The notes below the pieces were generated by a model. The model ran no database searches, was not told where the DNA came from, and saw only the letters and a list, made by a program, of their open reading frames with translations. Position numbers and translations under genes: made by a program. From a virus (lineage: Duplodnaviria; Caudoviricetes), in IMG/VR virus record IMGVR_UViG_3300043415_000095, positions 1-51,930 of that record: a stretch of DNA of 51,930 bases. One strand, given 5' to 3'. Of this stretch, positions 1 through 51,930 are shown piece after piece (the first letter of the stretch is position 1; every line of letters begins with the position of its first letter).

Positions 1-133
1 ATCCGCAAAAAAAAAATATCAAAAAAATCTCGTTTTTTTGCGTTTGCACTATTGCGTTTTTTTTTGCATTTGCTAGAATTCTCACAAGGTTTTCGGAAAG
101 GGTCCGGAAACAAAAACGAGGATTAAAACAATG
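1..133. repeat. Terminal direct repeat / circular overlap with 51799-51930
   Basis: 1-133 matches 51799-51930 except A10 vs A9 after ATCCGC. Confidence 0.95.
52..79 (+). promoter_or_regulatory. Sigma70-like promoter of the AT-rich early island
   Basis: TTGCGT (52-57), 16 bp spacer, extended -10 TGcTAGAAT (71-79), A/T tracts upstream; GAGG RBS before ATG 131. Confidence 0.6.
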
Positions 134-562
134 AGCTCTTATGTAATTAACGATGACACAATGTCGCGGGTATTAATGGCTTTTACCGCATGTTCACACT
201 ATGGCGACAAGATCGCGAGTTACTCGGCAAACCTTAAAGGCGCGGGAGAGGACTATCAGGTTGCCTACCTTTTGGCTATAGGAAATGCGCTTTACAGGGC
301 AAATAATAGGGCAGTAAATCAACGCTATTCGCTGAAAAACAAGGCTCCAAAATATAAGGGCAAAATTCCGATTGTGCACAATGGCGCAACAAAAAGGGAA
401 TTGTGCGACATATTAAAAGCGCTTGAATGCCTTTTGTATCAAATGTCAGAGGGCAATGTGTTTGGTTCGCGTATTTTTAATGAGCTTGAAAAAATAACCG
501 GAAACATAGGACGGGAAATTGCCAGAAGGTGCCCGGAATATGACGCGGCGCAGTGGGGATAA
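131..562 (+). CDS. Hypothetical phage early protein
   Basis: 143-aa ORF with RBS, first gene of the AT-rich operon. Confidence 0.8.
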   Translation: MSSYVINDDTMSRVLMAFTACSHYGDKIASYSANLKGAGEDYQVAYLLAIGNALYRANNRAVNQRYSLKNKAPKYKGKIPIVHNGATKRELCDILKALECLLYQMSEGNVFGSRIFNELEKITGNIGREIARRCPEYDAAQWG

Positions 563-564
563 AT

Positions 565-639
565 ATGGAAATTCTAAATTTATTTGCAATTAGCGCATGG
601 GCCTTGATTTTACTTTATAGCATTTTGGGAGGGTTTTAA
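565..639 (+). CDS. Small hydrophobic peptide (24 aa)
   Basis: MEILNLFAISAWALILLYSILGGF fills the gap between two genes almost exactly. Confidence 0.5.
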   Translation: MEILNLFAISAWALILLYSILGGF

Positions 640-640
640 A

Positions 641-1057
641 ATGGCTTACACAATGTACGCGGATGCCGGTCACGCTTGGCTTAAAGTCAAAAAATCAGAG
701 CTTTTTAACCTTGGAATAGCAGAAAAAATAACCCGGTATTCTTATCAGTATGGCGAATTCGCCTACCTTGAAGAGGATTGTGATTTATCCACGTTTGTAG
801 ATGCTATAGGCCGTGAAAAATGGCAAACAATAAAGGATAAAATTCCACTCAAAATGTCTGAATTTTCTAGGATTCGATCATATGCCACATATACCGCCAC
901 ACAATACCGGAAACCAAAACCCGGCGATTATATAAAGCTTGCGGGTAACTCGAATATTTTTATGATAATCGACGATAAAACTTGTAGGGATAAAGTCGGC
1001 AACTATTACAGACTGCCAAAAAATAGAATCACTGGTGAATTTTTCGCGGGTTTTTAA
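641..1057 (+). CDS. Conserved phage early protein (DxGHxWL...YLEEDCD type)
   Basis: DAGHAWLKV and AYLEEDCD motifs recur in phage early regions; GGAGG RBS. Confidence 0.8.
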   Translation: MAYTMYADAGHAWLKVKKSELFNLGIAEKITRYSYQYGEFAYLEEDCDLSTFVDAIGREKWQTIKDKIPLKMSEFSRIRSYATYTATQYRKPKPGDYIKLAGNSNIFMIIDDKTCRDKVGNYYRLPKNRITGEFFAGF

Positions 1058-1058
1058 T

Positions 1059-1730
1059 ATGAAACTTTTAAGTACGGCAAACACAAAAACTTTAAAGGGT
1101 GAAAAATTCGGGTATATCACTTATATCCTTCACCTTGCCCCATACAATTTGAGCGGCTTTCAAACTTGCCCAATGGCAAAAACGTGCCAAACAGCTTGCC
1201 TAAATACCTCCGGACGCGGTAAGTTTGACAACGTGCAATCGGCAAGGATACGCAAAACTCGTTATTTTTTCGAAAACCGGGCAGCTTTTATGGCTGATTT
1301 ATTCGCCGATATCATAGCAGCTAAAAGATACGCGGCAAAGCGCGGACTGATTCCCGTTTTCAGGTTAAACGGTACTTCAGACATTCCCTTTGAAAAAATC
1401 AGATTTTTAGATTATCGTAATATTTTTGAAGCTTTTCCGGATGTGACTTTTTACGATTATACAAAAATCCCAAACAGGAAAACCCCAGAAAATTATAGTT
1501 TAACATTTTCGCACGATGGCCAGAACTGGCAAGCATGTGAGCATGCTTTAAACAATGGGCAAAATGTGGCTGTAGTTTTTGACAATTTACCGGAAACCTT
1601 TAAAGGCTTTCGAGTCGAAAACGGCGATTTATCAGACTTGAGATTTATGGACAATAAAAACGTGATAATCGGATTAAAGGCAAAGGGAAAAGCAAAAAAA
1701 GATTTTTCCGGTTTCGTGGTACGCGCATGA
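1059..1730 (+). CDS. GP88-family protein (Cys-rich)
   Basis: LLSTANTKTLKG start, TCPxAxxCxxACL cysteine triad, RLNGTSD and FYDYTK motifs. Confidence 0.75.
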   Translation: MKLLSTANTKTLKGEKFGYITYILHLAPYNLSGFQTCPMAKTCQTACLNTSGRGKFDNVQSARIRKTRYFFENRAAFMADLFADIIAAKRYAAKRGLIPVFRLNGTSDIPFEKIRFLDYRNIFEAFPDVTFYDYTKIPNRKTPENYSLTFSHDGQNWQACEHALNNGQNVAVVFDNLPETFKGFRVENGDLSDLRFMDNKNVIIGLKAKGKAKKDFSGFVVRA

Positions 1731-1840
1731 ACAAAACGGCCACATTCTTTTGGGATTTATTTTTATTTTTAATTCACGTGCTTGGATTGGCTGTAATTGT
1801 AGTTTTTGCGATATGCGCGTTAAGCTTGCCTAAAAGGTAA
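1727..1840 (+). CDS. Small membrane protein (37 aa)
   Basis: ATGA overlap with upstream stop; MNKTATFFWDLFLFLIHVLGLAVIVVFAICALSLPKR has one TM helix. Confidence 0.6.
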   Translation: MNKTATFFWDLFLFLIHVLGLAVIVVFAICALSLPKR

Positions 1841-1855
1841 AGCATATCTGCGACG

Positions 1856-1885
1856 AAAAAGCCGGCTATTTAGCCGGCTTTTTTT
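1856..1885. terminator. Bidirectional rho-independent terminator
   Basis: AAAAA-GCCGGCTA-TT-TAGCCGGC-TTTTTTT. Confidence 0.85.
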
Positions 1886-2391
1886 GCCCTGGTCGATTGC
1901 CCTGGTCGACTGCCCTGATCGATTGCCCTGGTCGACTGCCCTGATCGACTGCCCTGATCGACTGCCCTGATCGATTGCCCTGGTCGATTGCCCTGGTCGA
2001 TTGCCCTGGTCGATTGCCCTGGTCGATTGCCCTGATCGATTGCCCTGGTCGACTGCCCTGGTCGATTGCCCTGGTCGATTGCCCTGATCGATTGCCCTGA
2101 TCGATTGCCCTGGTCGATTGCCCTGATCGATTGCCCTGATCGATTGCCCTGATCGATTGCCCTGGTCGATTGCCCTGGTCGATTGCCCTGATCGATTGCC
2201 CTGATCGACTGCCTTGGTCGATTGCCCTGGTCGATTGCCCTGGTCGATTGCCCTGGTCGATTGCCCTGATCGATTGCCCTGATCGACTGCCCTGATCGAC
2301 TGCCTTGGTCGATTGCCCTGGTCGATTGCCCTGATCGATTGCCCTGATCGATTGCCCTGATCGATTGCCCTGGTCGACTGCCTTGGTCGAT
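1885..2391. repeat. Tandem repeat, 39 x 13 bp TGCCYTGRTCGAY
   Basis: 507 bp of head-to-tail 13-mers varying at only three positions. Confidence 0.97.
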
Positions 2392-2512
2392 TGCCTTATA
2401 AAACAGTCACTTAGGATATTTCGAGAATCGTCGAAATGTTGCGAAAAACCAACAAACATCAGCCATTTTTCCGTTATTTTTCATGTATTTACGCTATTTG
2501 TACGACCGAATG

Positions 2513-2589
2513 CCAACCTACCTCCAACCTACCTCCAACCTACCTCCAACCTACCTCCAACCTACCTCCAACCTACTTGCAACCTACTT
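2513..2589. repeat. Tandem repeat, 7 x 11 bp CCAACCTACCT
   Basis: 5 perfect and 2 variant units. Confidence 0.95.
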
Positions 2590-2625
2590 TAAATGCAAAT
2601 ACAATAATTATTTTGGAGAACGAGA

Positions 2626-2811
2626 ATGAGAGGACGCCCGCCGATTCCGGAAGAAAAACGCAAGAAGACTGTCACCTTGCGGTTAACGCCGGAACTTTAC
2701 GAGTTGATGAGAGCAAACGGCGGACCTGTCGCGGTTGTCGAACAGGCCGTGCCGTTTTGGTTAGAGCATTCAGTTCGCCTTGCCGAGGCCGATAAATCTT
2801 CCACACCATGA
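2626..2811 (+). CDS. Small ribbon-helix-helix/CopG-like DNA-binding protein
   Basis: GRPPIPEEKRKKTVTLRLTPEL pattern; GGAGA RBS. Confidence 0.55.
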   Translation: MRGRPPIPEEKRKKTVTLRLTPELYELMRANGGPVAVVEQAVPFWLEHSVRLAEADKSSTP

Positions 2812-2997
2812 CACATCCGTGGTGATTGGCCAGATGGAGTGGAACATGACGTTCTCCGAGTCCATCGGGTCGATGCCCGGTTCATCAGCGTCGTCGCGGC
2901 AGGTCAGATGAACAACAGTGGGCGGATTCATTCGGCACTCGCCGAGATGCTCCAGCCCATCCTCTCTGACCCAGTATCTGCATTCGCTACATTTCAT
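2770..2997 (-). CDS. Small Cys-rich protein
   Basis: CSEC...GECRMNPP...WCGRF; GAGGA RBS. Confidence 0.7.
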   Translation of the reverse strand: MKCSECRYWVREDGLEHLGECRMNPPTVVHLTCRDDADEPGIDPMDSENVMFHSIWPITTDVSWCGRFIGLGKAN

Positions 2998-3007
2998 GGT
3001 TTCCTCC

Positions 3008-3211
3008 TCAGTTGAGTGATTCTAAGCTCGGCCTGAACTCGCCGCACCAATCGTCCGCATGGTGCAGCGGGTAGGCCGCACCTCCGCCTTGGGTTGGTCG
3101 GCGCGGATAGCGATGGCAAACGCCGACGCCCTCATCGCCTTCCATCCAGGTGAAAAAATGGCAAGCGGCACAAATCTCGCCGCCCAGGTTGTCGATGTCA
3201 GAATCCGGCAT
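3008..3211 (-). CDS. Small Cys-rich protein, paralog of 2770-2997
   Basis: CAAC...GVCHRYP...WCGEF. Confidence 0.7.
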   Translation of the reverse strand: MPDSDIDNLGGEICAACHFFTWMEGDEGVGVCHRYPRRPTQGGGAAYPLHHADDWCGEFRPSLESLN

Positions 3212-3449
3212 ACCCGTCCTCGATCTCTCTGAGCTTCTTGGCGTAATGCCGTGCCTTTTCCGCATCGTCAGTGGCTCCCGGCTTCCTGCCGGCCCGCATG
3301 GAGTATTTCAGGTAGTTCCCTTTGAGGAATCCCATGAACTCCTCGCGGGTCATCACGACACGCATGACTTCCCACGGCTCGATGGGCATGTCCTTGTAGT
3401 GCGATCCGCCGACCTGCATGTCATCGGCGCTGGTGTGTTCAATACTCAT
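3198..3449 (-). CDS. DUF3310 family protein
   Basis: QVGGSHY...GFLKGNYLKYSMRAGRK...DAEKARHY. Confidence 0.85.
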   Translation of the reverse strand: MSIEHTSADDMQVGGSHYKDMPIEPWEVMRVVMTREEFMGFLKGNYLKYSMRAGRKPGATDDAEKARHYAKKLREIEDGYAGF

Positions 3450-3789
3450 AACCCACTCCCATGGTCTTGTCGGCTCTGAGAGCCGCGTGAGCGTCCGTAT
3501 ACCCTTCAGGGTACCTCCGCTTCAGCTTGGCGACGTTGTCCATGGCTGCGAGGCTCAGAGAGTCTCCACAGGCGTCCATGAGCATGGCGGCGTAGTAGAG
3601 CAGGTCCCCGCACTCCTCGCGGAGGTTGTCGCGATCCAGCGACTGGCCGTAACGCTTGTACTTCTTGACCGCGTCGGCAATCTCACCCACCTCGCTGGAA
3701 AGCCCTTCGAGCGCATGGGACAGCAACTCGGCTTTCGGCTCCGGCTTCTGAGTCCGCCGGCAGGCAATCTGGAATTCCATAAAGTTCAT
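3439..3789 (-). CDS. MazG-like nucleotide pyrophosphohydrolase
   Basis: GLSSEVGEIADAVKK...EECGDLLYY...NVAKLKRRYP. Confidence 0.85.
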   Translation of the reverse strand: MNFMEFQIACRRTQKPEPKAELLSHALEGLSSEVGEIADAVKKYKRYGQSLDRDNLREECGDLLYYAAMLMDACGDSLSLAAMDNVAKLKRRYPEGYTDAHAALRADKTMGVGYEY

Positions 3790-3848
3790 AGTTTTCTCCG
3801 TTGACACATCTTTCTCCTGTGATGACACATCCACCCACACCGATAGGG

Positions 3849-4133
3849 CTGCCCAACCCATTGCCCAACACGGTTGGGCAGCTACAGGCCGTGCCAGCCG
3901 TGGGTTTGAGCGTTTTTTACCCAACCTGCCCATCTAAAATCCCTTATTAAATATATGGGGGAACGATATATACCCCTCCCCCTTCCCCTATATCTCTCTC
4001 TCCCTTTACTCCCTTACTACTAAAAGGTTGGGTAGGTTGGGCAATTAGGAGGAAAGCCTTACCAGCCGTGGGTTTCCGCTGCCCAACCTACCCCCAAAAA
4101 GGTTGGGCAAGGATGGGCAATAGGTTGGGCAAT
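3849..4133. promoter_or_regulatory. Putative replication origin (iteron cluster)
   Basis: About ten (T)GCCCAACC-like copies in both orientations, two CAGCCGTGGGTTT direct repeats, AT-rich and polypyrimidine core, directly downstream of the primase/helicase gene. Confidence 0.6.
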
Positions 4134-4137
4134 CCGG

Positions 4138-6399
4138 CTATTCCGCTTTTTTGTACCCCCGCTGCCGCGCCCCATTGATCATCGGTCTCGCGCTTACGAA
4201 GCCCAACTGCTTCATCGCCCGACTGATTCGCATTTCATCGTTGCGACTTTTTCGTCCCCGTTCGATCCGCAGGGCTTCCGAAATGATCAAGTTGGTCGGG
4301 ACAAACTCCCAGTCGATGGGCCGGGTTTTCTCCTCGGAATACTCATCTACCGTGTTCATCCAAATAAGGATGTCGTCCATCCACGGCTCCTCGACCATGT
4401 GATCGCCGGTCACCGTCAGGCCGATACTGTGAGCCCGCTCCCAACGCACTCCGCCGTCCAGCCACATCACCATGGCCTCGGCCCACAGTTGATTGCGATC
4501 TCGCTCAATGGCGGCGTCGTCGCCAGAGCTGACTTGGATGGGGAGGAATCGCCGGTTGCCGGTATCCGATTGCAGGAATCGGGTTTCGTTGGTTGTGCCG
4601 ATCAACACGAAGCGCCTGGGGAACTGCGTATTGAATTCCTTGAACTTTGGTGTCCAATCTTCGTGCCGTTTGGTGATCCAAGCCTTGGCGCTTTCCACTT
4701 CCTTCTTGGCCATGCCCGACAATTCGGCAAGTTCCACCAACAGCTTCCCGCGCATCTTGCGGCTGAGATCGACTTCCTTTTCATGGAATGACATGAGGGT
4801 GACGAAATCCCGACTGGGTGCCATGGTCGCGACGATGGTGGATTTCTTCTTTCCCTCATCCGAAATCCATACCGGCATCATGTCCGCCTGACAGCCCGGT
4901 TCCATGACACGACCGACCATAGCGGTCCATAGGTATTCCGAGACGGCCTCGGCCCACTCGTTGTCTTCACATCCGAGGTAACGGGCGTGGAACTTCAATA
5001 CCCGTGGCACTCCGTCCCACGCCGGCACCTCTTGGGTCAACCAGAGCTTGGCGGTATCGAATTTGTTGCGATGGGCGACATCGTCCACGGCAGATCGCAC
5101 CAGATCGATAGTCGTGCGTTCAAAGCCCGCCCGATCCAGCGCCCGTCTGATCCAGTTGTATTGCTGATCGCGAAACGTCTGCCATTGGGCTTTCTCGTCC
5201 TTAGCGGAATGGAACATGATCTCGTCGCGGAACTCGTCATAGCCGATGACCATACCGACCACCGCTGTACAACCTACCGCTAGGGTCGTGTTCTCCGCGT
5301 TACAGATAATCCCGCCGTCCTCGGTGGTCCTGAAGATAGGTAAGCCCTTCCGACCACCACCACCCGCCACGCCCCGCTTACGGGCGTCTCGGACAGCTTT
5401 ATCCAGTGCCGTTGCTCTGATGCCCAGCGCGTCGGCCTCTGCTTTCCGGCACTGTTCGTAATCTAGGTCACCCAACAGGGCCAATCGCTTAACGGCGATC
5501 TCGGCGTCGGACGATAGGTCGAGGAAGTCATCTTCATCAGCCAGTGCGCTGGACGAGTCCTTCGAGGCAAGAACGTGGTGCTGCCATAGGTAGAGCAGCG
5601 CCCGATCTTCATCCTGGCGGCGATGATCCAGCGCCACGGCCATAGCGTGTTCGTTATGCGCCAGGATCGAGAACACCTCCTGAAGCGATAGGCCCGCTGA
5701 AATAAGACAGGAGCCCGCCCAGTGCAAAGCATCACTGCGGTCATCGCCAAGGCCATCAGCCAAGAACTCCTGCGCGGCGGGGTTGATTCCCTCGGGAATC
5801 TCGACACCCTCCAATATGTCGGGCATGGGCTCATCGAGCCCCGCTTTACCGGCCCCCTTGCCCAGGTCGTATTTGGCAAACAAGCCTTCAAGGAATCCCA
5901 CGGGTGCTTGGGCCACCTCATCAGGCGATCCCGGCCACTGATCCCCCGTGATGGTCAGGAAACGTCCCGCCCACCCGTTATAGATTTCAATGCCGATGTC
6001 GTGATTCTGAACATCAGTGGCGATGCTTCCCCATAAGAGAATTCGCAAGCCCGCGCCCGAGGGTGAGACCTCGGCATAGCTATGGGCGCTCTTGAGGATT
6101 GCCGCTGCCCACGGCGCAGGACGACCGACAGCATCCAGACACTGGTCGAGATCGATACCGATCAGGTCGTGGAATCCTGTCATCAACAGGCCCACGCCCA
6201 TGTGGCTGGCATCCATCTTGCTTATGGCGGTGTAGAAGTCTATCCACCGCTCCGGTTCCTTCACTGACACCGAGGGAGCCTTGGCCCACTTGCCACTCTT
6301 TTGCCGATAGCGATACCACGGAGCCCATCTGGGCAGGGCTTTTAGGCTTTCGGGAATGTTGGCGGGGATGAATTGAGGTTTTGGGTCTGGAAGCCTCAT
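4138..6399 (-). CDS. Primase-polymerase fused to VirE/VapE-type helicase
   Basis: N-terminal IGIDLD, EVSPSG, RFLTITG; C-terminal EGKKKST, ELAEL, FVLIGTTN, DTGNRRF; ATGA coupling to upstream gene. Confidence 0.85.
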   Translation of the reverse strand: MRLPDPKPQFIPANIPESLKALPRWAPWYRYRQKSGKWAKAPSVSVKEPERWIDFYTAISKMDASHMGVGLLMTGFHDLIGIDLDQCLDAVGRPAPWAAAILKSAHSYAEVSPSGAGLRILLWGSIATDVQNHDIGIEIYNGWAGRFLTITGDQWPGSPDEVAQAPVGFLEGLFAKYDLGKGAGKAGLDEPMPDILEGVEIPEGINPAAQEFLADGLGDDRSDALHWAGSCLISAGLSLQEVFSILAHNEHAMAVALDHRRQDEDRALLYLWQHHVLASKDSSSALADEDDFLDLSSDAEIAVKRLALLGDLDYEQCRKAEADALGIRATALDKAVRDARKRGVAGGGGRKGLPIFRTTEDGGIICNAENTTLAVGCTAVVGMVIGYDEFRDEIMFHSAKDEKAQWQTFRDQQYNWIRRALDRAGFERTTIDLVRSAVDDVAHRNKFDTAKLWLTQEVPAWDGVPRVLKFHARYLGCEDNEWAEAVSEYLWTAMVGRVMEPGCQADMMPVWISDEGKKKSTIVATMAPSRDFVTLMSFHEKEVDLSRKMRGKLLVELAELSGMAKKEVESAKAWITKRHEDWTPKFKEFNTQFPRRFVLIGTTNETRFLQSDTGNRRFLPIQVSSGDDAAIERDRNQLWAEAMVMWLDGGVRWERAHSIGLTVTGDHMVEEPWMDDILIWMNTVDEYSEEKTRPIDWEFVPTNLIISEALRIERGRKSRNDEMRISRAMKQLGFVSARPMINGARQRGYKKAE

Positions 6400-6704
6400 T
6401 CCGGCCCCCATGAACGAAACGTGGACTGCCCGCCGATAGCCGTTAAAACCCTACCTTTGTCACGGTAGAAAGCGAAAGTAAATTCGTGGTACTTACCGCA
6501 TTCAAAGGTCAGCACCAGAGGATCAGCACGATCCTTCAACATCCATTCCGGTACACCTGTGAAATCTTCGTCGCGATCCACCCAGCCGTTGGCCTGGACC
6601 GTGTAGTGTGAGTTGGCGTAAAGCTCAATGTTGACCAGATCAACCTGGGCTTCGCCGCATATCGGGCAGCAAAGACTGCCGTCCGGGGCTAGATTCAATT
6701 TCAT
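6396..6704 (-). CDS. Hypothetical protein (CPxC ... CxxxH zinc motif)
   Basis: 102-aa ORF coupled to primase. Confidence 0.65.
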   Translation of the reverse strand: MKLNLAPDGSLCCPICGEAQVDLVNIELYANSHYTVQANGWVDRDEDFTGVPEWMLKDRADPLVLTFECGKYHEFTFAFYRDKGRVLTAIGGQSTFRSWGPE

Positions 6705-6721
6705 CTTTCATCCTCATCACC

Positions 6722-6747
6722 AAAAAAAGCCCCACCGAGGTGGGGCG
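6722..6747 (-). terminator. Rho-independent terminator after cro
   Basis: GCCCCAC/GTGGGGC stem followed by a U tract on the minus strand. Confidence 0.7.
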
Positions 6748-6768
6748 AACCATGTCACTAACGAGCAA

Positions 6769-6981
6769 TCAACCGTGAAGCGACTCCCAATCAACCGTGC
6801 GATCAAGGTCGCTGGCCAGCACCCTCCCCCCGGAAAGGTGTTGAATCTGCGCGGCGCGACGAGGCGACACAGGTCGCCGCTCCGCCAGCCACTGGTAAAT
6901 CATGGAGGGCGTCACACCCAGTGCATCGGCCAGCACTTTGATGCCGCCGAACTCCACGATGAAGTCTTTGAGCTTGTCCAT
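6769..6981 (-). CDS. cro: Cro/YdaS-like HTH regulator
   Basis: LADALGVTPSMIYQW HTH, 70 aa, divergent from the cI-like gene. Confidence 0.8.
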   Translation of the reverse strand: MDKLKDFIVEFGGIKVLADALGVTPSMIYQWLAERRPVSPRRAAQIQHLSGGRVLASDLDRTVDWESLHG

Positions 6982-6989
6982 TGAGCAAA

Positions 6990-7111
6990 ATTATAGCGAT
7001 GCTTGTTTTTTAAGCGCAAGACAATTTTTTAGCTTTTGCTTCAACATGTTCGGTCTTTCTGGCCAAAAAATACGTAGAAGTACGTATTGTTTTTTGCAGC
7101 ATTGCTACAAT
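6990..7111. promoter_or_regulatory. Divergent cro/cI promoters with operator-like palindromes
   Basis: Minus strand TTGCGC-N18-TATAAT; plus strand TGcTACAAT; TAGCGATGCT (6994) and AGCATTGCTA (7098), with similar sites at 7784 and 7820. Confidence 0.6.
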
Positions 7112-7140
7112 AATGGACCCGTACCTGATGAAAACCGGAG

Positions 7141-7743
7141 ATGATGATGAAGTTTCTAAAAGACAAAAAAGTGAGGGTTCGCCGCTCTTCGTTTGATGAG
7201 TTGCCGCCCGACCCGCCGGCCCCAAAGAAGGAGAAGCCGACGCTTAAACCGTGGCAGATTGCGGACGCCAAGCGTCTTGAAGCCTTGTGGTTGGCCAAGG
7301 GGAAGCCTTACTACTCCAGCCAGGACATCTTTGGCCGGAAGTTTGAGATTGGGTCAGCCCAGATGGTCTGGCAGTACGTGAAGGGGGTTCGTCCGCTGAA
7401 CGTGGCGGTGGCGGTTAAGTTCGCCAAAGGGTTGAACTGCCCGGTAGGCGATTTCAGCCCCACCCTTGCCGAAGAGCTACACCGACTAGCCGCGACAGTG
7501 GTCAAGAAGAAGGTTGAGCAGGCAGAGTTCGATCAGATTGACGACATCAAAGCCAAGATGACCCCGCTCCAACGCTCTAGCTGGATAGATTTTGGCCTCT
7601 TTCTACTGAAGCAGAGCGACAACGAAATCGAGAACCTGGAAGTCACCCACACTCCTGCGTATTCCGATAAATCTTACGTCTGGACCGCCCAGATCGATCC
7701 TGCCGCGACCAGCTTTACGCCGCCGAAGTCTTCCGACGAATAG
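7141..7743 (+). CDS. CI-like repressor (HTH, no evident peptidase domain)
   Basis: LKPWQIADAKRL...SQ...VWQYVKGVRPLN...FSPTLAEE is a typical lambdoid CI N-domain. Confidence 0.8.
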   Translation: MMMKFLKDKKVRVRRSSFDELPPDPPAPKKEKPTLKPWQIADAKRLEALWLAKGKPYYSSQDIFGRKFEIGSAQMVWQYVKGVRPLNVAVAVKFAKGLNCPVGDFSPTLAEELHRLAATVVKKKVEQAEFDQIDDIKAKMTPLQRSSWIDFGLFLLKQSDNEIENLEVTHTPAYSDKSYVWTAQIDPAATSFTPPKSSDE

Positions 7744-7783
7744 GGCGCAAACCCGCGCCCTCTATGGGTTTTTAAATTTTCTT

Positions 7784-7833
7784 AAGCAATGATTTATTTT
7801 TCGCTTGCGTAACTTTTAAAGCACTGCTACGAT
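7784..7833 (+). promoter_or_regulatory. Early replication-operon promoter with operator
   Basis: TTGCGT-N17-TACGAT with extended TG, overlapped by AGCACTGCTA. Confidence 0.6.
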
Positions 7834-8001
7834 TTTTCACAGATCGCGGACAAGCCGTGATTGAAAATTAAAAGCAGGACTTTAAAAATGATCAGACTCG
7901 CTCTCGTCCTGGCCGCTGCGGCCACCTCTCTGCATCTCGACTACGTAGATGCACTTCTCATGTCTACCCACTAACACATCCGATCTGGCGGAGGATTAAC
8001 C

Positions 8002-8355
8002 GTGTCTCTCGAAAACATTCTTAACAGCATCAACGATCTTGCGTTGGCCATAAACAACCACGCTGATGCGCTGCGGATTACAAAACTTCCTGTCGTTGCC
8101 GTTGAGGAAGTCAAGGCCACAAAGGCTACTAAATTGGAAGCCCCGGCTGATTTAGTAAAAGAAACGATCACGCTGAAGCAGATTCAGAAGGCGCTGACCG
8201 ACATAGCAACGATGAGAGGAAAGCCTGCCGCCATCAAAGAGCTTGAAAAGTTTGGTGTGAATCACACCAAGGAATTAAAGCCAGAGGACTATCCGCGTAT
8301 TTGGCCTGAAATCCAGTTGACCCCCGAAGAGCGGGCGGAACTGGAGGCTACCTAA
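8002..8355 (+). CDS. Hypothetical protein typical upstream of DUF2800
   Basis: GTG start with GGAGG; C-terminal LEKFGV...ELKPEDY. Confidence 0.75.
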   Translation: MSLENILNSINDLALAINNHADALRITKLPVVAVEEVKATKATKLEAPADLVKETITLKQIQKALTDIATMRGKPAAIKELEKFGVNHTKELKPEDYPRIWPEIQLTPEERAELEAT

Positions 8356-8918
8356 TGGCACATGCCCTCTATTCACCTTCCGGTTACGAACGCTGGGGCC
8401 GCTGTCCTGGCTCGATCAATCTGACGAAAGACTATCCCCGCAAATCTTCAGCCTATGCGGTGGAAGGAACATGCGCCCACGAACTGGCCCAGCGTTGCTT
8501 GGTTAAGAACCTGCCTGCCGAAACCTTTATCGGCGAGGAGTTCGACATCGAGGGCCAGAAGATCGCCATCACCCAGGACATGGCCGACTTCGTCCAGAGC
8601 TACATCGATCTGGTCAAGAGCTACGGCGGCGTCCGCCTCATCGAGCAGAAGCTCCCGATCAGTCACATCACAGGCGAAGAGGATGCCCACGGCACGGCGG
8701 ATTGCGTCATCGTCACCGACGATGAACTGCTGATTATCGACCTCAAGTACGGCATGGGTGTCCGGGTCGAGGCAGAGCGCAATACTCAGTTGATGATCTA
8801 CGCGCTGGCGGCACTCGACTACTACTCATGGGAAGGCCCGTTCAAGCGTATCCGCTTGGTGATCCACCAGCCGCGCCTCGACCACATCAGTGAATGGGTG
8901 ATTGAAGATGAGCTTTAA
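8355..8918 (+). CDS. DUF2800 Cas4-like exonuclease, N-terminal part
   Basis: HALYSPS...CPGS, EGTCAH, GTAD, IIDLKYG, QLMIYA, QPR. Confidence 0.85.
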   Translation: MAHALYSPSGYERWGRCPGSINLTKDYPRKSSAYAVEGTCAHELAQRCLVKNLPAETFIGEEFDIEGQKIAITQDMADFVQSYIDLVKSYGGVRLIEQKLPISHITGEEDAHGTADCVIVTDDELLIIDLKYGMGVRVEAERNTQLMIYALAALDYYSWEGPFKRIRLVIHQPRLDHISEWVIEDEL

Positions 8919-9528
8919 GACATTACGTGATTTCGGCGATGAAGTTCGTGCGGCAGTTCTAGCCACACAGCGCCCAGACGCTGAGATCGTTCCGGGTTTA
9001 AAGCAATGCCGCTTTTGCCCTGCTGCTGACACTTGTACCGCGCTGGCCGAGCATATCTACGCCAGCATCGCCGATGACTTTGTGGACTTGGATGACCCCA
9101 TGCCGAAATTGAAAACTGCAATGGACCGCGAGATGGATGCCCATCAACTAGCACAGGCCATGGCCTCGCTCGACCTCATCACCAACTGGGTGAAAACGAT
9201 CCGCAAGCGGGTGTTTGAGGAGTTCAAAAATGGCCGCGAAGTCCCCGGATTCAAAGTCGTCAAGGGAAAACGCGGCAACCGTAAATGGCTCGATGAAACG
9301 ATTGTCTGGCAGTTGTTTCAAGAAGCCGGCATCGACACTGAGGAGTACGTCGATGTGTCTCTGATCTCCCCTACGAAAGCATCCAAGGCTTTCAAAGGGA
9401 CAGACCTGTGGGAACTCCTGGCGGAGAACCACATTTTCCAGCCGGAGGGGCAACCGTCGATAGCGCCAACTACCGACAAACGCCCCGCCATTTCTATCAA
9501 TGACGACTATTTCGAGGATTTTGAATAA
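8902..9528 (+). CDS. DUF2800 Cas4-like exonuclease, C-terminal part (+1 frame)
   Basis: QCRFCPAADTC, PGFKVVKGKRGNRKW, DKRPAI. Confidence 0.8.
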   Translation: MKMSFKTLRDFGDEVRAAVLATQRPDAEIVPGLKQCRFCPAADTCTALAEHIYASIADDFVDLDDPMPKLKTAMDREMDAHQLAQAMASLDLITNWVKTIRKRVFEEFKNGREVPGFKVVKGKRGNRKWLDETIVWQLFQEAGIDTEEYVDVSLISPTKASKAFKGTDLWELLAENHIFQPEGQPSIAPTTDKRPAISINDDYFEDFE

Positions 9529-10088
9529 TGTCATTCGTCATCAAAAACGCCCGCCTGTCGTATCCCGCACTCTTCAACCCGAAGGATTACAAAGGCGACA
9601 AGAACTTCAAGTGGCAAGCCCACTTTCTCATTCCGAAAAACGATCCGCAAGTTGCTGAACTTGAGGCCGTCATGCTTCAGCAAGCGAAAGCTAAGTGGGG
9701 TTCCAAGGCTCAGACTATTTTCGACAACCTCAAGTCGGACAACAAAATCTGCCTGTTGGACGGCAAGCGCAAGCCTGACGAGGAAGCCTACCAGGGGATG
9801 ATGTTTGTCTCGGCCAACCACGCCAAGAAGAAACCGGATGTTCGCCGTCGGGACAAGTCCAGAGCCACTGAAGACGATGAAGGGACTCTTTTCTATCCAG
9901 GCGCTGTTGTGTTGGGAGTCCTGGAAATTTACTGCCAGGACAACAACTACGGTAAGCGCATCAACGCCAGCCTCCTTGGTGTCCAGTTCATGGCCCATGC
10001 AGATCGCTTTGCCGGTGGGCTATCCGTCGCCAAAGACGAAGACTTTGAAGACCTTGGCGACGGCGCTGACGCAGACGACTTTATTTAA
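9528..10088 (+). CDS. DUF2815 single-stranded DNA-binding protein
   Basis: RLSYPALF, FYPG, GVQF and acidic C-terminal tail ending DDFI. Confidence 0.85.
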   Translation: MSFVIKNARLSYPALFNPKDYKGDKNFKWQAHFLIPKNDPQVAELEAVMLQQAKAKWGSKAQTIFDNLKSDNKICLLDGKRKPDEEAYQGMMFVSANHAKKKPDVRRRDKSRATEDDEGTLFYPGAVVLGVLEIYCQDNNYGKRINASLLGVQFMAHADRFAGGLSVAKDEDFEDLGDGADADDFI

Positions 10089-10100
10089 GGAGAACCTGAG

Positions 10101-10349
10101 ATGTATCAACTCGTTGACAACCTTCCCGTTCCCCGCGCCACCCGCCGACTAAAGCACGGCAAGTACCCTCTTGCGGCGATGCAACCGGGACAGGCTTTCA
10201 TCATCCCGGCGGACAACATGTCAAAGAGTGGGATTAAAAGCGTCCGCAGCTATGTCGGTGCGTTCCGTAGAAGTCCCGATCAACTTGGCAAGAAGTTTGC
10301 CATCCGTCAGCTTGAAGACGGCAACGTAGGCGTTTGGCGGGTTAGTTAA
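10101..10349 (+). CDS. Conserved small phage protein (KYPxxxMxxGxxF...VWR)
   Basis: 82-aa ORF with AAGGAG RBS. Confidence 0.75.
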   Translation: MYQLVDNLPVPRATRRLKHGKYPLAAMQPGQAFIIPADNMSKSGIKSVRSYVGAFRRSPDQLGKKFAIRQLEDGNVGVWRVS

Positions 10350-10356
10350 GTGCTCT

Positions 10357-10386
10357 TTCCCGCCTCAGAGATGGGGCGGGCTTTTT
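10357..10386 (+). terminator. Rho-independent terminator
   Basis: CCCGCCTCA/TGGGGCGGG stem followed by CTTTTT. Confidence 0.7.
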
Positions 10387-10391
10387 AGGAG

Positions 10392-10721
10392 ATGATGATG
10401 GATAGTTATTTTTTCCGATTTATGAACGAGGACGGTACTCCTACTGGACGTATTGGTTTGACTTCTGGTAGGACGCTAACCGATGTTTTTTGGGAGATCG
10501 ATCAATACGGCGATCCTTGTAGTGTTCAGATACATCCAGTTAAAGCTGGGTCTTTCTGTGTGCATTTGCAGGAAAACGAAGATCAAGACCTATATGAGTT
10601 TAGTGAGGTTGAGTTTACTGAAAACTTTCCTGACTCAAATTCAAAAAACTGGAAAGTGCCGACGTGGGCCACTGAGAAGGGACTACATGAAATCTATTCA
10701 GTATCGTTCGGAGTCAACTAA
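10392..10721 (+). CDS. Hypothetical protein (lower GC)
   Basis: 109-aa ORF with AGGAG RBS. Confidence 0.7.
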   Translation: MMMDSYFFRFMNEDGTPTGRIGLTSGRTLTDVFWEIDQYGDPCSVQIHPVKAGSFCVHLQENEDQDLYEFSEVEFTENFPDSNSKNWKVPTWATEKGLHEIYSVSFGVN

Positions 10722-11485
10722 TGGATATTACAATTGCAAACATCAGCATTCGACAAGACGCAGATGGCCGCTACAACCTTAACGATCTGCACAGAGCTTC
10801 TGGCGGCTTCGACAAGGACCGCCCTAGTAAATGGCTGAGTTTAGAGGCGACCCGCGCCCTCGTACAGGAACTTGATGCTGAAGTCAAGAAAGACCAAAAA
10901 CGGTCTATCGTTTCAAAACAAGGACTTGGAACTTACGCATGTATTGAACTCGTATATGACTACGCTACGTGGATTAGCCCAGCGTTTAAGGTCGATGTGT
11001 ACCGCACATTTCATTTCGTAAAGACGGAAAACCCAGTAAAACAACTGCCGCTAGACGCTTCTTTTAAGCTGGGCAAAACCGCAGTCCAATTTTACAAAAC
11101 TATAGGTCTGGATAATAACGCCGCCGCAATAGCAGCTAATCAGGTAGTAATCAAATCTTATGGGACAAACCTACTAGAACTGGGTGGGCAGACACACCTA
11201 ATATCAGCAACTCAATGCCACTATTACACGCCGACCGATCTTAGTAAGGAGTTGGGGGATGTATCTGCTGCCGCAGTCAATACCGCTTTGCGGGATGCGG
11301 GGCTCCAAACGAACATCAGTGGCAAGTGGACCCCTACCGAGAGTGGTCAGCCCTATGGTCGGATATTTGACACCGGAAAAGCACACAACGATGGGGTGCC
11401 GATAACCCAGTTGAAATGGTCCATGGATGTCCTCGACTTCATTCGAGAACGATTTGTTCTTCCTGAGAACTTGTTCATCGGCTGA
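10721..11485 (+). CDS. KilA-N domain protein (antirepressor-like)
   Basis: IRQDADGRYNLNDLHRASG...GTY...YATWISPAF; C-terminal winged-helix-like TPTDL...VNTAL...WTPTE. Confidence 0.85.
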   Translation: MDITIANISIRQDADGRYNLNDLHRASGGFDKDRPSKWLSLEATRALVQELDAEVKKDQKRSIVSKQGLGTYACIELVYDYATWISPAFKVDVYRTFHFVKTENPVKQLPLDASFKLGKTAVQFYKTIGLDNNAAAIAANQVVIKSYGTNLLELGGQTHLISATQCHYYTPTDLSKELGDVSAAAVNTALRDAGLQTNISGKWTPTESGQPYGRIFDTGKAHNDGVPITQLKWSMDVLDFIRERFVLPENLFIG

Positions 11486-11523
11486 CTTTTTTTTCGCCCA
11501 GCATTACAAGCATAGCTTTAAAA

Positions 11524-11841
11524 ATGAACCAAGAACGTATACAGTTGCTTGCGAAAAGCCACCCTGACATCCCGGCAAATTTCACCGACTGGTTGGCGGA
11601 AAACTTCCCAATTTGGGAACGCTTTGAGCAGGAAGCTCTGACCATTGCGCGTTCCGGTCGGGAGCATTACAGCGCCTACACCATTCGGGAATACATCCGG
11701 CATGAAACGCTGCTGCGAGAGAAAGGCACCGACTTCAAGCTCACCAACAATGTCACACCATCCCTCGCCCGCCTGTTTGCCCTGGCTAACCCGGAGTTCG
11801 CTGGACTCTTCACCTTCAAGGCCATAAGGAGAGCGGCGTGA
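11524..11841 (+). CDS. Conserved phage hypothetical protein
   Basis: ENFPIWERFE...HYSAYTI...FKLTNN...ARLF. Confidence 0.75.
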   Translation: MNQERIQLLAKSHPDIPANFTDWLAENFPIWERFEQEALTIARSGREHYSAYTIREYIRHETLLREKGTDFKLTNNVTPSLARLFALANPEFAGLFTFKAIRRAA

Positions 11842-13882
11842 TCTGCTGGCAGGACACCGAGACCTATAGTCCCGTACCTATCAAGCACGGCGTCCATGCG
11901 TATGCCGAGCGGGTCGAGGTGATGTTGTGGGCCTATGCCATCGATGACGGCCCCGTCTCCGTCTGGGACCGCACCCAGGTGGACGACATGCCGGCTGATC
12001 TTGCCGCCGCCCGTGCGAATCCCGAGTGCATCCATGTCTTTCACAATTCGCAGTTCGACAGAACGGTGCTGGGCTGGAACGGCTTCGATGTGCCGCTCGA
12101 CCGCACCTTGGACACCATGGTGATGGCGCTGGAGCATTCCCTGCCCGCCAGCCTGGGACAACTCTGTGAAGTGCTACGGGTGCCTACCGACAAGGCCAAG
12201 GATAAGGACGGCAAGCGGTTGATCCATCTGTTCTGCCAGCCCCGCCCGAAGAACGTCAAGCTCCGCAGAGCTACCGCCGAAACCCATCCCATTGAGTGGG
12301 CCAAATTCGTCAGCTACGCCGGCAACGATATCGAAGCCATGCGCGAGTGCTACAAGAGGTTGCCGAAGTGGAACTTCAAGTAACCGAAATGGGCTTGTGG
12401 CGGCTCGACCAGCGCATCAATGAGCGCGGCATTCGGGTTGACCTGGGACTGGCCCGTGCGGCGGTTGCCGCCACCGAGCGTGAACAGGTGCGCCTGGCAG
12501 AAAAGGCCCACGACATGACTGATGGTGAGGTCGCCTCGACCACCCAGCGCGATGCCCTTCTGCGCCACATTGCCGACACCTATGGTGTCCAGCTTCCCGA
12601 CTTGCGGAAAGCTACGGTGGAAAGGCTACTCAGCAACAGCACCCTGCCGCAGGAAGTCATCGATCTTCTGACGATCCGGCTTCAGGCGTCGGCCACCTCC
12701 ACGGCCAAATACCAGGCACTGCTGCATGGTGTAAGTTCCGATGGTCGCCTGCGTGGGCTCCTGCAATTCTGTGGGGCATTACGGACGGGCCGTTGGAGTG
12801 GCCGGCTATTCCAGCCGCAAAACCTTCCGCGCCCTACGTATAAGCAGAACGAGATTGATCTTGGCATCCAGGCCATCAAGGCGGGCATCGATGATCTGAT
12901 CTTCGACAACCCAATGGAGTTGATCTCCAACCTGGTCCGCTCCTGTCTGATCCCCAGCGAAGGCTCGCAGTTTGTCGTCGCTGACTTGAGCAACATCGAG
13001 GGCCGGGTCGCCGCCTGGATCAGCGGCGAAGAATGGAAACTCGAAGCCTTCCGCCTGTTCGATGCCGATCTTGGTCCCGATCTCTATTGCGTGGCTTACG
13101 GCAAGTCTTTCGGCATTGACCCTGCCGAAGTGACCGGCGACCAGCGTCAGGTCGGTAAGGTGCAGGAACTCGCCCTCCAGTACGGGGGCGGCGCTAATGC
13201 CTTCGCGACTTTTGCCGCCGCCTACAGCATCGATCTTGATGAATTGGCTGATCAAGCGTGGGAAGTCATCCCTAAAGAAACCCGCGAAAAGTCGGCAAGC
13301 CTCTTGGATTGGATGAAGAGCAAGAAGGCCAAAATCTCCATGTCCGAACGGGCGTGGATCGTCTGCGATTCCTTCAAATCCCTCTGGCGCACCGCCCACC
13401 CAGGCATCACCGGCTACTGGGACACGCTTGATAAAGCCGTGCGGAAAGCCATTGAGAAACCCGGCATCGCGTTCACGGCGGGCCGTTGCAAGGTACGCCG
13501 CGACGGCAAGTGGCTACGGATCAGACTGCCTTCGGGACGGTTCCTTTGCTACCCCGATATTCGCATCGATAGTGAAGACCAGATCACCTACAAGGGTATC
13601 GATCAGTTCACCCGCAAGTGGACTGACATCCACTCTTACGGCCCGAAGTTTCTGGAGAACCTCGTCCAGAGCATCTCTCGCGATGTACTGGCCCACGGCA
13701 TGGTGCTGGCAGAAAACGCCGGCTTCCAGATCGTGCTGACCGTGCATGACGAAATCATTTCTGAGCATCCCAGCTTCGACCACCACTATCTCGCGGAACT
13801 AATGGCGACTAATCCTTGCTGGGCGGAGGGTCTTCCGCTGAAAGCGGCGGGATTTACCGCTAATCGGTACAGGAAGGGCTGA
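11838..13882 (+). CDS. Family A DNA polymerase, frameshifted near 12380
   Basis: Exonuclease DTETYS and HNSQFD in 11838-12383; RTGRWSG, DLSNIEGR, KVQELALQYG and VHDE in 12296-13882. Confidence 0.9.
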
Positions 13883-14160
13883 TGGACGACGACCCTGATG
13901 TTCTGCGCGGCCTGGTTGAGCTGCGCCGACATAAATCGAAATCGAAATCGACCCCTGAGCATCGCGCCTTGCACCGCAAGTTGCTCTCCAAGCTCGGTGG
14001 GTTTTATGCAAAGAACCACTACGAGGTTATGCAGGATGACAGTCACAGCTACCCGCACTTCAACGCCTACGAAACCGCTGACGGAGAACGTCTCATCGAC
14101 AGCCTCCACGAAGACGCTACCTGGATCACCTACATGTACCGGAGATCGAGAGATGCGTGA
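13882..14160 (+). CDS. Hypothetical protein
   Basis: TGATG coupling to the polymerase gene. Confidence 0.55.
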   Translation: MDDDPDVLRGLVELRRHKSKSKSTPEHRALHRKLLSKLGGFYAKNHYEVMQDDSHSYPHFNAYETADGERLIDSLHEDATWITYMYRRSRDA

Positions 14161-14422
14161 ATCCAGGATCGAGCAATACCTCATCGATGCCGTAGCTTTT
14201 CTCGGTGGTGAGACCCGCAAAGTTCAGTGGATCGGGCGCAACGGCGCTCCTGACCGGGTGGTGTGGTTGCCCAATGGTAAGCAGTTGTGGATCGAACTCA
14301 AAGCTCCAGGCAAAGCGCCCTCCCCCACCCAGGTCCGTGAACATGCGCGTATGGCCCGCTGCGGTCAGCACGTTTACATCATCGATTCAATTGAAGCCGT
14401 TGAGAGGTTGCTAGGCGTATGA
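14153..14422 (+). CDS. VRR-NUC domain nuclease
   Basis: MRESRIE...GAPDR...IELKAPG. Confidence 0.9.
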   Translation: MRESRIEQYLIDAVAFLGGETRKVQWIGRNGAPDRVVWLPNGKQLWIELKAPGKAPSPTQVREHARMARCGQHVYIIDSIEAVERLLGV

Positions 14423-14655
14423 AAGGCCGCGCTAGTGACCGACGCGGTCTGGCCAGTCGCTATGACCTCTCTACCCCGAGTGGCGTAGACCATGAGCGGA
14501 TGTTCCTGCTGGAACAAGCCGGCGGGATTCAGTTCTCCCCTCGAGATACGCGCTTCTGCGAGAACTGTCAGCGCCACATCAAATTCCCACCCGGCAAGCG
14601 CCCCAAGGCGTTCAAGGGTTGGAAGTGTGCGGCCTGCCGGAGGAATGCAGCATGA
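14419..14655 (+). CDS. Small zinc-finger protein
   Basis: CENC...CAAC; ATGA coupling at both ends. Confidence 0.6.
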   Translation: MKGRASDRRGLASRYDLSTPSGVDHERMFLLEQAGGIQFSPRDTRFCENCQRHIKFPPGKRPKAFKGWKCAACRRNAA

Positions 14656-16007
14656 AGTTCCGGCCTTACCAAAGAGCAATGATTTCATTTATCCAGCAAA
14701 ACAAGCGTTGCTTGTTATGGAGCTTCATGGGCTCGGGTAAGACAGTGGCTACGCTGACTGCGGTCGATCATTTGTCTTTGGTCGAGGACATCTATCCGAT
14801 CCTCGTCATCGCTCCCAAGCGAGTGGCGCAGACAACATGGCCGACCGAGGCCAAGGCGTGGGATCACCTCGGACATTTGAAGGTGTCCACGATCATCGGA
14901 ACCCCCGCCGAACGCCGCCGAGCGGTGGACAAAAAGGCGGACATTTACACCATCAATTATGAGGGTCTGCCCTGGTTGGTCGAACATCTGAATGGTGACT
15001 GGCCGTTCAGGATGATCGTCGCCGATGAATCGACCCGGCTGAAGGGCTTCAGGACTCGCCAGGGCGGCAAACGCGCCAAGGCGTTAAGTCAGGTGGCCTT
15101 TAAATCGCCGCGCTTTCTCGGCCTTTCCGGCACTCCTGTGAGTAACGGCATCCTCGATATTTGGGGACAAGCGTACTTCTGTGACCGGGGGGATCGGCTG
15201 ATGAAAACCTTCCGCGCCTTCACTGATCGCTGGTTTCGCTCTATCCAGGTCGGCCAGGACTTTCGCGCTGTGAAGTTGGAGCCCTATGGACACTCACAAG
15301 CCGAGATCGAATCGCGGCTGGCGGACATCTGCTTGGCACTTAACGCCAAGGATCATTTCGACCTGAATGAGCCCATCGTCAACGTCCTGAAGGTCGATCT
15401 GCCAGCGCCGGCAGAAAGCATCTATCGAGAGATGGAACGCGAGATGTACATCTCGCTTCACGATGTTGAAGCGGTCAACGCCGCCAGCAAAACCATCAAG
15501 TGCTTACAGCTTGCCAACGGCTCGATCTACACCGACGACAAGGGCAGTTGGGAGCCCATACACGACATCAAACTCGAAGTACTGGAGTCCATCGTGGAAG
15601 AAGCGGCTGGCGCTCCTTTGCTGGTGGCCTACAACTTCAAGGCCGATCTTGCCCGACTCCTTGCCAGATTCCCCAAGGCGAAGGTTCTCGACAGCGATCC
15701 CAAGACTATCGAGGACTGGAACGCGGGACATATCCCGATGCTGTGTCTGCACCCGAGGAGTGCTGGGCACGGACTCAATCTCCAGTACGGCGGTAACACC
15801 CTGGTGTTCTTCAGCGTCGATTGGAACCTCGAAGAACGACTACAGGTGATCGAGCGAATCGGCCCTGTTCGTCAAAAACAGGCCGGCTTTGATCGCCCTG
15901 TTTTCATCCACTACATCATCGCCGCCAAAACGATTGATGAGGTGGTTCTAGCCCGCGTAGATGAAAAGAAATCCGTATTGGACGCACTGATGGAGGCGAT
16001 GAAATGA
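14652..16007 (+). CDS. SNF2-like SF2 helicase
   Basis: RPYQ, MGSGKT, DEST, SGTP, GHGLNLQ, QVIERIG. Confidence 0.92.
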   Translation: MKFRPYQRAMISFIQQNKRCLLWSFMGSGKTVATLTAVDHLSLVEDIYPILVIAPKRVAQTTWPTEAKAWDHLGHLKVSTIIGTPAERRRAVDKKADIYTINYEGLPWLVEHLNGDWPFRMIVADESTRLKGFRTRQGGKRAKALSQVAFKSPRFLGLSGTPVSNGILDIWGQAYFCDRGDRLMKTFRAFTDRWFRSIQVGQDFRAVKLEPYGHSQAEIESRLADICLALNAKDHFDLNEPIVNVLKVDLPAPAESIYREMEREMYISLHDVEAVNAASKTIKCLQLANGSIYTDDKGSWEPIHDIKLEVLESIVEEAAGAPLLVAYNFKADLARLLARFPKAKVLDSDPKTIEDWNAGHIPMLCLHPRSAGHGLNLQYGGNTLVFFSVDWNLEERLQVIERIGPVRQKQAGFDRPVFIHYIIAAKTIDEVVLARVDEKKSVLDALMEAMK

Positions 16008-16156
16008 CCGAACACTTAAAACTCACCCTACTCCTCGCCGGCCTGATCTTGGCCGGATGGCTGGATGGGCAGGACGCCAAGATGGCGGAGCAGTACTCCG
16101 TCTCCATTGCCGGCCAGCAACTGGCCTGCCTGAGCTGCGCCGGAGGTGTTCGGTGA
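16004..16156 (+). CDS. Small membrane or secreted protein (50 aa)
   Basis: MTEHLKLTLLLAGLILAGWLDG...; coupled at both ends. Confidence 0.55.
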   Translation: MTEHLKLTLLLAGLILAGWLDGQDAKMAEQYSVSIAGQQLACLSCAGGVR

Positions 16157-16356
16157 AGTTCAAGTTGCACCACGGCTACCGGGTGGGCCAGATCATTCGG
16201 GAAGGGAAGCATTTTAGAAAGGTCATCAAGGTCGTTGGGCCTTGGTACGACGTGATGCCCTACTGCATCAATGCCCCGCTCTACATCCGCCCAGGCGCAT
16301 GGGCCGACAAGCTAGTCGATAACGCCCTCCGCTTGCAGGACATAGAGATTCGGTGA
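16153..16356 (+). CDS. Hypothetical protein
   Basis: GTG start after GGAGG. Confidence 0.55.
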   Translation: MKFKLHHGYRVGQIIREGKHFRKVIKVVGPWYDVMPYCINAPLYIRPGAWADKLVDNALRLQDIEIR

Positions 16357-16437
16357 GACGCCCGCCGAAAACCAAAACCCTCCCGGCGGTCGAGATCATC
16401 CGCCGGGGCAAGACTACGAAAACGAGGATTACGACAG

Positions 16438-16707
16438 ATGCCGAGACCAATGCTAATGCCAGAGCCTGGGACAAAATTCGGAAGGTGGACAGTGATAGGA
16501 GGAGTACGGAAGCCAACGACACATGCGAAGGCGGCGACCCAGACGCTGTGCCAATGCTCATGTGGAGTTAAACGCTACGTGATCGTACATGCCCTGCGGA
16601 ACGGTCGGTCTTTGTCGTGCGGATGCAAAGCAAAAGAGTATCACTCTAAGCTTATTCAAAGATACGCCGCGCTACCCAAGAGCTTTACTACCGCAGAACA
16701 ATCGTGA
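16438..16707 (+). CDS. Stand-alone HNH/AP2-associated N-terminal Cys domain
   Basis: KFGRWTV...CQCSCG...LRNGRSLSCGC. Confidence 0.65.
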   Translation: MPRPMLMPEPGTKFGRWTVIGGVRKPTTHAKAATQTLCQCSCGVKRYVIVHALRNGRSLSCGCKAKEYHSKLIQRYAALPKSFTTAEQS

Positions 16708-17381
16708 GCAAGCCAAATAACTTTATAGGGCAAGTATTCAATCGTCTTACAGTTATTGCCCGCAATGGAAACGATAAGTGGGGCAACTCTGCGTGGGAGT
16801 GCCTCTGCGTCTGTGGAACCATAAAGATAGTAAGTTCTGTGGCTCTTCGCGGGGGACACACCAAGTCTTGCGGGTGTTTTACCAGAGATAGGTGTCAAAA
16901 ACTTGGCAGAAAAAACGCGGTGCATAACCACGCAGGTCGGGACGGGGACTGCACTAGAAGCCGAGCGTATACAGCTTGGGTAAGTATGCGCCAAAGATGT
17001 AATAACCCAAAAACAGCGATGTATAGGTACTACGGTGGGAAAGGGGTATCTGTTTGCGATAGGTGGAATGAGTTTGTGAACTTCCTTGCAGACATGGGCG
17101 AACCTCCTTCTGGCGCAAGCCTCGATAGGATAGATAGTTCTGGCGACTATGATCCATCAAATTGTAGGTGGGCAACGGCTGTTGAGCAGAACACAAACCG
17201 CTCCACCACCGTATTCATTACCTATCGTAACGAAAGACTTTCAGTGAGCGCCTTCGCCAGAAAGATAGGAGTGCAAGTAAACACTGTTAGGAGGCGATTG
17301 AATAAGCAAGGCATGTCCCCCGAGGAAATAGCTTCAACACCAATCCGCAAACGGAAAGATAACGCGAGAACCTTTGAATGA
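16704..17381 (+). CDS. HNH homing endonuclease
   Basis: CLCVCG...[22 protein letters not shown]...NCRWAT...N; lower GC. Confidence 0.85.
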
Positions 17382-17998
17382 ACGTCAAACTCATATCCAT
17401 CACCCCAGATGCAGAAAAGACCATCGCGTACTGCGCCAGGGTGTCGTCACCCTATCAGGACAATCCTCAATACGCCAAGTTGTTTCGCTACCTGAAAGAC
17501 CACGCGCATTGGTCACCCTACGAGATGGCCGACGCCACGGTCGAGATCACCACATCCCGCGCTATCGCGCAGCAAATACTCCGCCATCGGAGCTTCCAGT
17601 TTCAGGAGTTCAGCCAACGCTATGCCGAGGTGATGGCCTACGAGGCATACGCCCCGCGCCGGCAGGACGATAAGAACCGCCAAAACAGCATTGATGACCT
17701 GCCAGAGGAAATTCAGCGGTGGTGGTACGCCGAGCAGGATGAGATGTGGCGTAACGCCAAGTGGGTCTACGACATGGCCTTAGAACGGGGTGTCGCGAAG
17801 GAATGCGCCCGCATGATCCTGCCGCTGAACACCCAGACCCGGATCTATATGAAGGGGTCAATCAGATCGTGGAGTCACTTTTTCGACGTTCGTTGCGGAC
17901 CAGATACCCAGCTAGAGCATCGGGAAATTGCTCTCGCCATTCGCACCCTGCTCGCGGCAGAACTGCCGACCCTCGCGGAGGCTTTTGGGTGGGTATAG
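17378..17998 (+). CDS. thyX: FAD-dependent thymidylate synthase
   Basis: [14 protein letters not shown] motif, [20 protein letters not shown]. Confidence 0.95.
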
Positions 17999-18062
17999 GT
18001 GACGTTGCGTTTTTGATTGCCGCTGTTGGTTTTGCTATTGCCCTTTTTGAGTTGATTGAGCC

Positions 18063-18197
18063 ATGAAGAACAAACTACTGAAAGTCCTCGGGTCGGTAAT
18101 TGGGATTGCCTTTATCGCTGCCATCCTGCGCCTTTATTGGTGGGCCGCTGAAACCGCTTGGGTCGGCATGGGGCTGTTGCTGCCAGAGTTGAAATGA
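18063..18197 (+). CDS. Small membrane protein (44 aa)
   Basis: MKNKLLKVLGSVIGIAFIAAILRLYWW... Confidence 0.5.
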   Translation: MKNKLLKVLGSVIGIAFIAAILRLYWWAAETAWVGMGLLLPELK

Positions 18198-18202
18198 TCA
18201 AT

Positions 18203-27494: not shown

Positions 27495-28021
27495 GCGATC
27501 TGTGCCGCCGCATCGAACAGGTCATCGAGTTGGGTATCCGTCCACCCCAACGCAGCAGCAATCCCAGCGACCATTGGAGACAACCGCTCGAAGCTAATGG
27601 CATTGGTCCACGCCAGCACCACTTTTCGGTCAGCATCGGGATCAGCGATCAAGGCTTCGATGTCATCGAGGAGGCCAGCATCAAGCAGTGCGGCCTTGGC
27701 CTGGAATGGGGTGACGATCATTGATCTGCGCTTGGCTTCAAGTCGTTGGGCAATCTCTTCTTGTGTTGCTGGCCGGACTTGCCACGCCAAAATCCACTTG
27801 TCGTTTTCTAGTGTCGGACCTGATCGCTCAATACTTTCGGTGTCAGGGTCGTAGACCGGAACAGGAAGGTCATCCACTGGAAATACGTTCCATTCCGCCA
27901 ACCAATCATCATTCGGAATAGCAGGGAAGCTGGTATCAGGGTTATCGCGCCTCAGATCGCTAACCGAGTAGGGGAATTTCTCAACGCTCTGATTGATGGC
28001 AAGTAGGTACATGCTTAACAT
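27491..28021 (-). CDS. Putative tail fibre assembly protein
   Basis: PYSVSDLRRDNPDTSFP N-domain plus chaperone-like C-domain. Confidence 0.6.
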   Translation of the reverse strand: MLSMYLLAINQSVEKFPYSVSDLRRDNPDTSFPAIPNDDWLAEWNVFPVDDLPVPVYDPDTESIERSGPTLENDKWILAWQVRPATQEEIAQRLEAKRRSMIVTPFQAKAALLDAGLLDDIEALIADPDADRKVVLAWTNAISFERLSPMVAGIAAALGWTDTQLDDLFDAAAQIA

Positions 28022-28061
28022 CTCGTGAAATTTACAATGTAAGATTGAACCACATATATGG

Positions 28062-29216
28062 TCAATAATTTATGACTTTTGTAACCCCATACGAAGGGTT
28101 GACAGAATTAGCTAGTACCACACCGGGGACAGAAGTGACGATATTAGCTGCACCCAGGCCAAAGTAAACGTCGTACTTTGCAATTCGTATATCCCCGTTC
28201 TCCACATATGCTACCGCTGCTCCACCGATCACGGATTGCACTATTGCCCCAGACGTATTTTGCAAAGTGAAATAGTCATTTATTAACGATGCTTGTATGC
28301 TGGATACTTTATGTACCCAGCTCCCAGAAACATAGACTTGGCGCACTGCTAACCATTGTGAATATGAATTACTATTTAACACAGCGGCGGGTGAAAAGTT
28401 TGTTGCTGGGGGTTGACTCGTCACATTACCAAAACCGCCGTCGGCTGTCCCGGAAAACACGCGGGTATCATACCCATCAATACCAGAAATTAGGCAATAC
28501 CCATTAGAGCCGGTGGCTGCGATCGGCCTAGAATAATTGCTATTGTCGCTAGATGACCCGTTGAAAGTTATCGTAGTTCCTGAGCTGTTGACCGTCATTG
28601 TTCCTCTCGCGCCGGCAGCGGAACTTGAATTGTCGTAAGGGGCTTTCGTGCCTATAGTGCCCATGCTGGTCAATAGGCCAGTACTGTTAGATATATTAGC
28701 CTGACCCGCAATAACAGGGTTGTTAATCATCCCGTAAAAGCTGTTATAGTTACCCATGCTAGTAGTTGTCGCGGATGTAATTTGAGTCACTCCGAGATCA
28801 TCAACCGTAAATGTGTACGCGACAGCCTCTGGTTGGCCGGAAGTCGTCCACCCCAGTCTTAGTAGCTTGTCAGACGCAAACTTTAGCTCATCCGCATAGA
28901 TTGGGCCGGGGAAATTGCCTTCCGACACTATTGCTCCAGTCTGTATCGAATAAATCTTATAGAAAGTGTTTCCGTATTGTGTTTGTAGTATGTTACTACC
29001 AAACCTATAAAATCTAGTTTTGTTGAAATAATCGCAATCTATTATCTTTTCAACTGTAAAATTCTGAGTGTTTACAACAAGTATCTTGTAAGTACTCGCG
29101 ACAGTGTATGGCACCATCATATAGTAGCCAGCGTTTCCAACATTATCCCACGGCACGGGGGCGGGGCGCTTCCCTCCAGCAGCCATTAAAATCCTTGTGG
29201 TATTTGGGTCCATCAT
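28062..29216 (-). CDS. Putative receptor-binding / fibre distal protein (low GC)
   Basis: MDPNTTRILMAAGG start, beta-rich, AT-rich relative to neighbours. Confidence 0.6.
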   Translation of the reverse strand: MMDPNTTRILMAAGGKRPAPVPWDNVGNAGYYMMVPYTVASTYKILVVNTQNFTVEKIIDCDYFNKTRFYRFGSNILQTQYGNTFYKIYSIQTGAIVSEGNFPGPIYADELKFASDKLLRLGWTTSGQPEAVAYTFTVDDLGVTQITSATTTSMGNYNSFYGMINNPVIAGQANISNSTGLLTSMGTIGTKAPYDNSSSAAGARGTMTVNSSGTTITFNGSSSDNSNYSRPIAATGSNGYCLISGIDGYDTRVFSGTADGGFGNVTSQPPATNFSPAAVLNSNSYSQWLAVRQVYVSGSWVHKVSSIQASLINDYFTLQNTSGAIVQSVIGGAAVAYVENGDIRIAKYDVYFGLGAANIVTSVPGVVLANSVNPSYGVTKVINY

Positions 29217-29224
29217 TGCACCCC

Positions 29225-29974
29225 TTAGTTGACGTAATCCACAAGCGCTGCGCCGCGCCATCGCGCTCCGGCATCATCAGTAACAAATATAAATAGGTGA
29301 GTTTTTCCAGTAGTTAGCGTCGGCGCTGTATTAGTCGCCCACTTCACTGAAGTTGGCCATGTAATAGTCCCACCCGTGTGAGTGACTTCGACGATAAAAC
29401 TATAGGCTTGCCCTGATGGGACGTTGCTGAACGAGAAAGTGCTACTACTGCTAATTCCTTTAGTGAAGTAGTTCCCAGTGGAACAGTCGATGTCCATAGC
29501 AGACACAGCTACGATATTGCTACGCACTGAACCATTAGCGTAAATAGCGCCGGTGATCGTAGGCGAATTTATTGTCTTATTTGAAAGCGTCTGACTGTCG
29601 GTGGTGCCGACGACTGCGCCGGTGGGGGCAGTTTTAGCGGCAAAGGCTGTGAGGTCGGAGTCCAACGGTTGATAGACAGACGACAGGTCTACTGCGCCGG
29701 TCAGGCCGTTGACGGAGTTGACGCCTCCGGCTGGGCCGGTTGGACCTGTCTCGCCTTGAATCCCCTGTATACCTTGAATCCCCTGCGGTCCCGTCTCGCC
29801 GGTATCGCCTTTGATTCCCGACGAATACACCAACGAGGTCCACGCCGTAGACCCGTCACCCACCTTGAACTTGCCGGTATCGGTTTCGTAGCCGGGTTCA
29901 CCCTCGGCCAACGTCGGATTAGCAGAGGTCCACTCAGCCGCAGTGCCGCGCCGGTATTGAATTTGAATAGCCAT
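29225..29974 (-). CDS. Tail fibre with Mtd-N-like domain and collagen-like repeat
   Basis: IQYRRGTAAEWTSANPTLAEGEPGYETDTGKFKVGDG; GxY triplets. Confidence 0.8.
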   Translation of the reverse strand: MAIQIQYRRGTAAEWTSANPTLAEGEPGYETDTGKFKVGDGSTAWTSLVYSSGIKGDTGETGPQGIQGIQGIQGETGPTGPAGGVNSVNGLTGAVDLSSVYQPLDSDLTAFAAKTAPTGAVVGTTDSQTLSNKTINSPTITGAIYANGSVRSNIVAVSAMDIDCSTGNYFTKGISSSSTFSFSNVPSGQAYSFIVEVTHTGGTITWPTSVKWATNTAPTLTTGKTHLFIFVTDDAGARWRGAALVDYVN

Positions 29975-30207
29975 TACACGCCTCCCGCGTTGAGGGCGGT
30001 AATGCCGCCATAGTTACTGTCAGGATGTCCGCCATCCAACTGGGCAATCACAGCGGTTGCGCCGATCTCTTTAACGGACCCGTCGCTGTGCTTTGTGAAC
30101 AGTCTGGCGTCGGCGGTATTGACTGCCAGTTCGCCAATGTCGAGATCACCCGCCACCGGGGCTTTTCCGGTGACGGTGGATTTCTTGATGATGAGTTTGT
30201 TTGCCAT
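29974..30207 (-). CDS. Small fibre-associated protein
   Basis: GELAVNTADARLF motif typical of fibre N-domains. Confidence 0.7.
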   Translation of the reverse strand: MANKLIIKKSTVTGKAPVAGDLDIGELAVNTADARLFTKHSDGSVKEIGATAVIAQLDGGHPDSNYGGITALNAGGV

Positions 30208-30233
30208 GGCCTATTGAGGTCTGGTGAGTTAAA

Positions 30234-30986
30234 TCAGAACGTGCCGCAATCCAGCGTGATGCCGTCGATGCTGCCGCCGGTGATCGAGACATTGCTGCTG
30301 GCCTGGGTGGCGATGCTGCCGAGGCCAAGGTTGGTTCGGGCGGTGCTGACGCTGGTCAGGTCCGAGAGGTTGCTGGCCTTGACCAGCTTCTCGCCCAGAC
30401 TGGTGCTGACGGTGGTCGCAAAGTTGGCATCGTCACCCAACGCTGCGGCGAGTTCGTTCAGCGTGTTCAGGGCTTCTGGGGCGGTATCAACAATCGCACT
30501 GACAGCAGCGGAGACGAAGGCCGTGGTCGCGATCTGAGTGGTGTTAGTCCCAGCGGTGGCCGTCGGTGCTGCCGGGGTGCCGGTGAACGTCGGGCTGGCG
30601 AGACGGGCCACTGAGGACTCGACCGTGACAGTCACATTGCTGCCATCGACGCTGACATCAATGCCATCCCCGGCGACGACGTTCGGCGTAGCGGAATCGA
30701 CATACAGCTTAGTAGCCGCATGGCCATTGCTGGTCGGCGTCGGCACGGTGACATCGCCGGAGAAGGTCTTGTCACCCGTGATGGTCTGGGTGCCTGACAG
30801 GGTAACGACAGCGCCTGCGCCTGCAATGGCTTCGACGGTGGTGGCTGATCCACCCTCCCCTCCGGTGCCTTTGCCGTAATAGAGAATGTCATCGACCTCG
30901 TTGTAGGCGAGTTCGGCATTGTTGAGGCTTGCAGGTGCGCCCGGTGAACCGGAGGCGCGGCGTTTGATTCTGAGTGTGTTGGCCAT
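30234..30986 (-). CDS. Tail fibre-like protein
   Basis: SPTFTGTPAAPTA...TQIATTAFV...APEALNTLNELAAALGDDANFAT. Confidence 0.8.
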   Translation of the reverse strand: MANTLRIKRRASGSPGAPASLNNAELAYNEVDDILYYGKGTGGEGGSATTVEAIAGAGAVVTLSGTQTITGDKTFSGDVTVPTPTSNGHAATKLYVDSATPNVVAGDGIDVSVDGSNVTVTVESSVARLASPTFTGTPAAPTATAGTNTTQIATTAFVSAAVSAIVDTAPEALNTLNELAAALGDDANFATTVSTSLGEKLVKASNLSDLTSVSTARTNLGLGSIATQASSNVSITGGSIDGITLDCGTF

Positions 30987-30998
30987 AAGTGATGCTCC

Positions 30999-31343
30999 TT
31001 AGAAATTGCCGCCGTCGGTCACGTCGGATCGTGGGGTATTGGTCCAGAGACCGGACTGAAAAGTAAGCACATCGCCTGCGGTCAGTGCGCCTAGTGATAC
31101 CGGCACACCATCCAGAAAGCGAGAGGCATTCGCGCCCGCGTAGTCGAAGAAATCCTGTAGCGTCCCTTCATTGCCGTCGGCCAGCCAGAGTTCGTAAGCC
31201 GAGGCGCCCGGTGTGCCAGTGGCTCCGGTGTCGCCGGTATCGCCCTTGACGCCTTGGGCGACAGCGACCGTGATGACGCGCTCTTCCCACGGGTTGGAGA
31301 CGGTGACAGTGCCTGCAACGGTTTGAACGGTGATCTCAGGCAT
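30999..31343 (-). CDS. Collagen-repeat minor tail protein
   Basis: GVKGDTGDTGATGTPGASAYELW. Confidence 0.7.
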   Translation of the reverse strand: MPEITVQTVAGTVTVSNPWEERVITVAVAQGVKGDTGDTGATGTPGASAYELWLADGNEGTLQDFFDYAGANASRFLDGVPVSLGALTAGDVLTFQSGLWTNTPRSDVTDGGNF

Positions 31344-31692
31344 CTTTAGTGACCTGCGGCACGAGTTTCACGGTGTCGAGGTATCTGTCAGCCGGTGGCA
31401 GAATGGTGATGATGTCGCCGCCCGTGGCCTTGGCCTGGATGTCCCATTGATAGGTGCCGGGTGTCACCGTGGCCGTCTGCACGGCGGTGAACTCCACATA
31501 AGCGATGCCGTTTTCTGGATCATCGTCCGGGTGGTCGCCCGCCCATGAGGACGTAGCCAGTGCCGGAGTCGCATCGTCAAACTCGGCCCGCAGGGTCATC
31601 CAGTGACGCCAGCCGGTGAGGTCGGTGCCTTGGTATTCCAGCTTCAGGCGGTAGGTGTCGCCTTGGCGGATGTCGGGGATGTATTTGCTCAT
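31336..31692 (-). CDS. Minor tail protein (BppU-N-like)
   Basis: IRQGDTY...YQWDIQ; follows tape measure. Confidence 0.6.
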   Translation of the reverse strand: MSKYIPDIRQGDTYRLKLEYQGTDLTGWRHWMTLRAEFDDATPALATSSWAGDHPDDDPENGIAYVEFTAVQTATVTPGTYQWDIQAKATGGDIITILPPADRYLDTVKLVPQVTKDA

Positions 31693-34600
31693 GCAGTCAC
31701 CGCGAGTTTTTGGTTGCGTTTGTGTTGGGCAAACTCGGCTTTGAGTTCCGCCAGTTCCTTGATGACCAGTGGCAGCGCCTGCGACTGCACGGTGACGCCC
31801 GCCCGAGTCTCGGTCTGAATCTCGCGGAGGATTTGCTTGGTCTCGGCATCACCACCCAGCATAGACTTGGTGTCAGCGGCGTTGTAAACCTGCCCCGGAC
31901 GGTTGAAGCGGACCAGTTCCGGGCCTTGTTCACCGACAATGGCGAGGCCGGGTTGGGCGAGTCCGCCGGAGGCATAGCCTGGGATGGTAGGCAGCTTGTT
32001 GTTGGCAAGGATGCGATTCAGTGCGCTTACCGTGTCGCGGCTTACCTTGGTGCCTGCCTGTAGTTCGCCCAGTTGCTTGTTCGCCAGATCAAGTGCGTTC
32101 TGCGCCTGGAGCGCGGCTTCCGCCCGCGCCAAATCCGCCTGACGCTGCGCCTCAATGCGAGTCAGTTCCGCCAGCCGCTGCAACTCTTTCATATCCCGTT
32201 CAGCAGCGGCCTTGGCTTCAGCCATGGCGCGGTTCTTCGTTGGGTCAGAGAGGTCTGCGATGGTTTGCTGAGTCTGCTTCTGCAAGGCTTCGATCTGGGA
32301 TTGCGCGGCATCGCGAATCTGTTCCTGCACTGTCTGCGAGGACTCGCGCATAGCGTCGATGTTGGCCTGCTGCTGTTCGCGCAGGGCATCGAGTTGGTCG
32401 GATTGAATCTCGCGGATAGCGTCCAGCTTTTCGGCCTGTTCCTCGCGCAGCAGGTCCAGCTTTTCCGCCTGCAATTCACGCAGGGCTTCCATCTCAGCGG
32501 CTTGAGCTTCGCGCAGGATGTCGATGCGAGATTGGATGGAGTTCGGATCGGGGGCTGACATGCCGCCGATGGATTCCATCGCCTTCTGCACCCCGTCGAA
32601 GATGTCCTGATAGTTGGTGCTGCTGCCGTAGTACTGCTTTGCAGCTTCGAGGTAGGCATCCGACGCCCCAGCCAGTTTGCCCATGGCGTCGGCATCGCCA
32701 CCTTGGGCCTGTCCGACCAGGGTCTGGTACTGGCGTTGGGCTTCGGCCAATCTGGCTTCGGGTGACAGCGTGGAGTTGGCGGATAGCTTCAGACTCTGCG
32801 CGTACTCGGCCACGCCCTTGATGGCATCACTCAGCTTGTTGGCCGCGTCGAGTTCGTCTTGCAGGGCTTCCAGTTGCGCGTCGTGCAGTTTTTGCAGCGC
32901 GGCCTGTTCCGCATCGAACTGTTTCTGCAACAGCTTCTGCTCGGCGTCGAATTGCTTTTGGGTGATCTTGTTCTGCGCGTCAAACCCTTTCTGCAAGGCT
33001 TTCTGCGCGGCTTCATCCAGCTTGGCTTGGGCTTTGATCGCCGCTTCTAGGCGGTCGTTTTCGGCCTTCACCGCCGCTTCGGTGGCGGCGTTGATCGCCT
33101 CGATGCGAACCTGCAAGGCCGCGTTCAGCCGTTCGGTTTCGGCAGCGATGTATTCGCGCTCGGCGTCCTGGATGGCGGCAATCTCTGCGTTGTAGCGGGC
33201 CATGACCGCTTGCTGGGCGGTGTTGAGCAGGCCGATCTCGGTCTCGACGTTACGGGCCGTACCGGACTGCACACCGGCAATGTAATCGTTGATCGCGGCC
33301 CATGCTTGGGAGAGGTCATTGTTGGCCAGGTTAGCCACAGCACCCGGTCCCTGTAGCTGTGCCAGTTGTGAGGCCAGCGATTTCTGCAAGTCCACCACCG
33401 ACTGCACCCGCTGCTGTGCGGCCTGGACGGTCTGAACAATCTGGTTGAAGACATCCTCAAGGGTGGAGGACATGGCCTTAACGGCATCATCAACAATGGC
33501 TTGCTTCTCGACGCTCAGTCGGGCCTCTTCCGCGATCTTGTCAACGCCTTCCTGAAGACTCAGCGTCAGCAATCGGTCGTTGATCGGGGCCAGTGCAGCT
33601 TGGGCATCGGAGATGGCATTGCCGAAGTACTGAATCTGCTGCTTGCCATCGGCAATCCATGTTTGCAGCTTCTTGATAAGCGACTTGTTCTGCTTGGCTT
33701 TGGCTTTATCTGTCTCGGTCTCAAGCTGCTTTTCCCACTCGGCAATCTGAGTCTGGATGGCTTCAATACGCGCCCTGCTGCCGTCGATTGACCCCTGCAT
33801 CACGGCCTTGTCACCTTCCAGCGGGGCGCGGGCCTTATTGGCAGCAGCGGTAATCGCGTCGATCTTGCCTTTGGATTCACCAGTCAACCCGCCGATGAGG
33901 GTGGCAAAGTCCTTGCCGACCTGATTGATCTGGTCGGAGAATTTCTTGAACGGGTCAAGAATGTCGGCGTATTTGTCCTTGATGCGCTGGGCTTCGTCGG
34001 CCACCTTGGCGAAGGCATCAGACAGCGCAATCATCTGGCCGAACAGCTTCTGACCGGCCTCGTCGGTGACTTTGATGCTGTTGACGAGGTTGTAGAAGTC
34101 CTCTTTGCTCTTTGGCAAGCCGTATCCCAGCTTGGCGAACTGATCTGTGAGATTGCGAACGTCGCCGGAGTAACGGTCGGCTTCGGAGAGGAAGTTTTCA
34201 TTGAATGCCGTCATGGCCTCATTGAAGGCATCCAGCCCGCCAGCCGCGTTAATCATGGTGCGGTTGAGGGTGTTCTCGTCAAACCCTGCGGCCCGCATGT
34301 CCTGGCTGGCCTTGATGAGTTTCTTGGTGGCATCCACCACATCCTCAACGCTGCCATCCAACTGCATGACGTATTGCTTGACGCCTTCCGAGAGTCCACC
34401 CATCTGCTCGACGATGGTCTTCTTGGAAATCTCGGCATCAATCACGCCTTGCTTGGCGGCATCGGTGAGGGTTTTGTAATTGACGGCCTCAAGCCCAAGC
34501 TGCTCCATTGCACCTTTGGCATTGTTGATGGCCGATCCGACGCGGAAATACGTTTCCGCCATGCCCTCACCGGCTTTGCGGAACGGACCGAGATCGAGGT

Positions 34601-37600
34601 CCAGCGCCTTATTGAGACGGCTTGCCATCTGGTCGTTGATCTTGCTGAAGACGGCATTGAGGGCAGCGGTCTGCTCCTCCATGGTCATGTCCTTGAGGCT
34701 GATCTGCTCCATGCCGACCTTGAAGCCTTTCAGCGCGGTGAGTACCTGATCGCCAGACTTGCCAAAGGCCGACGCGCCATCCTGCATGGCTTTCACCATG
34801 TCGCGGAAGATCATGGTGATCTGGTTGCTGACTTCACTGCCAGCATCGCGGACGTAGGTCTTGGTGGACTCACTCAGCGCCATGCCCATCACCTCGAATG
34901 ACTTGGTGATGTCGGCGTACATCTTGGCCGTAAAGTCACCTTTGAGGATGCGGCTCAAACTGGCCTCAAACCAGCCGATACCGCTGTCGGTCAACTGCTT
35001 GTTGAAACCGGAGAACAGGCTGATGTTTTGCTTGCCGAACTGCATCCCGCTGGCCTGGATGGCCGCGTCAATCGACGGCATGACAATGGACGTGACCTGA
35101 TTGGCCAGCGCCAGGATGCTGTTGCTGAGGTTTTCCAGCGACCGCAGCATCGCGGCGGAGTAGTTGAGGTCGTTGCTACTGTTCTGCTTGATGATCTCCA
35201 GAGAGTTGGCGATGGAATTGGACTGCGCGGCGGCGTCACCGAAGACGGTGCCGGTGCCTTGGGTTTTCTGGCGGTCTTCCGCCTTGACGGTGCGTGATCC
35301 GCCGCCCATCGCCGCGATGGTTCCCACCGCATGGCCAATAAGTTGTGCGACCATGCCTGCAACCGCAATGGCGCGGGGAATCGCCGTGTAAACGTCCCCT
35401 TCTTTTAGCTGCTTCAGAATCGCGCCGATTCCGTCTGCGATATTGACGGCATCCTGGGCCAGTGCGGCAGCACCTGCCAAAGCGGTCATGGCCTTATAGC
35501 CGTTCGATCCTTCCTCAAACATCTTTCGCATACCGACTGCTGTGGCGGCAATCGACTGTGCAACGGCTTTGGATGTTTCTCCAAAGCGGGTTTGGCCCGC
35601 TTCGTCGGCTTCTTTGCCTTGTACGGCCAAATCCTTGTATTTGGATTCGATCTGATCCAACTGCTTGGAGAACTCGACCAGAGACAAAGCAATATCGCCA
35701 AACCCATCGGCCTGACTACCCAGCAGTTCCACCCATATCTTCTGGGCGTCTTTCATGCGGCTGATGGTCTGATCCCAGTAGGCATTCATCCGCAGTTGTT
35801 CTTCCTTGACCGACTGCGCGTCCAGCTTGTTGCCCTGCTTGGCCGCTTCTGCACGGGCCTTGGCTTCAGCAGCGGTCACACCATTGATCACATCGAGGTA
35901 CTTCTGCGCGTTGACGGCCTGCTGCTCATGCACCTTGGCGAGGTCGGTTTCCGCCTTGATGCGGTCAGCGGCGCTGTCGGCATGGTCACGCTGCCAGGAA
36001 GCAATCTGCTCCTGGTAGTCGAGCATCTGCATGTCGAGACTGAGCTTATCCAGCGCGGCCTGTTTTTCCGCCTGAATCAGCGTCAGCGCATCGCGCAGCT
36101 TGGCGTTGACGTTCTCACGGGCCTGAGCAATCGCTGCTTGCCCGGTCAGGGTCTCGGTGGCTTCCTGTCGCTGCTGCTCGTTGAGGGCAGCTTGCGCTTG
36201 GGCTTGCCCCAGAGTGGCATCGATCTGGGCTTTCTGGTCGTCAATAGTGGCCTGGAACTGATCCTGACTAAGGGAGGACCGAGCGTCCAGCAGTTCGCGC
36301 TCAATCTGTAGCCGCTTTTCGGCAAACTGCCGTGCATTGGCCAGAAGATCGTCGTTGGTCTGGAGGGTGAGTTGCTTGCGCGATTCTTCAATCGCCGCCA
36401 GTTCGGCTTTGGCCGAGCCGCGTTCCGCCTGGAGTTTGGCCACCTCATTGGCCTGACCCAGTTTCTGCGCCGCTGCGATCTCCATACCGATGTTGCCAAG
36501 CCGTTTGTTAGCGGCTTTCTCTTCAATGGCAATGGAGTCCTGGGTGGCTTGATTACGGGCAATGATGATGCGCCGCATCTCTTCTTCCGCCTGAGCCAGT
36601 GCGCCGCTGTCACCCATCTTCATGGCTTGTTCAGCCGCGACGTTGGCGGCTTGCTGTTGCGACGACAACTGATCCGTCAGCGTCTTGTTCTTGGCCAGCG
36701 CGATCTTGGAGTAATCGTCGTAGGCTTTCTCGCGCCGGGCCAAGCCATCTGCGTAGGCGTCGAACTGATCCTTCTCGGCCTTGGCGATATCCTTGCCGAT
36801 AGCGTCGGTGGCGTTGCCCATGGCCTTTTGCAGCGCCTGCATGTTCTTGAGAATGCGGGTGCCATAGCCTGGGTCTGTGCTGTTGGCGGGGACGCGATTG
36901 CCGGCTCGGGCCACGGCATTTTCCCCGTCGTGATACGCCTGTGCGGCCAGTTGGGTGTCCTTGAACTGGCGTTGCAGCACGGTCAGGTACTTGGCTGCAC
37001 CTACGGTCGCCTGTTCTACGTTAAAGGGGTCTTTGACGCCGTACTGCTTGGCGGTGCCCTTAACAAACTGGAATGCGCCAGAAGCCGTTGTTGTTGCCGC
37101 TTTGGCCAAAGCGTCGAAGCTAGATTCCGCTTTGGCAATTGACAGCAGGAATCCTGGGTCAAACCCTTCCGCTTCTGACGTTTTGACGATCTGCTCGACA
37201 ACCGCTTTCTGCGCCTGGGTGAGTTTCCATGCGGCGCTGGCGGCGTCGATGTACTCTTGCGCTTGGCGACTCAGGCCGCTGCCCGTTTCAGTCGAGTTCT
37301 GCTTCTCAAGCCCCGCCAGCCGATTTTGTTCGCCAGCCAGTTGCTTGGTGAGATTTTCCAATTGCCCGGGGCCGGCAATGCTGATATCCAGCGGGCGCGA
37401 CCACCAGGGTTTTTCCATCTGCTTATTGAGTTCGGCGATTTCCGCCGTGATGGACTTGATATTTTTCCGGGTCCGCTCCAGTGGGGATTCGGTATTGGCG
37501 AACTGCTCTATCTTCTTGGCAAAGGATTCAATAGCGGCAGCAACTTTCTGCGAAGCCCCCGTAGCCTGATCCGCGTCACCAATCAGTTTGGTGAACGCAT

Positions 37601-38627
37601 TGCCCAGCTCGGTCCAGGCACGGCCCAAGGTGACCGGGATGCGGGCGGCTTCCTGATTGAGCGCATCGGATTGGCTGGCCAGCGCCTTGATGGCCTTGGC
37701 CGAGGTCAGTTCCTGCGCGGCGGACATTTTGCGAAGCTGGCCCAGCGACACCCCAAGGCCATCCGCGATGGCTTTGGAAATGCGCGGCATGTTCTCCATC
37801 ATGGAGCGGAATTCGTCGCCGGAGAGAATCCCCGACTGCATGGCCTGGGCAAACTGAAGCAGGCCCGCCGATGCTTCTACGGTGGATGCCCCACTGATCT
37901 TCATGCCCTTGCCGAGCAGGTCGGTGACGTTGAGAATCTCGGCCTGCGACCGGCCCAAATCCTTAAGACCCATGGCCATACGGGTGTAGAGCTTGGTCGT
38001 CTCTTCCAAACCGGACTGATTGCTCTGCGATATCTGGAATAGCCGCGACTGGATGTTGGCCAGTTGCGTGGAGTCACTGGCCACCAGCCGCAAGCGGGCG
38101 CTCATGTTGGTGTAGGCATCTGCCGCTTTGGCGATGTTCATAACCATACGAACACCTAGCCAAACACCAATCGCTGCGCCTGTGGTGCGGATGTGCGGTA
38201 GCCAGCCTCGGAAACTGAGGCCGGCTTTTTCGGATTCCTTGGCCACCTTCCCGAGAGATTGGGTGGCTTTTTCGGATTCGGCGCTGACGGCTTTGAGAGT
38301 GCCGGTCATCGCCGCCATGATGTTGCTGGAGGTGCCGACACTGGCGGCGACGGCCTTATTCGCATTCAGCGCCGAGGTGCCGAGCATCCCCATGGCCTTG
38401 TTGGCGTCCAGCGCCGCTTTGGCGATCTCCGACGCCCGGTTCATACCGAGCGCGGCATTGATGCTGGTGAAGCTGGCTTCCGCTTGTTTGGACAGCGCCG
38501 CAAACTGGGACTGGGCCTGCTTGGCCGCTTTGCCCATGTCGCTCATGCCCTTGACGGTCGAAGACATCGCCTGGGTGCTGCCACCCGTGTCGATCTGTAT
38601 TTTCGCGCCAAGGATAATGTCGGTCAT
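31689..38627 (-). CDS. Tape measure protein with lytic transglycosylase domain
   Basis: 2312 aa, Ala/Gln-rich helical; QFAQAMQSGILSGDEFRS; SLT motifs AESSF, GAFQF, AQAYHDG. Confidence 0.92.
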   Translation of the reverse strand: MTDIILGAKIQIDTGGSTQAMSSTVKGMSDMGKAAKQAQSQFAALSKQAEASFTSINAALGMNRASEIAKAALDANKAMGMLGTSALNANKAVAASVGTSSNIMAAMTGTLKAVSAESEKATQSLGKVAKESEKAGLSFRGWLPHIRTTGAAIGVWLGVRMVMNIAKAADAYTNMSARLRLVASDSTQLANIQSRLFQISQSNQSGLEETTKLYTRMAMGLKDLGRSQAEILNVTDLLGKGMKISGASTVEASAGLLQFAQAMQSGILSGDEFRSMMENMPRISKAIADGLGVSLGQLRKMSAAQELTSAKAIKALASQSDALNQEAARIPVTLGRAWTELGNAFTKLIGDADQATGASQKVAAAIESFAKKIEQFANTESPLERTRKNIKSITAEIAELNKQMEKPWWSRPLDISIAGPGQLENLTKQLAGEQNRLAGLEKQNSTETGSGLSRQAQEYIDAASAAWKLTQAQKAVVEQIVKTSEAEGFDPGFLLSIAKAESSFDALAKAATTTASGAFQFVKGTAKQYGVKDPFNVEQATVGAAKYLTVLQRQFKDTQLAAQAYHDGENAVARAGNRVPANSTDPGYGTRILKNMQALQKAMGNATDAIGKDIAKAEKDQFDAYADGLARREKAYDDYSKIALAKNKTLTDQLSSQQQAANVAAEQAMKMGDSGALAQAEEEMRRIIIARNQATQDSIAIEEKAANKRLGNIGMEIAAAQKLGQANEVAKLQAERGSAKAELAAIEESRKQLTLQTNDDLLANARQFAEKRLQIERELLDARSSLSQDQFQATIDDQKAQIDATLGQAQAQAALNEQQRQEATETLTGQAAIAQARENVNAKLRDALTLIQAEKQAALDKLSLDMQMLDYQEQIASWQRDHADSAADRIKAETDLAKVHEQQAVNAQKYLDVINGVTAAEAKARAEAAKQGNKLDAQSVKEEQLRMNAYWDQTISRMKDAQKIWVELLGSQADGFGDIALSLVEFSKQLDQIESKYKDLAVQGKEADEAGQTRFGETSKAVAQSIAATAVGMRKMFEEGSNGYKAMTALAGAAALAQDAVNIADGIGAILKQLKEGDVYTAIPRAIAVAGMVAQLIGHAVGTIAAMGGGSRTVKAEDRQKTQGTGTVFGDAAAQSNSIANSLEIIKQNSSNDLNYSAAMLRSLENLSNSILALANQVTSIVMPSIDAAIQASGMQFGKQNISLFSGFNKQLTDSGIGWFEASLSRILKGDFTAKMYADITKSFEVMGMALSESTKTYVRDAGSEVSNQITMIFRDMVKAMQDGASAFGKSGDQVLTALKGFKVGMEQISLKDMTMEEQTAALNAVFSKINDQMASRLNKALDLDLGPFRKAGEGMAETYFRVGSAINNAKGAMEQLGLEAVNYKTLTDAAKQGVIDAEISKKTIVEQMGGLSEGVKQYVMQLDGSVEDVVDATKKLIKASQDMRAAGFDENTLNRTMINAAGGLDAFNEAMTAFNENFLSEADRYSGDVRNLTDQFAKLGYGLPKSKEDFYNLVNSIKVTDEAGQKLFGQMIALSDAFAKVADEAQRIKDKYADILDPFKKFSDQINQVGKDFATLIGGLTGESKGKIDAITAAANKARAPLEGDKAVMQGSIDGSRARIEAIQTQIAEWEKQLETETDKAKAKQNKSLIKKLQTWIADGKQQIQYFGNAISDAQAALAPINDRLLTLSLQEGVDKIAEEARLSVEKQAIVDDAVKAMSSTLEDVFNQIVQTVQAAQQRVQSVVDLQKSLASQLAQLQGPGAVANLANNDLSQAWAAINDYIAGVQSGTARNVETEIGLLNTAQQAVMARYNAEIAAIQDAEREYIAAETERLNAALQVRIEAINAATEAAVKAENDRLEAAIKAQAKLDEAAQKALQKGFDAQNKITQKQFDAEQKLLQKQFDAEQAALQKLHDAQLEALQDELDAANKLSDAIKGVAEYAQSLKLSANSTLSPEARLAEAQRQYQTLVGQAQGGDADAMGKLAGASDAYLEAAKQYYGSSTNYQDIFDGVQKAMESIGGMSAPDPNSIQSRIDILREAQAAEMEALRELQAEKLDLLREEQAEKLDAIREIQSDQLDALREQQQANIDAMRESSQTVQEQIRDAAQSQIEALQKQTQQTIADLSDPTKNRAMAEAKAAAERDMKELQRLAELTRIEAQRQADLARAEAALQAQNALDLANKQLGELQAGTKVSRDTVSALNRILANNKLPTIPGYASGGLAQPGLAIVGEQGPELVRFNRPGQVYNAADTKSMLGGDAETKQILREIQTETRAGVTVQSQALPLVIKELAELKAEFAQHKRNQKLAVTA

Positions 38628-39010
38628 TTGCTTCTCTTGTTCAAAAGCGGCAGGGCGGCAATTTCCATCGTCTGCACTCCGGCGAATATGTCGCGGGCGT
38701 CCTGCCCACGATGGCCCATCATGCGGATCACCACGCTGGTGGCCGGGTAGTCCAGCCCGTGGTAGATCAACTCACCGGACATGCCGGCAAACTCCTTGCG
38801 CCACTGGGTGCTGCAAGCCAGAAAGACCAGCAGCGTGTCCCAGTTCTCGCGCTCAATTTCAAAGTCCGTTTCGTGGTCGGCGTCCTTGATCTTGTCGAGC
38901 AAATCTTCCGGTGCGCCAAACGCATTCAGCGCCGCCTCCAGTTCCTCATCGCCGCCGCCGGACCTGCCCTGCGGCGAGGCCCAGTACTTGGCGGCTTCAA
39001 TTAGTTTCCC
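38624..39010 (-). CDS. Tail assembly chaperone, -1 frameshift extension (gpT/DUF1799-like)
   Basis: TQWR...GLDY...MEIAAL, reached through the G GGA AAC slippery site. Confidence 0.8.
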   Translation of the reverse strand, partial: GKLIEAAKYWASPQGRSGGGDEELEAALNAFGAPEDLLDKIKDADHETDFEIERENWDTLLVFLACSTQWRKEFAGMSGELIYHGLDYPATSVVIRMMGHRGQDARDIFAGVQTMEIAALPLLNKRSK

Positions 39011-39447
39011 TTCTTCAACTCGCCTGAATACGCATTGCGGTAGGCGTCGTTGATGGCCTGCGGCAGGTTGGGCAGGAACTTGACCAGCTTGAGCAGGTTC
39101 TCGCGATTGAAGTCCATCGGGCCTTCGGCATCGGCCACATCTTCCCAATCGCTGACGATGTCCAGCAGCTCATCGGTGAGGTCGGCACTGGTCTTGTCCA
39201 TGCGGCCCTGACGGATCATCTCGGCAGTGAACTTACCGGAGAGGACATCCATGTTGCCGTCCACCTCGGCCATCAACTGCTGGTAAATATCGCCACCCAA
39301 ACGCAGTTCGCGTTCGCGCCTCTCATCAATGTCCAGTCGCTTGAACTTGAACTTGATGTGGTTCTCGACCTGTTTGCCCATGTCCGTCAGTTGCGGCACC
39401 TTGACGGTGAACCAGAACGAGTCGGAAAGGTTGAGTTTGAAAGCCAT
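39001..39447 (-). CDS. Tail assembly chaperone (gpG-like)
   Basis: Between tail tube and tape measure; ends KKGN. Confidence 0.85.
   Translation of the reverse strand: MAFKLNLSDSFWFTVKVPQLTDMGKQVENHIKFKFKRLDIDERRERELRLGGDIYQQLMAEVDGNMDVLSGKFTAEMIRQGRMDKTSADLTDELLDIVSDWEDVADAEGPMDFNRENLLKLVKFLPNLPQAINDAYRNAYSGELKKGN
39004..39010 (-). other. Programmed -1 frameshift slippery site GGGAAAC
   Basis: X XXY YYZ heptamer just before the stop codon, with an open -1 frame. Confidence 0.85.
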
Positions 39448-39565
39448 GCTGTTACCTATCTGTCTGTTGAGGAATTAGTCCCCCGCTTCATCACCAGCGG
39501 CGGGGGGCGCTGTAGACAGCCCTGTAAACAGGGTCGTGATTTACGACTGCCTGTCTGGGCGTTGT

Positions 39566-40495
39566 TTAGGTGTAGGTGAGGACGAACTCGTCATCGCCCG
39601 CGTCGGGTTCAAACACCAGCGGCATCGAACACATCAACACTCCATCCGAATCCGCAAAGCTGGGCGGCTGGAAGGAGACGGCAGGCGCGTCGATGGTGAT
39701 GATTTTTCCGGCGGCGGTGCCGTGAACGATCTGAAGTGCGTCAACGGTGTGGAGACGTGCGGCCTCAACCCAGCCATAGGTGGCGACGTTGGTCATCTCG
39801 AAACTCATCGAGCCAGACGGCTGACGGCCTGTCAGCAGACACTTCGGATCACATCCCGGCAGGTCGCGGAAGGTGGTCTGGTTGCCCATGTCAGCAGAGA
39901 ACGACTCCATGCACACGCTGATGCCGTGAAGGTCAACAACGGTGGTGTTCAAGGAGTTCGGGCCGACCGGCACCTTGAAGTCAGTGAAGTTCGGCGTCAG
40001 CGGGGTGTCGTCGGTTGGGGCGGTATAGCTGCCCATGAACGTAAAGTTCAGGGTCGGCAGTGCGCCACGCGCCAGGTTCAGGGAGACGTTGCCTCGGCAA
40101 CCGGCCATGATGTGCTTGATGCCGTCCATGTAGACAGCAATCGTGCAGCTATCAATGCTGGTGGAGGTTGGGTTGTAGGCAACCGACACCCCAGAAGCGG
40201 TGGTTTCGTCAAAGCCACAAGCCAGCAGCGCATCGCCATACGCCGGGCGAGTGCCAGCCGTACCAGAGGGGGAGAACTCCACCTCGAAGGACAGTTCAAC
40301 GTGCTGGTCCAACTGGATGCTGCCGTAGTTGCCGAACGTTTCGCGGACGAACTCGCGGGAAACCGAATTTCCTGCTAACGGGGTTAGAGTACAGTTCCGA
40401 ATTAGGAAGCAATCGCTTCCGGCCAAACTTACTGGGGTGCCTTGAGTCGTTTCGACTTTCAGCGCAACCAGCGTCTTTCTCATAAACAGGGACAT
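39566..40495 (-). CDS. Major tail tube protein
   Basis: 309 aa; position and tail-tube-like sequence. Confidence 0.85.
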   Translation of the reverse strand: MSLFMRKTLVALKVETTQGTPVSLAGSDCFLIRNCTLTPLAGNSVSREFVRETFGNYGSIQLDQHVELSFEVEFSPSGTAGTRPAYGDALLACGFDETTASGVSVAYNPTSTSIDSCTIAVYMDGIKHIMAGCRGNVSLNLARGALPTLNFTFMGSYTAPTDDTPLTPNFTDFKVPVGPNSLNTTVVDLHGISVCMESFSADMGNQTTFRDLPGCDPKCLLTGRQPSGSMSFEMTNVATYGWVEAARLHTVDALQIVHGTAAGKIITIDAPAVSFQPPSFADSDGVLMCSMPLVFEPDAGDDEFVLTYT

Positions 40496-40654
40496 AGCCA
40501 GTACCTCGGGTGTTACCGGGGTGGCTGGCTGGTCGCGTGTCCCTGTTAAGGAGAGGCGTCCTGGCGAACCCGTTGGTTGTCAAACGGTTAAGTCGTTTCT
40601 TTAAGCCATGTGGCTACTGCGGCCAACATGCCTTGGGCATGTCGGAGACAGGTT

Positions 40655-40828
40655 TCAATCAGTTTCCTTGTTTCCGGTCTCATCCGTCGCTGTCACTGTC
40701 TCGGTGGCGGGGTCGGGGATAAAGGCTTTCTTACGCTCGGCAGTCTTGGCAAGGCAGGGCGGGATGTAATCTGTCCCTCCTACCTTGGTCTTGATGCCGG
40801 TCACGGGGTCAACGGTCCACTTAGCCAT
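40655..40828 (-). CDS. Small hypothetical protein (57 aa)
   Basis: TAATG coupling; MAKWTVDPVTG... Confidence 0.55.
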   Translation of the reverse strand: MAKWTVDPVTGIKTKVGGTDYIPPCLAKTAERKKAFIPDPATETVTATDETGNKETD

Positions 40829-41226
40829 TAGGTGGCCTCCAATAAATCGACGTAATAGGTGAACGAGAACTCATCGCGCCAGACGGCACTCCCGGCGTCA
40901 AGGAACTCCATGCGTCCAGCCCGGTAAGTGATGGGATCACCACTCGCTTCCGGCTGATAATCAATCAGCGTGGTTCTGATGCTGTCGCGCATCGGCAGAA
41001 TCGACGGCAGATCAGCCCCGGTCAGCACCACACCAATCCGGCAATCCACCTTCTGAATCGAAGGCGTGTTGACGCGGAGGGATGGCCCTGCCGTTTCGCT
41101 GATATCGGTGATCCAGCACTTGGCCCCGGTGGACAGACTGTCTGTTTGTGGCGGCAAGCCGACCACTACCTTTCCAGAGAGTCCAGTCACGGTCTGAAGT
41201 CGGGTAACGATTCCACTGATGTTCAT
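40828..41226 (-). CDS. Tail terminator-like protein
   Basis: Position and size; WRDEF. Confidence 0.7.
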   Translation of the reverse strand: MNISGIVTRLQTVTGLSGKVVVGLPPQTDSLSTGAKCWITDISETAGPSLRVNTPSIQKVDCRIGVVLTGADLPSILPMRDSIRTTLIDYQPEASGDPITYRAGRMEFLDAGSAVWRDEFSFTYYVDLLEAT

Positions 41227-41522
41227 GCCGGTGCCATCCTGGCTTTGCGAATCCCTGCCGAGTCCACATCATCAATTTCAACGATGAGGTATTCGGTGTC
41301 GCCGTGCAGCACCTCGGCTCGCACGACGGCATCGGGGAAATCCGCAGCGCGGAACATCAAATGCGCCCCATTGATCATCTCCACCGTGTTGCCCAGCATC
41401 ATGTCGTCCTGAGGGATGACAATCGCTGTCCCATCGACGCCATCCATCGTGATGGCGGAGCCGAAGGTTTGTTGCAGGGCGACATGCGCCCTGCTGGCGA
41501 GTTGATCAAAGGCGCTTGCCAT
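41223..41522 (-). CDS. Head-tail joining protein
   Basis: Directly follows the capsid gene. Confidence 0.7.
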   Translation of the reverse strand: MASAFDQLASRAHVALQQTFGSAITMDGVDGTAIVIPQDDMMLGNTVEMINGAHLMFRAADFPDAVVRAEVLHGDTEYLIVEIDDVDSAGIRKARMAPA

Positions 41523-41524
41523 GA

Positions 41525-42481
41525 TTAGCTCAGGCCGATGGTCAGCACGGCATCGGGACGAGTACAAACCATCACGGGGTTGGTTTGCATCTCGATGTAG
41601 ATGCCGCGATTACCGTCGTCAATCGGGTAGGCATTGGCGTAGTAGGGCTGGCCCAGTGCGCCTGCGCCGACCTGATCCAGGGTGTCTGCCGGAGCAAACG
41701 CTTGGATGAAAAGTTCCGGTACGCCGACAGGAATGATTTTCGCCTTGCCACTAGCGATGACGGTAGAACCGACGCCGCGATAGCGTTCAAAGGTGACGCC
41801 GCCGAAAATCACTTGTTCGACCGTCGACCCGCGCAGGGCGCTGGCCGCTACCTGATTCAGGTAGGTTTCCTTGATGGTCTTGGACTCGATCAGGCCCGCC
41901 CAGAAGGTGTCATCACACAGTGCCAGCAGGCCGGTGTAAGGAATGCCCTTCAGAGCAGATTCCATCGGCTTGATGATGTTGGTGAAGATGGCTGCACGAA
42001 TGGCGCTGTCGGAAGCCCCGAAGCCCACTGCCGCAGAAGCCGGTGCGCTGCCAAAAGCATTGCTCGGGCTGTTCAGGGTGTTGATACGCAGGGTTTCCAG
42101 AGTCAGGTCGATATCCCGACGCAACTTGGCAATCACCTCATCGCGACGGGCGATGATGGATTCTTTGGAACCACTCATACCTACTGCCCGAAGCCCCAGC
42201 ACCTCATCGGCGTAGACGGCACCGTCCTTTCGGTAATGGCTGGTTTCAAAGGTGTGCACCGCACGGCGATCCAGGGTCTGCGCCTTGGAAGGCGTACCGC
42301 GAGGAGTCGCAGTCAGCAGGGACGCATCGTTCAGCGCCTGATCTTCAAGGCTGAGTTTGGTGGTGCCAAGCTGACGGGTAGTGAAGATGGCCGGATCACC
42401 CAGACGGCCCGGAATGTACGGAGCCTTGGCGATACTGGCAATCAGTTCGTTTGCGTTAAAAAAGTCTGTGAAAAAGTCCAT
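41525..42481 (-). CDS. Major capsid protein (lambda gpE-like)
   Basis: PYIPGRLG, FGGVTFERY, FAPAD, QTNP...CTRP. Confidence 0.9.
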   Translation of the reverse strand: MDFFTDFFNANELIASIAKAPYIPGRLGDPAIFTTRQLGTTKLSLEDQALNDASLLTATPRGTPSKAQTLDRRAVHTFETSHYRKDGAVYADEVLGLRAVGMSGSKESIIARRDEVIAKLRRDIDLTLETLRINTLNSPSNAFGSAPASAAVGFGASDSAIRAAIFTNIIKPMESALKGIPYTGLLALCDDTFWAGLIESKTIKETYLNQVAASALRGSTVEQVIFGGVTFERYRGVGSTVIASGKAKIIPVGVPELFIQAFAPADTLDQVGAGALGQPYYANAYPIDDGNRGIYIEMQTNPVMVCTRPDAVLTIGLS

Positions 42482-42486
42482 CGTTA

Positions 42487-42855
42487 TTACCTCGCGATGA
42501 CGTAAGCGGCAGCCAGATCGGAATAGGCTTTGGTCTTGGCAGTCGCATCAACAGCGGCGATCCACTGAAGCGCGTCTTTCTTGACTTCGGCCAACCGGAC
42601 AATGACGGTGGCAGACACGTCGGCGCTGGAAGCGTCAACGCCCTGCATCAGCACGGCAACAGCGGTTTCCGCGCCATTGCTCTTGCCGTCGTCGTAGCCT
42701 TCGTACTTGCCGCCCGTGGTGACTTTGCCGAGGACGGTGCCTGCGGACAGAACACCTGCGCCGGATTTAACGGTGACTACTTCACGGGAGATGCTGCCGT
42801 CACCTTCAGAGAGCAGCGCCTCAAAATCGTGTTGGGATTCGGTATAGGTCGTCAT
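42487..42855 (-). CDS. Head decoration protein (gpD-like)
   Basis: SREVVT...GTVLGKVT...VRLAEV. Confidence 0.85.
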   Translation of the reverse strand: MTTYTESQHDFEALLSEGDGSISREVVTVKSGAGVLSAGTVLGKVTTGGKYEGYDDGKSNGAETAVAVLMQGVDASSADVSATVIVRLAEVKKDALQWIAAVDATAKTKAYSDLAAAYVIAR

Positions 42856-43796
42856 TACTTAACTCCTGCAACTTGGCGGAAGATGCTCTGTGCGAGTTCG
42901 GCAGAGCGTGTTTGCGTGGCGATCTCTTCTTCAGAGCGTCCAGAATCGGTAGCGGAGCTATCGACTTTTTCGGACCACATCCGCAGAACGTCAGCGCGAC
43001 ACTCATCCAGCGAACGACCGGAGTCGATCAGCTTTTCAGCAATGTCTTCATGTAGCTTGGCCATGCGAACTGTGCTGCGGATTTCAGCCGCACGAACCCG
43101 TTCAAGGGCGATGGCTTTACGGACTTCTTCCGCGACATCAACCGCTGCGGTTTCTGTAACTTCAACAGGAGCTTCCGAAGCCTGAGTTTCCTCAGCCGGA
43201 ATTTCGTTTTCTGAGGGGTCAGACATATCGTCACCTCGGGTTGTGATTGAAACGGGATGCAGCCTGTCCTTGCTGCGGACTTGCGATGCCGCGTCAGCGG
43301 CAATGGGGACGAAGGAAATTTCCATCGGCTCCCAGTCAACCGCCCGGTAGATCGGCATCGAGCCATCCGTTGGGCGAGTCACTTCGTACTGGTGAACCTG
43401 ATAGCCCACCGACACGTTGCGAATGATTCCGGCGGCGATGTCCTGCACATAGGGCAGGAGTTCTTCGCGGGTTGAGAAGCGAACCGTGGCCATGCCGGTT
43501 TCGCCTTCCAGCCACGCCCGCTCAACCACGCCGATGATGTCTTCCAGTTCCTCGCACTCATGGGTATCGAGAACCGGAGCGCCACCATTTAGCCGATCCA
43601 GGCGAACGGCGTCGGGAGAGACGACCAGTTCTTCAATGAAGGGACCGTCCATCCAGTCGTAGCGGCGAACTTGTGCGCCGGTCGTCCACACGACATCAAT
43701 GGTGTTGTTGTCGCGATTGAAGGTGGCGGGCATCGGTGCCGCTCGGACGGACATCAGAGGCATCTGTGCTTCTCTCAGCATTTCGGCTTTAGCCAT
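42855..43796 (-). CDS. Prohead protease (HK97-type) with scaffold-like C-terminus
   Basis: PVLDTH, VSVGY, EISFVPIAAD. Confidence 0.85.
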   Translation of the reverse strand: MAKAEMLREAQMPLMSVRAAPMPATFNRDNNTIDVVWTTGAQVRRYDWMDGPFIEELVVSPDAVRLDRLNGGAPVLDTHECEELEDIIGVVERAWLEGETGMATVRFSTREELLPYVQDIAAGIIRNVSVGYQVHQYEVTRPTDGSMPIYRAVDWEPMEISFVPIAADAASQVRSKDRLHPVSITTRGDDMSDPSENEIPAEETQASEAPVEVTETAAVDVAEEVRKAIALERVRAAEIRSTVRMAKLHEDIAEKLIDSGRSLDECRADVLRMWSEKVDSSATDSGRSEEEIATQTRSAELAQSIFRQVAGVK

Positions 43797-45264
43797 CGGT
43801 GTTGTCTCCTGGGACGGGTGCCGCCGGATCGGTAGCGTCCTCAACCGGAGCGGCTACCTTGCTGTCATTGCGATAATCGCTCTCGACCTTGATGCCAAGG
43901 CTGTCGAGGATTGCGAGGTATTCGGCTTGCTCATTAGCCACGGCGACCGGGTCATAGCCCTGGCGGCGAATGGCTTCGGGCAACGTGATAAAGCCGTTAC
44001 GCACGGCGCTGGCCAATGACTCAAACTCGCGGCTCGGGTCTACAACAGTCCTGGCGGGAGGCGTCCACTCATCCGTGATATCTGCGATGCCCATGCCGGT
44101 TTGAATTTCGACGGCATCGAGAAACCACTGGAATACCCGGTGGCAAAAGCGTGGGATGAACAACTGCCAGAGATAGCCATCGATGGCCCGCCCCATTTCC
44201 TGGGCACCCATACGGGCGCTGCTGAAATTCACCGAGGACAAGTCGCCGGTCAGGGTTTCGTAAGTAATGCCGAGGCCGGCTGCGACACGGCGCAGGCAGC
44301 TATCCCGATACGCCGGGTCTTCACCCGCTGGCGGAGGGGAGTTGAATTCGATCTGACTACCGGGACGCAGGGCGTACATGGTTCCCGGCTGAAGGTCGGG
44401 AAGCTCGGAGAGTTCCTGCTCAAAATCGTTGGGGTTGTCGGAGATCAGGAAGCCGCACATGAGGTTAGCCAGCTTCTGGCGTACCAGATAGGCATCCTCG
44501 TACTGGGCCAACTCCTTGAGCGTGACCGTGACCGGCGCAAACCAACTGACGCCGCGCTCCTGCCCAGGTCTGTCCTTGCGGAACAGATGGATGATTTCAT
44601 CTGCCGGTACGCGAACAAATTCCGCCGGGTTGAGGTACGCCAAAGGGCTACCCGGATGCCGCTTCAACAAGTAGTAAGCGACCCGGCGGCCAAGCTGATC
44701 GAACTCGATGCCGCGTAGAACGGTGTTGCCGTTGGGAAGTTGCTGATCCAGTTCCAGCGTGTCCGCGATCATGTCGCACTCAATCACCTGCAACTGGATC
44801 GGCACAGGGAGCTTGTCTTCAGGCCGACGCGGGCGCAGGCGAATCAGAACTTCGCCGCTCTCGATCATGGCCCGCATGACCAGCCCTTGGAGGTGATAAA
44901 AATCACCAATGCCATCGGCGTCACACGCGGGTGTTTCCGCCCATTGCGCCCAAAGACGCTGCGCCTGAAGCAATCGGGATTTGGACTTGCAGTGGATTTG
45001 GCAGCGAATGCCAAAACCCACGGAATTCGATACGAGGCTGTTCAGCCCTTTCGCCGCCCATGGATTGTCGCGGACCAACGAGCGGGCGCGGTCGCGAATT
45101 GTCTGTGGGTCTTGAATGGCGCTGGTGCCATCGGAAGCCGGCGCATACCAGTTCTTCATCCGAGAAGAGTGGCTGGCGGCTTCATACCGGCGAAAATCAG
45201 TCGCAGGGCGCGGTGGCGAGACCTTGTCTGCTATGACCTTGACGAAATCAATCACGGCACTCAT
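43789..45264 (-). CDS. Portal protein (lambda family)
   Basis: RARSLVRDN, GIEFD, RPGQERG, LTGDLSSVNFSSAR. Confidence 0.92.
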   Translation of the reverse strand: MSAVIDFVKVIADKVSPPRPATDFRRYEAASHSSRMKNWYAPASDGTSAIQDPQTIRDRARSLVRDNPWAAKGLNSLVSNSVGFGIRCQIHCKSKSRLLQAQRLWAQWAETPACDADGIGDFYHLQGLVMRAMIESGEVLIRLRPRRPEDKLPVPIQLQVIECDMIADTLELDQQLPNGNTVLRGIEFDQLGRRVAYYLLKRHPGSPLAYLNPAEFVRVPADEIIHLFRKDRPGQERGVSWFAPVTVTLKELAQYEDAYLVRQKLANLMCGFLISDNPNDFEQELSELPDLQPGTMYALRPGSQIEFNSPPPAGEDPAYRDSCLRRVAAGLGITYETLTGDLSSVNFSSARMGAQEMGRAIDGYLWQLFIPRFCHRVFQWFLDAVEIQTGMGIADITDEWTPPARTVVDPSREFESLASAVRNGFITLPEAIRRQGYDPVAVANEQAEYLAILDSLGIKVESDYRNDSKVAAPVEDATDPAAPVPGDNTDG

Positions 45265-45470
45265 AGGCCGGTCTTCGTCGTCGGCACCCAGGCTCTGCCC
45301 CGGGCGGTGGAAACGGTGGCGATGCCCAACTCTGACGCAATCATGTTGCGTAACGCGATCAGGTCGCTCATCTTTTGATAAACGACGATGCGATTGTCGA
45401 TCTCAACGCGCAACGTGCCGGAGGCGATTGCCGCTTCGATGGACTCAAGTTGTGCGAGGGTATAAGCCAT
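45261..45470 (-). CDS. gpW-like head completion protein
   Basis: MAYTLAQLESIEAAIASG. Confidence 0.85.
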   Translation of the reverse strand: MAYTLAQLESIEAAIASGTLRVEIDNRIVVYQKMSDLIALRNMIASELGIATVSTARGRAWVPTTKTGL

Positions 45471-45520
45471 ACTCGGCTTTGTACGCGCCTCGCAAGAACA
45501 AAATAAGGCCGAAAATGTTC

Positions 45521-45787
45521 CTATAAGTAACTGGAACTGCTGGAGATTCTTCTGACGTGCTGCGGCGTTATGCCGAGTTTTTTGGCAATTTCCTTAGTCG
45601 CCACCCCTTCCGCTTTTAACAGCTTGACCACTTCATCGCGGCGGTCTTTGCATTTGGTAGCGATATACACCCGGTCGCCGCCGTGGGTGTGCCGCCAGTG
45701 GTCGATGGTTTCAAACAGGCGCGGCCACTCTTCAGGCGGGACGACCCGCGTCAGCTGCTGTTCCAGATCGGAGATCGGGTCAGACAT
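45521..45787 (-). CDS. Mor/C-like transcription regulator
   Basis: GGDRVYI motif plus C-terminal HTH (EIAKKLGITPQHVRRI). Confidence 0.7.
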   Translation of the reverse strand: MSDPISDLEQQLTRVVPPEEWPRLFETIDHWRHTHGGDRVYIATKCKDRRDEVVKLLKAEGVATKEIAKKLGITPQHVRRISSSSSYL

Positions 45788-46748
45788 ACTTGCTGAGGTT
45801 TGCGGAGATTCTGTCGTTGCTGGCGGCTCTCAGCAGATGGCGCGTGAAGATGTCGCTGCCCCGTGCTTGGAAAGTGCCTTTTGCCAAAGCAGCAAAGTCG
45901 ATACGGCGCTGGTAGCTGCTGGCCTTGACGAACAGGAAGATGGGGCGGACAAAGCTGCCGCTGGTGACGCTATTGGTGCTGTTGAAGCGTTGCCAGATGC
46001 CGGCGGGGAGTTTGTTGGGGTTCCCTTTCCCTTTGATCATATCGATACCCGGCACCGCGCCTTGCGGTCCTCCCGAGACAAAGAACTCGGTGGAGAACGC
46101 GCCTCCCATCTGTTTGGCGAGTTTTTTGTTGAGCTTCGACCGGCCTTTCTCGCCCATGTTGGAGCGCACACCGACATCGCGCATGGCATCGAAATAGGTC
46201 AGCATCTGAATGATGAAACCCCGTTGCGGGTTGTCGTACTGATCCATGGGGCATCCTGCTGCCGGCACGACGTAGTAGCCCGGTTTGATTAGCCCTTTTT
46301 TCAGCAGCAAGCCTTCCATATCCTTATACCGACGAACCATTCCTTGGCCGAACTGATGAGCAAGTGCGCGTTCGTAGCGGTTCCCCCAGAAGGCTTTGCG
46401 ATTGCCGCCTTTGGAAAGCAAAGGCGCGATGTCATCGGCCACAAAATCCTGCTGCAAGCCGACGTAGGCGAAGTAGTTCTGGCGTTGGGCCACTTTGGCG
46501 GGGCCGGAGCCTACGGCGATCTGACGGACATCACTTAAATCCTTTAGGACGTTGATGGCCTTCATAGTCCACGGCGTAGGCTTGTGAAATACCGACTCCA
46601 TTTCGGTGTCCACGGTCTCCTTGATCTCAAACGCGATGTCGTTGACCGTCCGCTTGGCGGCATATCCGATTTGTCGTGACAGCACCTCGGGCAAGGCTTG
46701 CGCTGCCGCCGCAAAGTTGCTGGTCAAGGTGATATTCCAACCGCTCAT
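45780..46748 (-). CDS. Putative neck / tail-completion protein
   Basis: VFHKPTPWT motif; basic 322-aa protein. Confidence 0.55.
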   Translation of the reverse strand: MSGWNITLTSNFAAAAQALPEVLSRQIGYAAKRTVNDIAFEIKETVDTEMESVFHKPTPWTMKAINVLKDLSDVRQIAVGSGPAKVAQRQNYFAYVGLQQDFVADDIAPLLSKGGNRKAFWGNRYERALAHQFGQGMVRRYKDMEGLLLKKGLIKPGYYVVPAAGCPMDQYDNPQRGFIIQMLTYFDAMRDVGVRSNMGEKGRSKLNKKLAKQMGGAFSTEFFVSGGPQGAVPGIDMIKGKGNPNKLPAGIWQRFNSTNSVTSGSFVRPIFLFVKASSYQRRIDFAALAKGTFQARGSDIFTRHLLRAASNDRISANLSKYV

Positions 46749-48706
46749 ATCAGCGCACTCGATTGGCGGCGGTTTTGGCGAACCGGAGGCCGTATGGGCT
46801 GGGCCGCAGGCATGGCTTCTTCCACCTCGGGAATGGCATCCGATGCCTCGGCGGAGACGACGGGTTTAACCAGCGCCCCGGCCTGCTGCGCGACGATCTT
46901 GAGGCGAACGCCGGCTTGCTTGAGTGACTCCAGCGCGGCCAGGGCGTAAACGAAGCAGTCGAGCGCCTCGTTGCGGGCACCAGCGGGTTTTTTCCACGCT
47001 CTGACTGCAACGCCCGACTTGTTGTAGGTGGTGACCCGCTTTTCACTGGTTAGCTGCACGAAGTAGCTGTCTGGAAGGTCGGCGGCGAAGCTGACGGCGC
47101 GGGGCCGATCCGGGTTGCTGACGGCCAGGGCGGAGCGCAACTGATCCTTGGCGGTATCGACGCCAACGAGGTACAACTGGACACCCTGACTGAGTTTGGT
47201 CTTGGTGGTCTTGTTCGGCCAAACCGGATGGTTACCTGCACGGCCTTTTACCGGGAATACCTTGCGGCTGGCGCGGCCTCGACAGAATTCGTAAGCGCGT
47301 TGGGTGTGGTGCCCGCCGGTATCAATGGCGACACTGCGTATGCGAAGGACTCGGCCATCCTGACAGGTGAACTGGCCCAAGAGGACGTTGTCGAGTTCGG
47401 TCCACAGTTGCGCTTCGCCGGGTGCGCCCCAGAGTTGCAGATGGTCTAGCACCCGGGCCTGCTCGGAGCCGGTCCAGCCGACCAAGGTGACTTCCAGTCG
47501 ATCATCCTGTACGTCCACCCCCGCTGTAATCAGCGCAACGTCCGCAGGGATAGCGTGAACATCCCAGGCTTCCCGCCGCGTCATCAGGGATTCGTGATCG
47601 ACCTTTTCGCCGGAGCGGTCTTCCCAGCACTGGCCCAGCTTGGTGTTGATGAACGATTGCAGCTTGGTGCTGTGGCCCTTGGCCTTGATGAAGTCCTTGG
47701 CGGCATCGCCCCAGGAATACCAACCCGGCGGCGAGTAGAGAGAAGACAGGTGAAAGCCGACCATGCCGCTGTCAAGTCCCTCGGCGGTAGAAATCCACTC
47801 GCCGTTGTCAAGCATCCAGCCCTTGTGCCGTTCATCAATGAGGACGCCGCAATGTTGGCAGGTGAGTGCGGCTGACTCCGGGTTGCCTTCTTCCCAGATG
47901 ATGCGGGTCCAGTCGATGATCTGCTTCGCGTGACAGTCGGGGCACGGGACGTGGTAGTAGCGTTGGTCGGTTTCCTGAAAGGCTTTCCAGATGCGCGACT
48001 CGCCCTCGATGGTGGGCGTGGAACACATGAAGATTTTGCGGTTGCGCTTGAAGGTGGCGGTACGGGCGATGGCCAGCTCAATCGGATCCCCTTCCCCTTC
48101 GACATCGCCTGGGTACGCATCCACCTCATCAAGGAACAGGTAGCGGGCCGGCATAGAGCGGAGGCCGGTCGCTGAGTTCGCGCCGGTCATCACCAGAGTG
48201 CCGCCGGCGAAGTCTTTCTGCTGGAGGGTGTTGCCGGCATCGCGGGCGCGGCTGGGGGCGATGCGCTCGGCCAGAACCGGCGTCACCTCAATCATCGGTT
48301 GTACCCGCTGCTTGGAGATACGCTTGACCATGTCTATGGTCGGCTGGACCATAAGCATGGGTGCCGGCGCGTGGTGGATGCAGTACCCGAGCCAGTTGCT
48401 GCCGGCCTCGGTCGCGCCGATTTGTGCGCCCTTGGCAAAGACGACGGTGTGATATGGACTGCCGGTGGAAAGCGCATCTAGGATGGCCTTGAGGTAAGGC
48501 GTTCTGGAGGTGCGCCACGGGCCGGGTTCCGCCGAGCCTTTGCTGGGCAGGATGCGATGTGCGTCGGCCCACTCAGAGACCAGCAGGACCGGCTCGGGCC
48601 GGCAGCGGTCGTACAGGCGGCTGATGGTGCGGCGGAGTTCGTCCGCCGGATCATCAATCGTTGGCGCGTGGTAGGACGGAGTCGTGGGCATTGGTGACAT
48701 GCTCAA
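46745..48706 (-). CDS. Terminase large subunit (lambda gpA family)
   Basis: KGAQIGATE, FLDEVD, CSTPT, GVDVQ, IDTGG, RNEALDC. Confidence 0.95.
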   Translation of the reverse strand: MSMSPMPTTPSYHAPTIDDPADELRRTISRLYDRCRPEPVLLVSEWADAHRILPSKGSAEPGPWRTSRTPYLKAILDALSTGSPYHTVVFAKGAQIGATEAGSNWLGYCIHHAPAPMLMVQPTIDMVKRISKQRVQPMIEVTPVLAERIAPSRARDAGNTLQQKDFAGGTLVMTGANSATGLRSMPARYLFLDEVDAYPGDVEGEGDPIELAIARTATFKRNRKIFMCSTPTIEGESRIWKAFQETDQRYYHVPCPDCHAKQIIDWTRIIWEEGNPESAALTCQHCGVLIDERHKGWMLDNGEWISTAEGLDSGMVGFHLSSLYSPPGWYSWGDAAKDFIKAKGHSTKLQSFINTKLGQCWEDRSGEKVDHESLMTRREAWDVHAIPADVALITAGVDVQDDRLEVTLVGWTGSEQARVLDHLQLWGAPGEAQLWTELDNVLLGQFTCQDGRVLRIRSVAIDTGGHHTQRAYEFCRGRASRKVFPVKGRAGNHPVWPNKTTKTKLSQGVQLYLVGVDTAKDQLRSALAVSNPDRPRAVSFAADLPDSYFVQLTSEKRVTTYNKSGVAVRAWKKPAGARNEALDCFVYALAALESLKQAGVRLKIVAQQAGALVKPVVSAEASDAIPEVEEAMPAAQPIRPPVRQNRRQSSALI

Positions 48707-49067
48707 GGGCGCGGCGCAATTCGTTTTCGAGTACCTGCTCTATCGTTTTCGCATTATTTTCGGCAGCAAAAATCGCGGCGTAGCGACCGGGAATCGTCAG
48801 TAGCTGTTCTCGAAATGCCGAGGCCGCAGTATCCAGCGCCTGGAACACGGACTCCTGCGACAGCAGTTGCCCGCGCTTTTCCTTGTATTCGATCTCAGCC
48901 AGATGGGCGAGGTAGGACTCTTTCTTGGCCCGAGCTTCAGCCATATCCAGAATGGCGGCGGCTTTTTCGACAGAGAAGTCTCTGGATGCACTGGGCGCGG
49001 AGTTCTTGCCGCCTTTCTTTCTGCCGGAGCCGGGTCGTCTACCCCCCTTCCCCGTGAAGACTTCCAT
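48654..49067 (-). CDS. Terminase small subunit
   Basis: GGRRPGSGRK; ARAKKE coiled coil; precedes terL. Confidence 0.75.
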   Translation of the reverse strand: MEVFTGKGGRRPGSGRKKGGKNSAPSASRDFSVEKAAAILDMAEARAKKESYLAHLAEIEYKEKRGQLLSQESVFQALDTAASAFREQLLTIPGRYAAIFAAENNAKTIEQVLENELRRALEHVTNAHDSVLPRAND

Positions 49068-49071
49068 AGGT

Positions 49072-49293
49072 TCACCTGTTGTAGAGTCGCTCGATTCGTT
49101 CATGCTCGGTTTGGCAGAAGGCGCAGCGGCTGGCTGTGGGCACGGCGCGAAGCCGGGTGGCTTCAATCAGTTCGCCGCAGTCGAGGCAAAAGTCATGGGC
49201 GCGTTTGATCGGTCGGGCCGATTGCTGTTGCTGCCGGTAAAGTGTTTCCATCCGTTCCGCCGTTTCCTGCGCCCGGTCGGCGTCATCGGCCAT
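49072..49293 (-). CDS. TraR/DksA C4 zinc-finger protein
   Basis: MADDADRA...CLDCGELI...RL...RCAFCQ. Confidence 0.9.
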   Translation of the reverse strand: MADDADRAQETAERMETLYRQQQQSARPIKRAHDFCLDCGELIEATRLRAVPTASRCAFCQTEHERIERLYNR

Positions 49294-49495
49294 TGGTCGT
49301 TGAAAGCCGTGTCAATGTCAGATCAATCTCGCGCAGAGATTTCTGAAGTTCACGATATTGGTCATCGTGTTTGTCCAGATGCTCCTTGAACCCGGCCTCA
49401 ATCTGGCCGAGTCGGTATTCGTGCTGCTGGACCATTGACCACACGGCAAATACCGCCGCTCCTACCGTGCCTGCAATCTTGAGCCAGTCGCTCAT
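49283..49495 (-). CDS. Small membrane-anchored coiled-coil protein
   Basis: N-terminal TM followed by coiled coil. Confidence 0.6.
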   Translation of the reverse strand: MSDWLKIAGTVGAAVFAVWSMVQQHEYRLGQIEAGFKEHLDKHDDQYRELQKSLREIDLTLTRLSTTNGR

Positions 49496-49594
49496 AGTTA
49501 TGCTCCGTATCCATTTCACAAGTGATGTGAGCCATGAGTCCTGACTGTCTGATAGCCTCAAGTGTGAGTGTGTTGCCATAGTCGTCCGGGATAA

Positions 49595-49897
49595 TCAGTG
49601 AGGGTTTGAACTGACAGCCGCACCCGGCAAGGAAGGTCGCAGCAATTCCCGCGCCCGCGCATAGCCAATAAGCATGACTTCGCCGCCCTTGTTGGCGGTG
49701 ACTCTGCTGTTCTTGATGTCCAGCACCACATCGTCGGGAATTGGCGGCATGACTAGCTTTGGGCATGTCTGCGCTTGCGGAATGTCCACGGAAATGTCCG
49801 CGACTTTCGGAGCGCAGCCGGGTAGCAGGACAAAAGCAATGACGACGCAAGCGCACCACAGCATGTAGCCGATCAGCTCTGCGAAGGCTTCTTTCAT
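49595..49897 (-). CDS. Lipoprotein, possible spanin component
   Basis: Hydrophobic signal ending LLPG-C; Pro-rich; in lysis cassette. Confidence 0.55.
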   Translation of the reverse strand: MKEAFAELIGYMLWCACVVIAFVLLPGCAPKVADISVDIPQAQTCPKLVMPPIPDDVVLDIKNSRVTANKGGEVMLIGYARARELLRPSLPGAAVSSNPH

Positions 49898-50346
49898 GCA
49901 GCCACCTCCCACAGATGCTTCTTGATGGTCAGGTCGCTGCAAGTGTCGATGCGCTTCCGTGATGGGACGTTCCAGTTACCGCCACCAGCTGCGCCGACAA
50001 GCCTCCACCCAGCGCCACGCAACGAAGCACCGCCTTCCGAAGGCAGCGTATATGTGATTAGCCTTGTGTAGCCCATGCCTTTTGCCGCCCGCCACGCAGC
50101 CGAATAAAGCATCGAACAAGCGTTTTTTGTGCCATCAGTACAAAGCCGATTGACTTCAGCAGTTATGCCGTCGTCAAGATGCCTTGAAACCGGCCTGCCA
50201 ACGATGACCACACCGACAATTTCACCTTCGTCATTAACACAGGAAATGCTGAACTTATGTCCAACCGTTGGTTTATGGTGTCTGTGCTTCTCGGCAACAA
50301 AAGCGTTTGCGTCGCGTAGTGTGCAGGGGCGGATTCGCAAGGTCAT
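49894..50346 (-). CDS. XF1762-family protein (Mom/GNAT-like)
   Basis: ANAFVAEKHRHH, GRPVSR, EVNRLCTDG, LITYTL, GASLRGAGW. Confidence 0.75.
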   Translation of the reverse strand: MTLRIRPCTLRDANAFVAEKHRHHKPTVGHKFSISCVNDEGEIVGVVIVGRPVSRHLDDGITAEVNRLCTDGTKNACSMLYSAAWRAAKGMGYTRLITYTLPSEGGASLRGAGWRLVGAAGGGNWNVPSRKRIDTCSDLTIKKHLWEVAA

Positions 50347-50441
50347 GCAACCACCCACATCAGGACGCCAGTGAAGATGGCAGCAACGGCAATCACGATG
50401 GTGAGGCCGATGGCGATTTGGTGGAGGAAGTCTTCGGTCAT
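50343..50441 (-). CDS. Small membrane peptide (32 aa)
   Basis: One TM helix; ATGA coupling at both ends. Confidence 0.5.
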   Translation of the reverse strand: MTEDFLHQIAIGLTIVIAVAAIFTGVLMWVVA

Positions 50442-50926
50442 GTGGTCATCACCTTCAATCTGCGATCTGCGATTCCGGCGATCTTCTGCGCTTTGTCTTT
50501 GCCATTGATGCAGCGACGCGCACCGACCATATCGTTCTTGGTAGCGTTGATGTAGTCGGTGATTTTCTTTCCGGTGAACTTCCCGGTACGGAAGCCGTGG
50601 ACGAGGATGAAGCAGGCTATTTCAGGCTGCATCGCCAGATCAGGATTGCCCACCAGGTCAATGCCCAGCAGGTCCGCGTACCAGCGGTAGTTGTATTCCC
50701 AGGTGAGTTGGACATAGCCGCGTCCGTAGTAGGGGTAGTAGCGGAAGCGTTTCCGATACCACTCCGGCATCCAGTACGCCTCGCGAACCGGCTTGAAGGT
50801 GCCGTTGGTTTCATGCTCGACGGTCGCCAGTACATAGGCGATCTGCGCTGGAAGTGTCAGTCCTTGGCGGATGCACTCTGCCTCGATGGCAGCGACAGTG
50901 CCGGCGCGAGTAGTGAAGTCAGTCAT
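50438..50926 (-). CDS. Endolysin (GH19/lysozyme-like fold)
   Basis: LATVEHET, YYGRGYVQLTW..NY, ARRCING. Confidence 0.85.
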   Translation of the reverse strand: MTDFTTRAGTVAAIEAECIRQGLTLPAQIAYVLATVEHETNGTFKPVREAYWMPEWYRKRFRYYPYYGRGYVQLTWEYNYRWYADLLGIDLVGNPDLAMQPEIACFILVHGFRTGKFTGKKITDYINATKNDMVGARRCINGKDKAQKIAGIADRRLKVMTT

Positions 50927-51152
50927 CCCGTCCACGCTTCAGAACGTCCTGAATGCTCTCGGAGGTATCGAGGATTTCCTGGCTTTCTTTTGGTGACAAT
51001 CCAGAACCCGTGGTACGCCAAGCGATCAAGGCCATGATGACCATGCCCACGGCAAGCAACACGGTTTTTTCAGTGCCGGTGTCCATCGCGGTGATGGCCG
51101 ACATCACCAGCCAGACGACGGCGGTCCAATTTTGGCCGGTGTTGGTACTCAC
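50919..51152 (-). CDS. Putative holin
   Basis: Two TM segments, charged C-terminus, upstream of endolysin. Confidence 0.55.
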   Translation of the reverse strand: MSTNTGQNWTAVVWLVMSAITAMDTGTEKTVLLAVGMVIMALIAWRTTGSGLSPKESQEILDTSESIQDVLKRGRDD

Positions 51153-51409
51153 ATACCCTCCTTCGCAATTCGCAGCTTGGCCACGCTGAGTTCAATCAGC
51201 AAGTTGATCAGCCATTGGGCGGCAACGATGCCGATCAACTTCACCTCGTCTGCCACCCCGTCAAATTTCTCGTCGCCCGAATAGGGTTCGCCGTCTGGAT
51301 CGAGCTTGTCGTCCCAGCGTTCAACGGCGGCTTGGATGCGATCCACCGTGCCTGAGTCGATCAGGGCAGAGGCCAGGGTCAGGATGAGGTTGATAACGAC
51401 AGCGTTCAT
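51149..51409 (-). CDS. Hypothetical protein, first late-operon gene
   Basis: AAGGAG RBS; 86 aa. Confidence 0.7.
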   Translation of the reverse strand: MNAVVINLILTLASALIDSGTVDRIQAAVERWDDKLDPDGEPYSGDEKFDGVADEVKLIGIVAAQWLINLLIELSVAKLRIAKEGM

Positions 51410-51440
51410 GGCGCTCCTTGATGAGGACGGTTTGCGCGGG

Positions 51441-51491
51441 ATTATACAACATATTGTGTTTTGTCAAGAACTTTGACACAAGATGTAGTGT
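51441..51491 (-). promoter_or_regulatory. Late-operon promoter overlapped by tandem NrdR-box-like sites
   Basis: TTGACA-N15-TATAAT on minus strand; boxes at 51444-51459 and 51476-51491. Confidence 0.7.
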
Positions 51492-51569
51492 TTTGGCTTT
51501 GAAAAATTTACAGCGGCTATATAAGGAAAGATTCGTGCCAGATTTTTCAATTTCGAGCGCAGACGCTAA

Positions 51570-51620
51570 AAAACCATCGAGGTCAGCACTACCCTCTTGA
51601 TTTATAAGGGAAAAGGACCC
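51570..51620 (-). other. Candidate cos site (cosQ plus cosN)
   Basis: Minus strand GGGTCCT-N22-TAGTGCTGACCT-CGATGGTTTT parallels lambda GGGTCCT...GGGCGGCGACCT-CGCGGGTTTT. Confidence 0.65.
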
Positions 51621-51629
51621 GCGCGGCCT

Positions 51630-51804
51630 GGGCCATCAGCTCGGGCCATCGGCCTGGGCCATCAGCTCGGGCCATCGGCCTGGGCCATCCGCTCAAGTCC
51701 ATCCGCTCAAGCCCATCCGCCCAGGCCCATCCGCCCAGGTCCATCCGCCCAGGTCCATCCGCCCAGGTCCATCCGCCCAGGTCCATCCGCCCAGGTCCAT
51801 CCGC
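51630..51804. repeat. Compound tandem repeat: 4 x 13 bp, then 8.5 x 14 bp
   Basis: Alternating GGGCCATCAGCTC/GGGCCATCGGCCT, then CCATCCGCYCARGY. Confidence 0.95.
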
Positions 51805-51930
51805 AAAAAAAAATATCAAAAAAATCTCGTTTTTTTGCGTTTGCACTATTGCGTTTTTTTTTGCATTTGCTAGAATTCTCACAAGGTTTTCGGAAAGGGT
51901 CCGGAAACAAAAACGAGGATTAAAACAATG

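What the first reader, a model, noticed from the sequence alone, without database searches (positions are those of the whole stretch)
51441..51491. Tandem NrdR boxes over the lysis/late promoter: late genes gated by host dNTP sensing?
Seen: ATACAACATATTGTGT (51444) and ACACAAGATGTAGTGT (51476) each match the NrdR consensus acaCwAtATaTwGtgt at 14/16 and start 32 bp apart. The first covers the spacer and part of the -10 of a TTGACA-N15-TATAAT promoter facing the lysis and virion genes. Known: NrdR binds such tandem boxes about three turns apart and represses when dATP-loaded. No ribonucleotide reductase gene is present here. Inference: the phage uses host NrdR so that late genes switch on when replication or dNTP-depleting defence drains the pool.
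Basis: partly seen in the sequence, partly recalled or inferred. Interest (0 to 1): 0.85.

Follow-up and report, generated by a model that had tools for sequence, protein, structure and literature searches.

The report
NrdR operator on phage late promoter
The promoter that drives this phage's lysis, packaging and virion genes carries a textbook-quality binding site for the host's deoxynucleotide-sensing repressor NrdR, which suggests that the phage ties its late genes to the state of the host's DNA-precursor pool.

Summary
ATACAACATATTGTGT (51444-51459) and ACACAAGATGTAGTGT (51476-51491) are the window's only matches to the NrdR-box pattern (2 found, 0.22 expected). The linker is 16 bp. They flank the -35 and overlap the -10 of the window's only perfect TTGACA/TATAAT pair, which heads a 30-kb minus-strand block of lysis, terminase and virion genes.

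A weight matrix built from 44 boxes of 22 nrdA promoters, from the order of a candidate host, scores them 22.2 and 19.7 bits. The next best site scores 10.2. Both boxes meet every published sequence requirement for NrdR binding. The window encodes no NrdR and no ribonucleotide reductase. One related contig keeps the layout.

Paired boxes of this kind are common in viral contigs (at least 119 stretches). In 25 of 118 loci they precede terminase or portal genes.

Best reading (0.65): host NrdR represses the late promoter and releases it when dATP falls.

Weak points:
- Nothing is shown biochemically.
- The promoter spacer is only 15 nt.
- The host is inferred.
- The link to dNTP-depleting defence has no support.

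I found no paper describing this. I rate it a new variant of a known kind.

The parts
51476..51491 (.). Promoter-distal NrdR-type box, ACACAAGATGTAGTGT on the + strand. It lies just upstream of the -35 of the minus-strand late promoter.
   Evidence: 0 mismatches to the pattern. Scores 19.7 bits with the nrdA-derived matrix, above 41 of 44 host-order boxes. C4, A6, A8, T9, T11 and G13 are present, and 6 of 8 bases between C4 and G13 are A/T (criteria).
51444..51459 (.). Promoter-proximal NrdR-type box, ATACAACATATTGTGT on the + strand. It covers the promoter spacer and 3 bases of the -10.
   Evidence: 1 mismatch. Scores 22.2 bits, above 44 of 44 host-order boxes. All six conserved positions are present, and 7 of 8 bases between C4 and G13 are A/T.
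51460..51475 (.). 16-bp linker between the boxes. It contains the -35 hexamer.
   Evidence: A linker of 15-17 bp is the optimum for four NrdR proteins in vitro, and 15-17 bp gives efficient repression in a reporter (passages of PMC12051234).
51462..51467 (-). -35 hexamer TTGACA of the late promoter.
   Evidence: Conserved in L003 at 127-132.
51441..51446 (-). -10 hexamer TATAAT of the late promoter, 15 nt after the -35.
   Evidence: Conserved in L003 at 148-153 with the same 15-nt spacer. Not called by the 16-18-nt scan.
51149..51409 (-). First gene of the late block: 86 aa with hydrophobic ends and no family match. AAGGAG lies at 51419..51414.
50919..51152 (-). 77-aa membrane protein with a weak holin match.
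   Evidence: phrog_3428 holin, E 0.0083. Translation.
50438..50935 (-). Endolysin (glycoside hydrolase 19 type).
   Evidence: PF00182, E 1.5e-07. phrog_181 endolysin, E 4.8e-28.
49894..50358 (-). Mom-like DNA-modification gene inside the late block.
   Evidence: phrog_1384, E 9.9e-42. Absent from L003 and from contigs of runs X3 and X4, which skip 449 bases at 49901-50351.
48654..49166 (-). Terminase small subunit.
   Evidence: phrog_57, E 4.8e-17.
46745..48706 (-). Terminase large subunit, lambda gpA type.
   Evidence: PF05876, E 4.1e-97, and PF20454, E 7.6e-86.

Best explanation
The two palindromes are a paired operator for the host's NrdR repressor, built into the core of the phage's late promoter. 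That promoter heads the minus-strand block of lysis, Mom, terminase and virion genes (51409 down to about 21347).

Proposed mechanism:
1. NrdR loaded with dATP plus ATP binds as a tetramer to two boxes three helical turns apart (established for nrd promoters).
2. In this window that binding would cover the -35 and the -10 and keep RNA polymerase off.
3. When phage DNA replication, which depends on host ribonucleotide reductase, lowers dATP relative to ATP, NrdR changes its oligomeric state and leaves the DNA.
4. The late operon and the host nrd genes are then released together.

What is shown: the sequence, its uniqueness in the genome, its fit to NrdR sites, its place on the promoter, and its recurrence.

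What is inferred: that NrdR binds it, that binding represses, and that the trigger is a fall in dNTPs.

Because NrdR repression is usually partial (recalled, not from a call), a temperate phage (integrase at 20318-21343) probably needs a further control of this promoter. NrdR is therefore more likely a timer or modulator than the only gate.
For: 1. Uniqueness. There are 2 matches in the window against 0.22 expected. Both lie at the same promoter, 32 bp apart.

2. Independent matrix. I examined 27 nrdA loci from the order of G001. 22 had a box pair scoring at least 20 of 26: 19 at 32 bp and 3 at 31 bp, and 16 with TTGAC directly after the distal box. A matrix made from their 44 boxes scores the window boxes 22.2 and 19.7 bits. 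The next best of 51,915 positions scores 10.2, and the window mean is -25.3.

3. Published requirements are met in both boxes. These are C4 and G13 critical, A6 and T11 apparently critical, and at least 63% A/T between C4 and G13 (section 10 of PMC13584703). The 16-bp linker lies within the 15-17 bp optimum (passages of PMC12051234).

4. Promoter overlap. This is the only perfect TTGACA-N14-19-TATAAT in the window (expected 0.01). The -35 sits in the linker and the -10 overlaps the proximal box. The nrdA promoters have the same general design.

5. No phage source of the binder. TIGR00244 gives no match even at E 10, and there is no ATP-cone. The only recognisable DNA-binding proteins are a KilA-N protein and an excisionase-like HTH_17 protein.

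6. Candidate host has the system. A MAG contig titled Methylococcus sp. UBA6136 carries a TerL 85-86% identical to the window's. That genome encodes NrdR (223.7 bits), and its nrdA promoter has paired boxes 32 bp apart.

7. Relative. L003 (TerL 92% identical) has ACACTACATGTTGTGC and CCACAAGATGTTGTAT at the same place, with the same -35, -10 and spacings. The 4 differences within the 32 box positions fall at positions 1, 7, 10 and 16, which are not among the six conserved positions. Meanwhile 5 of the 16 linker positions differ, all outside TTGACA. The lysis genes downstream are different ones.

8. Recurrence. None of 80 such records encodes NrdR above the cut-off. In 25 of 118 loci, the first ORF of at least 150 aa reading away from the boxes is a terminase large subunit, a portal or a head-tail connector. 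These fall into 6 BLAST clusters, with locus GC from 0.34 to 0.70.

9. Physiology elsewhere. Lytic infection by pneumococcal phage SpSL1 strongly upregulates the host transcripts that are preceded by NrdR sites (PMC6755750, abstract and Fig. 4 legend).
Against: - No binding, footprint, transcript start or expression datum exists for this site.
- The promoter spacer is 15 nt, which is short for sigma-70. The tool's scan, limited to 16-18 nt, calls no promoter in 51100-51930. The promoter may therefore be weak or need help.
- The host is inferred from one 5.2-kb contig binned into a MAG. Binning of phage contigs can be wrong.
- Only one relative holds the promoter region. The whole intergenic stretch is 87-100% identical there, so conservation of the boxes discriminates little.
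- Of 401 genomes searched in the order of G001, 28 hold a gpA-type TerL (30-86% identical). In none of them do paired boxes (up to 2 mismatches) lie beside the TerL. The feature is therefore not general to the wider phage group.
- The spacing contrast in viral contigs is not clean. There are 5 stretches at 37 bp, but 55 at 27 bp, which is also out of phase. 20 of those 55 loci also hold a 42-bp pair.
- The enrichment for terminase and portal genes may partly reflect that these are the most recognisable large genes at the heads of phage operons. I did not test it against a matched background.
Confidence: 0.65

Rival explanations
1. The boxes are real NrdR sites, but their main role is to act as a sink. 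As the phage genome is copied many times, the high-affinity pairs would draw NrdR away from the host nrd promoters. That would raise host ribonucleotide reductase for a phage that has none of its own. Any effect on the late promoter would be secondary.
For: The phage lacks every RNR class searched. It does carry its own DNA polymerase, helicase, primase-like VapE protein, thymidylate synthase and MazG-like pyrophosphatase, so it depends on host dNTP supply. Its boxes score higher than 44 of 44 and 41 of 44 nrdA boxes from the host's order.
Against: A free-standing decoy would not need to sit exactly over the -35 and -10 of the only perfect promoter in the genome, and the relative keeps that arrangement. 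There is one site per genome. The numbers of NrdR molecules and of phage genome copies are unknown. This role is compatible with the best explanation rather than exclusive of it.
Confidence: 0.12
2. The palindromes are the operator of a phage-encoded regulator (a repressor or late activator) that happens to resemble the NrdR box.
For: Most small early ORFs have no family, so an unrecognised DNA-binding protein cannot be excluded. Paired 16-bp palindromes three turns apart would also suit a dimer-of-dimers phage repressor. A lysogen needs tight control of lysis genes. Some phages do encode NrdR homologues (annotation tables or legends in PMC8790148, PMC5894146 and PMC10294663).
Against: No other copy of the motif occurs anywhere in the genome, including the early region, whereas phage repressors usually act at several operators (recalled). 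The window has no NrdR homologue, ATP-cone, CI-like or Cro-like family hit. The same six conserved positions, flanks and linker recur in viral contigs of GC 0.31-0.70 whose neighbouring genes are unrelated. A conserved host factor explains that better than many different phage proteins.
Confidence: 0.12
3. The sites are terminase recognition elements (cosB-type R sites) or part of a replication origin next to the iteron-like repeats, and not a transcriptional operator.
For: The terminase is of the lambda gpA type with a small subunit. Contig L003 ends at window position 51593. Arrays of 26-bp and 14-bp tandem repeats, followed by an A/T-rich tract, lie 130-380 bp away.
Against: The boxes are 2.3 kb and five genes from the TerS gene, whereas lambda's cosB lies directly before Nu1 (recalled). 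The L003 contig end, and the end of the contig of run X3 (at 51491), lie beside repeat arrays where assemblies commonly break. Three other related contigs end at 49387-49447 instead. R sites are not NrdR-like palindromes (recalled). Nothing ties NrdR-type boxes to iterons.
Confidence: 0.04
4. Chance resemblance with no function.
For: The 2025 preprint 10.1101/2025.03.28.645925 (passages) warns that single NrdR-box hits in genome scans are mostly false positives.
Against: There are two top-scoring boxes at the optimal spacing, placed on the genome's only perfect promoter. The next best site scores 9.5 bits below the weaker box. The arrangement is kept in a relative.
Confidence: 0.02

Closest known systems
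NrdR operators of bacterial ribonucleotide reductase promoters (E. coli nrdAB, nrdHIEF, nrdDG; S. coelicolor nrdRJ; here also the nrdA promoters of the order of G001)
   Same: Two 16-bp partial palindromes with C4, A6, A8, T9, T11 and G13, a 15-16 bp linker, and overlap with the -35 and -10.
   Different: The gene controlled is not a reductase but a phage lysis, packaging and virion operon. The phage has no reductase at all. The -35 sits 8 bp further into the linker than in the nrdA promoters, and the -10 overlaps the 3' end of the proximal box instead of lying inside it. A 2025 preprint found paired boxes only at RNR operons in E. coli and P. aeruginosa (passages).
Temperate phages that borrow a host repressor for lytic genes, such as GIL01 with host LexA
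   Same: A host global repressor's operator is placed on phage promoters, so a host physiological signal decides phage gene expression.
   Different: The signal there is DNA damage through LexA, and it mainly governs the lysogeny-lysis decision. Here the signal would be the dATP/ATP state through NrdR, acting on the late operon. The GIL01 paper (PMC6182141) was seen only as a search listing with abstract. The rest is recalled.
Replication-coupled late transcription of phage T4 (sliding clamp gp45 as activator)
   Same: It works alike in outcome: late genes are tied to ongoing phage DNA replication.
   Different: T4 uses its own clamp, sigma factor and co-activator on replicating DNA. Here a host repressor would sense the metabolic consequence of replication. 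There is no homology. PMC2988020 was seen only as a listing with abstract.
Lambda late promoter pR' with Q antitermination
   Same: Same genome position and gene order: a late promoter ahead of the lysis genes, followed by small and large terminase of the gpA type.
   Different: No Q-like gene or qut-type site was identified here, and control would act at initiation through a repressor. The lambda details are recalled, not from a call.

Membership tests
Paired NrdR operator | 16-bp partial palindrome with the six conserved positions C4, A6, A8, T9, T11 and G13 | tested here: met
   Both window boxes and both L003 boxes carry all six. Criteria come from PMC13584703, section 10.
Paired NrdR operator | At least 63% A/T between C4 and G13 | tested here: met
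   7 of 8 bases (box at 51444) and 6 of 8 bases (box at 51476). Criterion.
Paired NrdR operator | Two boxes separated by a 15-17 bp linker (three helical turns centre to centre) | tested here: met
   The linker at 51460-51475 is 16 bp. The optimum is from passages of PMC12051234.
Paired NrdR operator | Scores like genuine sites with a matrix built from independent nrd promoters | tested here: met
   22.2 and 19.7 bits against a host-order box range of 9.1-21.0 (median 18.1). The next window site scores 10.2. The training sites were themselves picked by consensus score, which favours the consensus.
Paired NrdR operator | Overlaps the core promoter of the regulated operon | tested here: met
   The -35 lies in the linker and the -10 overlaps the proximal box. 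The promoter is predicted only, and its spacer is 15 nt.
Paired NrdR operator | Lies upstream of a ribonucleotide reductase operon or of nrdR itself | tested here: not met
   The downstream genes are lysis, Mom, terminase and virion genes. There is no RNR or nrdR in the record. This is the point of difference. It concerns the regulon, not the nature of the site.
Paired NrdR operator | The host encodes NrdR | tested here: inconclusive
   The candidate host genome G001 has NrdR at 223.7 bits. The host link rests on one MAG contig with a TerL 85-86% identical to the window's.
Paired NrdR operator | Bound by NrdR loaded with dATP and ATP, and repression is relieved in an nrdR mutant | not testable with these tools
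   Needs EMSA or MST and reporter assays.
Lambda-type cosB (terminase R sites) | Lies between cosN and the small-terminase gene and is bound by the small terminase | tested here: not met
   The boxes lie 2.3 kb and five genes upstream of TerS (49166). No cohesive end is mapped. Contig ends near 51491-51593 adjoin repeat arrays. Binding is not testable. The definition is recalled.
Phage repressor operator set (CI/Cro type) | Several related operators at early promoters, plus a phage-encoded HTH repressor | tested here: not met
   There is no further copy of the motif in the window. No CI-like or Cro-like family was found among the 40 ORFs scanned. Unknown ORFs remain.

The most novel reading that the evidence does not exclude
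NrdR, the near-universal bacterial sensor of the dATP/ATP balance, is a host factor that many unrelated phages and phage-like elements have independently wired into the promoters of their packaging, morphogenesis and lysis genes. This would give them a replication-coupled late switch that reads nucleotide-pool depletion. The window is one clean example of that rule, and its boxes may also titrate NrdR to boost host dNTP synthesis.
Probability: 0.4. Interest if true: 0.85.

Novelty: new variant of a known kind. Interest (0 to 1): 0.72.

Why it matters
NrdR is described in the papers I read as a repressor specific to ribonucleotide reductase operons. One of them states that paired boxes occur only there in E. 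coli and P. aeruginosa.

A paired, better-than-host operator on a phage late promoter would extend the NrdR regulon to viruses. So would its recurrence in front of terminase and portal genes in many viral contigs. It would also offer a simple answer to an old question: how phages without a dedicated late activator delay packaging and lysis until DNA has been made.

The idea is cheap to test. NrdR proteins from distant phyla bind each other's sites, and GFP reporter and binding assays already exist.

It also predicts two things:
- Drugs or defences that disturb dNTP pools change phage timing.
- nrdR mutants of hosts show altered latent periods.

Tried and rejected
- **Close DNA relatives among named phages:** none. 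The nearest named TerL is that of Acidithiobacillus phage AcaML1, at 50% identity.
- **More relatives holding the promoter.** A family-specific pattern in viral contigs and a 23-base conserved flank in metagenome contigs both found only the contig already known (L003 = L013 = L178).
- **Laying contigs of runs X3-X6**. One further contig (run X3) covers 51404-51491 with 8 of 88 letters different. The table of differences was cut before that region, so I could not read its boxes.
- **RNA evidence:** no RNA holder is listed for 49000-51800. This is no evidence either way.
- **Structured RNA or tRNA in the conserved stretch beside the boxes:** no Rfam family and no tRNA in the window. The fold of 51492-51625 is no better than shuffles (z 0.83).
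- **cos at about 51595:** rejected as unsupported.
- **A plus-strand promoter using the same boxes.** TTGACA at 51473-51478 has no -10 at a usable distance (read; one search finds none).
- **LexA-type boxes:** not seen in 51400-51600 (read; the LexA motif is recalled).
- **Named relatives of the other box-bearing viral contigs.** L061 has no DNA match in phages or in E. coli genomes. Protein searches with L081, L067 and L117 gave only relatives of 56% identity or less. Of three named phages checked, only Pontimonas phage phiPsal1 has a weak pair (19 of 26) before its TerS. phiBT1 and Mae-JY09 have none.
- **Helical-phase control.** The contrast between 32 bp and 37 bp is strong (at least 119 against 5), but 27 bp gave 55 stretches. 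I do not claim a clean phase rule for viral sites.
- **TTGAC in the linker of viral sites:** 14 of 105 unique sites against 11 of 444 control 20-mers. Among the 8 packaging-adjacent loci that have it, its orientation agrees with the packaging gene in 5 and disagrees in 3, two of which are the same site. This is too weak to use.
- **Not used or unavailable.** Supplementary files of papers were not consulted. The genome-wide box lists of 10.1101/2025.03.28.645925 (its Supplementary Table 4) could bear on whether prophage sites were seen there.
Full report
**What the window is.** The window is a viral record of 51,930 bases whose first 131 bases repeat at the end. It is therefore a circularly assembled phage genome of about 51.8 kb, and CheckV rates it 100% complete.

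The plus strand, from 131 to about 21,343, carries early and replication genes:
- two exonuclease pieces;
- a gp2.5-like single-strand binding protein;
- a KilA-N protein;
- a split family-A DNA polymerase;
- a helicase;
- an HNH endonuclease;
- a thymidylate synthase;
- an excisionase-like HTH protein;
- an integrase.

A minus-strand island holds a MazG-like pyrophosphatase and a VapE-type primase.

The minus strand from 51,409 down to about 21,347 carries, in order, an 86-aa protein without family, a 77-aa weak holin match, a GH19 endolysin, a Mom-like gene, small and gpA-type large terminase, and then the virion genes. The finding lies in the roughly 520-bp space between these two divergent blocks.

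With the degenerate box pattern and up to two mismatches, they are the only two matches in the genome on either strand. The expectation is 0.22, and 1 of 100 shuffles reached two.

On the minus strand, TTGACA (51467..51462) and TATAAT (51446..51441) are separated by 15 nt. This is the only perfect pair of hexamers at 14-19 nt anywhere in the window (expected 0.01). One box covers the spacer and three bases of the -10. The other abuts the -35 from upstream. A Shine-Dalgarno AAGGAG and the ATG at 51409 follow.

Promoter-like sites inside the 30-kb late block are no more frequent than in shuffles: 2 against 6.3, and 5 against 6.7. This promoter is therefore the obvious head of the block. The caveat is the 15-nt spacer. 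The tool's scan accepts only 16-18 nt and reports nothing in 51100-51930.

**Are they NrdR boxes?** I built an independent reference. A MAG contig titled Methylococcus sp. UBA6136 encodes a TerL 85-86% identical to the window's. That genome (G001) encodes NrdR at 223.7 bits. Its class I reductase gene is preceded by two boxes 32 bp apart.

I then took 27 nrdA loci from 41 genomes of that order and looked upstream for the best box pair at 31-33 bp.
- 22 loci had a pair scoring at least 20 of 26.
- 19 of those were at 32 bp and 3 at 31 bp.
- In 16 of the 22, TTGAC directly follows the distal box, and a TATAGT-like -10 lies inside the proximal box.

A symmetrised weight matrix from those 44 boxes scores the window's boxes 22.2 and 19.7 bits. 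The third-best position scores 10.2, and the window mean is -25.3 with standard deviation 8.9. The phage boxes outscore 44 of 44 and 41 of 44 of the host-order boxes. The training sites were chosen by consensus score, which biases the matrix towards the consensus, but they are independent sequences.

The published mutational study gives these requirements: C4 and G13 critical, A6 and T11 apparently critical, and at least 63% A/T between C4 and G13 (PMC13584703, section 10). Both boxes meet all of them. The 16-bp linker lies within the 15-17 bp optimum found for four NrdR proteins in vitro and in a reporter (PMC12051234, passages).

**Who would bind.** The window encodes no NrdR (no match even at E 10), no ATP-cone and no reductase of class I/II, small subunit or class III. 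Among 40 ORFs scanned, the only recognisable DNA-binding proteins are the KilA-N protein and the HTH_17 excisionase-like protein. The motif has no further copy in the early region, where a phage repressor would be expected to act. A host protein is therefore the simplest binder.

**Relatives.** Only one related contig reaches the promoter. It is L003, also fetched as L013 and L178. It has ACACTACATGTTGTGC and CCACAAGATGTTGTAT 32 bp apart, with TTGACA in the linker and TATAAT 15 nt later.

In the alignment, the four differences inside the 32 box positions fall at positions 1, 7, 10 and 16. None touches the six conserved positions. Five of the 16 linker positions differ, all outside the -35. This fits selection on the boxes, but the numbers are small and the whole intergenic stretch is highly similar. 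The 60 bases at 51536-51595 are identical.

The lysis genes downstream are not the same in the two phages: a GH19 endolysin here and a lysozyme-like gene there, with no Mom gene in L003. The promoter module is thus kept across a swapped cassette.

A contig of another run also covers 51404-51491 at 91% identity, but I could not read its letters.

More distant prophages do not show the feature. Of 401 genomes searched in the same order, 28 hold a gpA-type TerL at 30-86% identity. In none does a box pair with up to two mismatches lie next to the TerL. The feature is a trait of this lineage, not of the wider group.

**Is it a one-off?** No. The unconstrained flanks of the 80 listed sites mostly read AC/CC/AT at the start and GT/GG/AT at the end, as in NrdR boxes.

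Spacing counts:

| Start-to-start spacing | Stretches |
|---|---|
| 37 bp | 5 |
| 27 bp | 55 |

Twenty of the 55 loci at 27 bp also hold a 42-bp pair, often as three-box clusters. The preference for whole turns is therefore strong against 37 bp but not clean against 27 bp.

Among the 80 listed loci (79 distinct records, one of them the window's relative):
- none encodes NrdR above the cut-off;
- 2 have a class I/II large subunit and 11 have a class III reductase;
- the 7 weak TIGR00244 hits are the ATP-cones of those class III genes;
- 7 of the 14 records rated at least 90% complete have no reductase large subunit.

The nearest ORFs (93 from the 80 loci) include no reductase among the 24 Pfam families hit.

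I then took the first ORF of at least 150 aa reading away from the boxes, within 1.5 kb. This gave 95 ORFs from 118 loci. The commonest Pfam families are terminase large subunits of three types (6, 3 and 2 members) and portals or connectors of three types (5, 2 and 2 members).

Family hits on representatives combined with BLAST clustering give 25 of 118 loci, or 22 unique sites. These fall into six clusters, with locus GC between 0.34 and 0.70:
- one cluster has the boxes between the large terminase and the portal, with TTGACA or TTGACT in the linker in three of its five members;
- another has them about 150-165 bp before the large terminase;
- others have room for a small-terminase gene in between.

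I did not compare this frequency with a matched background, so I claim recurrence, not enrichment.

A named phage, Pontimonas phage phiPsal1, has a weaker pair (19 of 26) at 40-87, just before its small terminase.

**How it would work.** NrdR loaded with dATP and ATP forms a DNA-binding tetramer. With ATP alone it forms other oligomers that do not bind (abstracts in the listing; passages).

Here the tetramer would sit on the -35 and the -10. This phage replicates with its own polymerase but has no reductase, so replication must draw on the host dNTP pool. A fall of dATP relative to ATP would release NrdR from the host nrd promoters and from the phage late promoter at once.

The NrdR regulon is in fact strongly induced during lytic infection by a pneumococcal phage (PMC6755750, abstract and Fig. 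4 legend). The result would be late gene expression coupled to replication, reached in T4 by quite different means. Every step after the presence of the site is inference.

Two reservations apply. The 15-nt spacer may make the promoter weak or dependent on another factor. And NrdR repression is usually partial (recalled), which is not enough to silence lysis genes in a lysogen, so a second control is likely. A sink function, in which phage copies titrate NrdR to raise host reductase, is compatible with this reading. I list it as a rival for the main role.

**Comparison with what is known.** As a DNA element it passes every sequence test for a paired NrdR operator. It fails only the regulon criterion, since it is not upstream of a reductase.

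The papers I could search treat NrdR as specific to reductase operons. A 2025 preprint reports that only RNR operons have paired boxes in E. coli and P. aeruginosa, and that the only published box search is the original description (passages). Five searches found no paper that links NrdR boxes to phage late, lysis or packaging genes:
- NrdR with phage and NrdR box;
- NrdR with prophage;
- NrdR with bacteriophage and late genes;
- NrdR with terminase;
- the NrdR regulon, box and binding-site terms.

The original 2005 description is not in the searchable library and I did not read it. Supplements were closed.

**Verdict.**
- Observation: confirmed.
- Interpretation: supported as to what the site is; unproven as to physiology; unsupported as to defence sensing.
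- Novelty: a new variant of a known kind, namely a known operator in a new regulatory setting that appears to be widespread in viruses.
- Interest: 0.72.
- Confidence in the best explanation: 0.65.

Noticed in passing
window 51624-51870: There are two adjoining tandem-repeat arrays: a 26-bp unit x 2.7 at 51624-51694 and a 14-bp unit CCATCCGCCCAGGT x 8.6 at 51685-51804. A long A/T-rich tract with runs of A and T follows. The layout is iteron-like and lies between the divergent early and late blocks, so it is a candidate replication origin. Contigs of relatives end beside it.
   Followed up: partly
window 51536-51595: These 60 bases upstream of the boxes are 100% identical in L003, although the lysis genes next door differ. 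There is no Rfam hit and no fold better than shuffles. The function is unknown.
   Followed up: partly
window 49894-51409 versus L003:180-1450: The lysis cassette is mosaic. The window has a GH19 endolysin and a Mom-like gene. L003 has a lysozyme-like gene and no Mom. Contigs of runs X3 and X4 skip 449 bases at 49901-50351.
   Followed up: partly
window 1-2000: The first 2 kb (ORFs at 131-562, 641-1057 and 1035-1730) have GC 0.41 against 0.49-0.61 elsewhere. Two of the three ORFs have no family.
   Followed up: no
window 49387-49447: Three related contigs (L001, L002, L014) all begin within about 60 bp of each other here, upstream of TerS. This is either a mosaic boundary or a genome end.
   Followed up: partly
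G085: C131:607-650, C132:164-207, C247:27768-27811: The same paired-box sequence occurs three times on three contigs of one genome of the host order, twice near contig ends. This suggests a repeated mobile element that carries an NrdR-type site.
   Followed up: no
viral loci L223, L225, L256, L260, L270, L311, L327, L328, L343, L349 and others: Three-box clusters have box cores at 0, 15 and 42 bp. This arrangement is not described in the NrdR papers I read.
   Followed up: no
L040:120-300 and L101:2700-2960: Contigs of about 0.40 GC carry four or more NrdR-like boxes in a row, interspersed with G/C hairpins, ahead of a T4-type large terminase.
   Followed up: no
L209 (Pontimonas phage phiPsal1, MG835450.1) 40-87: A weak paired box, GGTCTAGGTGTAGTGG and CCACAACATGTAGGAG 32 bp apart, lies directly before the small terminase gene of a cultured actinobacterial phage.
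   Followed up: partly
G001:C47:1320-1335 (L023): A single strong box, ACACAACATGTAGTTC, overlaps a TATAAT-like -10 ahead of an ORF beginning MLNWEDP. From memory this looks like the reductase small subunit. The partner box is degenerate.
   Followed up: no
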